The notes below the pieces were generated by a model. That model worked only from the letters and a program-made list of their open reading frames with translations. It made no database searches and was not told the origin of the DNA. A program made the translations under genes and the position numbers. A DNA stretch of 64,000 bases from an uncultured Candidatus Binatia bacterium (GTDB taxonomy: Bacteria > Desulfobacterota > Binatia > Bin18): positions 3,392,001 through 3,456,000 of the forward strand of contig OZ241744.1 in the NCBI GenBank assembly GCA_965200965.1. The letters run 5' to 3'. Below, one piece after another: positions 1-64,000 of the stretch. The first letter of the stretch is position 1, and every line of letters begins with the position of its first letter.

Positions 1-519
1 TATGTGCCGACCAACAACCTGTGTATGGAATACGAGGGGATGCAGGTGAACTACATGGCCGGCGTGCCTTATGTGGGGGCGATTGTGAAGATGTCACCTG
101 GACCGGGCGGACACCGGGGCGAGTTTCTGGCCTGGGACCCGGTAGCGGGTGAGAAAAAATGGGGCATCAAAGAAAAGTGGGCGGCCTGGAGCGGCGCGCT
201 GTCCACTGCCGGCGATGTGGTGTTCTACGGCACGATGGACGGCTGGTTCAAGGCGGTTGACGCCACCAATGGCGAGGAGTTGTGGAAGTTCAAAACCGGC
301 TCGGGCATTATTGGCGCACCCATGACCTATCTCGGCCCGGACGGCAAACAATATGTCGCTGTGCTGTCCGGTATTGGCGGCTGGTCCGGCCTGGTGGTTG
401 CGGGTGATCTGGCCACCGACGACCCGACCGCGGCGCTGGGAGCGGTCGGTGCCTTTAGTGATCTGGGCCAGGACACCAACAAAGGCGGGATGCTGTACGT
501 TTTCGGGCTTGATTCATAG
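1..519 (+). CDS. xoxF: PQQ-dependent methanol/alcohol dehydrogenase, XoxF-like (3' part, runs off window start)
   Basis: Open frame from base 1 (YVPTNNLCM...). Has the C-terminal motifs GDVVFYGTMDGWFKAVDA, GSGIIGAPMTY, GKQYVAVLSGIGGW and TAALGAVG typical of XoxF/MxaF-family MDHs, and is followed by a xoxJ-like gene. The lanthanide-binding Asp motif lies outside the window. Confidence 0.8.
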   Translation, partial: YVPTNNLCMEYEGMQVNYMAGVPYVGAIVKMSPGPGGHRGEFLAWDPVAGEKKWGIKEKWAAWSGALSTAGDVVFYGTMDGWFKAVDATNGEELWKFKTGSGIIGAPMTYLGPDGKQYVAVLSGIGGWSGLVVAGDLATDDPTAALGAVGAFSDLGQDTNKGGMLYVFGLDS

Positions 520-525
520 CTCGGT

Positions 526-555
526 CCGCCCCCCTCCTGTGGGACGAGGGGGTGG
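526..555 (+). terminator. GC-rich hairpin after xoxF (terminator or mRNA-stabilising stem)
   Basis: CCGCCCCCCTC...GAGGGGGTGG inverted repeat just after the stop codon; no U-tract. Confidence 0.4.
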
Positions 556-588
556 AGTCAGCCCACTTGGCCCTCCTGTCATCGTCTC

Positions 589-1836
589 ATGCTGTCTCGG
601 AGCTATTCAGCCACCCGGGTTTCTTTCCCGCGCCGCCTCCTGTTCGCCGGGCTGGGGGCGTTTTGCGGGGTCTTCCTGTTCGTCACGCTTGGCTGGAGTG
701 AGGAGGCTGTCGGCTTACGGGTGTGTGCCGACCCGAACAACCTGCCCTTCTCGAACCGGCAGGGCCAGGGCTTTGAGAACACAATCGCCGAGTTGCTGGC
801 CAAGGAGCGGGGGGGTGCCGTGGCCTATACCTGGTGGCCGCAGCGCCGCGGTTTTCTGCGTGGCACGCTGAACGCCGGTCGGTGTGAGGTGGTCATGGGC
901 GTCCCGGCCAAGTATGAGTCAGTGCTTACCACCCGGCCCTACTACCAGTCCACCTACGCCTTTGTGTATCGGCCCGACGCCGACTATCGCTTGGCTTCCC
1001 TGGACGACGCGGCGCTGCGCAGCCTGCGTATCGGCGTACATCTGATTGGCGACGACTACACCAACAGTCCGCCGGCCCACGCCCTCAGCCAGCGCGGGCT
1101 GGTCGAGAACGTGGTCGGCTACAGCGTGTACGGCAATTACGCCGAGGACAGCCCGCCCGGCAAAATTGTGGCTGCGGTTGCCGCCGGCGAGATTGATACC
1201 GCTCTGGTCTGGGGACCGATTGCCGGCTATTTCGCTCAGCGTTACACCCCACCCCTGCGGGTGACGCCGCTGCCGGCAGACGCCGGTTCGGCCCGGCTGC
1301 CGTTTCGCTACGGCATAGCCGTGGGCGTCCGTCGCGGCAACCAGGCCCTCAAAGCAGAGCTGGACGCCCTGCTGACTCGTCATGCCGGGCCGATCCGGGC
1401 CATTCTGCACGACTACGGAGTGCCCCTGTCGGGCGGGGAGGAGTCCGCCCATGCGCCGACCCCGGATGCCTCCAGACAAACCGCCCAACTGAAGACGCCG
1501 CCAGCCGTGGCAGCCTCCAGCGACGAGTTGGCAGGCACCGCCAAAAATCCCTTTACCGGCGACCCAAGGGCCATTGCCGAGGGCAAAGAGTATTACAAGA
1601 TGCTGAACTGCTACGGCTGTCACGGAATGCGCGGTGGAGGAGGCATGGGGCCGAGCATCAACGATGCCAAGTGGAGCGTTGGCAGGGGGACAGACGCCGA
1701 TGTGATGCAGCAGATCATGGAAGGGCGGGGCAAGATGCCGTCGTTCAAAGATTCGATTGAGCCGGAGCAGGCCTGGAAGATCATCGCCTATGTGCGGTCC
1801 CTGTACACAGGCAGGCCAGAGAAAGTGACTTGGTAG
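589..1836 (+). CDS. XoxJ/MxaJ-type periplasmic binding protein fused to a C-terminal c-type cytochrome (XoxG-like)
   Basis: Signal peptide; LRVCADPNNLPFSN..GFEN and TRPYYQSTY MxaJ/XoxJ motifs; Pro/Ala linker; then NPF..D..AIAEG, a CYGCH heme motif, GGGMGP and an axial-Met GKMPSF. Confidence 0.85.
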   Translation: MLSRSYSATRVSFPRRLLFAGLGAFCGVFLFVTLGWSEEAVGLRVCADPNNLPFSNRQGQGFENTIAELLAKERGGAVAYTWWPQRRGFLRGTLNAGRCEVVMGVPAKYESVLTTRPYYQSTYAFVYRPDADYRLASLDDAALRSLRIGVHLIGDDYTNSPPAHALSQRGLVENVVGYSVYGNYAEDSPPGKIVAAVAAGEIDTALVWGPIAGYFAQRYTPPLRVTPLPADAGSARLPFRYGIAVGVRRGNQALKAELDALLTRHAGPIRAILHDYGVPLSGGEESAHAPTPDASRQTAQLKTPPAVAASSDELAGTAKNPFTGDPRAIAEGKEYYKMLNCYGCHGMRGGGGMGPSINDAKWSVGRGTDADVMQQIMEGRGKMPSFKDSIEPEQAWKIIAYVRSLYTGRPEKVTW

Positions 1837-1940
1837 GGGGTCATCTGTGAAACGCCCCAGTGTGGCTTGCACGACCCCAGGGAAACAGGATATACCCCAG
1901 CCATGCTTCCATACTCCATTCCCGCAGACAGGAGATCGTT

Positions 1941-2591
1941 ATGAAGCTCGTCAACTCACTCGGTCCCAACCCCCGCTGTGTCCGCATGTTTATGGCTGAA
2001 AAAGACCTGACCCTGGAAACCATTGAACTTGATATCCAGGGCGGTGATAACCGCCGGCCGCCGTATACCGACAACAATCCCGGCGGCCAGATGCCGTCGC
2101 TCGAACTTGAGGACGGGAGTTACCTGGCTGAGACGGTGGCGATTTGCGAATATCTGGAAGACCTGTATCCGACCCCGGCTCTGATCGGCAGTACGCCCCA
2201 GGAAAAGGCCCAGACCCGGATGTGGCAACGGCGGGTTGAGCTGAATATCACCGAGCACCTGTATAACGGCTTTCGCTACGCCGAAGGCTTTGAGATGTTC
2301 AAAGAACGGCTGCACTGTCTGCCCGAAGCCGCGGCCGGCCTCAAGCAGATTGTCCAGGAAAAACTCGCCTGGCTCGACGGCTTGATGGCCGGCAAGTCGT
2401 TCATCGTGGGCGAGCGCTTTACGGTGGCCGATATTATTCTGTACAGTGCGCTTGACTTTGGAGCCGGGGTCGGCCAGACGATCAGCCCCCAGCTCAGCAA
2501 CATGACCGCCTGGTTTGAGCGGCTCGCCGCCCGGCCCAGCGCCGATGCCAGCCTGCACGAAAAGGCCCGAGGCAGGCTGCGGGGCGCGTAG
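1941..2591 (+). CDS. Glutathione S-transferase family protein
   Basis: MKLVNSLGPNPR..., NPGGQMPSLELEDG, LAETVAICEYLE and FTVADI motifs; AGGAG RBS before ATG 1941. Confidence 0.9.
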   Translation: MKLVNSLGPNPRCVRMFMAEKDLTLETIELDIQGGDNRRPPYTDNNPGGQMPSLELEDGSYLAETVAICEYLEDLYPTPALIGSTPQEKAQTRMWQRRVELNITEHLYNGFRYAEGFEMFKERLHCLPEAAAGLKQIVQEKLAWLDGLMAGKSFIVGERFTVADIILYSALDFGAGVGQTISPQLSNMTAWFERLAARPSADASLHEKARGRLRGA

Positions 2592-2618
2592 GGCAAACCC
2601 GTGGCCCGACTGCTGCCC

Positions 2619-3548
2619 TCAGCGTTGGTCCGCTTGTTTGGGGGCTTGAGTGCGGGGTGTTTTGTGTGGCGGCTCAGCCGGGTAATAGCTCAGCGTCCGA
2701 TGAACCACCTCTGAGGGCTCGAGCCTGCCGGTTTGGCCGTCGCCGACCCAATCGGCAATCATTTTCCTGGTCCAGTTCCCCCGCTCGTCAAACTCGTAGC
2801 GATAGACCTGCCGGCCGGCCAGGCTGCCGTCGGGATGATAGGCCAGCCATTCGGTTCGGTTTCGCGTGTCGTCATAGCGATACACCCAGCGGGAGGACAG
2901 CGCGTCTTGACGGTCGTACACTTCGATGGTGGTCAGGTTGCCCCGCTCGTCATAGGCGTACACATTGCGTGACACGGGCTTGCGTTCGTCGTCAACCCAG
3001 CTGCGCTCAAGCATCCGGCCGGCCGCGTCGTAGCGATACACGGCGCGGCCAAAAAAAGTCTCGTCCTTATCCTGACTGACCGACTCAACGGGTTTGGGTG
3101 TTGTGCCGTTATAGCGGAAGAGTTCTCTGGACAGGAGCGTTCCATCGGCCTCGTAGCGCACGGCCGCGGTTATCGCCCCGCGTTCGTCATAGGTCCAGAC
3201 CAAGCGGTGCCACAGGGAGCCGTCCGGGCCGTAGACGATCTCCTGGCTGGGCTGACCGCCCTGACTGTAGCTGCGCACTGTGCGCTGAAAGGGGCTGCCG
3301 TCGGGGTTATACAAGACTTGCTCGACCAAGCGGCCGGCGCGGTCATAGGTGTCAACTTGTCCCTGGCCACGGACGCCTTCGACCCACTCCCCATCCTGGC
3401 GAACATACTGGGCGGTTTCACTCCTCACACTGCGGACCGCCCCGTGCAGTCTGGCCTGTTCCCGGGTGTGTTCGTGCCCGCCCTCGGGCGAGATACCCGC
3501 CAGCGCCGTAAACAGCACCGGTAAGAGCAAGATGCTTGCTGTGCCCAT
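2619..3548 (-). CDS. Secreted YD/RHS-repeat protein (~309 aa)
   Basis: Start at ATG 3548 (MGTASILLLPVLFTALAG signal peptide); repeated YDxxG motifs (YDRAGR, YDERGA, YDAAGR, YDERGN, FDERGNW). The upstream part of the listed ORF is antisense to the aldolase. Confidence 0.75.
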   Translation of the reverse strand: MGTASILLLPVLFTALAGISPEGGHEHTREQARLHGAVRSVRSETAQYVRQDGEWVEGVRGQGQVDTYDRAGRLVEQVLYNPDGSPFQRTVRSYSQGGQPSQEIVYGPDGSLWHRLVWTYDERGAITAAVRYEADGTLLSRELFRYNGTTPKPVESVSQDKDETFFGRAVYRYDAAGRMLERSWVDDERKPVSRNVYAYDERGNLTTIEVYDRQDALSSRWVYRYDDTRNRTEWLAYHPDGSLAGRQVYRYEFDERGNWTRKMIADWVGDGQTGRLEPSEVVHRTLSYYPAEPPHKTPRTQAPKQADQR

Positions 3549-3610
3549 CGTGTGTGCCCGCCGCCTTTCCTGCTGCTGGCAGCATAACACAAAGCAATTC
3601 TTTTCTCTGC

Positions 3611-3640
3611 TTGACTGTGTTCCGCTCTCGGCAGGATAAT
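3611..3640 (+). promoter_or_regulatory. Putative sigma70 promoter for the aldolase operon
   Basis: TTGACT-N18-GATAAT followed by an AGGAGG RBS and ATG 3663. Confidence 0.4.
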
Positions 3641-3662
3641 CGGTCGTCAGGAGGATGAGACT

Positions 3663-4442
3663 ATGCGTGAAAATCAGCTCAAGAACACCCTCAAGGCGGG
3701 TGACGTGGCGCTGGGGACTCTGCTGTGGGAGGTGCGCGGTCGGGGGGTGCTGCATACCCTGGCCGCGGCTGGGATGGATTTTGTCATGATCTGCAGCGAG
3801 CACTCGGCCTATAACCTGGAGACGGTGGTGGAGCTGGTACACCAGGCCCACGCCGCGGGGCTCAGCCCGGTGGTGCGTATTCCTGACCTGGAATATGAAC
3901 ACGTCACCCGACTGCTGGACTCGGGCTGCCAGAGCCTGATCGCGCCCCACATCAAAACCGGGGACGAGGTCCGCCATTTCATTGAAATGGCCAAATATCA
4001 TCCCCAGGGAAAGCGCGGGGTGGCCATTTATCTGGGTGCCAGCACCGATTACGAGGACATTGATGCGGTGCTGGCTATGGCCCACGCCAATGCCAATACC
4101 CTGCTGGGAGTCATTGTTGAGACGGCGCAGGCGGTTGAAAACCTGGACGACATTTTGCAGCCTGGCCTTGATCTGGCTCTGGTCGGTACCCAAGACCTGG
4201 CTCACAGCCTGGGGTTTCCGGGCGAGTTTGATCGACCGGAACTGCGCGACATACTCGGCCGGGTGCGGACGCTGTGCAGGGAACGCGGGATTGCCACCGC
4301 GGGGGCGCTGACCAGACCGGACGCCGTTCAGGCCGTTATTGACAGCGGGGCCCAGTATATTCTGTACGGCACCGATCTGGTCTTACTCAGACAGGCCGCG
4401 CTCGGGGCCGCCCACGCCCTGGCCCCGTTTCGGAAACAGTAG
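3663..4442 (+). CDS. HpcH/HpaI aldolase/citrate lyase family protein
   Basis: AGMDFVMICSEH, VVRIP, LLDSG...APHIKT, KYHPQGKRG, IVET..AVENLDDI and VGTQDL motifs. Confidence 0.88.
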   Translation: MRENQLKNTLKAGDVALGTLLWEVRGRGVLHTLAAAGMDFVMICSEHSAYNLETVVELVHQAHAAGLSPVVRIPDLEYEHVTRLLDSGCQSLIAPHIKTGDEVRHFIEMAKYHPQGKRGVAIYLGASTDYEDIDAVLAMAHANANTLLGVIVETAQAVENLDDILQPGLDLALVGTQDLAHSLGFPGEFDRPELRDILGRVRTLCRERGIATAGALTRPDAVQAVIDSGAQYILYGTDLVLLRQAALGAAHALAPFRKQ

Positions 4443-4547
4443 ACCCGCCCGGCTCGGGCTGGCCCTTTACCGCCCGCCCCCGTATGCGCTAAGAGGGAGG
4501 GCGTAGCCGAGAACGGACACGCGCATCGTTTTCTGGAGGAGGTCGTT

Positions 4548-5657
4548 ATGAAGTTTGGTATTTTTTATGAACTGTCTGTGCCGCGTCCCTGGGACCGGGA
4601 ATCTGAGCGGACCGTGTATCTGAACGCCCTGGAACAAGTCCGGCTGGCCGATGAGTTGGGCTTTGATCAGGTCTGGGCGGTGGAGCACCATTTTCTGGAA
4701 GAATACTCGCACTGCGCCGCGCCCGAGCTGTTCCTGACCGCGTGCGCGATGCAGACCACGCAGATCAATGTTGGCCACGGCATTGTCATCTGTGTGCCGG
4801 AGTTCAATCATCCGATTCGGATTGCCGAGCGCGCCGCAGCCCTCGACATTCTGTCGGGTGGGCGCTTACAGTTTGGGACGGGCCGTTCAGCGACATGGAC
4901 GGAGTTGGGTGGATTTGGGGCCAACCCGGACGATACCAAGAAAAGCTGGGACGAGTTTGTGCATTGCATTCCCAAAATGTGGATGCAGGAGCGTTTCAGC
5001 TATCACGGCAAGTATTTCTCCATGCCGTCCCGGGCCGTGCTGCCCAAACCATATCAGAAGCCCCACCCGCCGATGTGGGTGGCAGTGACCAGTCCGGGCA
5101 CCGAACTTGACGCCGCGGACCGCGGCATCGGCAGCCTCGGGGTGACGTTTACCACGTTTGCCGAGCAAGAGGCTAAGGTCAAAGAGTATCGGCGGCGGAT
5201 CCGGAACTGTAATCCGGTTGGCGGCTTTGTGAACAACCAGGTCAATACGGTCAACTTCCTGTACTGCCACGAAGACGACGAGGTCGGGGCCACAACCGGG
5301 ATGCGGATGATTCAGCATTTCAATTATCTGGCTGCCCAGCTCGATATGGCCAAAGAAGCCTACCCGGCCAAGTCCTATCCATCGGCGGGGCTGCTGCCGT
5401 CGCTGCGCCGCCAGGCTTCGAGTCCAGGTGAACATAACGCAGCCCCGGAGGGGATTGCGGTCGGCAACCCGGCCCATCTGATTCGGGAGTTGAAAAAGTG
5501 GGAAGCCTGCGGGGTGGACCGGGTCGGCTTTATGCTCAACGCGGCCGAGATCATTCCTCAGCAGCAGGTGCTCGATAGCCTGCGGCTGTTTGCCACCGAG
5601 GTCATGCCGGCCTTTGCCGACTCGTCGGCCAGCGTGGCGAGTGGAGGAGTGAGCTGA
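4548..5657 (+). CDS. Luciferase-like (LLM) flavin-dependent monooxygenase
   Basis: MKFGIF, ADELGFDQVWAVEHHF, HPIRIAERAAALDILSGGRLQFGTGR and PKPYQKPHPP motifs. Confidence 0.92.
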   Translation: MKFGIFYELSVPRPWDRESERTVYLNALEQVRLADELGFDQVWAVEHHFLEEYSHCAAPELFLTACAMQTTQINVGHGIVICVPEFNHPIRIAERAAALDILSGGRLQFGTGRSATWTELGGFGANPDDTKKSWDEFVHCIPKMWMQERFSYHGKYFSMPSRAVLPKPYQKPHPPMWVAVTSPGTELDAADRGIGSLGVTFTTFAEQEAKVKEYRRRIRNCNPVGGFVNNQVNTVNFLYCHEDDEVGATTGMRMIQHFNYLAAQLDMAKEAYPAKSYPSAGLLPSLRRQASSPGEHNAAPEGIAVGNPAHLIRELKKWEACGVDRVGFMLNAAEIIPQQQVLDSLRLFATEVMPAFADSSASVASGGVS

Positions 5658-6415
5658 TGCCGGTGTTTGGAAAACAGGATGTCGAGGCCGCCGCGGCCCG
5701 GGCACCGCTGATGAGCGGGCTTGATACCGACCCGTGGGAACTCAAAGGGGCAGAGATTCTGCAACTGAGTTTTGAGGTTGTTGAAGAGCCGGCCGAATGG
5801 CTGATTGCGCCGGCCCTGCATCCGAGTATCCCGCCCTACGCCACGCTGTCGGTTGCCCGTTTTCCTGACAGCCCGGTCGGGCCGTATGCGCTGGCCCAGG
5901 TCCGGCTGATCGTCCGGGCCGGGATTCGGCCCCGGGGCTATGTTGTCGGTGCGTACACCGATTCCGAGCGGGCCGCGGCTGCACTCCGGGCACGTTGGGG
6001 CTTCGCGCTTGAGCTGGCCACGATCGGCCTTCAGGCGCGTCACGACCGGGTGATTGGGACGGTTGAGCGGGACGGCCGGACGATCTTGGACATGGAGGCC
6101 GAGAATCCGGAATATGTCTCTGGGTCGGATGTCACCTATATTGACAGCCTGCACCTGGTGCGGGTGCATGAGGACGGCCAGGAAAAACCGCTGATCGTTC
6201 AGATTGACCCGGAATATGTCTTTCACACCGCCCAACGCGGAATTCCGCACCTCAAAACGCTCGACGCCGCGGCCTGGGGTGCGGACAGGCGTTTGCAGTG
6301 TACCAATCCGATGACCGCCACATTTACGCGGTGTGACACAGACCTGCCCCGGCTGCGGTTTGTGCTGGATGCCAGCCTGCCGGCCATGCAGGGCAGCCGT
6401 AAACTTGTCGCCTAG
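5657..6415 (+). CDS. Acetoacetate decarboxylase-like family protein
   Basis: Adc-fold pattern (LIAPALHP, FPDSPVGPY, RARWGF); translationally coupled (TGATG) to the LLM gene. Confidence 0.65.
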   Translation: MPVFGKQDVEAAAARAPLMSGLDTDPWELKGAEILQLSFEVVEEPAEWLIAPALHPSIPPYATLSVARFPDSPVGPYALAQVRLIVRAGIRPRGYVVGAYTDSERAAAALRARWGFALELATIGLQARHDRVIGTVERDGRTILDMEAENPEYVSGSDVTYIDSLHLVRVHEDGQEKPLIVQIDPEYVFHTAQRGIPHLKTLDAAAWGADRRLQCTNPMTATFTRCDTDLPRLRFVLDASLPAMQGSRKLVA

Positions 6416-6543
6416 CGGGCACGCGGCGGTCCTGCCGTCTGTGTCTCAGCCGATGAGCAGTCAGCCGCCGGTCCCCCGGCCCGGCCATTGAGTGCCTTGT
6501 CCAGCGGGCTGCGGCCGACCGCCAATGCAAAAAGGAGAGTCGT

Positions 6544-7386
6544 ATGAAGAATGTGTCATGTCTAAGCCTGCTTATCAGTCTATTCCTCAGCCTGCCGGTG
6601 TCTGCCGACCAGCACGGACAGGCCGATCCGGTCCAGACGGCTCTGCACGCCCTGGCCGATGGCGAGCACCGCTCAGCCGCGCATAAAGCCCGCAATCGTT
6701 ACCGCCACCCGGTCGAGACGCTGAGCTGGTTCGGCCTTCAGCCGGACATGACGGTGGTTGAGATTTGGCCCGGCTCGGCGGGCTGGTATATGGAAATCCT
6801 GGCCCCGTTTCTCAAAGACCAGGGCAAGTACTACGCGGCCGGCCCGGATGCAGAGTCGTCGGTGGACTATATCCAGCGCTCGCTCACGGCGATGCATGAC
6901 AAGCTGGCCGCCAACGCCGCGCTGTACGACGCAGTCACCGTGACCGAGCTGGCCCCGCCGGCCGGCAAGACGACAATCGCGCCTGAGGGCTCGGCCGATA
7001 TGGTGCTGACCTTCCGCAATGTGCATAACTGGATGAGTGGCGGCTACGCTGCCGATGTCTTTGCCGCCATGTATACGGCCCTCAAGCCGGGCGGGATTCT
7101 GGGCCTGACCGAGCATCGCGGCAACCCCGCGGTTGCCCAAGACCCCAAAGCCGCCTCGGGCTATGTGAACGAAGACCATGTGATCGAACTGGCCGAGGCC
7201 GCGGGCTTCAAGCTGCTTGACCGCTCGGAAGTGAACGCCAACCCAAATGATACCAAAGACTACCAGGGCGGGGTGTGGACGCTGCCGCCCGTCTTACGCT
7301 TGGGGGACACCGACCGCGACACCTACCTCACCATCGGTGAGAGCGATCGCATGACGCTCAAGTTTGTGAAGCCGCCGGCGAACTAA
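6544..7386 (+). CDS. Exported class I SAM-dependent methyltransferase-like protein
   Basis: Signal peptide; RYRHPVETLSWFG, VVEIWPG, DMVLTFRNVHNW, LKPGG and GESDRMTLKF motifs. Confidence 0.85.
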   Translation: MKNVSCLSLLISLFLSLPVSADQHGQADPVQTALHALADGEHRSAAHKARNRYRHPVETLSWFGLQPDMTVVEIWPGSAGWYMEILAPFLKDQGKYYAAGPDAESSVDYIQRSLTAMHDKLAANAALYDAVTVTELAPPAGKTTIAPEGSADMVLTFRNVHNWMSGGYAADVFAAMYTALKPGGILGLTEHRGNPAVAQDPKAASGYVNEDHVIELAEAAGFKLLDRSEVNANPNDTKDYQGGVWTLPPVLRLGDTDRDTYLTIGESDRMTLKFVKPPAN

Positions 7387-7410
7387 ATCGACACTTGGTC
7401 GGGTGTCGAT
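7387..7410. terminator. Inverted repeat between convergent genes
   Basis: ATCGACAC-N8-GTGTCGAT. Confidence 0.45.
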
Positions 7411-7461
7411 GCGGGGGCAGAATCCAGCTGGAAACTAACGTGGAACGGATTAGATCCGCCC

Positions 7462-9231
7462 CTACTTCACCTCCATCTCCCACTCTGGCATGGTCAAGAC
7501 GCCCGGTTCGGAACCCGGCCCGAGGTCGTGGAGCAGACGCACGAGGGGGCGGAGGGCGTGGAGGGTGGGCCGCAGGGCCGCCCCAGGGGCGTAGACCTCG
7601 TCTTCGGTATCTTCGTCCAACAGGCGGGCGAGGAGGGTGGCGACAAAAGACCGCTCACGCGGAAAGAGCCTGAGTTGAACTGGCGCGTCGGCGGCGATCC
7701 CCGCCGCTGCTTTGGCCAGCCGGAGGGCGACCGGAAAGCCGCCCAGTTCATCAACCAGCCCGTGCGCTCTGGCGTCTTCGCCGGTCCAGACCCGGCCCTC
7801 GGCAACCGAGAGGACGTGGGCGTGGTCAAGCTTTCTGCCCTGGGCCACTTTTGTGGTGAAGTCCTGATAAATCCAGTCGAGTTGCTGATTAAATTTTGCC
7901 CACTGGGCCGGGCTGAAGTCCAGGTTGCTGCTCCACATGGTGGCGTTGTCGCTGGTATGGACCTCATCCGACGACAGGCCGAGTTTTTCTGACAGCCCAG
8001 CGGTCAGCATTTTGCCGCCAAAGACACCGATTGAGCCGGTAATCGTTCCCGGTTGGGCAACAATTTTGTCGGCCGCGGTGGCAACCAGATAGCCGCCCGA
8101 GCCGGCCACATTGCCCATTGAGACAATGACCGGCTTGCCGGCCTGTTGGGCGCGAATTGTCTCGTGCCAGATCGTCTCAGAGGCAACGGGCGAGCCGCCC
8201 CGGCTGTCAACGCGAAAGATGATGGCCCGGACATCGGTGTCGGCCACCGCGCCCCGGAAGGCGGCCGCCACCGTGTCGGCACCCATAGTCGGACCGCCGA
8301 ACAGCGGGTCGTAGCTGGTTTTGCCGGACTGGACGATGCCGACCCCGTAGATCAGGGCGATACTGTCACCCTCAGTATGGGGCCGGCCGGCCCGGTCCAG
8401 GTAGGTGAACAGGGACAGTCGGGCGTCTTGTCCGGTTCGTGCGGTCAGCGTGTCGTACACCTCATCCCGATAGGCCAGGCCGTCTACCAGCCCGGCCTTG
8501 AGGGCGTCCTGGGCGAGGAACGGGCCGGTGTCAATCAGGGCCCGAACCCGGTCCTGGTCAAGGCCACGGGCTTGGGCAATGCCGTCCACCAGCTGGCCGA
8601 ACTGCGAATCCATAACCCGCTGCACGGCCTCTTTGTGCGGCGGGGTGTATTTCCGTTGGGTGTAGATATTGACCGCGTTTTTGTACTTGCCGCGCGAACC
8701 GATGCGGGGCTCGATGCCGAGCTTCTCAAGCGTACCCTGAAAGAAGGTGCTCTCCACCATCAGACCGGTCAGCCCCACCCCACCGGACGGCTGGATATGG
8801 ATTTCGTCAAAGGCGGTGGCCAGGTAATACACCCCGTTGCCCGGACCAACGCCGCCCAGCGATTCGGCGTAGGCCAGGGCCGGTTTCCCCTGGGCCCGAA
8901 AGCGATTGACCGCGTCCCGGATTTCCTGAATCTGGGCCAGACCCAGACGAGCCGGGCTTATGCGGGCCAGCAGACCGACGACCCGCTCGTCGTGGGCCGC
9001 CCGCTCCAGGGCGTCTACCACGTCTCGTGTGGTATGCGCTTTCTCAAACATCAGGCTGGCCACCGGGTCGGCCGGCAGATACTCAACCAGACCCCGGCCA
9101 AGGTCCATTTCCAGCACGACGTTGTCCGGGACATGCTGGCGGGACAGGAACGATGACAGCAGGCCAACAATGGCCATGATGACGACCCAGGCACCGATCG
9201 TGGCCAGGATGCGAACCACCAATTTCTTCAT
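7462..9231 (-). CDS. sppA: Signal peptide peptidase SppA (67K type)
   Basis: N-terminal TM; two S49 domains; GKYKNA, RVDSRGGS, VSMGNVAGSGGY, TITGSIGV and GRVWTG motifs. Confidence 0.93.
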   Translation of the reverse strand: MKKLVVRILATIGAWVVIMAIVGLLSSFLSRQHVPDNVVLEMDLGRGLVEYLPADPVASLMFEKAHTTRDVVDALERAAHDERVVGLLARISPARLGLAQIQEIRDAVNRFRAQGKPALAYAESLGGVGPGNGVYYLATAFDEIHIQPSGGVGLTGLMVESTFFQGTLEKLGIEPRIGSRGKYKNAVNIYTQRKYTPPHKEAVQRVMDSQFGQLVDGIAQARGLDQDRVRALIDTGPFLAQDALKAGLVDGLAYRDEVYDTLTARTGQDARLSLFTYLDRAGRPHTEGDSIALIYGVGIVQSGKTSYDPLFGGPTMGADTVAAAFRGAVADTDVRAIIFRVDSRGGSPVASETIWHETIRAQQAGKPVIVSMGNVAGSGGYLVATAADKIVAQPGTITGSIGVFGGKMLTAGLSEKLGLSSDEVHTSDNATMWSSNLDFSPAQWAKFNQQLDWIYQDFTTKVAQGRKLDHAHVLSVAEGRVWTGEDARAHGLVDELGGFPVALRLAKAAAGIAADAPVQLRLFPRERSFVATLLARLLDEDTEDEVYAPGAALRPTLHALRPLVRLLHDLGPGSEPGVLTMPEWEMEVK

Positions 9232-9241
9232 GACGGCTTCC

Positions 9242-10062
9242 TCAGGCCATAGAGTAGCGCATCATGCCCGAGCCGCAGCCCAAGGCGTTTTCGTACAGAA
9301 TCACCTCGCCCTTGGCCCCGTTGACCGCTCCGGCGACCGCAATCCAGTTGCGTATCTCGTGTGTCCCGTTGCCCCGGGCGTCCATCTCGGCATCGGTAAT
9401 ATCGCAGAGCGCCGGGCTGTTGTCGCACAGCAGGTCGAGCAGCCTGGTATCAAAGGCTCATCAACACTGCCCATATCCGGGGTGCCGACGGCGTGCGACA
9501 AGCCGCCTGTCCCGAGCAGGGCAACCCGGCGGGGGCTGTCCCAGGACCGAATCGCGTTGCCGACCATGCGGCCAAAATCGTAGCACCGCTTCACGCTCGG
9601 CAGCGGGGGCAGGACGCAGTTCTGAATCAGCCACACATACGACAGGTTCCAGTCCGGGGTCATATGGTGCAGGCAGGTCAGAAAGCCGTGGTCCAGCCCG
9701 GCCTCGCCAATGCGGGTCAGGTCAAAGCCCCGCTGGAGACCCTCGCGCATGATCGCCTCGGCCAGCTCGGGCAGGCAGTTGACGGTGATGCTGTTGCACG
9801 CCACCCCGAGCCAGTTCTCTGACGGACCCCGGCAGGTTTCGGCCGCGACCACGCCAAAGGACGGGTAGTGGCGCGGGCTGAGGGCGTTGAAATGTTCGTC
9901 TGAAATGACCACCACGGTGTCGGCACCCGAATCCTGGAGGGTCTGCCGCAGGGCGGCAAAGCCGCGTTCAAACTTGTCCCACATCAACGCTTCCACCCGG
10001 GCCGGACCGGCCATCAACAAGGGGTTATGGACGGAGCCCATAGCCGCAACGATCTGTGCCAT
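9242..10062 (-). pseudogene. LigB-type (class III) extradiol dioxygenase beta subunit with a 1-nt frameshift near 9457
   Basis: VHNP, SDEHF, LDHG and GTGGLSH motifs. Restoring one base at 9457 (GAG-GCC-TTT) gives ...DEAFDTRLLDLLC...GNGTHEIRNWIAVAGA...RYSMA* ending at 9242, with the conserved EIRNW metal-ligand motif. Could be a sequencing error. Confidence 0.8.
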
Positions 10063-10098
10063 TGATATCCTCCGTTGATATTCTCCGTGTTTGCTGTG

Positions 10099-10377
10099 TC
10101 AGCGGGCTGCTGGGACCGTGTAGCCCGTGGCCTGCCGGACCTGCTGCATATACTGGCCGAGGTCAAGGTGGATGGTGAGGGCGTACTGGGCCAGGATATA
10201 GGGATGGACGCCCCGCACATACAGCCACCCCATGTCTGCGGCTTTGAGTTTGTCCCGCTCTTCATCGCTGAGTCCGTACCGGGCCGAGACGGCGTTCGGG
10301 TCCTGGTTGTAGCGGGCCAAGGCTTCTTCCGAGCGGAAGAGGTCTGACAGCATGATGTTGAGGCTCTGTGCGCTCAT
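10099..10377 (-). CDS. LigA-like small subunit of aromatic ring-opening dioxygenase
   Basis: 92 aa, DPNAVSARYGLSDEER...D...LYVRGVHPY pattern; AAGGAGG RBS; directly upstream of the LigB-like gene. Confidence 0.75.
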   Translation of the reverse strand: MSAQSLNIMLSDLFRSEEALARYNQDPNAVSARYGLSDEERDKLKAADMGWLYVRGVHPYILAQYALTIHLDLGQYMQQVRQATGYTVPAAR

Positions 10378-10479
10378 AGTCCCTCCTTTCATTCTGGTAT
10401 ACGCAGGACGGGCGCGTCAATCAAGAAGTCTGGTGTGTGATGAAAGACGGGGTGATGGAGAAACGGCCGTGAGGCGCAT

Positions 10480-11391
10480 TCAGCCCAGCAGTACCAGCCC
10501 AATCCCCAGCAGGATCATCAACACGCCGGGGAGCTGGCGGAGCACCTCGCGTTCCCGCCACACCAGCAGGGCCAGGATGGGGGCCAGGACGGCTTCGATT
10601 TGCCCGACGGCTTTTGAATAGGCCACCAGCGTCAGCGAGTAGGCCCAGAACCAACACAGGCTGCCGCTGAAGGACACCGCGCCGATCATCGCCATACGTC
10701 GCCAGTGGTTCGACACGAGCCGGAATTCCTGCCGGCGGGTCAGGCTGAGGGCCACGCTCAGCATCACGACTTCCATCCAGGTCGTGTGAAACAGGGTATG
10801 CACGGCCGGGGTAAAACGTTCGCTGCCCACGGCCGGGTTGGCCAACACAAACTGGGCGTTGGCGCTCTTGAGCAGAAAGCTGGCCAGGACCAGCAGGACG
10901 CTGCACGCCAGGGCCAGCACAGACCCGCTGCTCAGGTGGAAGGCCCGCCGCCAGCCCTGGGGACCATTCTCTCGACCGAGGTTTACCAGCAACACGCCGG
11001 CCCCGCACAGCACGACCCCGGCCCAGCCGAGCGGACTCGGAATCTCGGCAAAAAAGAGCACCCCGACCAGGGCGGTGAACACCACCTCGAGCTTATGCAG
11101 TACAATCGTCTCGGCAAAATTGGCGTGCCTGAAAGCCGACACCAGCGCGATATTGCCCAGCAGTTGGGTCACGGCGGTGGCCGCGCAGTAGGCAAAAAAG
11201 GGCGGGGGCAGGGCTGGCACGCCCACCAGCACCAGCAGGCTGAGCATCAGCAGGGTCGAGAGTGGAAGATTGAAGGTAAAGCGTGACCAGCTGTTGAGCG
11301 TCGGTGAGACCTGACCGGCGAGGCTTCTGGACAGGGCGTTGCGGGCGGTTTGCAGGCAGCCGGCGGCCAGACTGAGTTCAATCCAGGTCAC
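10480..11391 (-). CDS. EamA/DMT family transporter
   Basis: ~10 TM helices; QTARNA, LFFAE and KAVGQIE motifs. Confidence 0.85.
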   Translation of the reverse strand: MTWIELSLAAGCLQTARNALSRSLAGQVSPTLNSWSRFTFNLPLSTLLMLSLLVLVGVPALPPPFFAYCAATAVTQLLGNIALVSAFRHANFAETIVLHKLEVVFTALVGVLFFAEIPSPLGWAGVVLCGAGVLLVNLGRENGPQGWRRAFHLSSGSVLALACSVLLVLASFLLKSANAQFVLANPAVGSERFTPAVHTLFHTTWMEVVMLSVALSLTRRQEFRLVSNHWRRMAMIGAVSFSGSLCWFWAYSLTLVAYSKAVGQIEAVLAPILALLVWREREVLRQLPGVLMILLGIGLVLLG

Positions 11392-11424
11392 AGTCCGGTG
11401 TGTCTTCAGGGCGCATCATGCCCA

Positions 11425-11550
11425 TCACGCTGTTGCCAAGTTCCATCGCTTGTCCGCTCGGACCTCTAACGCGCCTCGTGTTTGAGCGTGTGTGCTTGTG
11501 GGGGCTGTAGCCATGCCCAGCACCATACCCAACGCGATAAGCCAGTTCAT
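11425..11550 (-). pseudogene. Truncated secreted-protein gene (signal peptide plus ~19 aa); probable remnant of a third array member
   Basis: GAGGAGG RBS, MNWLIALGMVLGMATAPTSTHA/QT signal peptide resembling the start of 13701-14621, then an early stop. Confidence 0.45.
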
Positions 11551-11612
11551 TGTCCTCCTCTCTGAACCCGGCCGTGCTGGGCTATCCTGAGCGGCTTTTG
11601 ATGGGTCTGGGG

Positions 11613-13502
11613 TTAGTCCGTTGGAACCAGGACAAAGCCTTGCACGGGTTCTTGCCACCGGAGAAGCACATCCTCGTCGGGGGCTGGAAAGTCATTCACC
11701 ACTACATCCCGCTCAGCACCCCGGACAAACTCCTCGCCGAGCGTGGTAACGGTGAAGCGGTTTTCTTGAATCGTCCGCCCGTCTACCACAAGGGCCGCGG
11801 TGTATGTCCCTTCCCCCATCAAATTCCAGTTCCATTGCGTGATAAAGCCGTTTTCGGTATCGCCGCATTGCGCTTCGGTATCGCCGCGGCTGATATTCCG
11901 GGCTACGGGCGGAATGCGTAACCCTCCGTCGATAACTATTTCCACAAGCTCCCCCTCGCATGCCCAGCCGGAGACAAAGCCTATGCCGCTCTGGAAGGAA
12001 CCATTGCCAGGCACCTCGAGCCGCGCCCGGGTTGGCGTAGCCGTGGGGCTAGCGGGGGTTGGCTCTGAGCCTGGAACCAGGACAAAGCCTTGCACGGGTT
12101 CCTGCCAGCGGAGCCGGGTATTCTCTCCGGGGCTAGGAAAATCCTGCACCTCAACATCCCGCTCTAGTCCTTTGATGAACTCTTGCCCCATTGTGGTAAC
12201 GGTGAAGGTGTTGGTCTGCATGGTTTGTCCGTCTACGACAAGGGCCGCGGTGTATGTCCCTTCCCCCATCAAATTCCAGTTCCATTGCGTGATAAAGCCG
12301 TTTTCGGTATCGCCGCATTGCGCTTCGGTATCGCCGCGGCTGATATTCCGGGCTACGGGTGGCAGGTGAAGCCCACCATCAATGACGATAGCGACACGCT
12401 CGGCTTCACACACCCAGCCCGACACATACCCTATGCCGCTCTGGAATGAGCCGTTGCCAGGGACTTCAAGGAAGGCAGGGCTAGATGTTGCCATAGGGGG
12501 ATCGGGTTCCGGGTCTGGCTCCGGGTCGGGTTCGGGCTCCGGGGGTGGGGGTGGACGGCGTGTTGTTGTGGGTGGGGGTGGAGGCAGAGGCCGGCCGTAC
12601 CGGTCATAGCCCGGGGGCAAGTGCCCATATACCCGTATGCCCCCGGAGCGCGCATACCTTTGCTCAAGCCCCTGTACGCGCACCGGGGGCAAGTTAACTA
12701 TCCGCGCGCCCTGCGGGGGTAACTGAAACTCGGCGCAACTCGGCCAGTACGGGTCCCCCCCCATACCCGAGCGCGCAGTGCAAGGGGAGAGGCCATTGGC
12801 TGCTGATACCAGAAGGAAGGTTCTATAGCCCTCTAGCCAGACCCAGGCGAATCCTCCAGCAAGAATGTGATTGCGGGGATGGTAAAAAAAGCTGAGAGTA
12901 CGATACCCCTCTATCAGGGTTGCCCTTCGCTCTGCCGGTGTTTGGGGAGGGGTGAGATTGAGATGACCAGTACAGGATAGGGAAACAGTATGATCCTCGT
13001 CGTATCCGTCATACTCCACGCATATCCTAAAGTCGTGCTGGTAGGCCGGCACGGGTGGAGAAAGAGAAGTCGTATCAAAAGGGAGATCACAAACAGCGAA
13101 GCGCTCCCATACGAAGGTAGGGTTGCTGGTAGCGTAAGGATAAGAGAAATAGGCATGCCCAGCATCATAGATAGAATGGATAGTACGGGGATTACCCGCA
13201 GGTGCCCATGGTCCGAACCACACTTCGGTTACATTCCCCGTGCAGCGATTGTTCGCCTCAGCTCGTATGTCGCTGAGACTCGGCGCAATGGCGGCTGGGC
13301 TTGACGTTGCTGCCCTTGCCGTAAAATAGTCCTTGATTACCTGGAATTCAGCTTCCACATAGCCGTTGGCGTTATAGGCGCTATACCCGTTGACGGCATG
13401 GCCACTATTGTGGCCACTGCCCGGCTGGCCGGGGTGTGCATCCGCCTTGCTGCCCGCTAGTAGCAGGGCCGCGGCCAGAGCCAGCAAGAGAAGCCGGTTC
13501 AT
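11613..13502 (-). CDS. Secreted modular protein: unique Cys-containing N-terminus, Pro/PEPD linker, two copies of a ~130-aa conserved C-terminal domain
   Basis: ATG 13502 gives signal peptide MNRLLLLALAAALLLAGSKADA; linker PPPPPTTTRRPPPPPEPEPDPEPD; 2x LEVPGNGSFQSGIG..SGW.CE...RGDTEAQCGD..NGF...WNWNL...DFP...LRWQEP. Confidence 0.85.
   Translation of the reverse strand: MNRLLLLALAAALLLAGSKADAHPGQPGSGHNSGHAVNGYSAYNANGYVEAEFQVIKDYFTARAATSSPAAIAPSLSDIRAEANNRCTGNVTEVWFGPWAPAGNPRTIHSIYDAGHAYFSYPYATSNPTFVWERFAVCDLPFDTTSLSPPVPAYQHDFRICVEYDGYDEDHTVSLSCTGHLNLTPPQTPAERRATLIEGYRTLSFFYHPRNHILAGGFAWVWLEGYRTFLLVSAANGLSPCTARSGMGGDPYWPSCAEFQLPPQGARIVNLPPVRVQGLEQRYARSGGIRVYGHLPPGYDRYGRPLPPPPPTTTRRPPPPPEPEPDPEPDPEPDPPMATSSPAFLEVPGNGSFQSGIGYVSGWVCEAERVAIVIDGGLHLPPVARNISRGDTEAQCGDTENGFITQWNWNLMGEGTYTAALVVDGQTMQTNTFTVTTMGQEFIKGLERDVEVQDFPSPGENTRLRWQEPVQGFVLVPGSEPTPASPTATPTRARLEVPGNGSFQSGIGFVSGWACEGELVEIVIDGGLRIPPVARNISRGDTEAQCGDTENGFITQWNWNLMGEGTYTAALVVDGRTIQENRFTVTTLGEEFVRGAERDVVVNDFPAPDEDVLLRWQEPVQGFVLVPTD
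11623..12020. repeat. Domain repeat copy A (~400 bp)
   Basis: 11788-11909 identical to 12238-12359. Confidence 0.9.
12073..12470. repeat. Domain repeat copy B (~400 bp)
   Basis: Shares identical blocks with copy A (offset 450) and copy C (12322-12446 = 13966-14090). Confidence 0.9.
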
Positions 13503-13570
13503 TCTTTCTCCTCCGCTTTCTTCGCCTTCCCCTTGGGGGCTATGCCGTTCCACAAACTCTTGATAGGCAT
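13499..13570 (-). CDS. Putative 23-aa micro-ORF (MPIKSLWNGIAPKGKAKKAEEKE) coupled to the downstream gene
   Basis: AAGGAGG SD 5 nt before the ATG; its TGA overlaps the next ATG (ATGA). Confidence 0.4.
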   Translation of the reverse strand: MPIKSLWNGIAPKGKAKKAEEKE

Positions 13571-13700
13571 GTGAGCCTCCTTGCTTGTTTGCCCTAGCCC
13601 TACCCCTAAGCCGGGTAAGAAACAATAGGCTATAAGGCTAGGGGTGAAGGCTTTTCGCCCGTTCTGGGGCGGTCCTGGGCGGTTTTTGCTGGGCTATCCG

Positions 13701-14621
13701 TTAGTCCGTCGAGCCTGGAACCAAGACAAAGCCTTGCGCGGGTTCCTGCCACCGGAGCCGGGTATTTTCACCCGGGCCGGGAAAATCATTCACCACTACA
13801 TCCCGCTCTAGTCCTTTGATGAACTCCTCGCCGAGCGTGGTAACGGTGAACGTGTTGCTCTGAATGGTTTGTCCGTCCACCACAAGGGCGGCCGTATAGG
13901 TTCCATCCCCCATCAAGTTATAGTTCCAATGCAGGATGAACCCGTTGTCTTGGTCTCCGCATATGGCTTCGGTATCGCCGCGGCTGATATTCCGGGCTAC
14001 GGGTGGCAGGTGAAGCCCACCATCAATGACGATAGCGACACGCTCGGCTTCACACACCCAGCCCGACACATACCCTATGCCGCTCTGGAAGGAACCATTG
14101 CCAGGAACTTCGAGATTGCCCACGGGTTCTTGTGGGGCTTCGGGTTCAGGCTCCGGGGTTGTCGGCCGCCGTGCCGGTGGTGGTGTGGCGCTCGGCGGCT
14201 CGCCATATTGGTTATAGCTCTCCGGGAGTTGAGAGCGATTCACCGTCGCGCCGGCAGGGGGCAAGCGGAGTTGTGCGCATGAAAGCCTAAGATTGTACCA
14301 GAAGTTTGTTCCAAAGGGCGGTTGGGCGTGACACGCATGAAGTAGCGTTAGCTCCCGAAGCCCTAAGGTGTAGGTAACAGGCTCTGTGGGGTTCCGAATC
14401 CAAAAGAAACCCGCGTCTGAAATGTCATCTACAGCAGGCAATGCCACAAATGGCCAGCCAGGAGTGTGGGAAGCGCCTTGTGCCGCGGCTCTGATGACCT
14501 GTTCCCGATATTCTTCTGCTGTGCTGGAGTAGGGCAGCGTAGACGTTGCCGTTGTGGTGGCCATCTGCCCAAAGGCCGGACTACTCAAAGCCAGCATCAG
14601 CACCACCATTAGCCAAGTCAT
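13701..14621 (-). CDS. Secreted modular protein with one copy of the same C-terminal domain
   Basis: Signal peptide MTWLMVVLMLALSSPAFG; unique N-terminus; PEPEPE linker; LEVPGNGSFQSGIG...LRWQEPAQGFVLVP domain. Confidence 0.85.
   Translation of the reverse strand: MTWLMVVLMLALSSPAFGQMATTTATSTLPYSSTAEEYREQVIRAAAQGASHTPGWPFVALPAVDDISDAGFFWIRNPTEPVTYTLGLRELTLLHACHAQPPFGTNFWYNLRLSCAQLRLPPAGATVNRSQLPESYNQYGEPPSATPPPARRPTTPEPEPEAPQEPVGNLEVPGNGSFQSGIGYVSGWVCEAERVAIVIDGGLHLPPVARNISRGDTEAICGDQDNGFILHWNYNLMGDGTYTAALVVDGQTIQSNTFTVTTLGEEFIKGLERDVVVNDFPGPGENTRLRWQEPAQGFVLVPGSTD
13717..14114. repeat. Domain repeat copy C (~400 bp)
   Basis: 125-bp block identical to copy B; other blocks match copy A. Confidence 0.9.
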
Positions 14622-14825
14622 TCTTTTTCCTTGCTGAACCCGCCCGTTCAGACGGGGTTCGGGGTGGGTCGTTCATGCCGAAGCCTTTGCGTTTCAGCTT
14701 CGGGGAGGGCCCGGGTGTTGTTCCTGATTGAGCCGGGTGAGCCGGACATTCAGTGGCCGGTCCTGGAGCATTGTGCCAGCCTGAGCCGCCAGTTCCAGGA
14801 GAGCCGCGGAATCCACCGTCGGGTG

Positions 14826-15533
14826 TCAAGAGCCTGGCAGGAGCCGGTTCAGGTCGTCTTGGAGTGTGGCCAGCACTCCATCCGCCACCGCCCCACGGTG
14901 ACGGATTTTGGCCTCACGGTAGACATCGGGGCGGAGTTCGGCCAGCTGCCTGGCCTCGTTCAGCGTCTCCTCAAGCAGGGTATCGGCCGGACACGCACGG
15001 TCCAGAAATCCCGCGTCAACCGCCCCAGCCGGGTCGTACAGACGGGCTTGGAGCGTGGCTTGGGTCAGGTGACGTTTGGACAGCCGTTCACCAGCCAGGG
15101 CCAGCAGAAAGTGCGGCAGGCTCATGCCGATAGCGACCTCGTTGAGGCCAATTCTGAAATCTCCTTCCGCTCCGATACGAGTATCCGCGGCCAGGAGCAT
15201 CAGGGCACCGGCGGCAATGGCGTGACCGGTGCAGGCAATCAGCAATGGTTGAGGATGGACATACATCTTCATCAGCATTGCGGCCCCGGCGGTGACTAAA
15301 CCACGGGCGGCTTGCGGTCCACCGTCGCGGAGCACGCTCAGGTCGAAACCGGCTGAAAAACGCCCCGGGCGACCGACAATCACAACCGCGCGCGCTTCCC
15401 GTACCGCCCGGTCAAGCCCGGCGTTCACCGCGTCAATACAAGCGTGGCTGACCGCGTTGGCCTTGCCGTCGTCAATTCGCAGCAGAGCGACTGAACCCGT
15501 GAGCTCGTAGTCCAGGATTTCAGGTGACATCAT
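14826..15533 (-). CDS. Crotonase/enoyl-CoA hydratase family protein
   Basis: IDDGKANA, GRFSAGFDL, ACTGHAIAAG and IGLNEVAIG motifs. Confidence 0.92.
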   Translation of the reverse strand: MMSPEILDYELTGSVALLRIDDGKANAVSHACIDAVNAGLDRAVREARAVVIVGRPGRFSAGFDLSVLRDGGPQAARGLVTAGAAMLMKMYVHPQPLLIACTGHAIAAGALMLLAADTRIGAEGDFRIGLNEVAIGMSLPHFLLALAGERLSKRHLTQATLQARLYDPAGAVDAGFLDRACPADTLLEETLNEARQLAELRPDVYREAKIRHRGAVADGVLATLQDDLNRLLPGS

Positions 15534-15686
15534 ACAGTATCCCTAGTCTGAATGGCATTGCACTATTCCACTATATCATAGCCTATGCAAGCCTCGCTGT
15601 CTGCCGCCCTGTGCTGGGCAGGAGGATTGTTCTCTGGTAGGATGTCCACAGACATGGGCGAAGCAAGCGGCAGAAAGGGGAAGCAT

Positions 15687-16664
15687 ATGGAACGTGTGAC
15701 ACGGCTCGGCTATCTCGGACTGAGCGTAAAAGACCTTGACGCATGGGAGCGTTTTGCGGCCGATATCCTTGGCCTCCAGCCAAACGGACGGGACGAGGAC
15801 GGTTCTCTTTTTCTGCGCATGGATGAGTACCACCATCGCTTCACCGTTCATCCCGACGGCAAGGATGATGTCGCCCATCTTGGCTGGGAGGTGGCGGATG
15901 AGCACGCCTGTCACACCCTGGCCGAGCAGCTGGAGGCGGCGGGTTTTGCGGTCAGCCCGGGGACGGCGGAAGAGAACGCCGCCCGTCGGGTGGCGGGGTC
16001 AGTGCGTTTTCAGGACCCGAACGGTATTCCGTCTGAAATTTTCTACGGTCCGCTGATGAGCTTTGAGAAGCCCTTTCAGTCGCCCCGGCCGATCTCTGGC
16101 TTTCGGACCGGCGAGCTGGGGCTCGGACATTTTGTGATTCTGGTCGATAATGCCGAACAGAGCATCCATTTTTATCGGGATGTGCTCGGTATGCGTATCA
16201 GCGACTATGTCCAGCTCACCCCGGCCCCGGGGGTCAGCTTGCAGGCCACGTTTTTCCACTGTAACCCGCGCCACCACACGATTGCGTTTATTGAATCATC
16301 GAAAATTGCCCGGCGGCTGAACCATTTCATGCTCCAGGTCCGGTCTCTGGACGATGTTGGCTCAACCTATTACCTGTGTCAGGATCGGGGCGTCCCGATC
16401 ACAATGAGCCTGGGTCGGCATACCAACGACCACATGACTTCCTTCTATATGCAGACGCCGTCGGGTTTCGCCGTCGAGTACGGCTGGGGGGCCCGCGAGA
16501 TTGATGACGCGACCTGGCAGGTCCAACTGCATAGCTCGGGCAGCATCTGGGGGCATCAGCGCCTGCAGGCCGGTCTGGCCGGGGTAGCGCAGGAACAGGT
16601 CACTACCCACACGAACGGATTGGAGAACATATGCAGTACGCACGACTTGGCAAAACAGGCCTGA
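15687..16664 (+). CDS. VOC-family extradiol ring-cleavage dioxygenase (BphC/HsaC-like)
   Basis: MERVTRLGYLG, LRMDEYHHR, GLGHFV, HCNPRHH, LNHFMLQ and GRHTND..SFYMQTPSGFAVEYG (His/His/Glu Fe ligands). Confidence 0.92.
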   Translation: MERVTRLGYLGLSVKDLDAWERFAADILGLQPNGRDEDGSLFLRMDEYHHRFTVHPDGKDDVAHLGWEVADEHACHTLAEQLEAAGFAVSPGTAEENAARRVAGSVRFQDPNGIPSEIFYGPLMSFEKPFQSPRPISGFRTGELGLGHFVILVDNAEQSIHFYRDVLGMRISDYVQLTPAPGVSLQATFFHCNPRHHTIAFIESSKIARRLNHFMLQVRSLDDVGSTYYLCQDRGVPITMSLGRHTNDHMTSFYMQTPSGFAVEYGWGAREIDDATWQVQLHSSGSIWGHQRLQAGLAGVAQEQVTTHTNGLENICSTHDLAKQA

Positions 16665-17659
16665 CGGTATCACGCATCTGTCTCGGCTGTATGAGCTATG
16701 GGGGTGGTCCGCAACCCGAATGGGCCATGCCGCGCGATTGGGCGCTCGGCAAAGACGAGGCGCGGGAGCATTTTGGGCTGGCGCTTGAGGCTGGGGTGAA
16801 TTTTTTCGACACGGCCGATGTGTACTCAATCGGGCTGAGCGAGGAGATCACCGGCCATTGGCTGAACGAGATGGCCAGCCGTGACGATATCGTGGTGGCG
16901 ACCAAGGTGTGGGGCAGGATGCGGGCCGGCCGGAATAGCGGTGGGCTGAGCCGCAAGCACATTGTTGAGGCATGTGAGAATTCCCTGCGCCGGCTCAGGA
17001 TGGACTACATTGACCTGTATCAGATCCACCGCTGGGACTTCAGCACGCCGATTGAGGAAACGCTGGACGCGCTCAATTCCCTGGTCCAGAGTGGCAAGGT
17101 GCGCTACCTGGGGGCCAGCAGTATGGCCGCCTGGCAGTTTTCCAAGGCGCTCTACACGGCCAAAGAAAACGGCTGGCAGCGGTTTGTGGCAATGCAAAAT
17201 CACTACAACCTGATCTACCGCGAGGAAGAGCGGGAAATGATCCCGCTGTGCATCGATCAGGGCGTTGGGCTGATTCCGTGGAGTCCGCTGGCGCGCGGGT
17301 TTTTTGCCGGGAACCGGGACCCCGAAGGTGGGGAGATGGTGACCAAGCGTGCCGAAACCGACGCCTTTGCCCACAAGAACTATTTCCGCGAGAACGATTT
17401 TGTGGTTGCCGCGACCGTTGAAAAGCTGGCCCACGAACGCGGTGTCAGTCCGACCCAGGTCGCGTGTGCCTGGGTGCTGCAAGCCCCGGGCGTAACCTCA
17501 CCGATTATCGGGGCAACCAAGGTCCATCACTTACAGGAGATTTTCAAGGCGGTTGATATCCAGTTGAGCGCCGAAGAGGTGGCGAGACTTGAAGATCCCT
17601 ATCAGCCGCATCCGGTGCTGGGCCATGTGCAGCCGGGTCCCAAGAAAATGGTTGGGTGA
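16631..17659 (+). CDS. Aldo/keto reductase
   Basis: LGKTGLTVSRICLGCM, FFDTADVY, VATK, DYIDLYQIHRWD and PWSPLARG motifs. Confidence 0.95.
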   Translation: MQYARLGKTGLTVSRICLGCMSYGGGPQPEWAMPRDWALGKDEAREHFGLALEAGVNFFDTADVYSIGLSEEITGHWLNEMASRDDIVVATKVWGRMRAGRNSGGLSRKHIVEACENSLRRLRMDYIDLYQIHRWDFSTPIEETLDALNSLVQSGKVRYLGASSMAAWQFSKALYTAKENGWQRFVAMQNHYNLIYREEEREMIPLCIDQGVGLIPWSPLARGFFAGNRDPEGGEMVTKRAETDAFAHKNYFRENDFVVAATVEKLAHERGVSPTQVACAWVLQAPGVTSPIIGATKVHHLQEIFKAVDIQLSAEEVARLEDPYQPHPVLGHVQPGPKKMVG

Positions 17660-17668
17660 AAAGCAGGG

Positions 17669-17690
17669 GGCGGAAAAACTTCCGCCTTTC
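17669..17690 (+). terminator. Rho-independent terminator-like hairpin
   Basis: GGCGGAA-AAAC-TTCCGCC followed by TTTC. Confidence 0.55.
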
Positions 17691-17719
17691 GTAGCAGCGT
17701 GTCCCGAAAGAGGGTGGTC

Positions 17720-17750
17720 TTGACAAAGTAGACCTTGAAGGTCTATATTC
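17720..17750 (+). promoter_or_regulatory. sigma70 promoter with overlapping palindromic Rrf2/IscR-type operator
   Basis: TTGACA-N18-TATATT containing TAGACC-TTGAA-GGTCTA (GAC-N7-GTC core); near-identical element at 21499. Confidence 0.7.
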
Positions 17751-17849
17751 CGGGCCGGTTAGAAAATCCGCAAGTTCCTGAAAGGTCTGCAAAAACAGGC
17801 GAGAGCCCCGGTCTTCTCCAGCCGCATGACCCGTCTCTGAGGAATACGC

Positions 17850-18917
17850 ATGCCAAGCGAAGAGGAAATTCGCGCTCAACTCACGCAGATCGCGTATCCC
17901 GGTTCAAAACACGATATTGTGACGCTCGGCCTGATTGGAAATATCGGCATTCGAGACGGCACGGTTGTTGTCCACCTGCGGACGACCAACGCGCGGGAGC
18001 AGGTACTGCAGCATTTGCGAGCCCGGATTACCGAGGCGCTGTCATCCACCGCCGGGGTTGAACAGGTGCAGGTCCATATTTCCGGCCAGCAAGCCCAGCC
18101 GCATACGCCACAGGCCAGACCCCTGAAAGCGCCTACGGTAGTGCCTGGTGTGCAGCGTATTATTGCGGTCGCCAGCGGCAAGGGGGGGGTTGGCAAGTCT
18201 ACGGTGGCGGTGAACCTGAGCTTGGCGTTGGGGGCTTTGGGCAAGACCGTTGGATTGCTTGATGCGGACGTGTATGGGCCGAGTATTCCGCTCATGATGG
18301 GTACCCAGGCGGTGCCTCGGGCCGGCCACAATAAGAAGATCTATCCGGTCGAACAACATGGGATCAGCCTTATTTCCATGGGGCTTTTTGTGGATGACAC
18401 GTCTCCGGTCATTTGGCGTGGGCCAATTGTGATGGGCATTATCCGCCAGTTTTTGCGTGACGTGATCTGGGGTGAGTTGGAGTACTTGATTGTCGATCTG
18501 CCACCGGGCACGGGTGATATCGCTCTGACACTGGCCCAGGAAGTTCCGCTCAACGGCGGGGTAGTCGTCACCACCCCGCAGGATGTCGCGTTGCTCGATG
18601 TGCGGCGCGGTATTGCCATGTTCAAGCAGGTGCAGGTCCCAATTCTGGGCATAATTGAAAACATGAGTCTGTTCATTTGTCCTGAGTGCAATCATCAGGA
18701 AGAAATTTTTGGCCGGGGCGGGGCAAAAAAGACCGGCCTGCCCGTCTTGGGCGAGGTGCCGCTGGTTGAAGATGTGCGGCTCGGCGGTGATCGTGGTGAT
18801 CCGCTGATTCTTGCCAATCCTGACCATCCTGTTTCGCAAGAGTTCAGGGCCATTGCCCAGCGGGTCATGGCAGCCGACGAGTTCACTGTTCAACGCCAGG
18901 GCCAGTCCATGCACTGA
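17850..18917 (+). CDS. mrp: Mrp/ApbC/NBP35 Fe-S carrier ATPase with N-terminal DUF59 (copy 1)
   Basis: ASGKGGVGKST, DADVYGPS, WRGP, DLPPGTGD, VTTPQ and ENMS..CPEC motifs. Confidence 0.93.
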   Translation: MPSEEEIRAQLTQIAYPGSKHDIVTLGLIGNIGIRDGTVVVHLRTTNAREQVLQHLRARITEALSSTAGVEQVQVHISGQQAQPHTPQARPLKAPTVVPGVQRIIAVASGKGGVGKSTVAVNLSLALGALGKTVGLLDADVYGPSIPLMMGTQAVPRAGHNKKIYPVEQHGISLISMGLFVDDTSPVIWRGPIVMGIIRQFLRDVIWGELEYLIVDLPPGTGDIALTLAQEVPLNGGVVVTTPQDVALLDVRRGIAMFKQVQVPILGIIENMSLFICPECNHQEEIFGRGGAKKTGLPVLGEVPLVEDVRLGGDRGDPLILANPDHPVSQEFRAIAQRVMAADEFTVQRQGQSMH

Positions 18918-18947
18918 TATCTGCTCCATTCTGTAGGGAGAACGGAT

Positions 18948-19262
18948 ATGCCCAAACCAACATTGGTGACCCCCATTGACGAAGAAAAGCAGTTGCGCAT
19001 CCTGTGGGATGACGACGAGTTGAACCAGTTGCCGTTTGCCTGTCTGCGCGGCTGGTGCCCGTGCGCGATGTGCCAGGGCCATAGCGGGGAGCGTCGTTTT
19101 GTCAGCGTTGACGACCCGCAGCTGGTAGAGATACGCCCGGTCGGCAACTACGCCCTGAACATTGTCTGGAAAGACTGTGAGAATGGTATTTATACCTTTG
19201 ACTATCTGAGAGAACTGGGCAAAGACGCCGCAAGCCGGTCAAAAGAGTCACGACAAGAATAA
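18948..19262 (+). CDS. DUF971 (GBBH-like N-terminal) protein
   Basis: LRGWCPCAMCQGH, PVGNYAL.I.W.D and GIYTFDYLR motifs. Confidence 0.88.
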   Translation: MPKPTLVTPIDEEKQLRILWDDDELNQLPFACLRGWCPCAMCQGHSGERRFVSVDDPQLVEIRPVGNYALNIVWKDCENGIYTFDYLRELGKDAASRSKESRQE

Positions 19263-19271
19263 GAGCAGCGT

Positions 19272-20333
19272 ATGCCAAGCCCGCAGGAACTGCTGGAATC
19301 CCTCAGAAACGTTAAATATCCCGGATTCAGCCGGGATATTGTCTCCTTTGGCGTGGTCAAGGACATTGCGGTTGGGGTGTCACGGGTAGTGGTCCAGGTT
19401 GCGCCCTCGACCGGCAACAGAGACGTGATTGAGCAGATCCGACGCGACGTACAGGCCACTCTGGCGGCCCAGGTTGATCTGCCGGTTGAGGTCGAGATCC
19501 TGCGGCCCGACGGTGGCCAGCGGCCGACACCCCAGGCTCAAGCCCAGGTCCATCCGTCCATACCTCGCCTTCCGGGCATTGAGCATGTTATTGCAGTGGC
19601 CAGCGGCAAGGGGGGGGTCGGAAAATCCACGGTATCGGTCAATCTGGCAGCTGCTCTGACTCTGATCGACAAGCGCGTCGGTATTCTGGATGCCGATGTG
19701 TACGGTCCCAGTGTGCCCCTGATGCTGGGCCTGAAACAGCGGCCCGAAAGCACCCCAGAAAAAAAAATTCTCCCCCTCACGAAGTTTGATCTCAAAGTGA
19801 TGTCAATGGGTTTTCTGGTGGCCGATGAGCAGGCGGTGGTGTGGCGCGGGCCGATGGTCGATAAGCTGCTGACCGAGTTTCTGCGCAATGTCGAGTGGGG
19901 AGAATTGGACATCCTGGTCATAGACCTGCCGCCCGGCACGGGTGATGCCCAGCTGAGCATCGTGCAAAAAGCCCCGCTTTCGGGCGGTGTGATTGTCACT
20001 ACCCCTCAAGACGTAGCGCTGATGGATGTCCGTCGCGGCGTGCAAATGTTTGAAGAGGTCAAGGTGCCCGTGCTGGGGGTGATTGAGAACATGAGCTATC
20101 TGGTGTGCCGTTCGTGTGGACACCACGCCCATGTCTTTAGTCAGGGGGGTGGCAGGCAGGTGGCCGAGCAGTTTCAGGTGCCTCTGCTGGGTGAAATTCC
20201 GCTGCTCCGCGATATTGTCTTTGGTGGGGATAGCGGCACGCCGCTCGTTGTCTCTCAGCCTGATCACCCTCAGAGTCGGGTGTTTGTCGGTCTTGCTGAG
20301 CAGGTGCTGCGGCAGTTGAAAGGTGAACGATGA
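19272..20333 (+). CDS. mrp: Mrp/ApbC/NBP35 Fe-S carrier ATPase with N-terminal DUF59 (copy 2)
   Basis: VKYPGFSRDIVSFG, ASGKGGVGKST, DLPPGTGD and ENMS..CRSC motifs. Confidence 0.93.
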   Translation: MPSPQELLESLRNVKYPGFSRDIVSFGVVKDIAVGVSRVVVQVAPSTGNRDVIEQIRRDVQATLAAQVDLPVEVEILRPDGGQRPTPQAQAQVHPSIPRLPGIEHVIAVASGKGGVGKSTVSVNLAAALTLIDKRVGILDADVYGPSVPLMLGLKQRPESTPEKKILPLTKFDLKVMSMGFLVADEQAVVWRGPMVDKLLTEFLRNVEWGELDILVIDLPPGTGDAQLSIVQKAPLSGGVIVTTPQDVALMDVRRGVQMFEEVKVPVLGVIENMSYLVCRSCGHHAHVFSQGGGRQVAEQFQVPLLGEIPLLRDIVFGGDSGTPLVVSQPDHPQSRVFVGLAEQVLRQLKGER

Positions 20334-20367
20334 TGATCTCCTCATCAGGAGATCATCATCGTTCACC
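20322..20367. repeat. Perfect 21-bp inverted repeat (4-nt loop) over the mrp2 stop codon
   Basis: GGTGAACGATGATGATCTCCT-CATC-AGGAGATCATCATCGTTCACC. Confidence 0.95.
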
Positions 20368-20381
20368 CTCGTAATACCCCG

Positions 20382-20735
20382 ATGGCTACGTTGCAGGTCC
20401 TCTTTGAGACTGGTGAGTTGGAACGGCTGATCGAATTCGATCCGGCCGATGCCCCTTTTCAAGATGACGGACAACCGGGATCGATTCTGGATGTGCTCCT
20501 CGGTCATCAGGTGGCGCTTGAACACGCCTGTGGCGGCCACTGCGCATGTACGACCTGTCATGTGATTGTCAAAGCTGGTGAAGAGCATCTCTCGGAGAGC
20601 GAGGAATCTGAGGAGGATATGCTTGATAAAGCGCCGGGCTTGACACTTGGCTCCCGGCTTGGCTGTCAGGCCGTCATTGAGACCGGTCATATCACCATCC
20701 TGATCCCGAAGTATACGATTAACCAGCAGATGTGA
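20382..20735 (+). CDS. fdx: ISC-type [2Fe-2S] ferredoxin
   Basis: LEHACGGHCACTTCHV...E.DMLD...SRLGCQ adrenodoxin/Fdx motif. Confidence 0.92.
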   Translation: MATLQVLFETGELERLIEFDPADAPFQDDGQPGSILDVLLGHQVALEHACGGHCACTTCHVIVKAGEEHLSESEESEEDMLDKAPGLTLGSRLGCQAVIETGHITILIPKYTINQQM

Positions 20736-20757
20736 GCGCCCAGCCCTCCTCCCCCAC

Positions 20758-21477
20758 ATGCAGCAGGCTGCACCCTATCGGGCTGTCATTGAGCGTATTG
20801 TTGAGCGGGCACCCGACACCCGTTCGTTTTTTCTACGCCTCCGCACCGACAAGCGCCTGCGCTTCAGGCCGGGCCAGTTCCTGTCCTTTCAGTTGCCAGG
20901 CAACGGAAAAACTCTGACCCGGGCGTATACAATCGCCTCGAATCCCGAAGATGCAGGGCCGCTGGAAATCTGTTTGAACCGCGTGCCTGGTGGTCCGGGT
21001 TCGCACTATGTATTCACCCGCAGGCTTGGCGATGAGCTGTCTTTTACTGGACCCTGGGGCGCTTTTGTGCTTGACCAGGCTCCGCCGGCTGAGTGTGTCT
21101 TTATTGCCGAGGGGACTGGGATTGCAGCCATCCGACCTATGCTTCGGCGGGCGCTTGCCGGGAGTCCGCAGCGACCCTTTGCCCTGCTCTATGGAACGGT
21201 CGGCGAACAAAACCTGCTGTATCGTGAACAGTTGGAAGATTGGGCCCGCCCGCCCGCCGCGTTGACCTTTCGCCCTCTTTTGTGTCAACCCTCCCCGCGT
21301 TGGGACGGACTGCGGGGCGATCTCCTCGCTCATGTCGAAGCGTACTATGTCAAACGCGACACCCACCGGTCTCGCCATTTTTATATTTGTGGGATTGGCA
21401 ACCGGGTCTTACAGATCCGTGACCTCCTGCGAACCGCCGGCTATGAGCGCCGCGCGGTAAAATATGAGAGGTGGTAA
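20758..21477 (+). CDS. FAD/NAD(P)-binding ferredoxin reductase-like oxidoreductase
   Basis: FRPGQF, RAYTIAS, GPWG, GTGIA, YICG and C-terminal YERW. Confidence 0.88.
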   Translation: MQQAAPYRAVIERIVERAPDTRSFFLRLRTDKRLRFRPGQFLSFQLPGNGKTLTRAYTIASNPEDAGPLEICLNRVPGGPGSHYVFTRRLGDELSFTGPWGAFVLDQAPPAECVFIAEGTGIAAIRPMLRRALAGSPQRPFALLYGTVGEQNLLYREQLEDWARPPAALTFRPLLCQPSPRWDGLRGDLLAHVEAYYVKRDTHRSRHFYICGIGNRVLQIRDLLRTAGYERRAVKYERW

Positions 21478-21498
21478 AAAGCCGACTCCCCTGCCACA

Positions 21499-21529
21499 TT
21501 GACAACTTGGACCCTGACAGTCTATATTC
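21499..21529 (+). promoter_or_regulatory. sigma70 promoter with Rrf2/IscR-type operator upstream of iscU-nuo
   Basis: TTGACA-ACTTGGACCCTGACAGTC-TATATTC; same spacing and GAC-N7-GTC core as 17720. Confidence 0.7.
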
Positions 21530-21629
21530 GGAGTCAGAGGATCGGTCAGTCCTGATTCTGAGCCGCAAATGATAACGTTTTATCCTGAGTTCTTGTGACT
21601 GAGGTGAATGTCCCGGAAAGGAGCAACCC

Positions 21630-22034
21630 ATGGCCTACACAGATAAGGTGCTTGAGCACTACGAAAACCCCAAAAATGTCGGCAGTTTTGCCAAAGACGA
21701 AGAGAATGTCGGCACCGGCGTTGTTGGTGCCCCTGAGTGTGGGGACGTGATGAAGCTGCAACTCAAGATCAATCCTGACACCGAGGTCATTGAGGATGCC
21801 CGCTTCAAAACCTTTGGCTGCGGCTCGGCGATTGCCTCGTCCAGCTATGTGACCGAGCTGGTCAAAGGCAAGACGGTCGGAGAAGCCTACACGATCAAAA
21901 ATACCGAGATCGTCAAGGAGTTGTCCCTGCCGCCGGTCAAGATTCACTGCTCGGTCTTGGCCGAGGATGCGATTAAATCTGCCGTAGCAGACTGGCGAGA
22001 GAAGGGCGACAAGTCGGACGATACGGCGGCATAG
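21630..22034 (+). CDS. iscU: Fe-S cluster scaffold IscU
   Basis: MAYTDKVLEHYENPKNVG, APECGDVM, FKTFGCGSA and LPPVKIHCS motifs. Confidence 0.97.
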   Translation: MAYTDKVLEHYENPKNVGSFAKDEENVGTGVVGAPECGDVMKLQLKINPDTEVIEDARFKTFGCGSAIASSSYVTELVKGKTVGEAYTIKNTEIVKELSLPPVKIHCSVLAEDAIKSAVADWREKGDKSDDTAA

Positions 22035-22070
22035 CTGTCTGCCGTTCACATTGGATCACGAGGGCAAACA

Positions 22071-22604
22071 ATGGAACATGGCCAGACCTTGACCACGACC
22101 CCGCGTTTGCGGGGCGGGGATGAAGCCCTGCTCGGTGACGCGGTGGTCCTCACCCAAATCGATAAGGCCGTCGGTTGGGCGCGGAAATACTCCATCTTTC
22201 CGTATCCGTTTGCCACGGCGTGTTGCGCTATGGAATACATGGCCCTGTCAATGACCCCCTACGACATCGATCGCTTTGGGGCGTTGCTGCCGCGTTTCAG
22301 TCCGCGTCAGGCCGATCTGCTGATGGTGATAGGGACGGTGACATGTCGTCAGGCACCTGTTCTGAAGCGGGTGTATGAACAAATGACCGAGCCCAAATGG
22401 GTGATGGCCTTTGGGGCGTGTGCCTCAACCGGTGGATTTTATGACAATTATACCACCGTGGCCGGTATTGATCGCATCGTTCCAGTTGATGTCTATGTAC
22501 CGGGCTGTCCGCCCCGTCCAGAAAATGTTCTGGATGCCCTGATGGCCCTCCAGCGAAAAATTCATTCACAGAAGCAAAAGCTTCGAGGGATGGCTGTTGC
22601 CTAG
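22071..22604 (+). CDS. nuoB: NADH-quinone oxidoreductase subunit B (extra, divergent copy)
   Basis: TACCAME, SPRQAD, GACASTGG and VPGCPPRPE motifs (all four N2 Cys). Confidence 0.92.
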   Translation: MEHGQTLTTTPRLRGGDEALLGDAVVLTQIDKAVGWARKYSIFPYPFATACCAMEYMALSMTPYDIDRFGALLPRFSPRQADLLMVIGTVTCRQAPVLKRVYEQMTEPKWVMAFGACASTGGFYDNYTTVAGIDRIVPVDVYVPGCPPRPENVLDALMALQRKIHSQKQKLRGMAVA

Positions 22605-22660
22605 AGGCAAGCGGTATGAGCAAGACAGGAAAGTCGAAATCGGTAGAGCGCAGCTCGTTG

Positions 22661-23170
22661 ATGAACATCGGTAAACGGGTTGACTATGCCGTGCGCGCCC
22701 TGTCCTACTTAGCCGCTCAGCCGTCCGGAACCGTTGTTTCTCGACGCGAAATCCAGATCAAACAGGATATTCCCTCCTATTTCCTGTCAAAAATTATGAA
22801 ACAACTCGTTGGAGGCCGTCTGGTGGAGTCGTATATGGGAGCCCGAGGCGGTTTCCGCCTCAAGAAGCCGGCAGCGCACATCAACCTCAAGGAGGTCTAT
22901 GAGTGCCTTGAAGGCCCCCTCTTGCTGATGGAATGTCTCGAAGGGGGCGAACAGGCGTGTCAGTACTGCGAGGTGTGCAACCAGATCTCCGTCTGGGGCG
23001 AAGCTCAGCGGCGGCTTGCCGAATACCTGGCCAGCGTCACGCTGGGGCAGATTGCTGATAAAGTCGGACTGCGGGAGGAGCTTGCCCATCGCGGACAGGG
23101 AGGATATAGAGAAGCCGTGCCGCTTGGCCTCACCCCACCCTGCTCCAGCGGGCAGGACAGGACAGCGTAG
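22661..23170 (+). CDS. Rrf2 family transcriptional regulator (IscR-like, Cys-containing)
   Basis: DYAVRAL, wHTH with GARGGFRL, and ECLEGGEQACQYCEVC Cys cluster; alternative start 22616. Confidence 0.9.
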   Translation: MNIGKRVDYAVRALSYLAAQPSGTVVSRREIQIKQDIPSYFLSKIMKQLVGGRLVESYMGARGGFRLKKPAAHINLKEVYECLEGPLLLMECLEGGEQACQYCEVCNQISVWGEAQRRLAEYLASVTLGQIADKVGLREELAHRGQGGYREAVPLGLTPPCSSGQDRTA

Positions 23171-23204
23171 AAAAGCGGCGTGAACATCGGTCAGGAGTGA
23201 AGCG

Positions 23205-23630
23205 GTGTATTTTCATTTTGGCAACGTTCTGGTGTTCACCCTCATCGGGCTTGGTCTGGGCGCTTTTCACCTCATCCTGGGCAGCTTTCTGCGCCCCCAT
23301 AACCCTGAGGCCAAAAAGCTGACGACCTACGAGTGTGGCGAGTTGCCGACCGGGAGTGCGTGGATTAACTTCAATATCCGGTTCTATCTCATCGCCCTTG
23401 TTTTTGTGATCTTTGATATTGAGGTCGCCTTCATCTACCCGGTGGCGGTGGCGTTTCGGGATTTTGTGCTGGCTGGCAACGGGCTGTTTGCCCTGACGGA
23501 AATTCTGCTCTTTCTCGGGATCCTTGGCGTCGGGCTGGTGTATGTCTGGAAGAAGCGTGACCTGGAATGGATTAAGCGCGTCCAGACCCAGCAGACGGAA
23601 GAGGAACCGGCGCTTCCCAGGGCGGCCTGA
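23205..23630 (+). CDS. nuoA: NADH-quinone oxidoreductase subunit A
   Basis: KLTTYECGE and FYLIALVFVIFDIE motifs; GTG start after an AGGAG RBS. Confidence 0.95.
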   Translation: MYFHFGNVLVFTLIGLGLGAFHLILGSFLRPHNPEAKKLTTYECGELPTGSAWINFNIRFYLIALVFVIFDIEVAFIYPVAVAFRDFVLAGNGLFALTEILLFLGILGVGLVYVWKKRDLEWIKRVQTQQTEEEPALPRAA

Positions 23631-23661
23631 GAGGCTGCGTCAGACCGGATAAGGAGGATTC

Positions 23662-24165
23662 ATGTCGCTTGTCAATAGTGTACCGGAGATGGTGCTCACC
23701 ACAAAAGTTGACGAGGTTTTGAACTGGACCAGGAAATCTTCGGTGTGGTATATGCTGTTTGGTCTGGCGTGCTGCGCCATTGAGATGATGCAAACCGGCG
23801 GACCACGAACCGATTTAGAGCGGTTTGGAGCGGCACCTCGGGCCACACCGAGACAGTCCGACATGATGATTATTGCCGGAACCCTGACCCTCAAAATGGC
23901 ACTCCGCACCAAGGTTCTGTACGACCAGATGCCCGACCCAAAATATGTGATTTCGATGGGGAGTTGCTCGAACTGTGGAGGCCTGTTTCAGCTCGCCTAC
24001 TCGGTGTGTGACGGGGTGGATAAGGTGATCCCGGTCGATGTGTATGTGCCAGGCTGTCCGCCCAGACCCGAGGCTTTGACCGAGGGCCTGCTCAAACTCC
24101 AGGAGAAGATGATGCAGGAACGCTGGTTGGTGAAAAAAGCGCCGGCCCAAATCGAAGCGGCATAA
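23662..24165 (+). CDS. nuoB: NADH-quinone oxidoreductase subunit B
   Basis: [20 protein letters not shown] and VPGCPPRPE motifs. Confidence 0.95.
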
Positions 24166-24224
24166 TCCCGTGGGCGGCTGTGGCAAGCCCGGAGCCGACC
24201 TCCCGTCTCTCTGCTGTGTGTACT

Positions 24225-24722
24225 ATGTCCCCAGCCGATATTTTCCAGACAATCGTCCAGCGCTTTGGTGTCGAGGCTATCGTTTCCCGTGATGAGGAAG
24301 CGCTGGACCCGTACTGCGTTATTCAGCTCGAGGTGGCGGCCGACATCTGCCGTTTTCTCAAACAGGAGGCTGACTTGGCCTTTGACTGTTTGTCAAACAT
24401 GTCAGGAGTTGATCTCATCAAAGACGACAAAATCCAGGTGGTAATGCACCTGTACTCCTACCTCCACCGGCATCAGATTGTGCTGAAAGTTGATGTCCCG
24501 CGTGACGCGCCCGAGATGCCTTCGGTTGAAGGCGTATGGAAGGCGGCAAACTGGCTGGAGCGTGAAATTTATGACCTCCTCGGGGTCAATTTCACCGGCC
24601 ATCCAGATCTGCGCCGTCTGCTCATGCCGGAGGACTGGGTCGGGCACCCGCTGCGTAAAGATTTTGTGGAGCCGGAAGAGTACCACGGCATTAGCACCCG
24701 GCGTGAGAGTCTGCTCAAGTGA
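24225..24722 (+). CDS. nuoC: NADH-quinone oxidoreductase subunit C
   Basis: [22 protein letters not shown]...GHPLRKDF. Confidence 0.95.
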
Positions 24723-24780
24723 TACGGTCTGGCCCCTGCCCGATCATTGTCCCCGGAAGCGCTGACCACAGGAGGATGAC

Positions 24781-25935
24781 ATGAGCCTGGCAGGGTATGA
24801 GGTTGAGGTCCAACGTGGAGAGGGTCTGGCCGCCGAAGAAATGACCCTGAATATGGGCCCCCAGCACCCGAGTACGCACGGCGTTCTGCGCTTTGTGGTC
24901 AAGGCGGACGGCGAGGTGATGCGGACGGCTATTCCTGACATCGGCTACCTCCACCGGTCTATTGAAAAAATTTCCGAAAAGGTCGGCTACCACGGTTTCA
25001 TGCCCTACACTGACCGGGTCGATTATGTCTCGGCCATGCAGTGTAACCAGGGCTGGGGCATGGCCTGCGAACGGCTGGCCGGTATTGAGGTACCCCGCCG
25101 GGGCGAGTTCTGTCGGGTGCTTGCCTGCGAGCTGGGCCGGATGGCGAGCCATTTGCTCTCGGTCGGAACGATGGTCATGGATATCGGCGGCTATACGCCC
25201 TTTTTGCACGCCATCCGTGAGCGGGAGAAGATTAACAATCTGCTGGAAGAGTTATGTGGTGCGCGGCTCACCTTCAACTACATGCGGGTCGGTGGTGTGG
25301 CCTGGGATTTGCCGCCGAATTATGGCGACAAAGTCGTCGCTTTTGTGGATCAGTTTGAGCCGCTGGTTGACGAGTATAACGACCTCATTTCGTACAACAA
25401 GATTTATGTGGAACGCTTGGCCAATGTAGCGGTGGTCAGCAAAGAGGAGGCGGTCAGCTACAACTTGGTCGGACCGAATTTGCGCGCCTGCGGTATCAAG
25501 TATGATGTGCGGCGCGATGAGCCGTATTCGATATATTCAGAGTTGGATTTTGATATTCCGGTCGGTACCGGGGAGATGGGCCAACAGGGCGACTGCTTTG
25601 ACCGCTATATGACCCGTATCCGGGAGCTTAAGGAATGCTGCAAAATTGTGCGCCAATGTCTGGCCATGATGCCCGATGGGCCGGTGTTGGCGAAAGTCCC
25701 GCGTAAGCTCAAGCCGCCGGCTGGCGATGTCTATGTGCGGGTCGAAGGCTCGCGGGGCGATATGGGCTGGTATGTGGTCAGTGACGGGACCGAGTTTCCG
25801 TACCGGACCAAAATCCGAACCGGCTCGTTTTCTGCCATGAGTATTGTCGATAAAGTCAGTCAGGGCCTGATGATCGCCGACCTGATTGCCCTGATTGCCA
25901 GTTTTGATGTGGTCGCGCCGGAGGTTGATCGCTAG
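24781..25935 (+). CDS. nuoD: NADH-quinone oxidoreductase subunit D
   Basis: NMGPQHPSTHGVLR, GYLHR, DRVDY and EVDR motifs; no NiFe CxxC motifs. Confidence 0.96.
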   Translation: MSLAGYEVEVQRGEGLAAEEMTLNMGPQHPSTHGVLRFVVKADGEVMRTAIPDIGYLHRSIEKISEKVGYHGFMPYTDRVDYVSAMQCNQGWGMACERLAGIEVPRRGEFCRVLACELGRMASHLLSVGTMVMDIGGYTPFLHAIREREKINNLLEELCGARLTFNYMRVGGVAWDLPPNYGDKVVAFVDQFEPLVDEYNDLISYNKIYVERLANVAVVSKEEAVSYNLVGPNLRACGIKYDVRRDEPYSIYSELDFDIPVGTGEMGQQGDCFDRYMTRIRELKECCKIVRQCLAMMPDGPVLAKVPRKLKPPAGDVYVRVEGSRGDMGWYVVSDGTEFPYRTKIRTGSFSAMSIVDKVSQGLMIADLIALIASFDVVAPEVDR

Positions 25936-25976
25936 CCGGCGACCTGGATAAAAGTGGATGAGTAGGGTAGCGCGCT

Positions 25977-27164
25977 ATGCAAGAACTCTTTGACCGATTA
26001 CTGGCCAACGGGTGGTTTGCCGGGCTGCCGACAGATGTGGTGTATGCCAGCGGCATGATGGTGTTCGGGCTGGTTCTTGTGTTTGGCTTTGTGCTGCCGA
26101 TGGTCCCGATCACGGTCTGGCTTGAACGGCGGGTGTGGTCGCGTATTCAGTCACGCATCGGGCCGAACCGGGTTGGCCCCCAAGGGGTGTTGCAGGGTAT
26201 TGCCGACGGGCTCAAAAATATCCTGAAGGAAGACATCGTTCCTGACGCGGCTGACCGTCCTTTGTTCCGGTTTGCCCCCTATCTGCTGGTGTGGGGCTTT
26301 GTCGCCACCTTTGTGGTTATCCCCTTTAGCAGCAGTCTGATCATTGCCGACCTGAATGTGGGGATTCTGTATTTGACGGCTATGACCGCCCTGTCGGTGG
26401 TGGGCGTGCTGATGGCGGGCTGGTCATCAAATAACAAATGGTCGCTGTTAGGCGGTATTCGTTCTGCCGCCCAGGTCATCAGCTACGAAATCCCGGCTGG
26501 ATTAGCCATTATCCCCACGGTTCTGCTGGCCGGCACGCTGAGCATGCAGGGCATTATCCACCAGCAGGGCTGGGCCCCGTGGGATTGGTATGCGTTTCAT
26601 AACCCGTTCACCTTTCTTGCGGCCCTGATCTTCTATGTGTCGGCTCTGGCAGAGGCGAACCGTACCCCGTTTGACATTCCGGAGGCCGAATCTGAGTTGG
26701 TGGCCGGCTTTGCGACCGAGTACAGCGGGATGCGTTTTGCGCTGTTCTTCCTGGCCGAATGGGGTACGCTGTATGTGATCGGGGCGGTAATGACGACCCT
26801 GTTTCTCGGTGGTTGGCATGTGCCGATCTGGACCGAGAATGTCGCGCTGCTGAATATTTCGCAGTTCGTGGTGTTTTTCCTCAAGTCCTACTTCTGGGCA
26901 TTCCTCGCCATGTGGCTGCGGGCAACGCTGCCGCGTGTTCGGGTCGATCAACTGATGTCGCTGTGTTGGAAGTATTTGGTGCCGCTCGGCTTCATCAATA
27001 TCGTGGGCACGGCAGTCATCATGGTCATCTGGCCGCACGGAAGCAGTTGGCTGCGGTATCTGATGTGTTTGGTGTTTGTCATGATTGTCGTGCAGTTCTT
27101 TCGACGGGTCGTTTTCCATATCCGGCGTGCCCGGCCTGAACTGTATTTTAACCCGGCCATCTAG
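25977..27164 (+). CDS. nuoH: NADH-quinone oxidoreductase subunit H
   Basis: ERR...Q.RIGPNRVG, ADGLK..LKE and AEANRTPFDIPEAESELV motifs. Confidence 0.96.
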   Translation: MQELFDRLLANGWFAGLPTDVVYASGMMVFGLVLVFGFVLPMVPITVWLERRVWSRIQSRIGPNRVGPQGVLQGIADGLKNILKEDIVPDAADRPLFRFAPYLLVWGFVATFVVIPFSSSLIIADLNVGILYLTAMTALSVVGVLMAGWSSNNKWSLLGGIRSAAQVISYEIPAGLAIIPTVLLAGTLSMQGIIHQQGWAPWDWYAFHNPFTFLAALIFYVSALAEANRTPFDIPEAESELVAGFATEYSGMRFALFFLAEWGTLYVIGAVMTTLFLGGWHVPIWTENVALLNISQFVVFFLKSYFWAFLAMWLRATLPRVRVDQLMSLCWKYLVPLGFINIVGTAVIMVIWPHGSSWLRYLMCLVFVMIVVQFFRRVVFHIRRARPELYFNPAI

Positions 27165-27173
27165 GAGTGCAGT

Positions 27174-27779
27174 ATGGCGAATACAAGCGTTCATCGTTAC
27201 TTCAAAAACCTGTCCGAGGCAGTTAGCACGATTTTTGAGGGGATGAGCATCACCTGTTCGCATTTTGTGCGCAAGCCGTATACCATCCAGTATCCGGACC
27301 GAACGCCCGTCAGGGTCCAGGATACCCTCCCGCCCCGCTATCGGGGTATTCTGGCAGTTGATCTCGAAATTTGTACTGGTTGCCTGGCCTGCGAGCGGGC
27401 GTGTCCGATTGACTGCATTGTTATTGACGCTCCAAAAGACCCCAAAACCCGCCAGATGGAGTTGGCCCGCTTTGACATTGATATTGCCAAGTGCATGTAC
27501 TGCGGCTTATGTAGCGAAGCCTGTCCAACCGGCTCAATTCATCATACGGCCGAGTTTGAAGGTGCCGATTATTCCCTGGAAAGTCTGATCCGCCACTATG
27601 TGGCTACCCCGGTCGCGGCCTATAAGGCCAAAAAGGGGGAAGAAACCGATCCCGCCATTGCTCCGATTCTGGAACGCGGTCTGGCCTATATCGCGGATTA
27701 CGCAGAGCCTATTGACATGAAGAAGTACAAAACTGCCCAACAGGAAGAAGCCGAAAAAGCGACCGACAACGGAGCCTAG
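27174..27779 (+). CDS. nuoI: NADH-quinone oxidoreductase subunit I
   Basis: TIQYP; two CxxCxxCxxxCP motifs. Confidence 0.95.
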   Translation: MANTSVHRYFKNLSEAVSTIFEGMSITCSHFVRKPYTIQYPDRTPVRVQDTLPPRYRGILAVDLEICTGCLACERACPIDCIVIDAPKDPKTRQMELARFDIDIAKCMYCGLCSEACPTGSIHHTAEFEGADYSLESLIRHYVATPVAAYKAKKGEETDPAIAPILERGLAYIADYAEPIDMKKYKTAQQEEAEKATDNGA

Positions 27780-27806
27780 AGCGCGGACAGCCCGAGAGCT
27801 ACGATT

Positions 27807-28316
27807 ATGAGTGCATTGGTCTTTTATTTGATTGCCGGGGTGACCATTGGCTCGGCCGCTATTGTTGCCTTTTCACGAAATCTTGTCTATTCGGCCTTTG
27901 CCTTACTCGGGACTTTGCTCGGGGTAGCCGGCCTGTACGCCATGCTGGCGGCTGACTTTGTAGCTGTTGTCCAAGTCCTCACCTATGTCGGTGGGATTCT
28001 GGTGTTGCTGATTTTCGCGGTCATGCTGACCCACCGTATTTCCGATGTCGCGATATCAAACCGCGTGGTCGGGCCGGTCCCGGCACTGCTCTTTGTGGTC
28101 CTTGTCGCCGGGGTGATGGGGATGTGTGTGATAGAGGCAAACTGGATCCAGTTCGCTACGACATCGGCTGAGCCAACCACCGCGGGTATTGGTCAGGCGT
28201 TCTTGGGGCCCTATATTTTGCCTTTTGAACTGGCATCGGTCGTGCTGTTAGTGGCCCTGGTTGGGGCGATCGTGATATCCCGCAAGGAAATTCGCGGACA
28301 GACACCAGCATCGTAA
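27807..28316 (+). CDS. nuoJ: NADH-quinone oxidoreductase subunit J
   Basis: QVLTYVGGILVL..F.VML and PFELAS motifs. Confidence 0.94.
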   Translation: MSALVFYLIAGVTIGSAAIVAFSRNLVYSAFALLGTLLGVAGLYAMLAADFVAVVQVLTYVGGILVLLIFAVMLTHRISDVAISNRVVGPVPALLFVVLVAGVMGMCVIEANWIQFATTSAEPTTAGIGQAFLGPYILPFELASVVLLVALVGAIVISRKEIRGQTPAS

Positions 28317-28344
28317 CCGATCTCTCACCTCCTACGCTGAACGG

Positions 28345-28674
28345 ATGGTTATGGACGAAGTTCTGCTCGCTATCGGGCTCCGCCACTTTTTGCTCGTCAG
28401 TTTGATCATCTTCGCGCTTGGCCTCTATTGTGTCCTGACCCGCAGAAACGCGATCGGGATTCTGCTCGGTGTGGAGTTGATCCTGAACTCGGCCAATATC
28501 AACTATATCGCCTTTTCGCATTACTCTTCCGGCCAGTACGACGGTCAGGTGTTCTCGGTCTTTGTAATTATGCTGGCGGCCGCTGAAGCCGTGATCGGCT
28601 TAGCGATCGTGCTGGGCATCTATCAGAACTTTTCAACCATTGACGTTGAGGCAACCGACCGTCTGCAGGGCTGA
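28345..28674 (+). CDS. nuoK: NADH-quinone oxidoreductase subunit K
   Basis: RRNAI...VELILNSAN and AAAEAVIGLA motifs. Confidence 0.95.
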   Translation: MVMDEVLLAIGLRHFLLVSLIIFALGLYCVLTRRNAIGILLGVELILNSANINYIAFSHYSSGQYDGQVFSVFVIMLAAAEAVIGLAIVLGIYQNFSTIDVEATDRLQG

Positions 28675-28677
28675 GCT

Positions 28678-30855
28678 ATGGAGCATCCTGTCCTTGTTTC
28701 GTATCTCCGCTGGATCGTCCTCTTCCCGCTGCTGGGGTCCATCATCAACGGGGTGGGCGGTGCGCTTATCCAAAAACATCTTGGTAAGGCGGCCAATCAC
28801 CTCATCGCGGTTGGCGCGGTTGGCATAGCCTTCGTGTTGTCGCTGGTGGCTTTTGTTCAGGTGTACAACCTTGAGCCGGCCCAGCGTTTCCTGCTGGATA
28901 TCACCCTGCGTTGGATCGACCTCGGCGACCTGCAAGTGAATATCGCCTTTTGGGTTGATCCGCTGTCCGCGGTCATGATTCTGGTTGTGACCGGTGTTGG
29001 CGGGCTGATCCACATCTACTCCATTGGCTATATGCACGATGATGACGCCTACTGGCGCTTTTTTACCTTCCTGAATTTGTTCACCGCCGCCATGCTGACC
29101 CTGGTCTTGGCCGATAATATGCTGTTGCTCTTTGTCGGCTGGGAGGGAGTTGGTCTGTGTTCATACGCCCTGATCGGCTTCTGGTATAAGGAGCAGGCCA
29201 ATACTTCGGCGGCCAACAAAGCCTTTATCGTCAACCGGATCGGCGATGCCGGCTTTACCCTGGGCGTATTCACGATCTTCTGGGCTCTCAGTTCGATGGG
29301 TCACGGCTCGGCGGTGTTCCGCGATATGGAAGCCCATATCGGCGTCCTCACCGATCCGAGTGTGGCGGTTTTCGGCGTGTCTGCCGTGACCCTGGCCGCA
29401 GTCTTTCTGTTTATTGGTGCGGCGGGGAAATCTGCCCAGATTCCGCTCTATGTGTGGCTGCCCGACGCCATGGCCGGGCCGACCCCGGTCAGCGCTCTTA
29501 TTCATGCGGCAACGATGGTGACGGCTGGGGTCTACATGATGTGCCGGCTGCACTTCCTGTTCTCGCTGTCACCGACTGCACTCCAACTCATCGCTACGGT
29601 TGGGGCGCTGACCGCGGTGTTCGCCGCGACTATTGGTCTGGCCCAGAACGACATCAAGAAAGTGCTCGCCTACTCCACCGTCAGCCAGCTGGGCTACATG
29701 GTCCTTGGGGTCGGAGTTGGGGCCTACGCCGCGGCCTTTTTTCACGTCTTTACCCACGCCTTTTTTAAGGCGTGTCTGTTTCTTGGTTCGGGGAGCGTGA
29801 TTCATGCTATGGGCGACGAGCAGGACATGCAGAAGATGGGCGGTCTCAAGGACAAGATGCCGACCACCTATTGGACATTCCTGATTTCAACCCTGGCGCT
29901 AATGGGGCTGCCGCCTTTCTCCGGGTTTTTCTCAAAAGACGAAATTCTGTGGAAGACCTTTTCGGGGGGGCATCAGGTCCTGTGGTTTTTAGGATTCCTC
30001 GGCGCGGGCATGACCGCTTTCTACATGGGCCGTCAGGTCTTCCTGGTCTTCTTCGGTGAGAATCGGGCCGACCACCATACCCAAGAGCACCTGCATGAAT
30101 CTCCGCCGGTGATGACTTACCCGCTCATTGTCCTGGCCGTTGGAACTGTCCTGGTCGGTCTCCTGGGTATTCCGCACGCCCTAGGTGGCAGTCTGCGCTT
30201 TGAGCAGTGGTTGGAGCCGGTTTTTGCCGGGGCGGGCCACGCCGGCGGGCACGGGCCGGCGGCGCACGGTCACGGAGCACCCGTCATGGAGTATGTCTTG
30301 ATGCTGGCGTCGGTGGGGATTGCCCTGTCGGGCGTCCTTCTGTCGGCCAGACTGTACCACTGGAAGACGCTGTCGCCGGACGTGTTCGCGTCGGTGGGCG
30401 GGGGACGGCTGTATACGACGATTTTTAATAAGTACTACATTGATGAGATATACGCGGCGACCTTCGTCCGCTTTTCGCTCTTTGTGTCGCGGCTGTGGTC
30501 GGCCTTTGATCGGATCATCATTGACGGCATTGTGGATGGGACGGCCAAGGTCATATCTGGTGTCGGGTCAATTGTTGGCATGTTTGATAGTGGCATTATT
30601 GACGGGCTGATCAACGTTGCCGCCAATGCCACCTTTGCCCTAGGCAATCGTCTCCGCCAAGTCCAAACGGGCGGCATTAATGTCTACTTGTATATGATTG
30701 TCGGTGGTGTGGCGGTGGCACAGTTCCTGCCGCGTCTGGTGCCTCAGACGCTGATCAATGTCGCTCTCACGCTCATTGTCGTGCTGGCAGTGATCGGTCT
30801 GATTGCTCTGTTCGCTCCCCGCCGCCCTGCCCCGACCCAGGAGAGCACTGTTTGA
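28678..30855 (+). CDS. nuoL: NADH-quinone oxidoreductase subunit L
   Basis: GWEGVGLCSY, KSAQIPLYVWLPDAMAGPTPVSALIHAATMV and HAFFKA motifs. Confidence 0.97.
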   Translation: MEHPVLVSYLRWIVLFPLLGSIINGVGGALIQKHLGKAANHLIAVGAVGIAFVLSLVAFVQVYNLEPAQRFLLDITLRWIDLGDLQVNIAFWVDPLSAVMILVVTGVGGLIHIYSIGYMHDDDAYWRFFTFLNLFTAAMLTLVLADNMLLLFVGWEGVGLCSYALIGFWYKEQANTSAANKAFIVNRIGDAGFTLGVFTIFWALSSMGHGSAVFRDMEAHIGVLTDPSVAVFGVSAVTLAAVFLFIGAAGKSAQIPLYVWLPDAMAGPTPVSALIHAATMVTAGVYMMCRLHFLFSLSPTALQLIATVGALTAVFAATIGLAQNDIKKVLAYSTVSQLGYMVLGVGVGAYAAAFFHVFTHAFFKACLFLGSGSVIHAMGDEQDMQKMGGLKDKMPTTYWTFLISTLALMGLPPFSGFFSKDEILWKTFSGGHQVLWFLGFLGAGMTAFYMGRQVFLVFFGENRADHHTQEHLHESPPVMTYPLIVLAVGTVLVGLLGIPHALGGSLRFEQWLEPVFAGAGHAGGHGPAAHGHGAPVMEYVLMLASVGIALSGVLLSARLYHWKTLSPDVFASVGGGRLYTTIFNKYYIDEIYAATFVRFSLFVSRLWSAFDRIIIDGIVDGTAKVISGVGSIVGMFDSGIIDGLINVAANATFALGNRLRQVQTGGINVYLYMIVGGVAVAQFLPRLVPQTLINVALTLIVVLAVIGLIALFAPRRPAPTQESTV

Positions 30856-30890
30856 GCGCGGTGACGCTCGGGGAAGCTTGAGGAGTCTCC

Positions 30891-32432
30891 ATGGAAAGTT
30901 ATGTGCTCACCCTGATTATCTTCTTCCCCCTGCTGGGGATGGTCGCCCTGTGGTGTCTGCCGAGCCAGGCGCACGAGTTGATCAGAAGGGTTGCCCTGGG
31001 GTTTACCATCCCGCCGCTGCTGTGCGGTTTTTACCTGTATACGGCCTTTGACGGTTCCAATACCGGTCTCCAATTTGTGGTCCAAGTGCCGTGGATTACC
31101 TCGTTCAATATTTACTACTTTGTGGGCGTTGATGGCGTAAGTATCACCATGGTGCTGCTGTCGGTCCTGCTGTGTCCCATCTGCATCCTGGCCTCATGGG
31201 GGATTGACCGGGCGGTAAAAGCCTATTTTGCCCTGTTTTTACTGCTTGACACCGCAATGGTTGGCGTGTTCTGCGCCCTGGACTTCTTCCTGTTCTACAT
31301 CTTCTGGGAGTTGATGCTGATCCCGATGTACTTTCTGATCGGTATCTGGGGCGGGCCGCGTCGAGAGTATGCGGCGATTAAATTTTTTTTGTACACCATG
31401 TTTGGCAGCGTGCTGATGCTCGTGGCCATGCTCGTCTTTTATTTCCAGTCTGACTTCTCTTTTGATCTGACCAAGCTGCCCGAGGCGGCAAAGACATTCG
31501 GGACTGATCCGATTCTGTTCGGCATGACCACGGGTCAGGTCCTGTGGGTTGCGCTCTTCATCAATTTTGCGGTCAAGATTCCGGCCTTTCCTCTGCATAC
31601 CTGGCTGCCCGATGCGCATGTCGAAGCTCCGACCGCTATTTCGGTTATTCTGGCCGGGGTGCTGCTGAAAATGGGCACCTACGGCATTTTACGGATTAAT
31701 TATCCGCTGTTGCCGGCAGAGACTTTCTTGTTAGCTCCCTATTTCCTGGCCGCGCTCGGTGCCTGGAATATCATCTACGGGGCGTTCTGCGCACTGGCCC
31801 AATGCTTCAATGAGCCGAAAGACCTGAAAAAGCTTGTGGCGTATTCCAGTATCAGCCACATGGGCTATGTCATGCTGGGCATGGCCTCCTTTACCCCCCA
31901 GGGCATCAACGGGGCGGTGCTCCAGATGTTTAACCACGGAACGATCACCGCCATGCTCTTCCTGTTGGTCGGGGTGATCTACGATCGTGCCCATCACCGC
32001 CGGATCGATGGCTTTGGTGGCCTTGCCTCGGTCATGCCGGTGTATACCGGGGTTGTGGCCCTGGCCTTCTTTGCCGCGATGGGTTTACCCGGACTGTCGG
32101 CCTTTATTTCTGAGGTCCTGGTACTGCTTGGGGCGTGGCAGAAGTATAAGATCCCCACTATCCTGGGCGCGGTAACCGTCATTTTTACCGCCGCCTATCT
32201 GCTCTGGACGATCCAACAGATGTTCCTTGGTCAGCCTAGGGATGACTATGAAGAGATACATCTGAGCGAGATCTCGAAGCGCGAACTCAGTACCCTGGTC
32301 CCGCTGGGGGCGATTGTGATTATCCTTGGGGTCTACCCACACGCCGTCCTGGATTTGATGGATGCATCGCTCCAGCATTTGAACAGTCTTATTGAGGCGG
32401 CGGTCTCAGGCAGCGCGGTTGCGCTTCGTTAG
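30891..32432 (+). CDS. nuoM: NADH-quinone oxidoreductase subunit M
   Basis: FWE, HTWLPDAHVEAPT, LLKMG and AYSSISHMG motifs. Confidence 0.97.
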   Translation: MESYVLTLIIFFPLLGMVALWCLPSQAHELIRRVALGFTIPPLLCGFYLYTAFDGSNTGLQFVVQVPWITSFNIYYFVGVDGVSITMVLLSVLLCPICILASWGIDRAVKAYFALFLLLDTAMVGVFCALDFFLFYIFWELMLIPMYFLIGIWGGPRREYAAIKFFLYTMFGSVLMLVAMLVFYFQSDFSFDLTKLPEAAKTFGTDPILFGMTTGQVLWVALFINFAVKIPAFPLHTWLPDAHVEAPTAISVILAGVLLKMGTYGILRINYPLLPAETFLLAPYFLAALGAWNIIYGAFCALAQCFNEPKDLKKLVAYSSISHMGYVMLGMASFTPQGINGAVLQMFNHGTITAMLFLLVGVIYDRAHHRRIDGFGGLASVMPVYTGVVALAFFAAMGLPGLSAFISEVLVLLGAWQKYKIPTILGAVTVIFTAAYLLWTIQQMFLGQPRDDYEEIHLSEISKRELSTLVPLGAIVIILGVYPHAVLDLMDASLQHLNSLIEAAVSGSAVALR

Positions 32433-32461
32433 GAGCGCACAGGCCCAAGACCGCGGAGCGT

Positions 32462-33976
32462 ATGATGAATCTTGGAAGTGTTGAGAGCCTTCCGTATTTC
32501 TATCCCGAAGGGATTCTCGTCCTGGCTATTCTTGTCATCTTCGTTGCCGACCTGTTTGTTGAAGAAAAGGAACGGCTGGGGAATATCGCCCTGATTGGTG
32601 TGACCCTGGCCCTCGTCTTTACCTCTGGACTGTCCGTGTTTGGGTTCCGCTTGATTGCCGGACTCCCCGGGGCTGGCGAAGGCTGGCTGTTTCACCGCAT
32701 GGTAGCGCTCGACAATTTTGCAATTTTCTTCAAAGTGATCCTGTCGCTGTCTGCCGTGGGAGCGATATGGATGTCTTTGAGCTCACGAGAGATCGAGGAC
32801 TCGGATCAAGGCGAGTATTACGCCATCCTGTTGGCCAGCACCTTGGGCATGTTTTTCATGGCCTCGGCGACAAATTTGCTGATTGCCTATGTGGCGCTCG
32901 AGTTTGTCAGCCTCACCTCGTACATCCTGACCGGCTATCTGCGGCATAACCGTCGCTCTGGCGAAGCTGCGCTGAAATATCTGATCTACGGGGGGGTAGC
33001 TTCGGGCACAATGATCTATGGCATGAGCTGGATTTTCGGTCTGGCCGGCAGCCTGGATTATGCCGAGATTAATGCCGCTCTGTTTCAGAGCAACCCCGAT
33101 CAGCTGACGGTTTTCATTGCGCTCGTCCTCATTCTGGCCGGTTTTGGCTACAAAATTGCTGCTGTGCCTTTCCATATGTGGGCCCCCGATGTCTATCACG
33201 GAGCGCCCATTCCGGTCACCGCCTTTCTGGCGGTTGGCTCAAAGGCCGGCGGATTCGCGTTGCTGATGCGTTTCTTCTATCCCGCCCTCTCCCAGCTGAA
33301 CGAAGATGGAGCCTGGCAGTTCCTGCCTGGAGTGGAATGGCCGCAGTTTATGCTGGTGATCGCCATGATTACCATGACGCTGGGCAATTTAGCCGCGCTT
33401 AATCAGGGGAATGTGAAACGCCTCCTGGCCTACTCCAGCATCGCCCACGCGGGCTATATCCTGATGGGATTTGTGGTCTTGAGCAACGACGGTTTGCGGG
33501 CGATGCTGTTCTACCTGATTGTCTACTATCTGATGACCTTGGGCTCTTTTGTCGTTGTTCTTGTCGTCGCCAATACGACCGGGCGTGAGGACCTTGACGG
33601 ATTCCGGGGCTTGGCGTGGCGTGGGGGGACGCTGCCGGCCATTGCGATGGGCATCTTCCTGTTCTCGTTGACAGGTCTACCCCCGCTGGGCGGATTCATT
33701 GGCAAGTTTTACTTGTTTGCCGCGGTCGTCAAAGAAGAGTTTTACTATCTTGCCGTCGTTGGTATCCTCAATAGTGTTGTCTCTCTGTACTACTACGCCC
33801 GTATTGTGAGGACGATGTTCCTTGACGATCCGGTTGGGACAGAGGGCGAGGTGAGGCTCGACCTGCATAACGGCTCAATCTTGGCCCTCCTAAGTGTCGC
33901 CACGGTCGTTGTAGGCGTCTACTGGGCTCCGGTTTTTGATTTTGCCGACCGCTCAACCCGTTTCTTTCTTGGCTAG
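32462..33976 (+). CDS. nuoN: NADH-quinone oxidoreductase subunit N
   Basis: EAALKY, KIAAVPFHMWAPDVY.GAP and KRLLAYSSIAHAG motifs. Confidence 0.97.
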   Translation: MMNLGSVESLPYFYPEGILVLAILVIFVADLFVEEKERLGNIALIGVTLALVFTSGLSVFGFRLIAGLPGAGEGWLFHRMVALDNFAIFFKVILSLSAVGAIWMSLSSREIEDSDQGEYYAILLASTLGMFFMASATNLLIAYVALEFVSLTSYILTGYLRHNRRSGEAALKYLIYGGVASGTMIYGMSWIFGLAGSLDYAEINAALFQSNPDQLTVFIALVLILAGFGYKIAAVPFHMWAPDVYHGAPIPVTAFLAVGSKAGGFALLMRFFYPALSQLNEDGAWQFLPGVEWPQFMLVIAMITMTLGNLAALNQGNVKRLLAYSSIAHAGYILMGFVVLSNDGLRAMLFYLIVYYLMTLGSFVVVLVVANTTGREDLDGFRGLAWRGGTLPAIAMGIFLFSLTGLPPLGGFIGKFYLFAAVVKEEFYYLAVVGILNSVVSLYYYARIVRTMFLDDPVGTEGEVRLDLHNGSILALLSVATVVVGVYWAPVFDFADRSTRFFLG

Positions 33977-34051
33977 CGGGGGAGATGAGCCAGGGCCAGA
34001 CTGGGACTTGCCTGCGGTGTCGGACGCAGGTATGATGGCCCTTCCTCTGGT

Positions 34052-34125
34052 CGGGGCGTAGCGCAGCCTGGTAGCGCACCTGCCTTGGGAGCAGGGGGTC
34101 GGCCGTTCAAATCGGCTCGCCCCGA
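34052..34125 (+). tRNA. tRNA-Pro(TGG)
   Basis: CGGGGCG/CGCCCCG acceptor stem; anticodon loop CTTGGGA; TTCAAAT T-loop. Confidence 0.95.
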
Positions 34126-34173
34126 TGGAAAGAATGTCAGGGATGAGGGTCCTCAGACTCTCGGCTGGTGAGG

Positions 34174-34247
<74 letters not shown>

Positions 34248-34250
34248 TAT

Positions 34251-34324
34251 GGTGGGTGTAGCTCAGTTGGTAGAGCACTTGGTTGTGGCCCAAGTGGTCG
34301 AGGGTTCAAGTCCCTTCACTCACC
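34251..34324 (+). tRNA. tRNA-His(GTG)
   Basis: G-1 plus GTGGGTG/CACTCAC stem; loop TTGTGGC; C discriminator. Confidence 0.95.
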
Positions 34325-34398
34325 CTTTTGGTAAGAGTCTGTTCCGCAGGCCGGACGCATGGTGGAGTTTTGCCTGGGATGAAACAGGCTCTTCCTCT

Positions 34399-34471
<73 letters not shown>

Positions 34472-34514
34472 TCTTTTGACCCGCATTGCCTGGAGAGGGA
34501 TTGGGGCGTATTCT

Positions 34515-34598
34515 GCGAGAGTGGCGAAACTGGTAGACGCGCTAGACTTAGGATCTAGTCCGCTTGTGCGGATGGGGGTTCAAGTCCCCCCTCTCGCA
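34515..34598 (+). tRNA. tRNA-Leu(TAG)
   Basis: GCGAGAG/CTCTCGC stem; loop CTTAGGA; long variable arm. Confidence 0.95.
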
Positions 34599-34637
34599 CT
34601 GCCCTGAGCCCGGCCTGCTCTCCACAGTGGTTCCAGT

Positions 34638-35969
34638 ATGAAAGTTTCTATTGATTCCGTTGATGCTGTTCAGAAAAAACTCGCTTTTGAGATTCCCGCC
34701 GAGCGGGTAAACCAAGAGCTTGAAAAGGCATATCGGACAGTCCAGCAGCAGGCTCGGCTGAAGGGATTTCGACCCGGAAAGGTCCCCCGGCCTGTTCTCA
34801 ATCGGTATTTTGGGGAGCAGATTGCTCAGGAAGTGAGTTCCTTGCTGGTGCAGGAGTCTTACCCCCGTGCCGTGGAAGAGCACGCCCTGCATGTCGTGAC
34901 ACAGCCCCAGATTGTGACAGAGAAACTCACCCCCGGTCAGCCGTTTTGCTATTCGGCAACGGTCGAAGTGCGGCCACAGGTGAATATTGCGGACTATGCC
35001 GGGATTGCGGTCGAAAAACCGCGGGAAACGGTGACCGAGGAAGAGGTTGAGGCGTCGCTGCAACGCCTCGCCGAAGCGATGGTCCAACTCGCTCCGGTTA
35101 CTGACCGGGACCGTGTTGAGGCTGGCGATGTGGTGACGCTCGATTATGTTGGGCTGCGGGGGGGGCGTCCGGTGCCGGGGTTTGAGGCCAAAGGCCGCCT
35201 CGTTGAGATGGGACGTGAGAGCGTACTGCCTGGCTTTCAGGATAACCTTCTTGGCGCACAACGGGGGAGGGTGCTCCAGTTCCCGGTGTCTCCGCCGCAG
35301 CCTGAGGGACAGGCGGGACAGACTGAGCCAGCCCCAGAAAGTGCCCAACCCATGCTCTTTCGGACTACCATCCACGACATCGCGCGCAAAGAAATCCCGG
35401 TCCTGGATGACGATTTTGCCAAAGACCACGGCGAGTGCGACACTCTGGAAGAACTCAGAAACAAAATTCGGGACAATCTGCGTCGGGCCGCGGACCGTCG
35501 GGCAGAAAATCAGCTCCACGAGGCGCTCCTGGCCGGGGTGTATGAAAAGAATCCGTTTGAGGTACCGCCCGGTTTAGTGCGTGAACAGCTCCGTCAGCTC
35601 TTTGTTGAGGCCGGTATTCAAAGACCCGAGGAAGACGTGTCGGTCGGGGAGGGCCGCTTGACAGACGAACTGCGTGACCAGTTCACGGTCCGGGCTCGAC
35701 AAAACGTTCGGGCCGTATTTATCGTTGATGCCCTGGTTGAGCAGCTGTCCTTGTCTGTGTCTGAAGAAAGCCTGGGTCAGAAGATTGAGGAACTGTTTTC
35801 TGCCAACCCGGAGCAAAAACAGCAGCTTGAGAATTTCTATGCCAAGGCTGAGAATCGGCAGACTCTGGAGCGTCAGTTGTTACGGGAGAGAGCGATCCAG
35901 GCTGTCGTTGCCAAGGCTGAGATAAAGCCAGTAGACAAGGCCGTTGCTGGTCTGCTGGAAAAAGACTAG
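34638..35969 (+). CDS. tig: Trigger factor
   Basis: GFRPGKVP signature; FKBP domain; upstream of clpP. Confidence 0.95.
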
Positions 35970-35986
35970 GGGGGATGGATCTCGCC

Positions 35987-36571
35987 ATGAACCTGATTCC
36001 CATCGTTGTAGAACAAACTGGCCGCGGGGAACGGGCGTACGATATCTTCTCGCGTCTGCTCAAAGACCGCATCGTCTTTCTCGGCACCGCTGTCACGGAT
36101 GAGGTCGCTAACCTCATCTCCGCAGAATTGCTCTTTCTCGAATCTGAGGACCCTGATGAGGATATCCGCTTCTACATCAATTCCCCCGGTGGTTCGGTCA
36201 CTGCTGGTCTTGCTATCTACGATACAATGCAGTACATCGGGCCGGATGTCTCGACTCTGTGCTTGGGCCAGGCGGCCAGTATGGCCGCCTGGTTGCTGGC
36301 GGCGGGCGCAAAGGGCAAGCGCTCTGTCCTGCCGCACGCCCGGGTCATGATTCATCAGCCCCTGGGTGGCGTCCAAGGGCAGGCCGTTGACATTGATATT
36401 CAGGCCCGCGAGATGCTACGGATACGGGAGCAGATGAATGAAATTCTGGTCAAGCACACCGGACAATCGCTCAAGAAGATTGAGCGTGACACTGACCGGG
36501 ACTTCTTTTTCGAGAGCAAACAAGCCGTGGACTACGGGCTGGTTGATGATGTGGTGGTAAACCGGAAATGA
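35987..36571 (+). CDS. clpP: ATP-dependent Clp protease proteolytic subunit
   Basis: [31 protein letters not shown] and MIHQP motifs; alternative start 35975. Confidence 0.97.
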
Positions 36572-36591
36572 CAGAACGGTGAGGAGCGGAT

Positions 36592-37842
36592 ATGGCCAGA
36601 CAGAGTGACGATCGCCCAGGAAACTTAGTGTGCTCCTTTTGTGGCAAAAGCCAGGACGAGGTGCGAAAACTCATCGCTGGCCCCACCGTCTATATCTGCG
36701 ACGAATGTATCGATCTGTGCAACGATATCATCGCCGAGGAGTGTGATCAGGAAGAATCCTTTACAGCAACCTCCGCTGTTCCCAAGCCGTCCGAAATTAA
36801 ACGCGTCCTCGATCAGTATGTGATTGGCCAGGAGCGGGCCAAGAAGATCCTGTCTGTGGCCGTCCACAACCACTATAAGCGGGTTGACTCGCAAATGGTG
36901 GCCAACGACATTGAGCTGCAAAAGTCGAATATTCTGTTGATTGGCCCCACCGGCTCTGGCAAGACACTTCTGGCCCAAACCTTAGCCCGTTTCTTGCAGG
37001 TGCCGTTCACCCTCGGGGATGCGACCAGCCTGACTGAGGCGGGCTATGTGGGCGAAGATGTTGAGAATATTATTCTGAGCCTGCTCCAGAATGCCGACTA
37101 CGATGTGGAGAAATGTCAAAAAGGCATTGTCTACATTGATGAAATAGACAAGGTTGCCCGCAAGGGGGACAATCCCTCCATCACTCGTGATGTGTCAGGG
37201 GAAGGCGTCCAACAGGCGCTGCTCAAAATCATTGAGGGAACGGTCGCCAGTGTCCCACCAAAAGGGGGTAGAAAGCACCCCCAACAAGAGTTTGTCCAGG
37301 TCGATACGACGAATATCCTCTTTATCTGCGGCGGAGCCTTTGTCGGACTTGACGATGTGATCCGCAGCAGGACCGGGGGGAAAAACATGGGCTTCGGGGC
37401 CGATGTCAAGGCCAGTTCAACTCGGAGCGGGAGTGCCCTGCTTACCGAGGTCCAGCCGGAAGATTTGCTGAAATTCGGCATGATTCCGGAATTTGTGGGT
37501 CGCCTGCCCGTCCTGGCAACGCTTGAGGAGTTGGACGACCAAGCCCTCGTGCGCATCTTGAAAGAGCCAAAAAATGCCCTCGTGCGGCAATATCAAAAGC
37601 TATTTGATCTGGAGAATGTCCACCTCCGGTTTGAGGAAAAAGCGCTTGAAGCCATTGCCAAAGAAGCCCTGACACGGAAATCCGGGGCCCGAGGTCTGCG
37701 GGCGATTATGGAAAACATCATGCTTGACGTGATGTACGATATTCCTTCTCAGCCAAACATCCGAGAGGTTGTTATTTCTGAAGAAGTGGTTACACACAAT
37801 GAACAGCCTCGTATTGAGCGCAATCTCAAAGCCACCGCATAA
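36592..37842 (+). CDS. clpX: Clp protease ATP-binding subunit ClpX
   Basis: CSFCGK...CDEC zinc finger, [16 protein letters not shown] and RKH motifs. Confidence 0.98.
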
Positions 37843-37934
37843 GGCCCGGTCATGGTCTGGCTGGCCGGGGGGGCGAGGATCGTCCCGCACTGGGGCGGTG
37901 TGAGAAAAAGGACCATCGCGACACAGGAGGGAAC

Positions 37935-40340
37935 ATGCGACTTCCGCTTTTACCCCTGAGGGATATTATCGTTTTTCCGCATATGGTCGTTCCGCTTTTT
38001 GTCGGAAGGCAACGCTCTATCAAGGCCCTTGAGGATGCAGTTGCCGGCGATAAGCTGATTTTTCTGTCCACTCAACGCGACGCTAAGGTCAACGATCCAA
38101 CTCCCCAGGATATCTATCAGGTCGGGACCATGGGAACGGTGGTCCAGCTGTTACGCCTGCCAGACGGAACGGTCAAAGTCCTTGTTGAAGGCAAACAGCG
38201 GGGACAGATCGTTCAACATGTTGATCATCCGGACTTCTTCGCCGTTGATGAAGTGGAGGAGATTCCAGAGACGAATAATCGCCCGGCGGAGTTGGACTCG
38301 CTGGTGAAGAGTGTGAACTCGACATTCGAGAACTATGTCCGGCTCAACAAAAAGATTCCGCCCGAAATGATCATGACCGTGGCGGCGATCAATGACCCCT
38401 CCCGTCTGGCGGACACAATCATTGCCCACCTCGGCATCAAGCTTGAGGATAAGCAGACGCTGCTGGAGACGATTGACCCAGCCGATCGCCTCGAAAAAGT
38501 GCTGGGCTACATGCGCTCTGAGATTGAGATTCTCGAGGTTGAGCGTCGTATTCGCAATCGGGTCAAAAAGCAGATGGAAAAGACCCAGAAGGAATACTAT
38601 CTCAACGAGCAGATGCGGGCGATCCAAAAAGAACTCGGCGAGAAGGACGAGTTCAAAAACGAACTCCAGGAGCTTGAAGAGAAGATTCGCCAGAAAAAGA
38701 TGTCGGCCGAGGCACGGGACAAAATCGAAAAAGAGCTCAAGAAGCTCAAGATGATGTCTCCGATGTCAGCCGAGGCAACGGTTGTCCGCAACTATATTGA
38801 CTGGCTCTTGTCTCTGCCGTGGTACGAATACACCGAGGACAAGCTTGACATTCAAGAAGCCGAGAAGATTCTTGAAGAAGACCACTACGGTCTGGAAAAG
38901 GTCAAAGAACGGATCCTCGAATATCTGGCCGTTCAGAGTCTGGTCGGCCAGATCAAAGGCCCCATCCTGTGTTTTGTGGGTCCTCCCGGAGTTGGGAAAA
39001 CCTCATTGGGCAAGTCGATTGCGCGAGCGACCGATCGGAAGTTTGTCCGCGTCTCGCTCGGCGGAGTCCGCGATGAAGCCGAGATCCGTGGACATCGCCG
39101 GACATATATCGGGGCGATGCCGGGCAAAATTATTCAGGGTATGAAAAAGGCCGGCTCTGGTAATCCTGTCTTTCTGCTGGACGAAATTGATAAGATGTCA
39201 ACCGATTTTCGGGGTGATCCGTCTGCAGCCTTGATGGAAGTACTTGACCCCGAACAGAACGCCGGCTTCAACGATCACTACCTTGATGTGGATTATGATC
39301 TGTCCCAGATCCTCTTTATCTGCACGGCCAACAATCTCGAACGCATTCCCCGTCCTTTACAGGATCGTATGGAAATCATTCGTCTTCCGGGCTACACGGA
39401 ATACGAAAAGCTGCATATTGCCAAACGCTATCTGGTGAAGAAGCAGCGCGACGCCAACGGGCTGACCGAGAAGAATATCGATCTGCCGGACAGCGTGTTG
39501 TCCTCGGTCATACGGTCGTACACCAAAGAGTCGGGGGTCAGAAGTCTTGAGCGCGAAATCGGTACACTGTGCCGCAAGGTTGCGGTTGAGGTGGTCAAGA
39601 AAGACCGGGAGACGCATATTCGGCTGAATACCAAAAACTTGCAGAAATACCTCGGCCCACTGAAGTTCCGCGTGAGCAAAGCGGAGCAGGAAGACAAAGT
39701 GGGAGTGGTGACTGGCCTGGCCTGGACCGATGTTGGCGGCGAGTTGTTGGCGACCGAGGTGACGGTCCTGCCGGGCAAGGGCAAACTCACCATTACGGGG
39801 AAGATTGGGGATGTTATGCAGGAGTCTGCCCAGGCCGCGATGAGCTATGTACGCTCACGCTCAGCCGAGCTTGATCTGGATAAAGATTTCTACCAGAACA
39901 TTGATATCCACCTGCATATTCCTGAGGGCGCAATTCCAAAAGATGGCCCGTCAGCCGGTGTGACGATGGCCACCTCAATTGTGTCCGCCCTGGCAAAGAT
40001 CCCGGTCCGCCACGATGTTGCCATGACTGGAGAGATTACCCTGCGTGGACGGGTCTTACCCATAGGCGGTCTGAAAGAGAAGATTCTGGCCGCCCATCGA
40101 GGCGGGCTTAAGCGGGTCATTATCCCGGCAGAAAATGAAAAAGATCTCCAGGATGTGCCGGCTCCAATTCTGAAAGCGGTTCAGGTTGAAATGGCTGAGC
40201 ACGTTGATGAAGTGCTGCGCAAAGCGCTCGCCCTGAGCGAGCCTGAGCAGTTTCTTATTGCCGGAACCTCGGCCGTTGACCAATCCCTGTATCCGCCAGA
40301 ACCCGATGTCCCACATCCTTCGGAGGTGGTGACTCATTAG
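37935..40340 (+). CDS. lon: Lon protease
   Basis: [22 protein letters not shown] and IGGLKEK motifs. Confidence 0.98.
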
Positions 40341-40461
40341 GCGGGCAGTCGGATCGCAAGGGCTTTGGGGATTGACACGATGGTGTGGCAGTGGTACTGC
40401 TCTCCCCTCCCGGAGAGGAGAGCCTTCGCTCCGCCACACCCGTCCCTCAAGACTCGCTCAA

Positions 40462-40533
40462 GGGCGGTTAGCTCAGTGGAAGAGCATCGGCCTTACAAGC
40501 CGAGGGCCATCCGTTCAAACCGGATACCGCCCA
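40462..40533 (+). tRNA. tRNA-Val(TAC)
   Basis: GGGCGGT/ACCGCCC stem; loop CTTACAA. Confidence 0.93.
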
Positions 40534-40537
40534 GGGT

Positions 40538-40614
40538 GGGGTCGTAGTTCAGCTGGTTAGAACGCCGGCCTGTCACGCCGGAGGTCGCGAGTTCGAGTCT
40601 CGTCGGCCCCGCCA
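40538..40614 (+). tRNA. tRNA-Asp(GTC)
   Basis: GGGGTCG/CGGCCCC stem; loop CTGTCAC; encoded CCA. Confidence 0.95.
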
Positions 40615-40658
40615 CCTCATCTCCACTGTTTATTTACAAAGGACGCCAGGGTGCAAGC

Positions 40659-41099
40659 ATGAAGAAAGAGACCTCCACACGTCCACGAAGAGCCGCTCTG
40701 GCCGCCCGCCGCTGGTATCTTGTTGATGCTGAGGGGCAGAGGGTCGGCCGTCTGGCCAGCGCGATTGTCCAAGTCCTGCGCGGAAAAAACAATCCCGCTT
40801 TTTCTCCCCATATTGATAACGGAGACTTTGTCATTGTCATCAATACCGACCAAGTTCGCTTTTCCGGGAATAAGTGGCAGCAGAAAGTCTATTATCGCCA
40901 TACCGGGTATCCCGGAGGAATCCGCCAAATCTCGGCCGAAGAAATGTTAGCAAAACATCCTGAAGCCATTGTGAAAAAGGCGATTATTGGTATGCTGCCC
41001 AAAAATGCGCACGGCCGAGCGCTCGCCACAAAACTGAAAATTTATGCGGGACCTGATCATCCTCACGCCGCCCAGCAACCAATGCCGTTGGCCGTTTGA
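40659..41099 (+). CDS. rplM: 50S ribosomal protein L13
   Basis: WYLVDA..GRLAS, HTGYPGG and HPHAAQQP motifs. Confidence 0.97.
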
Positions 41100-41113
41100 G
41101 GAGAAGCGAAGAC

Positions 41114-41512
41114 ATGGCTGAGCAAAGGACCGAATATTGGGGAACCGGGAAACGCAAGACCGCGGTTGCCCGCGTCCGCCTTTCTCCTGGAGAGGGTAAG
41201 TACACGATTAACCGCCGTGATCTGAATACATATTTTGGGCGGGAAACCGTTCGCATGATTGTGCAGCAACCCCTGACCCTGATTCAGGGGCAGGACAAAT
41301 ACGACATTATCGCCAATGTCAAAGGTGGGGGCAATTCTGCCCAAGCCGCGGCCATTCGGCATGGGATCACCCGCGCCTTGCTGGAGATGAACCCCGATCT
41401 GCGCCCGACTTTGAAGAAGGCCAAGTTCACTACCCGGGATTCCCGCCAAGTCGAACGGAAAAAATACGGAAGACACAAGGCTCGGAAACGGCCGCAATAC
41501 TCCAAACGGTAA
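41114..41512 (+). CDS. rpsI: 30S ribosomal protein S9
   Basis: [12 protein letters not shown] and [17 protein letters not shown] motifs. Confidence 0.97.
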
Positions 41513-41521
41513 AACAGCCTG

Positions 41522-42700
41522 CTAATCAACGCCTAACAGGAGGAAGACTCCATACAGTCCGGCCAATCCATTGGCCAGCCAAGCCGCGAGTTGAGGCGGT
41601 ATTGCGCCGCTGTGCCCGAGAGAGACACTGAGCGCCAAAACGATCCAGTAGCCGAACCCTGTTATGAGGGCCAAGCCCAAGACCGTCGGCAGAGTGTGCT
41701 GTCTGGAACTGGGAATGGTCAGGGCAATGCCAATGAATGTCATCACCAGTGCCGCAAACGGCACGGCGCTTTTGAGGTGTAAATCAACCAGGTACTCGCT
41801 CGTATCAAGTCCTTTTCGCTGGAGGCCGCGAATATACCTGCGGAGTTGCTCTGAAGAGAACTCCTCGGCTTTCATGTCGATCAGTGAAAAGTCTTCTGGT
41901 GTTTCCTGGAACTGGAGATTCAGCCCCTGGAGTTGGGCGTGCTCCTCACCGGTCAACGATGTTTCCTGAACTGCGGTGAGTTGCCACTTGTCTTCCTTCC
42001 ACTCTGCCCTGGCGATTTCGACCAGGGAGCGTACGCGAAAGCGCTGGTCAAGCGTATACATGGTCAGCCCTGAGATAATTTTTTTCTGCGAATCAAAATG
42101 TTCAATATGGTAAAAGGCACCGTCCCCGCGGTACCAGAAGCCATGTTCGTGAAAGAGCCCTTTGAACGGCCGTTGTTTAATTTCAACCGTGTTAATGTAA
42201 CGGGAATGGTGAAAGGCGGCCGGGACGACCCACTCGTTCCAGGCTCTGACGGCCAAGCTCAAAAGACCAGCCGTCAGGAGGAGCGGGAGCGTCATTTGCC
42301 ACGGACTCATGCCACACGCTTTGAGCGCGATCAGCTCACGGTTTTTTGACAGCAAACCGCAGCCAATGAGAGCCCCGGCCAGGGCTGCGGCTGGGGCAGC
42401 CTGGGTCACGAAGAGGGGAATTTTGAACACAAGATAGCGGACAGTTGCTGACACCGAAGCGCCGTACCTGATGAAGTTATCGAGCCGATCAAAAAAATCG
42501 ACCAGCAAGGACAGGCCAAGCAATAAGACCAGGGTGAACAGGAAAAAGCGTAGATACTCAATGCACAGGTAGAAGCTCACAAGACGTGTCAGCCCGAAAT
42601 GGCCAAGGAGTGGGGAGAAGCCGGCCCAAGCGTTTACGGGCGGGCTATCGGCAGCCAGGCTTCTGGTTTTGGGACGGAGCTTCGTTTCCATATCGGACAT
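41522..42700 (-). CDS. lptG: LPS export ABC transporter permease LptG (start uncertain)
   Basis: YjgP/YjgQ architecture; ELIALKACGMS and AAWLAN motifs; follows lptF. Confidence 0.85.
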   Translation of the reverse strand: MSDMETKLRPKTRSLAADSPPVNAWAGFSPLLGHFGLTRLVSFYLCIEYLRFFLFTLVLLLGLSLLVDFFDRLDNFIRYGASVSATVRYLVFKIPLFVTQAAPAAALAGALIGCGLLSKNRELIALKACGMSPWQMTLPLLLTAGLLSLAVRAWNEWVVPAAFHHSRYINTVEIKQRPFKGLFHEHGFWYRGDGAFYHIEHFDSQKKIISGLTMYTLDQRFRVRSLVEIARAEWKEDKWQLTAVQETSLTGEEHAQLQGLNLQFQETPEDFSLIDMKAEEFSSEQLRRYIRGLQRKGLDTSEYLVDLHLKSAVPFAALVMTFIGIALTIPSSRQHTLPTVLGLALITGFGYWIVLALSVSLGHSGAIPPQLAAWLANGLAGLYGVFLLLGVD

Positions 42701-43815
42701 TTGAAAAGGGGCTTTTCCTGCCGGGCGCGCTCAAAGAGGTAGAGGCCGACAATCCCCAGTATGATGTTCGGCAGCCACAGGGCGATGCCCGGTGGAAGGA
42801 CTGCCTTTTTGCCGAGCGCTTCCCCCACGGTGAGCAGCAGATAGTAGGTAAACAAGACCGCCATTGTCAAGGCACAGCCGTGCGAGTGTTGCGCTCCTCT
42901 GATCTGGAGGCTCAGGGGAAGTGCGAGAAAGCTGAAGACCACGCAGGCAAACGGCACGGACAGGCGACGGTGCAGTTCTATCAGGGCGTCATGTTTCTGC
43001 TTTGTGTGGGCTTCGCTTTGGGCGATCGTATTGAGCAGCTGTCCGAACAACATTTCTTTTGGCTTCCACACCGGCTCTTTCACATTGGCCAGGATCGCGC
43101 TGACATTCAGGCTCACATCATAGACAGAAAAATGGGTGGTATGATAGACACGGCCGGGCTGTTCAAAGCTGTGGAGTGAGCCATCCATCAAACGGAATGT
43201 CAGGGTTTCCCGATCCTCTGCGGTCAGAATGGTCCCGCGTTCGGCAAAGATCGTATGCTGGCTCTGGGCGTACCGATTGTCGGCAATCATGATGCCTTCC
43301 AGGTGCGTGCCTGGTGGCCGAACTTCTTCCGCATAAATGACGAGTCCAGCAAAGTCAGTGTTAAACGTTTTCTCTTTCAAGCCAGCCGAGGCGTGGGTTG
43401 TCGCAATCATATGCAGTGCCCGTTTGAGGGCGGCGTTACTCCAGGGGCGGACATAGAGGGTGAGGATAGATGTGATACACAGCAGGACGGCCGCGAATAT
43501 CCAGACGGGAATCACGATCTGAAACAGACTGATCCCACAACTCTTGAGCGCGATCAATTCCCGGTCCGCGGACAGCCGTCCAAGCCCCCATAACAGGGCT
43601 AATAAGAAGGCCATCGGAACGGTGATCTCAAAAAAGGCGGGTAAAATATAGGCGAAAGTTTCGAGCAGTTGGGAAACCGGAACCCCCCGATTTACAACCA
43701 GGTCAACGAGTTTGAGGCTACGAAGGATAAACAGCAGAATGGTAAAAATCAGCAGGCCGATGAGAAATGGGGGCACGACCTCACGAGAGACATAACGAAA
43801 GAGGATGCGGCCCAT
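42634..43815 (-). CDS. lptF: LPS export ABC transporter permease LptF
   Basis: ILFRYVSREV..PF, RLSADRELIALKSCG, ELHRRLSVP and WLPN motifs. Confidence 0.9.
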   Translation of the reverse strand: MGRILFRYVSREVVPPFLIGLLIFTILLFILRSLKLVDLVVNRGVPVSQLLETFAYILPAFFEITVPMAFLLALLWGLGRLSADRELIALKSCGISLFQIVIPVWIFAAVLLCITSILTLYVRPWSNAALKRALHMIATTHASAGLKEKTFNTDFAGLVIYAEEVRPPGTHLEGIMIADNRYAQSQHTIFAERGTILTAEDRETLTFRLMDGSLHSFEQPGRVYHTTHFSVYDVSLNVSAILANVKEPVWKPKEMLFGQLLNTIAQSEAHTKQKHDALIELHRRLSVPFACVVFSFLALPLSLQIRGAQHSHGCALTMAVLFTYYLLLTVGEALGKKAVLPPGIALWLPNIILGIVGLYLFERARQEKPLFKCPIWKRSSVPKPEAWLPIARP

Positions 43816-44566
43816 GACTGTCAATCCTAGAAAAAAAAGGCAGGCTTGTAAACCAAGAACCGTGTATGGGCTTCATCCGGTTCGGGAGTATCTCCGGGCT
43901 GCGCCTGAGACGATGCAGCATATTTTCCTCTCGCCGAATCTGAAGCGATCACTGATCGACACCCTGGCCCGTCAACACGCTATTCCTTTGTCGTATGAAG
44001 CCCCCTCTTTTTTTCATACCTTGGCTCCAGACGGCGGACATCAGGGGGCCGCCGCTCACTTACAGCCTTTTCCCTACACCCCGCTGCCCCACATCCTGGA
44101 GCACCACGCCAACCTGCTCCTGGTACTCGACAGTATTCTTGATCCCCGCAACCTCGGGGCTCTTTTACGCACCGCTGAGGCGGCAGAGGTCGGGGGCGTG
44201 GTGCTCCCCCGGCGGCGGGTCGCTCCTCTTTCTGCCGTTGTTGAAAAAACCGCGGCAGGGGCAAGCGCGTATCTGCCGATCTGCCAGGTCAGCAATCTTG
44301 CTCGCTCGCTGGATGCTATCCAGGCCGCGGGCTATTGGCTGGTTGGACTTGCCCCCGAAGCACCCCAAACCTTGTATGACTTAGGTCCGCAGCGCAATAT
44401 CGCGCTGGTGCTTGGGGGAGAGGAAAAAGGGCTGAGGCGTGTGGTGCGGGCCCGGTGCGATTGTCTGGTTGCGCTTCCCATGCGGGGGGAAATCGGGTCC
44501 TTGAATGTGGCCGTGGCTGGGGCTATTGCCCTGTATGAGATTTTACGCAGAAATCTGACGAAGTAG
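43814..44566 (+). CDS. rlmB: 23S rRNA (G2251-2'-O)-methyltransferase RlmB (SpoU family)
   Basis: VYGLHPV, HQG, LD...DPRNLGA..R, GGEEKGLR and SLNVAVA motifs; start 43805/43814 uncertain. Confidence 0.9.
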   Translation: MTVNPRKKRQACKPRTVYGLHPVREYLRAAPETMQHIFLSPNLKRSLIDTLARQHAIPLSYEAPSFFHTLAPDGGHQGAAAHLQPFPYTPLPHILEHHANLLLVLDSILDPRNLGALLRTAEAAEVGGVVLPRRRVAPLSAVVEKTAAGASAYLPICQVSNLARSLDAIQAAGYWLVGLAPEAPQTLYDLGPQRNIALVLGGEEKGLRRVVRARCDCLVALPMRGEIGSLNVAVAGAIALYEILRRNLTK

Positions 44567-44720
44567 GGCCGCTCTTTCAGGCGGTTTGGAGGCGGTGAGA
44601 TGCCCACCTTGACGCTACTTGACTTGTCCGGGGAAACGGGCTAGGCTGCATCGTCTGTCTGCGAACTGAAATATACCTTCCCGTAGTGGGAGGTTGACGG
44701 CTGGAAAAATACTCTCTACT

Positions 44721-44792
44721 GCTGGCGTAGCTCAACGGTAGAGCAGCTGATTTGTAATCAGCAGGTTGTAGGTTCAAGTCCTATCGCCAGCT
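44721..44792 (+). tRNA. tRNA-Thr(TGT)
   Basis: GCTGGCG/CGCCAGC stem; loop TTTGTAA. Confidence 0.95.
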
Positions 44793-44826
44793 TTCTCCTG
44801 AGTGGCAAGGAGAGTCAATATGGTGC

Positions 44827-44909
44827 GGAGAGGTGCCCGAGCGGCCAAAGGGAGCAGACTGTAAATCTGCCGGCGTATGCCTTCGAAGGTTCGAATCCTT
44901 CCCTCTCCA
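44827..44909 (+). tRNA. tRNA-Tyr(GTA)
   Basis: GGAGAGG/CCTCTCC stem; loop CTGTAAA; long variable arm. Confidence 0.95.
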
Positions 44910-44931
44910 TTCCTCAGGGACGAATCCCAGG

Positions 44932-45008
44932 GCGGGAATAGCTCAGTTGGCTAGAGCGCGAGCCTTCCAAGCTCGGGGTCGCGGGTTCGAGTCCCGTTTC
45001 CCGCTCCA
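44932..45008 (+). tRNA. tRNA-Gly(TCC)
   Basis: GCGGGAA/TTCCCGC stem; loop CTTCCAA; encoded CCA. Confidence 0.95.
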
Positions 45009-45074
45009 TGCGCCTCACAGGATGAGCCGAAGGACTTCCCAGTTGCGCCTGCATGTGCTTACGATCACGCAAGG

Positions 45075-45147
45075 GCCCAGGTAGCTCAGCAGGTAGAGCA
45101 CGTCCTTGGTAAGGACGAGGTCGGCGGTTCAACCCCGCTCCTGGGCT
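45075..45147 (+). tRNA. tRNA-Thr(GGT)
   Basis: GCCCAGG/CCTGGGC stem; loop TTGGTAA; canonical Thr-Tyr-Gly-Thr-tuf arrangement. Confidence 0.95.
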
Positions 45148-45160
45148 GATTTTTTGCTGA

Positions 45161-46394
<1,234 letters not shown>

Positions 46395-46420
46395 ATGTCG
46401 TGGTCACTCCGTGACGATGT

Positions 46421-46495
46421 GGGTCAGTAGCTCGAATTGGATAGAGCACCGGACTCCAAATCCGGGGGTTGCAGGTTCGAAGCCTGCCTGACCCG
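46421..46495 (+). tRNA. tRNA-Trp(CCA)
   Basis: GGGTCAG/CTGACCC stem; loop CTCCAAA; precedes secE. Confidence 0.93.
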
Positions 46496-46567
46496 CTTTC
46501 CCGCTCCCGACGCCGACCGTTTCAGAAAAGTCTCAGCTTATGAGAACAGACAGAGGAGACCGGCAAA

Positions 46568-46777
46568 GTGAGTAGCGCGATACGGGCCGGCTTTGCCACC
46601 GCTCGGGCATTTCTGCAAGAAGCCTGGGCCGAGTTGCAACGGGTGCATTGGCCCGCCCAAAAGGAAGTCCGGGCAGCAACCTGGGTGGTGTTGGTTCTGG
46701 TGAGTATTGTTGCGCTCTACCTGTTCGTTGTTGATGCTTTTCTCGCTTGGCTCTTACGCCTGCTGCTTGGCTATTAA
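46568..46777 (+). CDS. secE: Preprotein translocase subunit SecE
   Basis: ELQRVHWP..KE...T.VV motif plus one TM; between tRNA-Trp and nusG. Confidence 0.92.
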   Translation: MSSAIRAGFATARAFLQEAWAELQRVHWPAQKEVRAATWVVLVLVSIVALYLFVVDAFLAWLLRLLLGY

Positions 46778-46804
46778 GTCTTCATCGGGATGACAGGCTA
46801 CGCT

Positions 46805-47341
46805 ATGGCCAAGCAATGGTACATTGTCCATACCTACTCCGGGTATGAGTGGAAAGCCAAGGCAGCTCTTGAAGAACGCATCCGTACGCTCGGCAAGGAA
46901 GACCTGTTCGGCGATGTCCTGGTTCCCGAAGAGCAGGTGGTTGAGCTTGTCAAAGGCCACAAACGGACCTCGGCCCGCAAGTTTTTTCCCAGCTACATCC
47001 TGGTCCAGATGGAGATGAGTAACGAGACTTGGCATGTTGTCAAATCAACGCCGAAAGTCACCGGCTTTGTCGGAGGCTTTGATCCCCAAACCATCCCCCC
47101 GGTGTCTGAGGCCGAGGTGGCAGCGATTCGGAACCAGGTCCAGGAAGGGGCCCTACGACCAAAGCCCAAGGTTTTGTACGAGGTTGGTGATGGGGTGAAG
47201 GTAGTGGACGGACCTTTTCAGGATTTCACCGGCAAGGTTGAAGAGGTCAAGCCGGGCAAAGGAAAATTGCGGGTGTTGATCAGCATCTTCGGTCGGGCAA
47301 CCCCGGTTGAACTCGACTTGGTACAAGTCGAGAAAACCTGA
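46805..47341 (+). CDS. nusG: Transcription termination/antitermination factor NusG
   Basis: [17 protein letters not shown] and KOW motif VDGPF...[10 protein letters not shown]. Confidence 0.97.
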
Positions 47342-47357
47342 AGGAGGCACAGGAGAA

Positions 47358-47783
47358 ATGGCAAAGAAGGTGATGACTGAGGTCAAGTTGCAGATTCCTG
47401 CCGGACAGGCGACTCCCAGTCCGCCGGTTGGACCTGCGCTTGGGCAGCGGGGGGTCAATATCATGGAATTCTGCAAGGCGTTTAACGCCAAGACGCAGGC
47501 TCAACAGGGGCTGATCATTCCTGTTGTGATCACCGTCTATGCAGACCGTTCTTTTTCTTTTATTACCAAGACCCCCCCGGCTTCCGTCCTGATTAAGAAA
47601 GCGATGGGGATTGAAAAGGGTTCCCAGGAGCCGGCCAAGGATATTATCGGGTCAATCTCGCGTGCCCAGATAGAAGAGATCGCAAAGACAAAGATGCCCG
47701 ATCTGAATGCCAGTGATATTGAGGGAGCCCGAAAAATCATTGAAGGAACAGCCCGGAGCATGGGCGTCAGCGTGGTGGACTGA
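47358..47783 (+). CDS. rplK: 50S ribosomal protein L11
   Basis: [24 protein letters not shown] and GTARSMG motifs. Confidence 0.98.
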
Positions 47784-47784
47784 T

Positions 47785-48486
47785 ATGGCAAAGAAAAGTA
47801 AAGGATACCGGGCCGCGGTCGAGAAAGTTGATCGTGAACAACGCTACCCTTTGGCGCAAGCCGTCGGCATGGTCAAGGGAACCGCCCGGGCGAAATTTGA
47901 CGAAACGGTGGAGATTGCGGTCCGGCTTGGGGTTGACCCGCGCAAGGCCGATCAAAACGTGCGGGGCACGGTGGTGTTGCCGCACGGAACAGGAAAATCC
48001 GTTCGGGTGGCCGTCTTTGCCAAAGGCGACAAAGCCCGCGAGGCCGAAGAGGCGGGTGCCGATGTCGTTGGAGCCGAGGAGTTGGTGGCGCGGATTACCG
48101 ACGAAGGCTGGCTTGAGTTTGACAAGGCGGTGGCTACGCCAGACCTGATGGGTGTGGTTGGCCGGATTGGAAAAATCCTCGGACCCCGGGGCTTGATGCC
48201 CAACCCCAAAGTCGGGACGGTGACTACGGATGTTGCTCAGACCGTTCGTGATCTCAAGGGCGGAAAGGTTGAGTATCGGGTCGATAAAGTTGGCAATGTC
48301 CATATCCCGGTCGGAAAAGCGTCGTTCAGCGAACAACAACTGCTTGAAAATGCCAGTTCGCTGATTGAGGGTTTAGTTCGGGCCAAGCCGGCTTCTGCAC
48401 GGGGGACCTACCTCCAAGGCGTGTGCCTCAGTACCACCATGGGGCCTGGTGTGCGGGTGGAGCCATCAACGGTCCAGCGTGGCTAG
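47785..48486 (+). CDS. rplA: 50S ribosomal protein L1
   Basis: [25 protein letters not shown] and STTMGPG motifs. Confidence 0.98.
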
Positions 48487-48536
48487 CCGTATTCCTCAGA
48501 CCGGCAGGGCACCGACACAAGGGGAGGGCGAGCATT

Positions 48537-49094
48537 ATGGAGCGTTACGAGAAAGAGCAAGCTGTTGCCGACTTACACGGGGTCTTTCAGAATGTCCACA
48601 CCGCGGTGATCGCTGAATACAAGGGCCTCAGCGTTGCCGACTTACACGCGCTGCGATGCGAGTTGAGAGAGGTCGGAGGCGAGTACCGGGTCGCAAAAAA
48701 TACCCTGGTCTCCTTAGCGGTTGAAGGAACTCCGTATCTCTCACTCAGAGAGTTGCTCACAGGCCAAAATGGTCTGGTGCTCGGCTACGGTGAGGCTGTT
48801 GACTTGGCCAGAGCCGTGACGCGCTACGCCAAAGACCATCAGAAGTTTACCGTCAAAGGCGGGGTCACTGAAGGGCAGTTCCTGGACGCCCCCCAGGTTG
48901 AGGCGCTGGCCAGTTTGCCGAGCCGGGACGTATTGCGGGCGCAACTGCTCGGCGTGCTGTCTCAGACCGCCACGCAACTGGTGGGCGTGCTTGCCGCTCC
49001 CGCCTCGCAGCTGGCCCGTGTCCTTGATGCAAGGAGGGCAGAGGGCGACGCTCAAGCCACACCCCCGGCGTCAGCGAATGGAGCGGACGCCTGA
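48537..49094 (+). CDS. rplJ: 50S ribosomal protein L10
   Basis: EYKGLSV, VAKNTL and LASLPSR motifs; position in operon. Confidence 0.95.
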   Translation: MERYEKEQAVADLHGVFQNVHTAVIAEYKGLSVADLHALRCELREVGGEYRVAKNTLVSLAVEGTPYLSLRELLTGQNGLVLGYGEAVDLARAVTRYAKDHQKFTVKGGVTEGQFLDAPQVEALASLPSRDVLRAQLLGVLSQTATQLVGVLAAPASQLARVLDARRAEGDAQATPPASANGADA

Positions 49095-49127
49095 GGGTGA
49101 TACAGACAACGGAGAAAGGAGAAACGC

Positions 49128-49520
49128 ATGGCTCTCAGCGCCGAAAAGATGGAAGAGCTTGTCTCAACCCTGTCTGATTTGACCATTCTCGAGGTCTCGG
49201 ATTTGGTCAAACATCTGGAGGAAAAATGGGGGGTGAGTGCAGCCGCCCCGGTTGTTGTGGCGGGTGGTAGTGCGCCGGCTGGCGATGCGCCGGCCGAGGC
49301 TGAAGAGAAGGACGAGTTTGATGTTGTTCTGACCGGCCCTGGCGAAAAGAAGATCCAGGTTATCAAAGCCGTCCGGGAAATCACCGGTCTCGGGCTGAAA
49401 GAGGCCAAAGAACTGGTTGATAACGCGCCCAAGCCGATCAAGGAAGGGATTACAAAGGCCGAAGCCGAAGAACTCCAGAAAAAGCTTGAAGAAGCCGGGG
49501 GATTGGTGGAACTGACATAA
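49128..49520 (+). CDS. rplL: 50S ribosomal protein L7/L12
   Basis: [10 protein letters not shown] and [20 protein letters not shown] motifs. Confidence 0.98.
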
Positions 49521-49550
49521 GGGCGTCTGCGCCAAAGGAGAAAAGGGGAG

Positions 49551-52500
49551 ATGACCTTGCAGCTGGCAGATAATTTCCGCTTCCGCCGGAAGTTCGGCCA
49601 AATCGGCGAAATCACCCAGATTCCACACCTGCTGGAGATCCAACGGCTCTCGTATGAGAAATTCCTCCAGGGGGAGCCAGGCCCGGAAGAACGGATGGAA
49701 TCCGGGCTTCACGGGGTCTTTCGCTCGGTTTTTCCGATCAAGGATTTCAATGAAACCGCTTCTCTGGAGTTTGTGAGTTATACGCTTGGAGAGCCAAACT
49801 ACACGGTGGAGGAATGCCATCAGCGCGGGATGACCTATGCCGCCCCCCTGAAAGTGACCATCCAACTTGTTCTTTGGGATGTTGATCCGCGGACAGAAGC
49901 CCGCACGATCAAAAATGTCAAGGAGCAGGAAGTCTATTTTGGCGAGATCCCGCTGATGGCCTCGTATGGCACGTTCATGGTGAATGGGACCGAGCGGGTT
50001 ATTGTGAGCCAGTTGCACCGCTCGCCCGGGGTCTTCTTCGATCACGATAAGGGCAAGACCCACCCCAGTGGAAAATTCCTCTATTCCGCCCGGATCATTC
50101 CGTCCCGGGGATCGTGGATTGACTTTGAGTTTGACCCGAAAGACATCCTGTATGTCCGTATTGACCGCCGCCGCAAGTTCCACGCAACGGTGTTGCTGCG
50201 GGCTTTGGGGATGACGGTCGAGGACCTGCTCACCTACTTTTATCCGACCGATACCATTACTGTTGAGGGCGGTCGTGCCACCAAAAAATTCCAGCCGCAG
50301 CTCCTGCTCGGTCTGCGCGCGACCCACGATGTCCGACATCCGAAAACCCAGGAGGTGCTGGTCAAAGAAGGACGCCGGTTCACCCGTAACGCGATCAGAC
50401 AGATGGAGGCCGCCGAGGTTGAGCAGATCCCGATTGGCCTTGGAGAGATTGCAGGCTCGGTCACAGCCCATGATGTGCTTGACCCGGAGACACAGGAAGT
50501 CCTGCTTGAGTGCAACCAGGAGTTGAGCCAGGACGACCTTGACCGCCTGATTGAGCGCAAGGTCTCGACCATAGAGACATTCTGTATTGACGAGTCCCCC
50601 ATTGGTCCATCCCTGCGGAAGACCTTGCTCCAGGACATCCAGGACAAAATTGTTTCTCCCGAAGAGGCCAAGAAGGAGATTTATCGTCGCCTCCGTCCCG
50701 GAGATCCGCCAGCGGCCGAGGCGGTAGGGGTTTTCTTTGAAAACCTGTTCTTCAACGCCGAGCGTTACGATCTGTCCAAGGTTGGCCGCCTCAAACTCAA
50801 CTATAAACTCCAACGTGATACTCCGCTCGATCTGGGGACCCTGCGCAAAGAGGATATCCTTGAGGTCGCACGGTATCTGTTTGAGTTAAAAAACGGCAAC
50901 GGGGTCGTTGATGATATTGACCATCTTGGCAACCGGCGGGTGCGGGCGGTCGGGGAGTTGGTTGAGAATCAGTTCCGGATTGGCCTGGTCCGCATGGAGC
51001 GGGCGGTCAAAGAGCGCATGAGCCTCCAGGATGTCGAGACCCTGATGCCCCAGGAACTGGTCAACTACAAGCCTGTGTCGGCCGCGCTGAAGGAATTTTT
51101 TGGATCGAGCCAGTTGTCGCAGTTCATGGACCAGACCAACCCCTTGTCTGAAGTGGCCCATAAGCGGCGTCTGTCGGCCCTCGGACCGGGCGGCTTGACC
51201 CGGGAGCGGGCCGGTTTTGAGGTCCGGGATGTGCATCCGACCCACTATGGACGGGTGTGTCCTATCGAGACACCCGAAGGGCCGAATGTCGGGCTTATTG
51301 CAAGCCTGTCAACCTACGCCCGGGTGAATGAATTCGGCTTTATTGAGACGCCGTACCGCAAAGTTGAGGATGGTCGGGTGACGCAGGATGTGCAGTATTT
51401 GTCTGCCCTTGAAGAAGAGACGCAGACTATTGCCCCGGCCGACGCCCCAATTGACGAGGACGGGCGGTTTATCCCAGACCGCCAAGGCCAGGTTTCTTCC
51501 CGCCAGCGCGGCGAACCTGAGCAGGTCCAGCCTGATCAGGTCCAGTTGATGGACGTGTCTCCCACCCAGTTGGTGAGTGTTGCCGCGGCCCTGATTCCCT
51601 TTCTGGAACATGACGATGCGAACCGCGCCCTGATGGGTTCGAACATGCAGCGCCAGGCAGTTCCCCTGCTGCGAACCGAAGCGCCGCTGGTTGGCACTGG
51701 GATGGAACAGGTCGTTGCCCGGGATTCCGGCGTGACGGTCGTCGCCCGCCGGAGCGGCTTTGTTGAAAGTGTCGATTCCAGACGTGTTGTGATTAAGGCG
51801 GATACGCCGCTCACTGCCGGCGATGCCACGGTCGATATCTACCCGCTCATCAAGTACCAGCGTTCCAATCAGAACACCTGTGTGAACCAGCGGCCGATCG
51901 TCAAAGTTGGCGACTCTATCAAGGCCGGCGATGTGATTGCCGATGGACCGGCCACCGACATGGGGGAGTTGGCCCTGGGCAGGAATGTCCTGGTCGCGTT
52001 CATGATCTGGGAGGGCTACAATTTTGAAGACTCCATCCTGGTCAGCGAGCGTATGTTACGCGAGGATGTGTTCACTTCGGTGCATATTGAAGAATTTGAA
52101 TGCGTTGCCCGCGACACCAAACTCGGTCCAGAAGAGATCACCCAGGATATCCCGAATGTCGGTGAAGAAGCCCTCAAGGACCTTGACGGCAGCGGTATTG
52201 TCAGGATCGGCGCTGAGGTGAGGCCGGGCGACATTCTGGTCGGCAAGATCACACCCAAAGGCGAGACCCAGCTCTCTCCCGAAGAGAAGCTGCTCCGCGC
52301 CATCTTCGGCGAAAAAGCCGGAGAAGTCCGCGATACCTCGCTGCGTATCCCTCCCGGTGTTGAGGGCACGGTGATCAATGCGCGCGTCTTCTCTCGCAAG
52401 GGGGTGGAGAAAGATGAGCGGAGCCAGAGCATTGAGGACGAAGAGGTTGAGCGACTCCGCAGAGACCAGGAAGATGAAATCCGGATTGTCCAGGAGAGCA

Positions 52501-53669
52501 CATTCGGAAAAGTCCGCGACCTGACGCTGGGCAAAGTTCTGACCGTTCGGATCCGCGACGAGGAGACCCGGAAGGTCCTGTTTCCCAAAGGCCACGAGAT
52601 TAGCGAAGAGGTGCTGCGGGCCATTCCCCCCGCATACTGGGGCCGGCTCAGGCTTGGCGATGAGGCGATTGAGGACGAACTGAGCCAGAGCGTCGCCGCC
52701 ATGCTGGAGCAGATTGGCCGGATTCGTGAAGAGTCTGAGAAGAAGGTTGAGAAGCTCCGCGGTGGGGACGAGCTGGCACCCGGCGTCACCAGGATGGTGA
52801 AAGTCTTTGTCGCCATGAAACGCAAACTCCAGGCCGGCGATAAGGTGGCTGGGAGACACGGCAACAAAGGCGTACTGTCCCGGATTGTGCCCGAAGAAGA
52901 TATGCCGTATCTGGCCGACGGGACCCCGGTTGATGTCGTCCTCAACCCGCTGGGCATGCCCTCACGGATGAATCTCGGGCAGATTCTTGAGACCCATCTC
53001 GGCTGGGCCGTGCGGGGCCTCGGCGAGCAGATGGGCAACAGCCAGCCGACGCAGTGCAAAGACCGCCGTGCCCGACTCCAGGATGTCTATGACAACAAAG
53101 ACCTTGTTGACACAATTCAAGCCTTGCCGGCGTCTGATCTGAACCGCCTGATTGAGCGCGCCCAGACCGGGGTGCATGTGGCAACGCCCGTGTTCGACGG
53201 TGCTCCGGAAAAAGAAATTTCTGACCTGCTGCAAAAGGCCGGCTTGCCCGAATCTGGACAAACCGTGCTCTATGACGGGCGAACCGGCGAGCGTTTCGAT
53301 GGAGATATAACGGTTGGGGTGATGTACATCCTGAAGCTCCACCATCTTGTTGAGGACAAAATCCACGCCCGCTCTACCGGCCCCTATTCGCTGGTGACCC
53401 AGCAGCCCTTGGGCGGCAAGGCCCAGTTTGGCGGACAGCGGCTGGGAGAGATGGAAGTGTGGGCTCTTGAAGCCTATGGTGCGGCCTATAGTCTGCAAGA
53501 AATGCTGACGGTCAAGTCGGACGATGTGGCCGGTCGGACCCGTATCTATGAGGCGATTGTGAAAGGAGACAATGTACTGGAACCAGGGCTTCCCGAATCG
53601 TTCAATGTCATGGTCCGAGAACTGCAAAGCTTAGCGCTCAACGTCGAACTGCTTGAGGACGACGAATAG
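49551..53669 (+). CDS. rpoB: RNA polymerase beta subunit
   Basis: [32 protein letters not shown] and GGQRLGEME motifs. Confidence 0.99.
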
Positions 53670-53688
53670 AGTACGCTGGGGGGGAAAG

Positions 53689-56600
53689 ATGGAAGATCTT
53701 CTTGGCCTTTTTGAGAAGCCTCAGAATCCGGTCCGTTTTAATGCTATCCGGGTCGCGCTGGCCCCTCCCGATATGGTTCGTTCCTGGTCGCACGGAGAGG
53801 TCAAGAAGCCTGAAACCATCAACTACCGCACATTCAAGCCCGAGCGCGACGGCCTGTTCTGCGCCAAAATTTTTGGTCCGACCAAAGATTACGAGTGTAA
53901 CTGCGGCAAGTACAAACGGATGCGTCACCGTGGGGTCGTGTGTGAAAAGTGTGGTGTTGAGGTGATTCAGTCCAAAGTACGCCGGGAGCGGATGGGGCAT
54001 ATCCCCCTGGCCAGCCCTGTCACCCATATCTGGTTCCTCAAAAGCCTGCCGAGCCGGATTGGCACCCTGCTGGATATGACGCTCAAGGATCTTGAACGGG
54101 TCCTGTATTTTGAGTCGTATATTGTGACCGACCCGCTCCAGACGCCGCTGAGCAAGAAACAGGTCCTGTCCGAAACCCGCTACCGGACACTGCTTGAGGA
54201 GTTCGGTTCTGGCAGTTTTCAGGCTGGAATGGGAGCCGAGGCGATCCGGCTGTTGTTACAGGAGTTGAATCTGGAAAAACTGGCCGAAGAGTTGCGCGCC
54301 GAGCTGATGGAAACGGGGAGCGAGGCGCGCCGCAAAAAGATCACCAAACGCCTCAAGGTCATCAACGCGTTTCGGCACTCCGGCAATCTGCCCGAATGGA
54401 TGATCCTGGAAGTGGTTCCGGTCATTCCTCCCGACCTCCGCCCCCTCGTGCCTCTGGACGGCGGGCGCTTTGCCACCTCCGACCTGAATGATCTGTATCG
54501 GCGGGTGATCAACCGCAATAACCGCCTCAAACGCCTGATTGAGTTGAGCGCGCCCGACATCATTGTTCGCAATGAAAAGCGGATGCTCCAAGAGGCAGTT
54601 GATGCCTTGTTTGACAATGGCCGGCGCGGGAAGCCCTTGACCGGGCCCAGTAAACGGCCGCTCAAGTCCCTGTCCGATATGCTCAAAGGCAAAGGCGGAC
54701 GTTTTCGGCAGAACCTGCTCGGCAAACGGGTGGACTATTCGGGCCGGTCCGTCATTGTGATCGGTCCCGAGTTGCGCCTGCATCAGTGCGGGTTGCCCAA
54801 GCATATGGCCTTGGAACTGTTCAAGCCCTTTATCTACAACAAGCTCGAAGAACGGGGCTATACTACGACCATCAAGAGCGCCAAAAAGATGCTGGAACAA
54901 GAGCGCCCGGAAGTCTGGGATATCCTGGACGAGGTTATCAAGGAGCATCCGGTTCTGCTCAACCGTGCCCCAACCCTGCACCGGCTGGGCATCCAGGCGT
55001 TTGAGCCCGTCCTGATTGAGGGCAAGGCAATTCAACTCCATCCCCTGGTCTGCACGGCCTATAACGCCGATTTTGACGGCGACCAGATGGCGGTTCATGT
55101 GCCCCTCTCGGTCGAAGCCCAGGTCGAAGCCCGTACCCTGATGATGTCAACCAATAACATCCTGTCACCCACCCACGGCAGGGCGGTTATCGCCCCGACC
55201 CAGGATATTGTGATGGGCCTGTATACCATGACCCGTGAGCGGCCCGGGGCAAAAGGTGAGGGGAAAATCTTCAGCGGTCCAGACGAAGTTCGTATTGCCT
55301 ACGATCAGGGTCAGGTCGCACTCCAGGCTCAGATCAGGGTCCGCATGGACGGACAACTGGTCGAGACAACGGTCGGGCGGATCGTGCTGTATGATATCGT
55401 GCCGCCTGAGATTCCGTTTTCTGAAGTCAACCGGACGATGAAGAAAAAGGAGTTGGGCAGCCTGCTGGACAGCGCCTTTCGCAAAGCCGACAACAAAGCC
55501 ACCGTCATTTTTGCCGATCGTCTGAAGGATATGGGCTTTGAGTACGCAACCAAAGCCGGAATCTCATTCGATATTCGAGACATGGTGATCCCCAAGAAAA
55601 AAGAGGAACTGCTCAACACCGCCCAGGCGGATATCCAGGAGATCCAGGAGCAGTACTACAAGGGGCTTATCACCGATGGCGAGCGTCATAACAAAGTCGT
55701 TGATACCTGGGTCACGGTCACCGATGAGGTGGCCGATAAAATGCGCATCGGTTTTCGGGAGGATCGTCAGGGATTCAACCCTGTCTTCATGATGGCTGAC
55801 TCGGGGGCGCGGGGTAGCACCCAGCAGATGCGCCAACTGGCCGGGATGCGCGGGCTGATGGCAAAGCCATCCGGCGAGATCATTGAAACGCCGATCACTG
55901 CCAACTTCACAGAGGGACTGTCTGTCTTGCAATACTTCATTTCAACCCACGGGGCACGCAAGGGTCTTGCCGACACCGCCCTGAAAACAGCCAACTCGGG
56001 CTATCTGACCCGCCGTCTGGTTGATGTGGCCCAAGACTGCATCATCAGCGAACACGACTGCGGCACAATTGACGGCATTGAGATGGGCCCGCTGGTTGAA
56101 GGCGGAGAAATCATTGAGGGGCTGGGCGAGCGCGTCCTCGGCCGGGTTGCCCTTGATGATATCCGCGATTCGTTCTCCAACGAAGTCTTCGTTCCGGCCA
56201 ACGAAGAGATTGACGAGGAGCGGGTGCAGCGGATTGAAGACACCGGTATTGAAAAGCTCTCGATTCGCTCGGCTTTGACGTGTCAGAGCCGACGCGGGGT
56301 GTGCATCAAGTGCTATGGGCGTGACTTGGCGCGTGGGCGTATGGTCAACATCGGTGAAGCGGTTGGCATCATGGCGGCCCAGTCAATTGGCGAGCCCGGC
56401 ACCCAGCTTACGATGCGGACCTTCCACATCGGTGGAGCGGCCAGTGACGAGGCAAAAATAGCGGACCGGTCCACCCGCAACGGGGGGACGCTGCGCTATA
56501 TTGCTCTCAAGACGGTCAGCAACCGTGAGGGCGATCAGGTCGTCACGAATCGGAACGGTAAGGTCGCTATTGTGGACAGTTCATCAGGTCAGGATCGGGA

Positions 56601-58374
56601 GTTGGAGCGTCATTCGATTGAGTACGGGGCGAAGCTCAAGAAAAAGGACGGGTCCACAGTCGAACCGAAGGAACTGATTGCGGAGTGGAACCCCTACATG
56701 GTTCCTATCCTGACCGAGGTCGCCGGCACGATCAAATTCGTTGACATCAGTGAAGGCATTAATATGGAGGAGAAGGTTGATGAGGCTGGTTTATCGACCC
56801 GGGTCATCATCCCAATTCAGACTGATTCGTTGGCTGAGAAGATACACTCTTGTACCGAGGAGATAACCAAACTGGAGGAGGAGCAACATCCAGAGGAGAT
56901 TCGTAAGAAGTACACAGGGAGGATAAGAAGTCAGAAAACCAAGAGGGCTGCTCTGCAGGACGAGTTGAAGCAGATGCAAAAACCCAAGCCTCCTGATGTT
57001 GAGTGGTTTTTCGGGCTTCAGATACACTCTTGTACCGAGGAGATAACCAAACTGGAGGAGGAGCAACATCCAGAGGAGATTCGTAAGGCGTACACACGGA
57101 GGATAGAAAGCAAGAGGGCTACTCTGAAGGGCGAGTTGGAGCGGATTCGTAAGGCGTACACACGGAGGATAGAAAGCAAGAGAGCTACTCTGCGCGAACG
57201 GGAGGACGAGTTGGAGCAGATGCAAAAACTCAAGCCTCCTGATATTGAGTGGTTTTTCGGGCTTCAAATGCTTGAGGAGATACGCTCTTGTACCGAGGAG
57301 ATAACCAAACTGGAGGAGGAGCAACAGGAGGAGATTCGTAAGGCGTACACACGGAGGATAGAAAGCAAGAGAGCTACTCTGCGCGAACGGGAGGACGAGT
57401 TGGAGCAGATGCAAAAACTCAAGCCTCGCATCTTGATCAAGGACGATAAGGGGAAAACAGCCAAGCTGCCCAGCGGTCCTGATGCGGTCTATACGCTTTC
57501 TGCTGGTACCCGTGTTGACGTGGTTGAGGGCCAGCAGGTTGAAGCGGGTGACGTGCTGGCCAGGATTCCTCGAACCACTTCACGCAAGACGAAAGATATT
57601 ACGGGCGGTCTGCCTCGAGTGGCAGATCTGTTTGAAGCCCGAAAACCCAAGGAATTTGCCGTCATCAGCGAAATTGATGGCATGGTGTCTTTTGGCAAGG
57701 ATACCAAAGGCAAGCAGAAGGTTGTCATCACGCCGGATGTGGGAGATCCGCGTGACTATCTTATCCCGCGTGGAAAACATATCAGTGTCCGCGAGGGTGA
57801 TTATGTCCGGGCCGGCGACCCCCTGATGGACGGCTCGCCCAATCCGCACGACATCCTTGGCGTGCTCGGAGAAAAGGAACTCGCCAAGCGGTTGGTTGAT
57901 GACGTGCAGGAGATTTATCGCTTGCAGGGTGTCCATATGCACGACAAGCATATTGAGGTCATCATTCGCCAGATGATGCGCCGGGTGGCTGTCACCCAGG
58001 TCGGCGATTCTGATTTTCTGCTTGGCGAGCAGGTCGAAAAATGGCGATTCCAGGAGGAGGTCGAAAAGGTCCTGGCCGAGCAAGGTCAACCGCCCGAGGC
58101 GAAATCACTCCTCATGGGTATCACCAAGGCCAGTCTATCGACCGACAGCTTTATTTCCGCGGCTTCATTCCAGGAAACGACCAAGGTGCTGACCGAAGCC
58201 GCCATCAATGGGAAGGTCGATATGTTGTCGGGGCTCAAAGAAAACGTCATTATGGGCCGACTGATCCCAGCCGGGACCGGCAACCCCAGTTATACTGCAA
58301 TTGAGGCCGAGACTGTCGAAGCGCCGGGTGATGAAGAACAGGGTCAACTGCCGCCGATAGTTGAGGCGTCGTAA
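53689..58374 (+). CDS. rpoC: RNA polymerase beta' subunit (1561 aa, with a ~195-aa repeat insertion in SI3)
   Basis: Zinc finger, [15 protein letters not shown]...DITGGLPRV motifs; insertion at ~56840-57426. Confidence 0.99.
56840..57426 (+). repeat. In-frame tandem repeat (three ~180-bp units plus an internal 66-bp duplication) inside rpoC
   Basis: AGATAC(A/G)CTCTTGTACCGAGGAGATAACCAAACTGGAGGAGGAGCAACA starts at 56840, 57020 and 57278; GATTCGTAAGGCGTACACACGGAGGATAGAAAGCAAGAG at 57078, 57144 and 57333. Confidence 0.95.
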
Positions 58375-58385
58375 GTGGAGAAGAC

Positions 58386-58757
58386 ATGCCGACAATTCAG
58401 CAACTCGTCCGAAAAGGCCGGGAGCAGCAGCGCGAGAAGTTGACTGCGCCGGCCCTGCAAGCCTGTCCGCAACGCCGTGGGGTGTGTACGCGGGTATACA
58501 CCACAACGCCCAAGAAGCCCAACTCGGCTCTGAGAAAAGTGGCCCGGGTGCGGCTCACGAATGGGATTGAAGTCACGGCCTATATCCCAGGTATCGGACA
58601 TAACCTCCAGGAACACTCCGTCGTCCTCATTCGCGGCGGACGGGTGAAGGACTTACCCGGGGTGCGTTACCATATCGTGCGCGGTACCCTCGATTCGATT
58701 GGAGTCCAGGAACGCAAACAGAGCCGCTCGAAATACGGAGCAAAGCGACCCAAATAG
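58386..58757 (+). CDS. rpsL: 30S ribosomal protein S12
   Basis: [11 protein letters not shown] and [12 protein letters not shown] motifs. Confidence 0.99.
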
Positions 58758-58776
58758 GCCGCAAGAAGAGGGACCA

Positions 58777-59247
58777 ATGCCACGCAAAGGACCAGCCCCA
58801 AGGCGAGAAGTGCTTCCCGACCCCAAATATCACGATACGGCGGTGTCAAAATTCGTGAATATGATGATGCAGAACGGCGCAAAAGGGGTGGCTGAAAAAA
58901 TTCTGTACAGCGCAATGGAACTAAGCGGAACGCGGAGTGGTGAAGACGCACTCGAAATCTTCAAACGGGCTTTAGAAAACGTGAAGCCCATTGTGGAGGT
59001 TCGCTCGCGTCGAGTAGGCGGCGCAACCTACCAAGTGCCTGTTGAGGTCCGTCAAGTGCGGCGCAACTCTCTGGCCATGCGCTGGCTCGTCCAGTCCGCG
59101 CGCAGCAGACCCGAGAAAGGGATGAAAGAGAAGCTCGCCGCAGAGTTGTATGAAGCCTCACAGAACAGGGGTGGGGCGGTGAAAAGGCGAGAAGATACGC
59201 ATCGGATGGCAGAGGCAAATAGGGCGTTTGTCCACTATCGGTGGTAA
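58777..59247 (+). CDS. rpsG: 30S ribosomal protein S7
   Basis: [16 protein letters not shown] and [10 protein letters not shown] motifs. Confidence 0.98.
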
Positions 59248-59295
59248 AGATGGGCACGGGCGGGCTCTTTCCAGTCGGTATGGGGTACAGGCTAG

Positions 59296-59323
59296 TTGAC
59301 TCTTGTGAAATAGTCCGTACAAT
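59296..59323 (+). promoter_or_regulatory. Putative sigma70 promoter for tuf/S10 operon, where fusA normally sits
   Basis: TTGACT-N16-TACAAT. Confidence 0.6.
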
Positions 59324-59418
59324 TGCCATCCCTTGAGCGGAGCGTTGGGAAGAGAGCAGGGGACAGGAAACGGCCGCTGAGCGAAGAGAATCCGACCTCT
59401 GTCACAGGGATTCCTCCC

Positions 59419-60652
<1,234 letters not shown>

Positions 60653-60716
60653 CAGGAGCCTGCACTCGGCTGAGATCTTTCTTGCTAGAAACAATGGGGC
60701 CGTTTGCATGAACATC

Positions 60717-61025
60717 ATGAACGAAAAGATCCGGATCCGCTTAAAAGCGTACGATCACCGTGTCTTGGACCAGTCTGTCAAAGAGATTGTCGAGACGGTG
60801 AAGCGGACCGGGGGGAGGGTAGCCGGCCCCATTCCTCTACCGACACATACAGAGCGCTTCACAGTAAACCGCTCTCCGCATGTGGATAAAAAGTCGCGTG
60901 AACAATTTGAAATCCGGACCCATAAACGCCTCTTGGATATCCTTGATCCTACCCAGCAGACGATTGATGCGCTGGGAAAACTTGAACTAGCCGCCGGCGT
61001 TGATGTGGAAATCAAGCTTGAGTAA
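60717..61025 (+). CDS. rpsJ: 30S ribosomal protein S10
   Basis: [18 protein letters not shown] and [12 protein letters not shown] motifs; alternative start 60708. Confidence 0.98.
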
Positions 61026-61034
61026 GGAAGTGCT

Positions 61035-61667
61035 ATGAATGGCCTCATCGGCCGCAAACTGGGCATGAGTCAGGTTTTTATAGAACAGGGGACGCTGGTT
61101 CCGGTGACTGTTATCCAGACGGGACCCTGCACGGTCGTCCAAAAGAAAACCGACCAAAAAGACGGCTACACCGCGCTCCAGCTCGGCTTTGGCAGCCGCA
61201 AACCTCAGCGGGTGAGCAAACCCGTCCTGGGTCACTGCCGCGCCTCCGGGACGGGCCCGTTTGAGGTGTTACGCGAGTTTCGGACTGCTGACGTTGACCA
61301 GTACGAAGTCGGACACCAGATAACCGCTGAGCAAATTTTTCAGCCTGGGGAACGGATCGTCGTTGTTGGCAAGACAAAGGGGCGAGGTTATACCGGTGTC
61401 ATAAAACGCCACGGCATGGGTGGCGCTCCCGCCAGCCATGGCACCCATGAATACTTTCGGCACGGCGGTTCCATTGGGAACTGTGCATATCCGGGCAAAA
61501 TTTTTAAGGGCAAGGCCATGGCCGGCCAGTATGGCGACAGTTGTACGACGATCCAGAATCTCCGTATTGTTGACATTCGCCCCCAAGAGCATCTGGTCCT
61601 CGTCCACGGGGCCATACCGGGCGCGCGCGGTGGCATAGTCACGCTCAGCAAAACACACAAGGGATAA
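61035..61667 (+). CDS. rplC: 50S ribosomal protein L3
   Basis: [17 protein letters not shown] and KGRGYTG..KRH motifs. Confidence 0.97.
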
Positions 61668-61672
61668 GAGCG

Positions 61673-62314
61673 GTGGACGCGCAAGCAGTACGGATTCCGG
61701 TGCTCTCTCCTGAGCGCGAGGCGGTCGGTGAAATCGAACTCCCCTCCGTTGTTGTGTCGCAACCCCCGCGCGAGCATCTCCTGTATGAAGTGGTCAAGAT
61801 GCAGCGTGCCAATAGGCGGGCTGGAACAGCCTCTACAAAGACGCGCGGACAAGTCCGCGGCGGAGGGAAAAAGCCGTGGCGCCAGAAAGGGACTGGTCGG
61901 GCGAGATCTGGCAGCCGCCGCTCCCCGTTGTGGGTCGGGGGAGCAACCGTCTTTGGCCCGCAGCCACGCTCGTACGCCTACCGCCTGCCCCGGAGTGCGC
62001 GTCGCACCGCCCTGTGTGCCGCCCTGGCCCACAAACAGCGCGATGGCAACCTGACTGTTGTCAACCAGATCGCCCTGCCCGAACCGAAAACCAGATACAT
62101 GGTGGAGTTTTTATCCGGCCTGGAACTCAAAGGCGGCGTCCTGGTCGTGATTGTCGATGCGGATCAGACGCTCGAACGGGCGGCCCGGAATCTGCCCCAC
62201 GTCAAAGTCTTACGCTGTATTGGTCTCAATGTGTACGACCTCTTGCGCTATCAGCACTGTCTGTTCACCCAAGCGGCACTTGAGCAGATCAGCCAAAGGC
62301 TGACAACACCATGA
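61673..62314 (+). CDS. rplD: 50S ribosomal protein L4
   Basis: GGGKKPWRQKGTGRARSGS and FGPQPR motifs. Confidence 0.97.
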   Translation: MDAQAVRIPVLSPEREAVGEIELPSVVVSQPPREHLLYEVVKMQRANRRAGTASTKTRGQVRGGGKKPWRQKGTGRARSGSRRSPLWVGGATVFGPQPRSYAYRLPRSARRTALCAALAHKQRDGNLTVVNQIALPEPKTRYMVEFLSGLELKGGVLVVIVDADQTLERAARNLPHVKVLRCIGLNVYDLLRYQHCLFTQAALEQISQRLTTP

Positions 62315-62604
62315 GTCGGAATCTCTACACCGTTCTCGCCTCCCCGCTGATTACCGAAAAGGCGACCCTGGTCAATGCACTCGGCAACCAGGCAGTCTTT
62401 AAGGTGGACCCTCGGGCTAACAAAATCGCGATCAAGAACGCCGTTGAGCAGCTCTTTCAGGTCAAAGTGATCCAAGTGCGAACCATCCAGTATATGGGCA
62501 AAAAGCGACGAGTTGGACGCTCGGTCGGACGCAAACCGGCCTGGAAAAAGGCGTATGTGACCCTGGCCGCCGGGGACACGATTGATTTCTTTGAAGGAGC
62601 CTAG
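62311..62604 (+). CDS. rplW: 50S ribosomal protein L23
   Basis: PLITEK, ANK..IK.AVE and WKKAYVTL motifs. Confidence 0.97.
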
Positions 62605-62607
62605 CCG

Positions 62608-63429
62608 ATGGCGATCCGTGTTTACAAACCGACCTCACCCGGCCGTCGCTCGCAGAGCGTATCGAGTTCCCGAGAATTGGGCAAAAATTCGCCCGAACGT
62701 TCTCTGCTCGCTCCGCTCCATAAGCGCGGTGGCCGCAACAACCGCGGTCGTCTCACCAATCTGCACCGGGGCGGCGGCCATAAACGGCGCTATCGGATTA
62801 TCGACTTCCACCGCGCAAAAGATGGCATCCCGGCCACAGTCGCCTCCATTGAATATGATCCCAACCGTTCTGCCCATATCGCTCTGCTCCACTACCGGGA
62901 CGGCGAGAAACGCTACATTCTCGCTCCAGTTGGACTCACTGTTGGTAGCCAAGTGATATCCGGAGAGGGGGCCGATATCCAGCCTGGCAATACCCTGTCG
63001 CTGCGCAATATCCCGCTTGGAACCCTCGTCCATAACATTGAGATGAAGATCGGGGCCGGCGGACAGCTGGCACGCGGGGCGGGCACCTCGGCCCAGTTGA
63101 TGGCCAAAGAGGGTGACTATACGACGCTCAAAATGCCGTCTGGAGAGATGCGGCTGATCCATCAGCGGTGTCGGGCGACCATAGGTCAGATCGGCAATAC
63201 CGACCACGAAAATGTGAGCTATGGAAAAGCCGGGCGTTCACGCTGGTTTGGTATCCGACCGCATGTGCGCGGTATTGCCATGAATCCTATTGATCACCCC
63301 CACGGTGGCGGTGAAGGACAGAGCAAAGGCAACCACCCCCAGAGCCCGTGGGGGGTGTTGGCCAAAGGTCATAAAACCCGCCAGAACCCGCGGACCGATA
63401 AGTACATCGTGCAGAAGAGAAAGAAATAG
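62608..63429 (+). CDS. rplB: 50S ribosomal protein L2
   Basis: [21 protein letters not shown] and [14 protein letters not shown] motifs. Confidence 0.98.
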
Positions 63430-63432
63430 CTT

Positions 63433-63714
63433 ATGCCACGCTCGGTGAAAAAAGGTCCCTTTGTGGATGACCACCTGATGAAAAAGGTGCAGGCCGTACT
63501 GGACAGCGGAGACCGGAAGGTTATTCGGACTTGGTCTCGGCGTTCAACCATCATTCCAGAGATGATCGGCTGTACCTTTGCCGTCCATAACGGTCGCCGG
63601 TTTATCCCGGTCTATGTCACTGAAAATATGGTCGGTCATAAGTTCGGTGAATTTTCTCCGACCCGCACATTTTATGGCCATGCTGGTGACCGAAAAGGCG
63701 AGAGAAGGCGATAG
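63433..63714 (+). CDS. rpsS: 30S ribosomal protein S19
   Basis: [16 protein letters not shown] and [11 protein letters not shown] motifs. Confidence 0.98.
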
Positions 63715-63727
63715 CTAGGGACCCGCT

Positions 63728-64000
63728 ATGGAAACAAAAGCCATCGCCCGCCAAGTGCGGATGTCCGCCCGCAAAGCCCGCTTGGTTGCCGACCTGATCC
63801 GCGGCAAACGGGTTGAAGAAGCACTGCTCGTTTTGCGTTTCACCCCTAAGAAGGCGGCCAGCATTCTGGCCAAGACTCTCCGTTCCGCTATTGCCAACGC
63901 CACCGATACCCAAAACGTTGATCCTGACGACTTGTACGTCAAACGGGTCTACATAGACGGCGGCGCTACGCTGAAACGTTTTCGGCCACGGGCCCATGGG
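63728..64000 (+). CDS. rplV: 50S ribosomal protein L22 (runs off window end)
   Basis: [27 protein letters not shown]...SAIANA...[10 protein letters not shown]. Confidence 0.95.

Follow-up and report, generated by a model that had tools for sequence, protein, structure and literature searches.

Organization of rpoC and of its insertion

The 64,000-nucleotide stretch that was analysed (the window) covers the rplK-rpoBC-S10 region of an uncultured Candidatus Binatia bacterium, the genome of which (G000) is one 3.62-Mb contig, 99% complete. In this genome rpoB (49551..53669, forward strand) carries no insertion and is accelerated on its branch, with 63 nonsynonymous to 35 synonymous changes. It is followed on the same strand by rpoC (53689..58374), a single-copy gene for a 1561-residue RNA polymerase (RNAP) beta-prime subunit that scores above the TIGR02386 cut-off. 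The NADFDGD motif and both trigger helices are intact. Between these helices lies SI3 with its two SBHM domains (56443..57585, forward strand, boundaries approximate and insertion included), and in place of the loop of the second SBHM (SBHMb; the equivalent of E. coli residues ~1063-1073) there is an in-frame insertion of 198 residues at 56827..57420, flanked by IPIQTD on the left and KPRILIKD on the right. The net gain of RpoC over that of the related genome G006 is 197 residues. A preliminary description made from the letters had put an in-frame insert of ~195 residues into SI3, in good agreement with this result.

The insertion reads, on the forward strand, as unit 1, linker 1, unit 2, linker 2 and unit 3. 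Unit 1 (56827..56988), a predicted helix-turn-helix, is nearest to the form common to P0003, the RpoC of a sister species (see below), and it retains three residues that are missing from units 2 and 3. Linker 1 (56989..57021, 11 residues) has low pLDDT in the structural model and does not occur in P0003. Unit 2 (57022..57234) contains a sub-duplication of 66 bp (22 residues), noticed before and located at 57082-57147. Linker 2 occupies 57235..57273, and unit 3 (57274..57420) has a 95-nt exact run in common with unit 2 and covaries with it in other strains. Thus the three units that had been announced exist, but they are less alike than described: the PPD(V/I)EWFFGLQ linker accompanies only two of the three, the second helix of unit 1 is unlike that of units 2 and 3, and unit 3 is without the HP turn.

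The longest exact repeat runs within the insertion are 95 and 68 nt, and the repeat was not reported by TRF. All eight exact-repeat offsets (66, 180, 189, 246, 255, 258, 435 and 438) are multiples of 3, as had been stated of the indels. The composition seen by eye was also borne out: GC content is 50.3% against 56.5% in the remaining rpoC, and purines make up 64% against 53%. With 46 D/E and 44 K/R residues, the net charge of the insertion is about zero; its second helix is Lys/Arg-rich in sequence.

Occurrence of the insertion in independent data

The insertion is real and is no product of assembly stutter. Parts of the stretch were found in 12 public runs from four studies, those with a name being sponge metagenomes or metagenomes, and no RNA run was among them. 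In run X1, which may be the source sample, ten of ten contigs were 99% or more alike, with no differing letters. Unique parts were covered in X1 at a depth of 43-55 and the two repeat pieces listed at 86 and 102; eight listed X1 pieces contain 462 of the 493 unique 31-mers of the array. The other 31, at the tip of unit 3, have exact matches in contigs of X3, X5 and X6, three runs of one other study in which the insertion carries substitutions; X2, of low depth, is likewise from another study. In addition, the three-unit layout recurs in two ENA proteins (P0006 and P0007), both of them one residue short at the turn of unit 2. All three full alleles therefore have three units, and the copy-number variation that had been envisaged was not seen within the species.

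That the array is an assembly artefact is hardly conceivable. It is spanned by no single contig or long read, but short-read contigs from three studies tile it, those of X1 exactly and at the expected depths, and variants occur in other studies. Besides, there are two more full alleles and a homologous insertion in the sister species. The earlier argument against assembly stutter, that the copies differ, agrees with this tiling and with the variants, and the support that reads across the locus give to three units comes from short-read contigs.

Position in SI3 and predicted structure

On the left, the flanking sequence corresponds to E. coli beta-prime 1063, and on the right the match starts again at ~1072-1074 in chains from Pseudomonas and Xanthomonas; therefore the insertion takes the place of a loop in the second SBHM. 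In E. coli, according to PMC2939025, SBHMa faces the secondary channel and SBHMb the downstream DNA channel; SI3 comes nearest to the downstream DNA in the SBHMb loop, with D1073 at 16 Å; T1068 in this loop is the phosphorylation site of T7 Gp0.7, and phosphorylation of the loop alters pausing and Rho termination. The jaw, which adjoins SI3, binds T7 Gp2, and known resistance consists of the point substitutions E1158K and E1188K (PMC3541766). E. coli SI3 has to move with every nucleotide addition (10.1101/2021.01.27.428476), and its deletion is tolerated with one suppressor (PMC11077087). By analogy with E. coli, the insertion would be located on the half of SI3 that faces downstream DNA and not, as first proposed, at the secondary-channel entrance.

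An AlphaFold2 model was calculated for SI3 plus insertion from 34 sequences, with no relative covering the insertion (mean pLDDT 79, pTM 0.59). Both SBHMs are preserved in it. Helices were predicted at model residues 142-162, 164-192, 206-218 (low confidence), 224-276 and 283-339; the insertion accounts for four helices in the model and has neither strands nor an SBHM fold there. Its longest hairpin runs from unit 2 to unit 3, with helices of 53-57 residues, that is, by arithmetic, a predicted length of ~8 nm. The model is thus consistent with the helical hairpin foreseen in the preliminary description; the turn of the longest hairpin, however, would be formed by the PPDIEW residues of linker 2 instead of by an acidic turn. 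Comparison of the model with 4iqz_A gave Z 22.8, rmsd 2.0 and 176 aligned residues, which reflects the host SI3 (SBHM), and the Foldseek output was dominated by SBHM domains. The VIA matches to the arm were generic helical hairpins with Z up to 10.2.

The antiparallel coiled coil and, in the model, the acidic EEEQ(HP)EE turn of unit 1 recall a secondary-channel factor, and a tethered Gre/DksA mimic extending into the secondary channel had been considered for this reason. It seems very improbable. The insertion lies on the wrong half of SI3, its tip is polymorphic, and the genome still has greA, with intact acidic motif, as well as a DksA-like gene (the product of which scores below the Pfam cut-off). 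The SBHMb position and the retention of these two genes make mimicry unlikely. Moreover, GreA_GreB_N and DksA_N gave no Pfam match to the insertion up to E 1 and no NCBIfam match up to E 0.01.

Gain, amplification and search for a donor

Among 5627 candidates the only homologue was P0003, an RpoC with a 113-residue insertion at the same site. Within the order the insertion occurs in one of 56 genomes, the one other match (E 0.006) being a TPR protein, so that the appendage is lineage-specific, as had been suspected. A tree built without SI3 (G047, in which the motif did not parse, was left out) places P0003 as sister of the present species. Its insertion has the same two helices, with duplications of periods 25, 11 and 25 residues and no linker; the periods in the present species are 22 and about 60-85 residues. 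The same helices with different duplications indicate that the hairpin was gained once and amplified separately. A hairpin of ~55 residues was hence acquired in the ancestor of both species, after G007 had split off, and was amplified differently in each, to 198 and 113 residues, which is the length variation between species that had been predicted. Each of the short periods (11, 22 and 25) comes close to a whole number of helical turns, and this may reflect either selection or microhomology. No special cause is required for the amplification: local repeats that are nearly identical form 113 clusters in this genome, and many are in-frame helical duplications.

Two further processes can be traced in the array. 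First, two substitutions occur jointly in units 2 and 3 (in X3, X5, P0006 and P0007), which shows that these units are held alike by conversion between copies. Secondly, bases 57250-57268 of linker 2 match, at 18 of 19 positions, the opposite strand of rpoC at 57631..57649 (reverse strand), antisense to codons of the second trigger helix. This is the sole match of such quality in the genome, and none of 400 random segments gave one. Judged from the sequence, linker 2 probably arose via a template switch onto this strand. Linker 2 also matches a CoA-transferase-like gene over a 22-mer (E 0.04), which was taken as chance.

The search for a donor of the hairpin found none. Of 1.84 billion representatives only P0001 matched (E 2.7e-4), and it is an unrelated repeat protein. 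Pattern searches were negative in JGI metagenomes (0 of 140 and 0 of 595), viral contigs (0 of 23) and GTDB contigs (0 of 394), the ESM Atlas returned no usable match, and Pfam, PADLOC and PHROGs returned weak coiled-coil matches only. A likeness to the beta-prime clamp hairpin was considered and gave no score. A likeness to the coiled-coil stalk of an insert in G041 was rejected: its score of 44 was reached by 921 of 2000 shuffles, and the reversed control scored 43. The inserts in the order are not flanked by long recombination tracts.

As to selfish elements, a tolerated in-frame repeat had been offered as one possibility. However, blastn, tblastn and a unit HMM detected no second copy in the genome, and none of the 60 most dispersed genomic 20-mers lies within rpoBC or rpoA. 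The array is single-copy and not palindromic as a whole, and a dispersed palindromic (RPE-like) element was rejected. No intein family (HINT, splicing motifs) was matched in Pfam or NCBIfam by the insertion or by whole RpoC, and the all-helical model likewise does not fit a known intein, an identity raised in the preliminary description.

Rates of change in SI3 and in the RNAP genes

Relative to the sister species, RpoC is 95.6% identical outside SI3, while SI3 minus the insertion is 63.4% identical. On the branch of the present genome the ratio of nonsynonymous to synonymous changes is 170:87 for the RNAP genes and 64:127 for 18 genes of the neighbourhood (Fisher p 8e-12; rplJ, rplC and trpB did not parse). 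The same excess was obtained on the branch of G007 (p 1e-7); there was none on that of G004, and G006 was slightly opposite. Since the acceleration is not shared by the neighbours, and since dN/dS of secY is 0.01, a genome-wide decay does not account for it.

Within rpoC, SI3 has 43:6 changes against 49:32 outside SI3 and jaw (p 0.001), and the jaw is not accelerated on this branch (K0 1/126). With pooled K4, K0/K4 of SI3 is 2.1-2.3, compared with about 0.3 in the rest of RNAP and 0.13 in other genes. Away from gaps, K0 of SI3 is 0.14-0.17. This exceeds the pooled K4 (0.09; p 0.02 to 4e-5), but there is no excess over the K4 of trp+map (0.135; p 0.15-0.53), so that K0/K4 ranges from about 1 to 2.3 with the yardstick and the handling of gaps. 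The host SI3 thus evolves on this branch at or above the neutral rate, an excess over neutral being not robust. Pairwise dN/dS of SI3 against G007 is 0.63. G007 is without the insertion and yet has a fast SI3 and jaw (K0/K4 1.0-1.4), which indicates that the pressure is not mere compensation for the insertion.

Strains of the species differ mostly in the same region: SI3 plus insertion, 383 residues in all, accounts for 24 of 42 amino-acid differences in one comparison and for 18 of 29 in the other (p 5e-6 and 2e-5). Between 56740 and 57500, 16 of 18 strain differences are nonsynonymous against an expected fraction of 0.75 (p 0.14), and dN is close to dS between the units of the insertion. As far as can be judged from these substitutions, the sequence of the insertion looks neutral.

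In the order, dN/dS of SI3 is higher in pairs of which one member carries an insert (0.18 vs 0.02; 0.11 vs 0.02) and is 0.02-0.05 in two insert-free pairs. This would be expected if the arm touched downstream DNA, the beta lobe or the jaw and tuned pausing, open-complex stability or roadblock displacement, the substitutions in SI3 being co-adaptation. The Lys/Arg-rich second helix, the place of the loop as the SI3 point closest to downstream DNA, and the effect of its phosphorylation on pausing and Rho termination (PMC2939025) are in line with such a role. We nevertheless consider regulatory tuning unlikely: the arm is unconserved in sequence even between strains, its net charge is near zero, and patchy presence among near-identical species suits a conflict more than a stable regulatory role.

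RNAP add-ons in related genomes

An add-on to RNAP was found in ten of the 31 scored genomes of two Ca. Binatia genera (g1 and g8), which are kin and hence not independent cases. For SI3, 47 of the 56 genomes of the order were scored, and the insert counts refer to the order. Five of the 47 have a large insert at the SI3 tip: the present genome, G002, G004, G005 and G056. In the last four it is an unrelated helical domain of 212-238 residues, ~10 residues further on, with dN/dS of 0.3-0.6. The domain has a lower dS than the gene that carries it, and this suggests that it may have spread laterally. G005 has it and G006 does not, and the two genomes are 96% identical up to the junctions. The domain weakly resembles dynamin-like stalks (Z 10.2 with MxB, 9.6 with IniA), within the range of generic bundles.

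A second kind of add-on is an Mrr-like domain, found in nine of the 56 genomes in one copy each. Four genomes have it as an in-frame extension at the start of RpoA, namely G005, G007, G056 and the present one, in which it lies 9.5 kb outside the window. In G058 it is fused to the start of RpoB, in G041 it lies inside RpoC, and in three genomes it is free. In the G007 and G058 fusions the native start Met has been lost; in the present genome this Met is kept, and a strong ribosome-binding site stands ahead of the fusion. The E...D...(E/D)xK catalytic motif is present, residues D, C-K and Y being invariant in nine of nine rows, the G041 copy scores 25.2 bits with Mrr_cat (cut-off 21), and the copy of the present genome matches PHROG 244 (E 4e-7), although the Pfam search of this genome did not flag it. 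On this evidence the RNAP-fused domain is a putative PD-(D/E)xK nuclease of the Mrr-like kind, apparently intact. The nuclease tree is discordant with the host subunit, which indicates several captures, and one more copy is fused to GcvH (P0018), so that the fusions are not restricted to RNAP. Single queries found no copy in phage records or viral contigs, and none was found in the PDB.

There are also a 138-residue insert in RpoB of G060 and a 27-residue zinc-finger-like insert in RpoC of G047. In 25 regions of 7-37 kb each, the inspected real gains of more than 100 residues were all in rpoA, rpoB or rpoC; open frames ahead of ribosomal and trp genes, most of them in G014 and G057, were as a group taken for read-through. 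Upstream read-through, not insertion, also explains the long frames of RpoC in G014, G057 and genus g35 and that of RpoA in G020. DnaE and GyrA have no insert in genera g1 and g8; DnaE inserts of ~420 residues occur in G018 and G066 of genus g4.

The arm might also be connected with the nuclease, either by docking or restraining the alpha-fused domain or because nuclease-driven gene conversion spread the inserts (homing in trans). Three of the four alpha-fusion genomes also have an SI3 insert (G000, G005 and G056), the sister pairs G005/G006 and G056/G042 differ in both traits, and the junctions are precise. However, G007 has the nuclease and no insert, and G002 and G004 have the insert and no nuclease. 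There is no relationship between the two inserts, G000 and G005 have nucleases of different clades, and no long co-converted flanks were seen. It seems quite improbable, therefore, that the nuclease is the partner of the arm or the agent of its spread.

Possible role of the arm

We propose that the arm is a non-catalytic steric shield, driven by conflict, against an RNAP-binding antagonist such as a phage protein, and we give this explanation about an even chance of being right. An element of ~55 residues entered the SBHMb loop in the ancestor of the present species and P0003. In-frame duplications then lengthened the hairpin, differently in each species, with units 2 and 3 held alike by conversion and a spacer between them probably taken from the opposite rpoC strand. 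The product would be four long helices, the longest pair ~8 nm as predicted, on a domain with both SBHM folds intact. An SI3 surface that changes at or above the neutral rate, accelerated RNAP genes and repeated gains of RNAP appendages by relatives could all stem from a conflict located where the downstream DNA channel opens. Bulk, not exact sequence, would make the arm effective, and its own sequence would therefore be free to drift. Since related species carry other RNAP add-ons, including nuclease-like ones, the arm likely contributes to shielding RNAP from an attacker such as phage, and by analogy its site would correspond to a phage target in E. coli, namely the T1068 loop and the adjoining jaw. 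Against the shield it may be said that the antagonist is hypothetical, that the link to T7 is an analogy from E. coli, that the kin counted above are not independent, and that duplications in helical register can arise via microhomology alone.

A simpler possibility is that the arm is a tolerated passenger: with the constraint on SI3 mostly lost, a stray coiled-coil fragment in a permissive loop would have grown by slippage, template switching or conversion, under selection for frame and solubility only. Neutral-looking polymorphism and unit divergence, the 113 local repeat clusters with their many in-frame helical duplications, and a K0/K4 of SI3 that is indistinguishable from 1 with the conservative yardstick all agree with it. 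So do the long branches and 3.6-Mb genomes of G000 and G007. As E. coli SI3 can be deleted with one suppressor (PMC11077087), a loss of constraint is plausible. However, the acceleration is specific to RNAP and three units are retained in three of three full alleles. Left unexplained by the passenger are the other insert, which seems to have spread laterally to this tip and has a dN/dS of 0.3-0.6, the fast jaw of G007, and the motif-intact nuclease fusions on three subunits. It explains the arm alone equally well as the shield does, but not the wider pattern, and we regard it as possible, though on the whole doubtful.

A wider version of the shield hypothesis, which we put forward tentatively and think rather unlikely as a whole, is that RNAP has become an arms-race platform in sponge-associated Ca. 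Binatia. Interchangeable helical shields would rebuild the mouth of the downstream channel, the repeat arm being one caught while amplifying, and an active restriction-like nuclease, put several times independently on alpha, beta or beta-prime, would serve as a transcription-coupled anti-phage nuclease.

If conflict is the cause, a conserved enzyme undergoes rapid surface evolution and domain capture at the species level, and the RNAP-tethered nucleases may be an undescribed defence. The predicted ~8-nm arm on a moving SI3 is a natural experiment on the load of the trigger loop, and its history is directly readable: gain, differing amplification, a probably templated linker and ongoing conversion. 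Within this clade, rpoA, rpoB and rpoC serve poorly as clock markers.

Comparison with known systems

Rickettsia-type palindromic elements and inteins are selfish insertions in frame. The present insertion resembles these in being tolerated in frame by an essential gene; it differs in being single-copy, not wholly palindromic, and devoid of an intein or endonuclease domain. With GreA, GreB and DksA it has in common an antiparallel coiled coil, one turn of which bears acidic residues, but there is no sequence match, the face of SI3 is another one, and the host factors are present.

Lineage-specific insertions in beta-prime are a known kind, to which the insertion, in frame and absent from relatives, belongs. 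In the account of Bao and Landick (10.1101/2021.01.27.428476), the known trigger-loop insertions are all SBHM repeats. What appears to be new is an all-helical, species-level, repeat-amplified arm in SI3. In the literature searched, largely open-access main texts, we found no report of this insertion, of a fusion of a nuclease to an RNAP subunit or of an inserted shielding domain on RNAP; the word "nuclease" is absent from the main text of PMC11515920, the Table S4 of which gives rare beta-prime variants that may be relevant to this comparison.

There is a close likeness to E. coli SI3 (beta'i6; 2AUK, 4IQZ), which is the same host domain at the same position, with an SBHMb loop of ~10 residues there and an all-helical repeat of 198 residues here. 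The BEAN/HABAS insertions and cyanobacterial Si3 share with the present insertion the nesting of an insertion in an earlier beta-prime surface insertion. However, the modules surveyed in the main text of PMC11515920, with BEAN, HABAS and sLC folds, are ancient and follow the tree, whereas those of the Binatia are species-level, patchy, fast-evolving and of unrelated folds. Finally, the likeness to the phage-targeted surfaces of E. coli is that the insertion occupies the T1068-equivalent loop and that SI3 (in G007 also the jaw) is the fastest-changing part; resistance there is by point substitution, whereas here it would be by an inserted domain.

Results

The rpoA gene of the genome under study, which lies 9.5 kb past the window end (C1:3465553-3467244; positions 1504-3195 of the extracted locus L056), carries an N-terminal extension of about 224 aa with a low GC content (47%). 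This extension holds an Mrr-like PD-(D/E)xK nuclease that appears intact. The fusion has a strong ribosome-binding site, and full-length alleles of 563 aa make up 9 of the 11 members of its cluster. RpoA fusions of the same nuclease family were also found in the related genomes G005, G007 and G056 and in the database proteins P0005 and P0020; the fusion partner is RpoB in G058 (locus L058). In G041 the nuclease lies within RpoC, carried on a coiled-coil stalk (L031:11228-11959). Another database protein, P0018, is a glycine-cleavage H protein fused in frame to this family.

In rpoB (window 49551-53669), amino-acid changes specific to the branch of the genome under study are clustered at about residues 300-400 (13:2) and 1000-1200 (19:1), regions which we take to be those of the beta lineage-specific insertions. 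RpoB of G060 has a foreign, lower-GC insertion of 138 aa near residue 1001 (L117:10776-11192), for which no match was obtained in PADLOC, NCBIfam or PHROG. RpoC of G047 contains a zinc-ribbon-like CxxC...CxxC insertion of 27 aa near residue 210 (L038:10838-10918), and the sister-species RpoC, P0003, has another small, duplication-derived insertion (about 23 aa) near residue 580, outside SI3.

Outside the RNAP genes, SecA of the genome under study (L131, C1:919530-923168; 1191 aa) appears to contain two helical insertions. Across this genome a palindromic repeat is dispersed over about 26 or more loci, none of them in rpoBC or rpoA. In G018 (contig C10) and G066 (contig C698), dnaE is interrupted near residue 765 by about 420 in-frame codons, probably an intein.

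In the public sequencing run X2, the contig of an abundant relative joins across the insertion site (window 56783-57427) with only 58 letters between; rpoC of this relative is insert-free, and it occurs in the run together with low-depth insert-bearing contigs.

A second SI3 insert of 212-238 aa, unrelated to the repeat-built insertion, is present in four relatives' loci (L037:13463-14098, L036:5843-6538, L035:5894-6529 and L034:5825-6538). Its distribution is patchy and its junctions are precise; it probably spread laterally between two genera. It consists of a helical bundle plus a Gly-rich hydrophobic hairpin, and weakly resembles the dynamin stalk.
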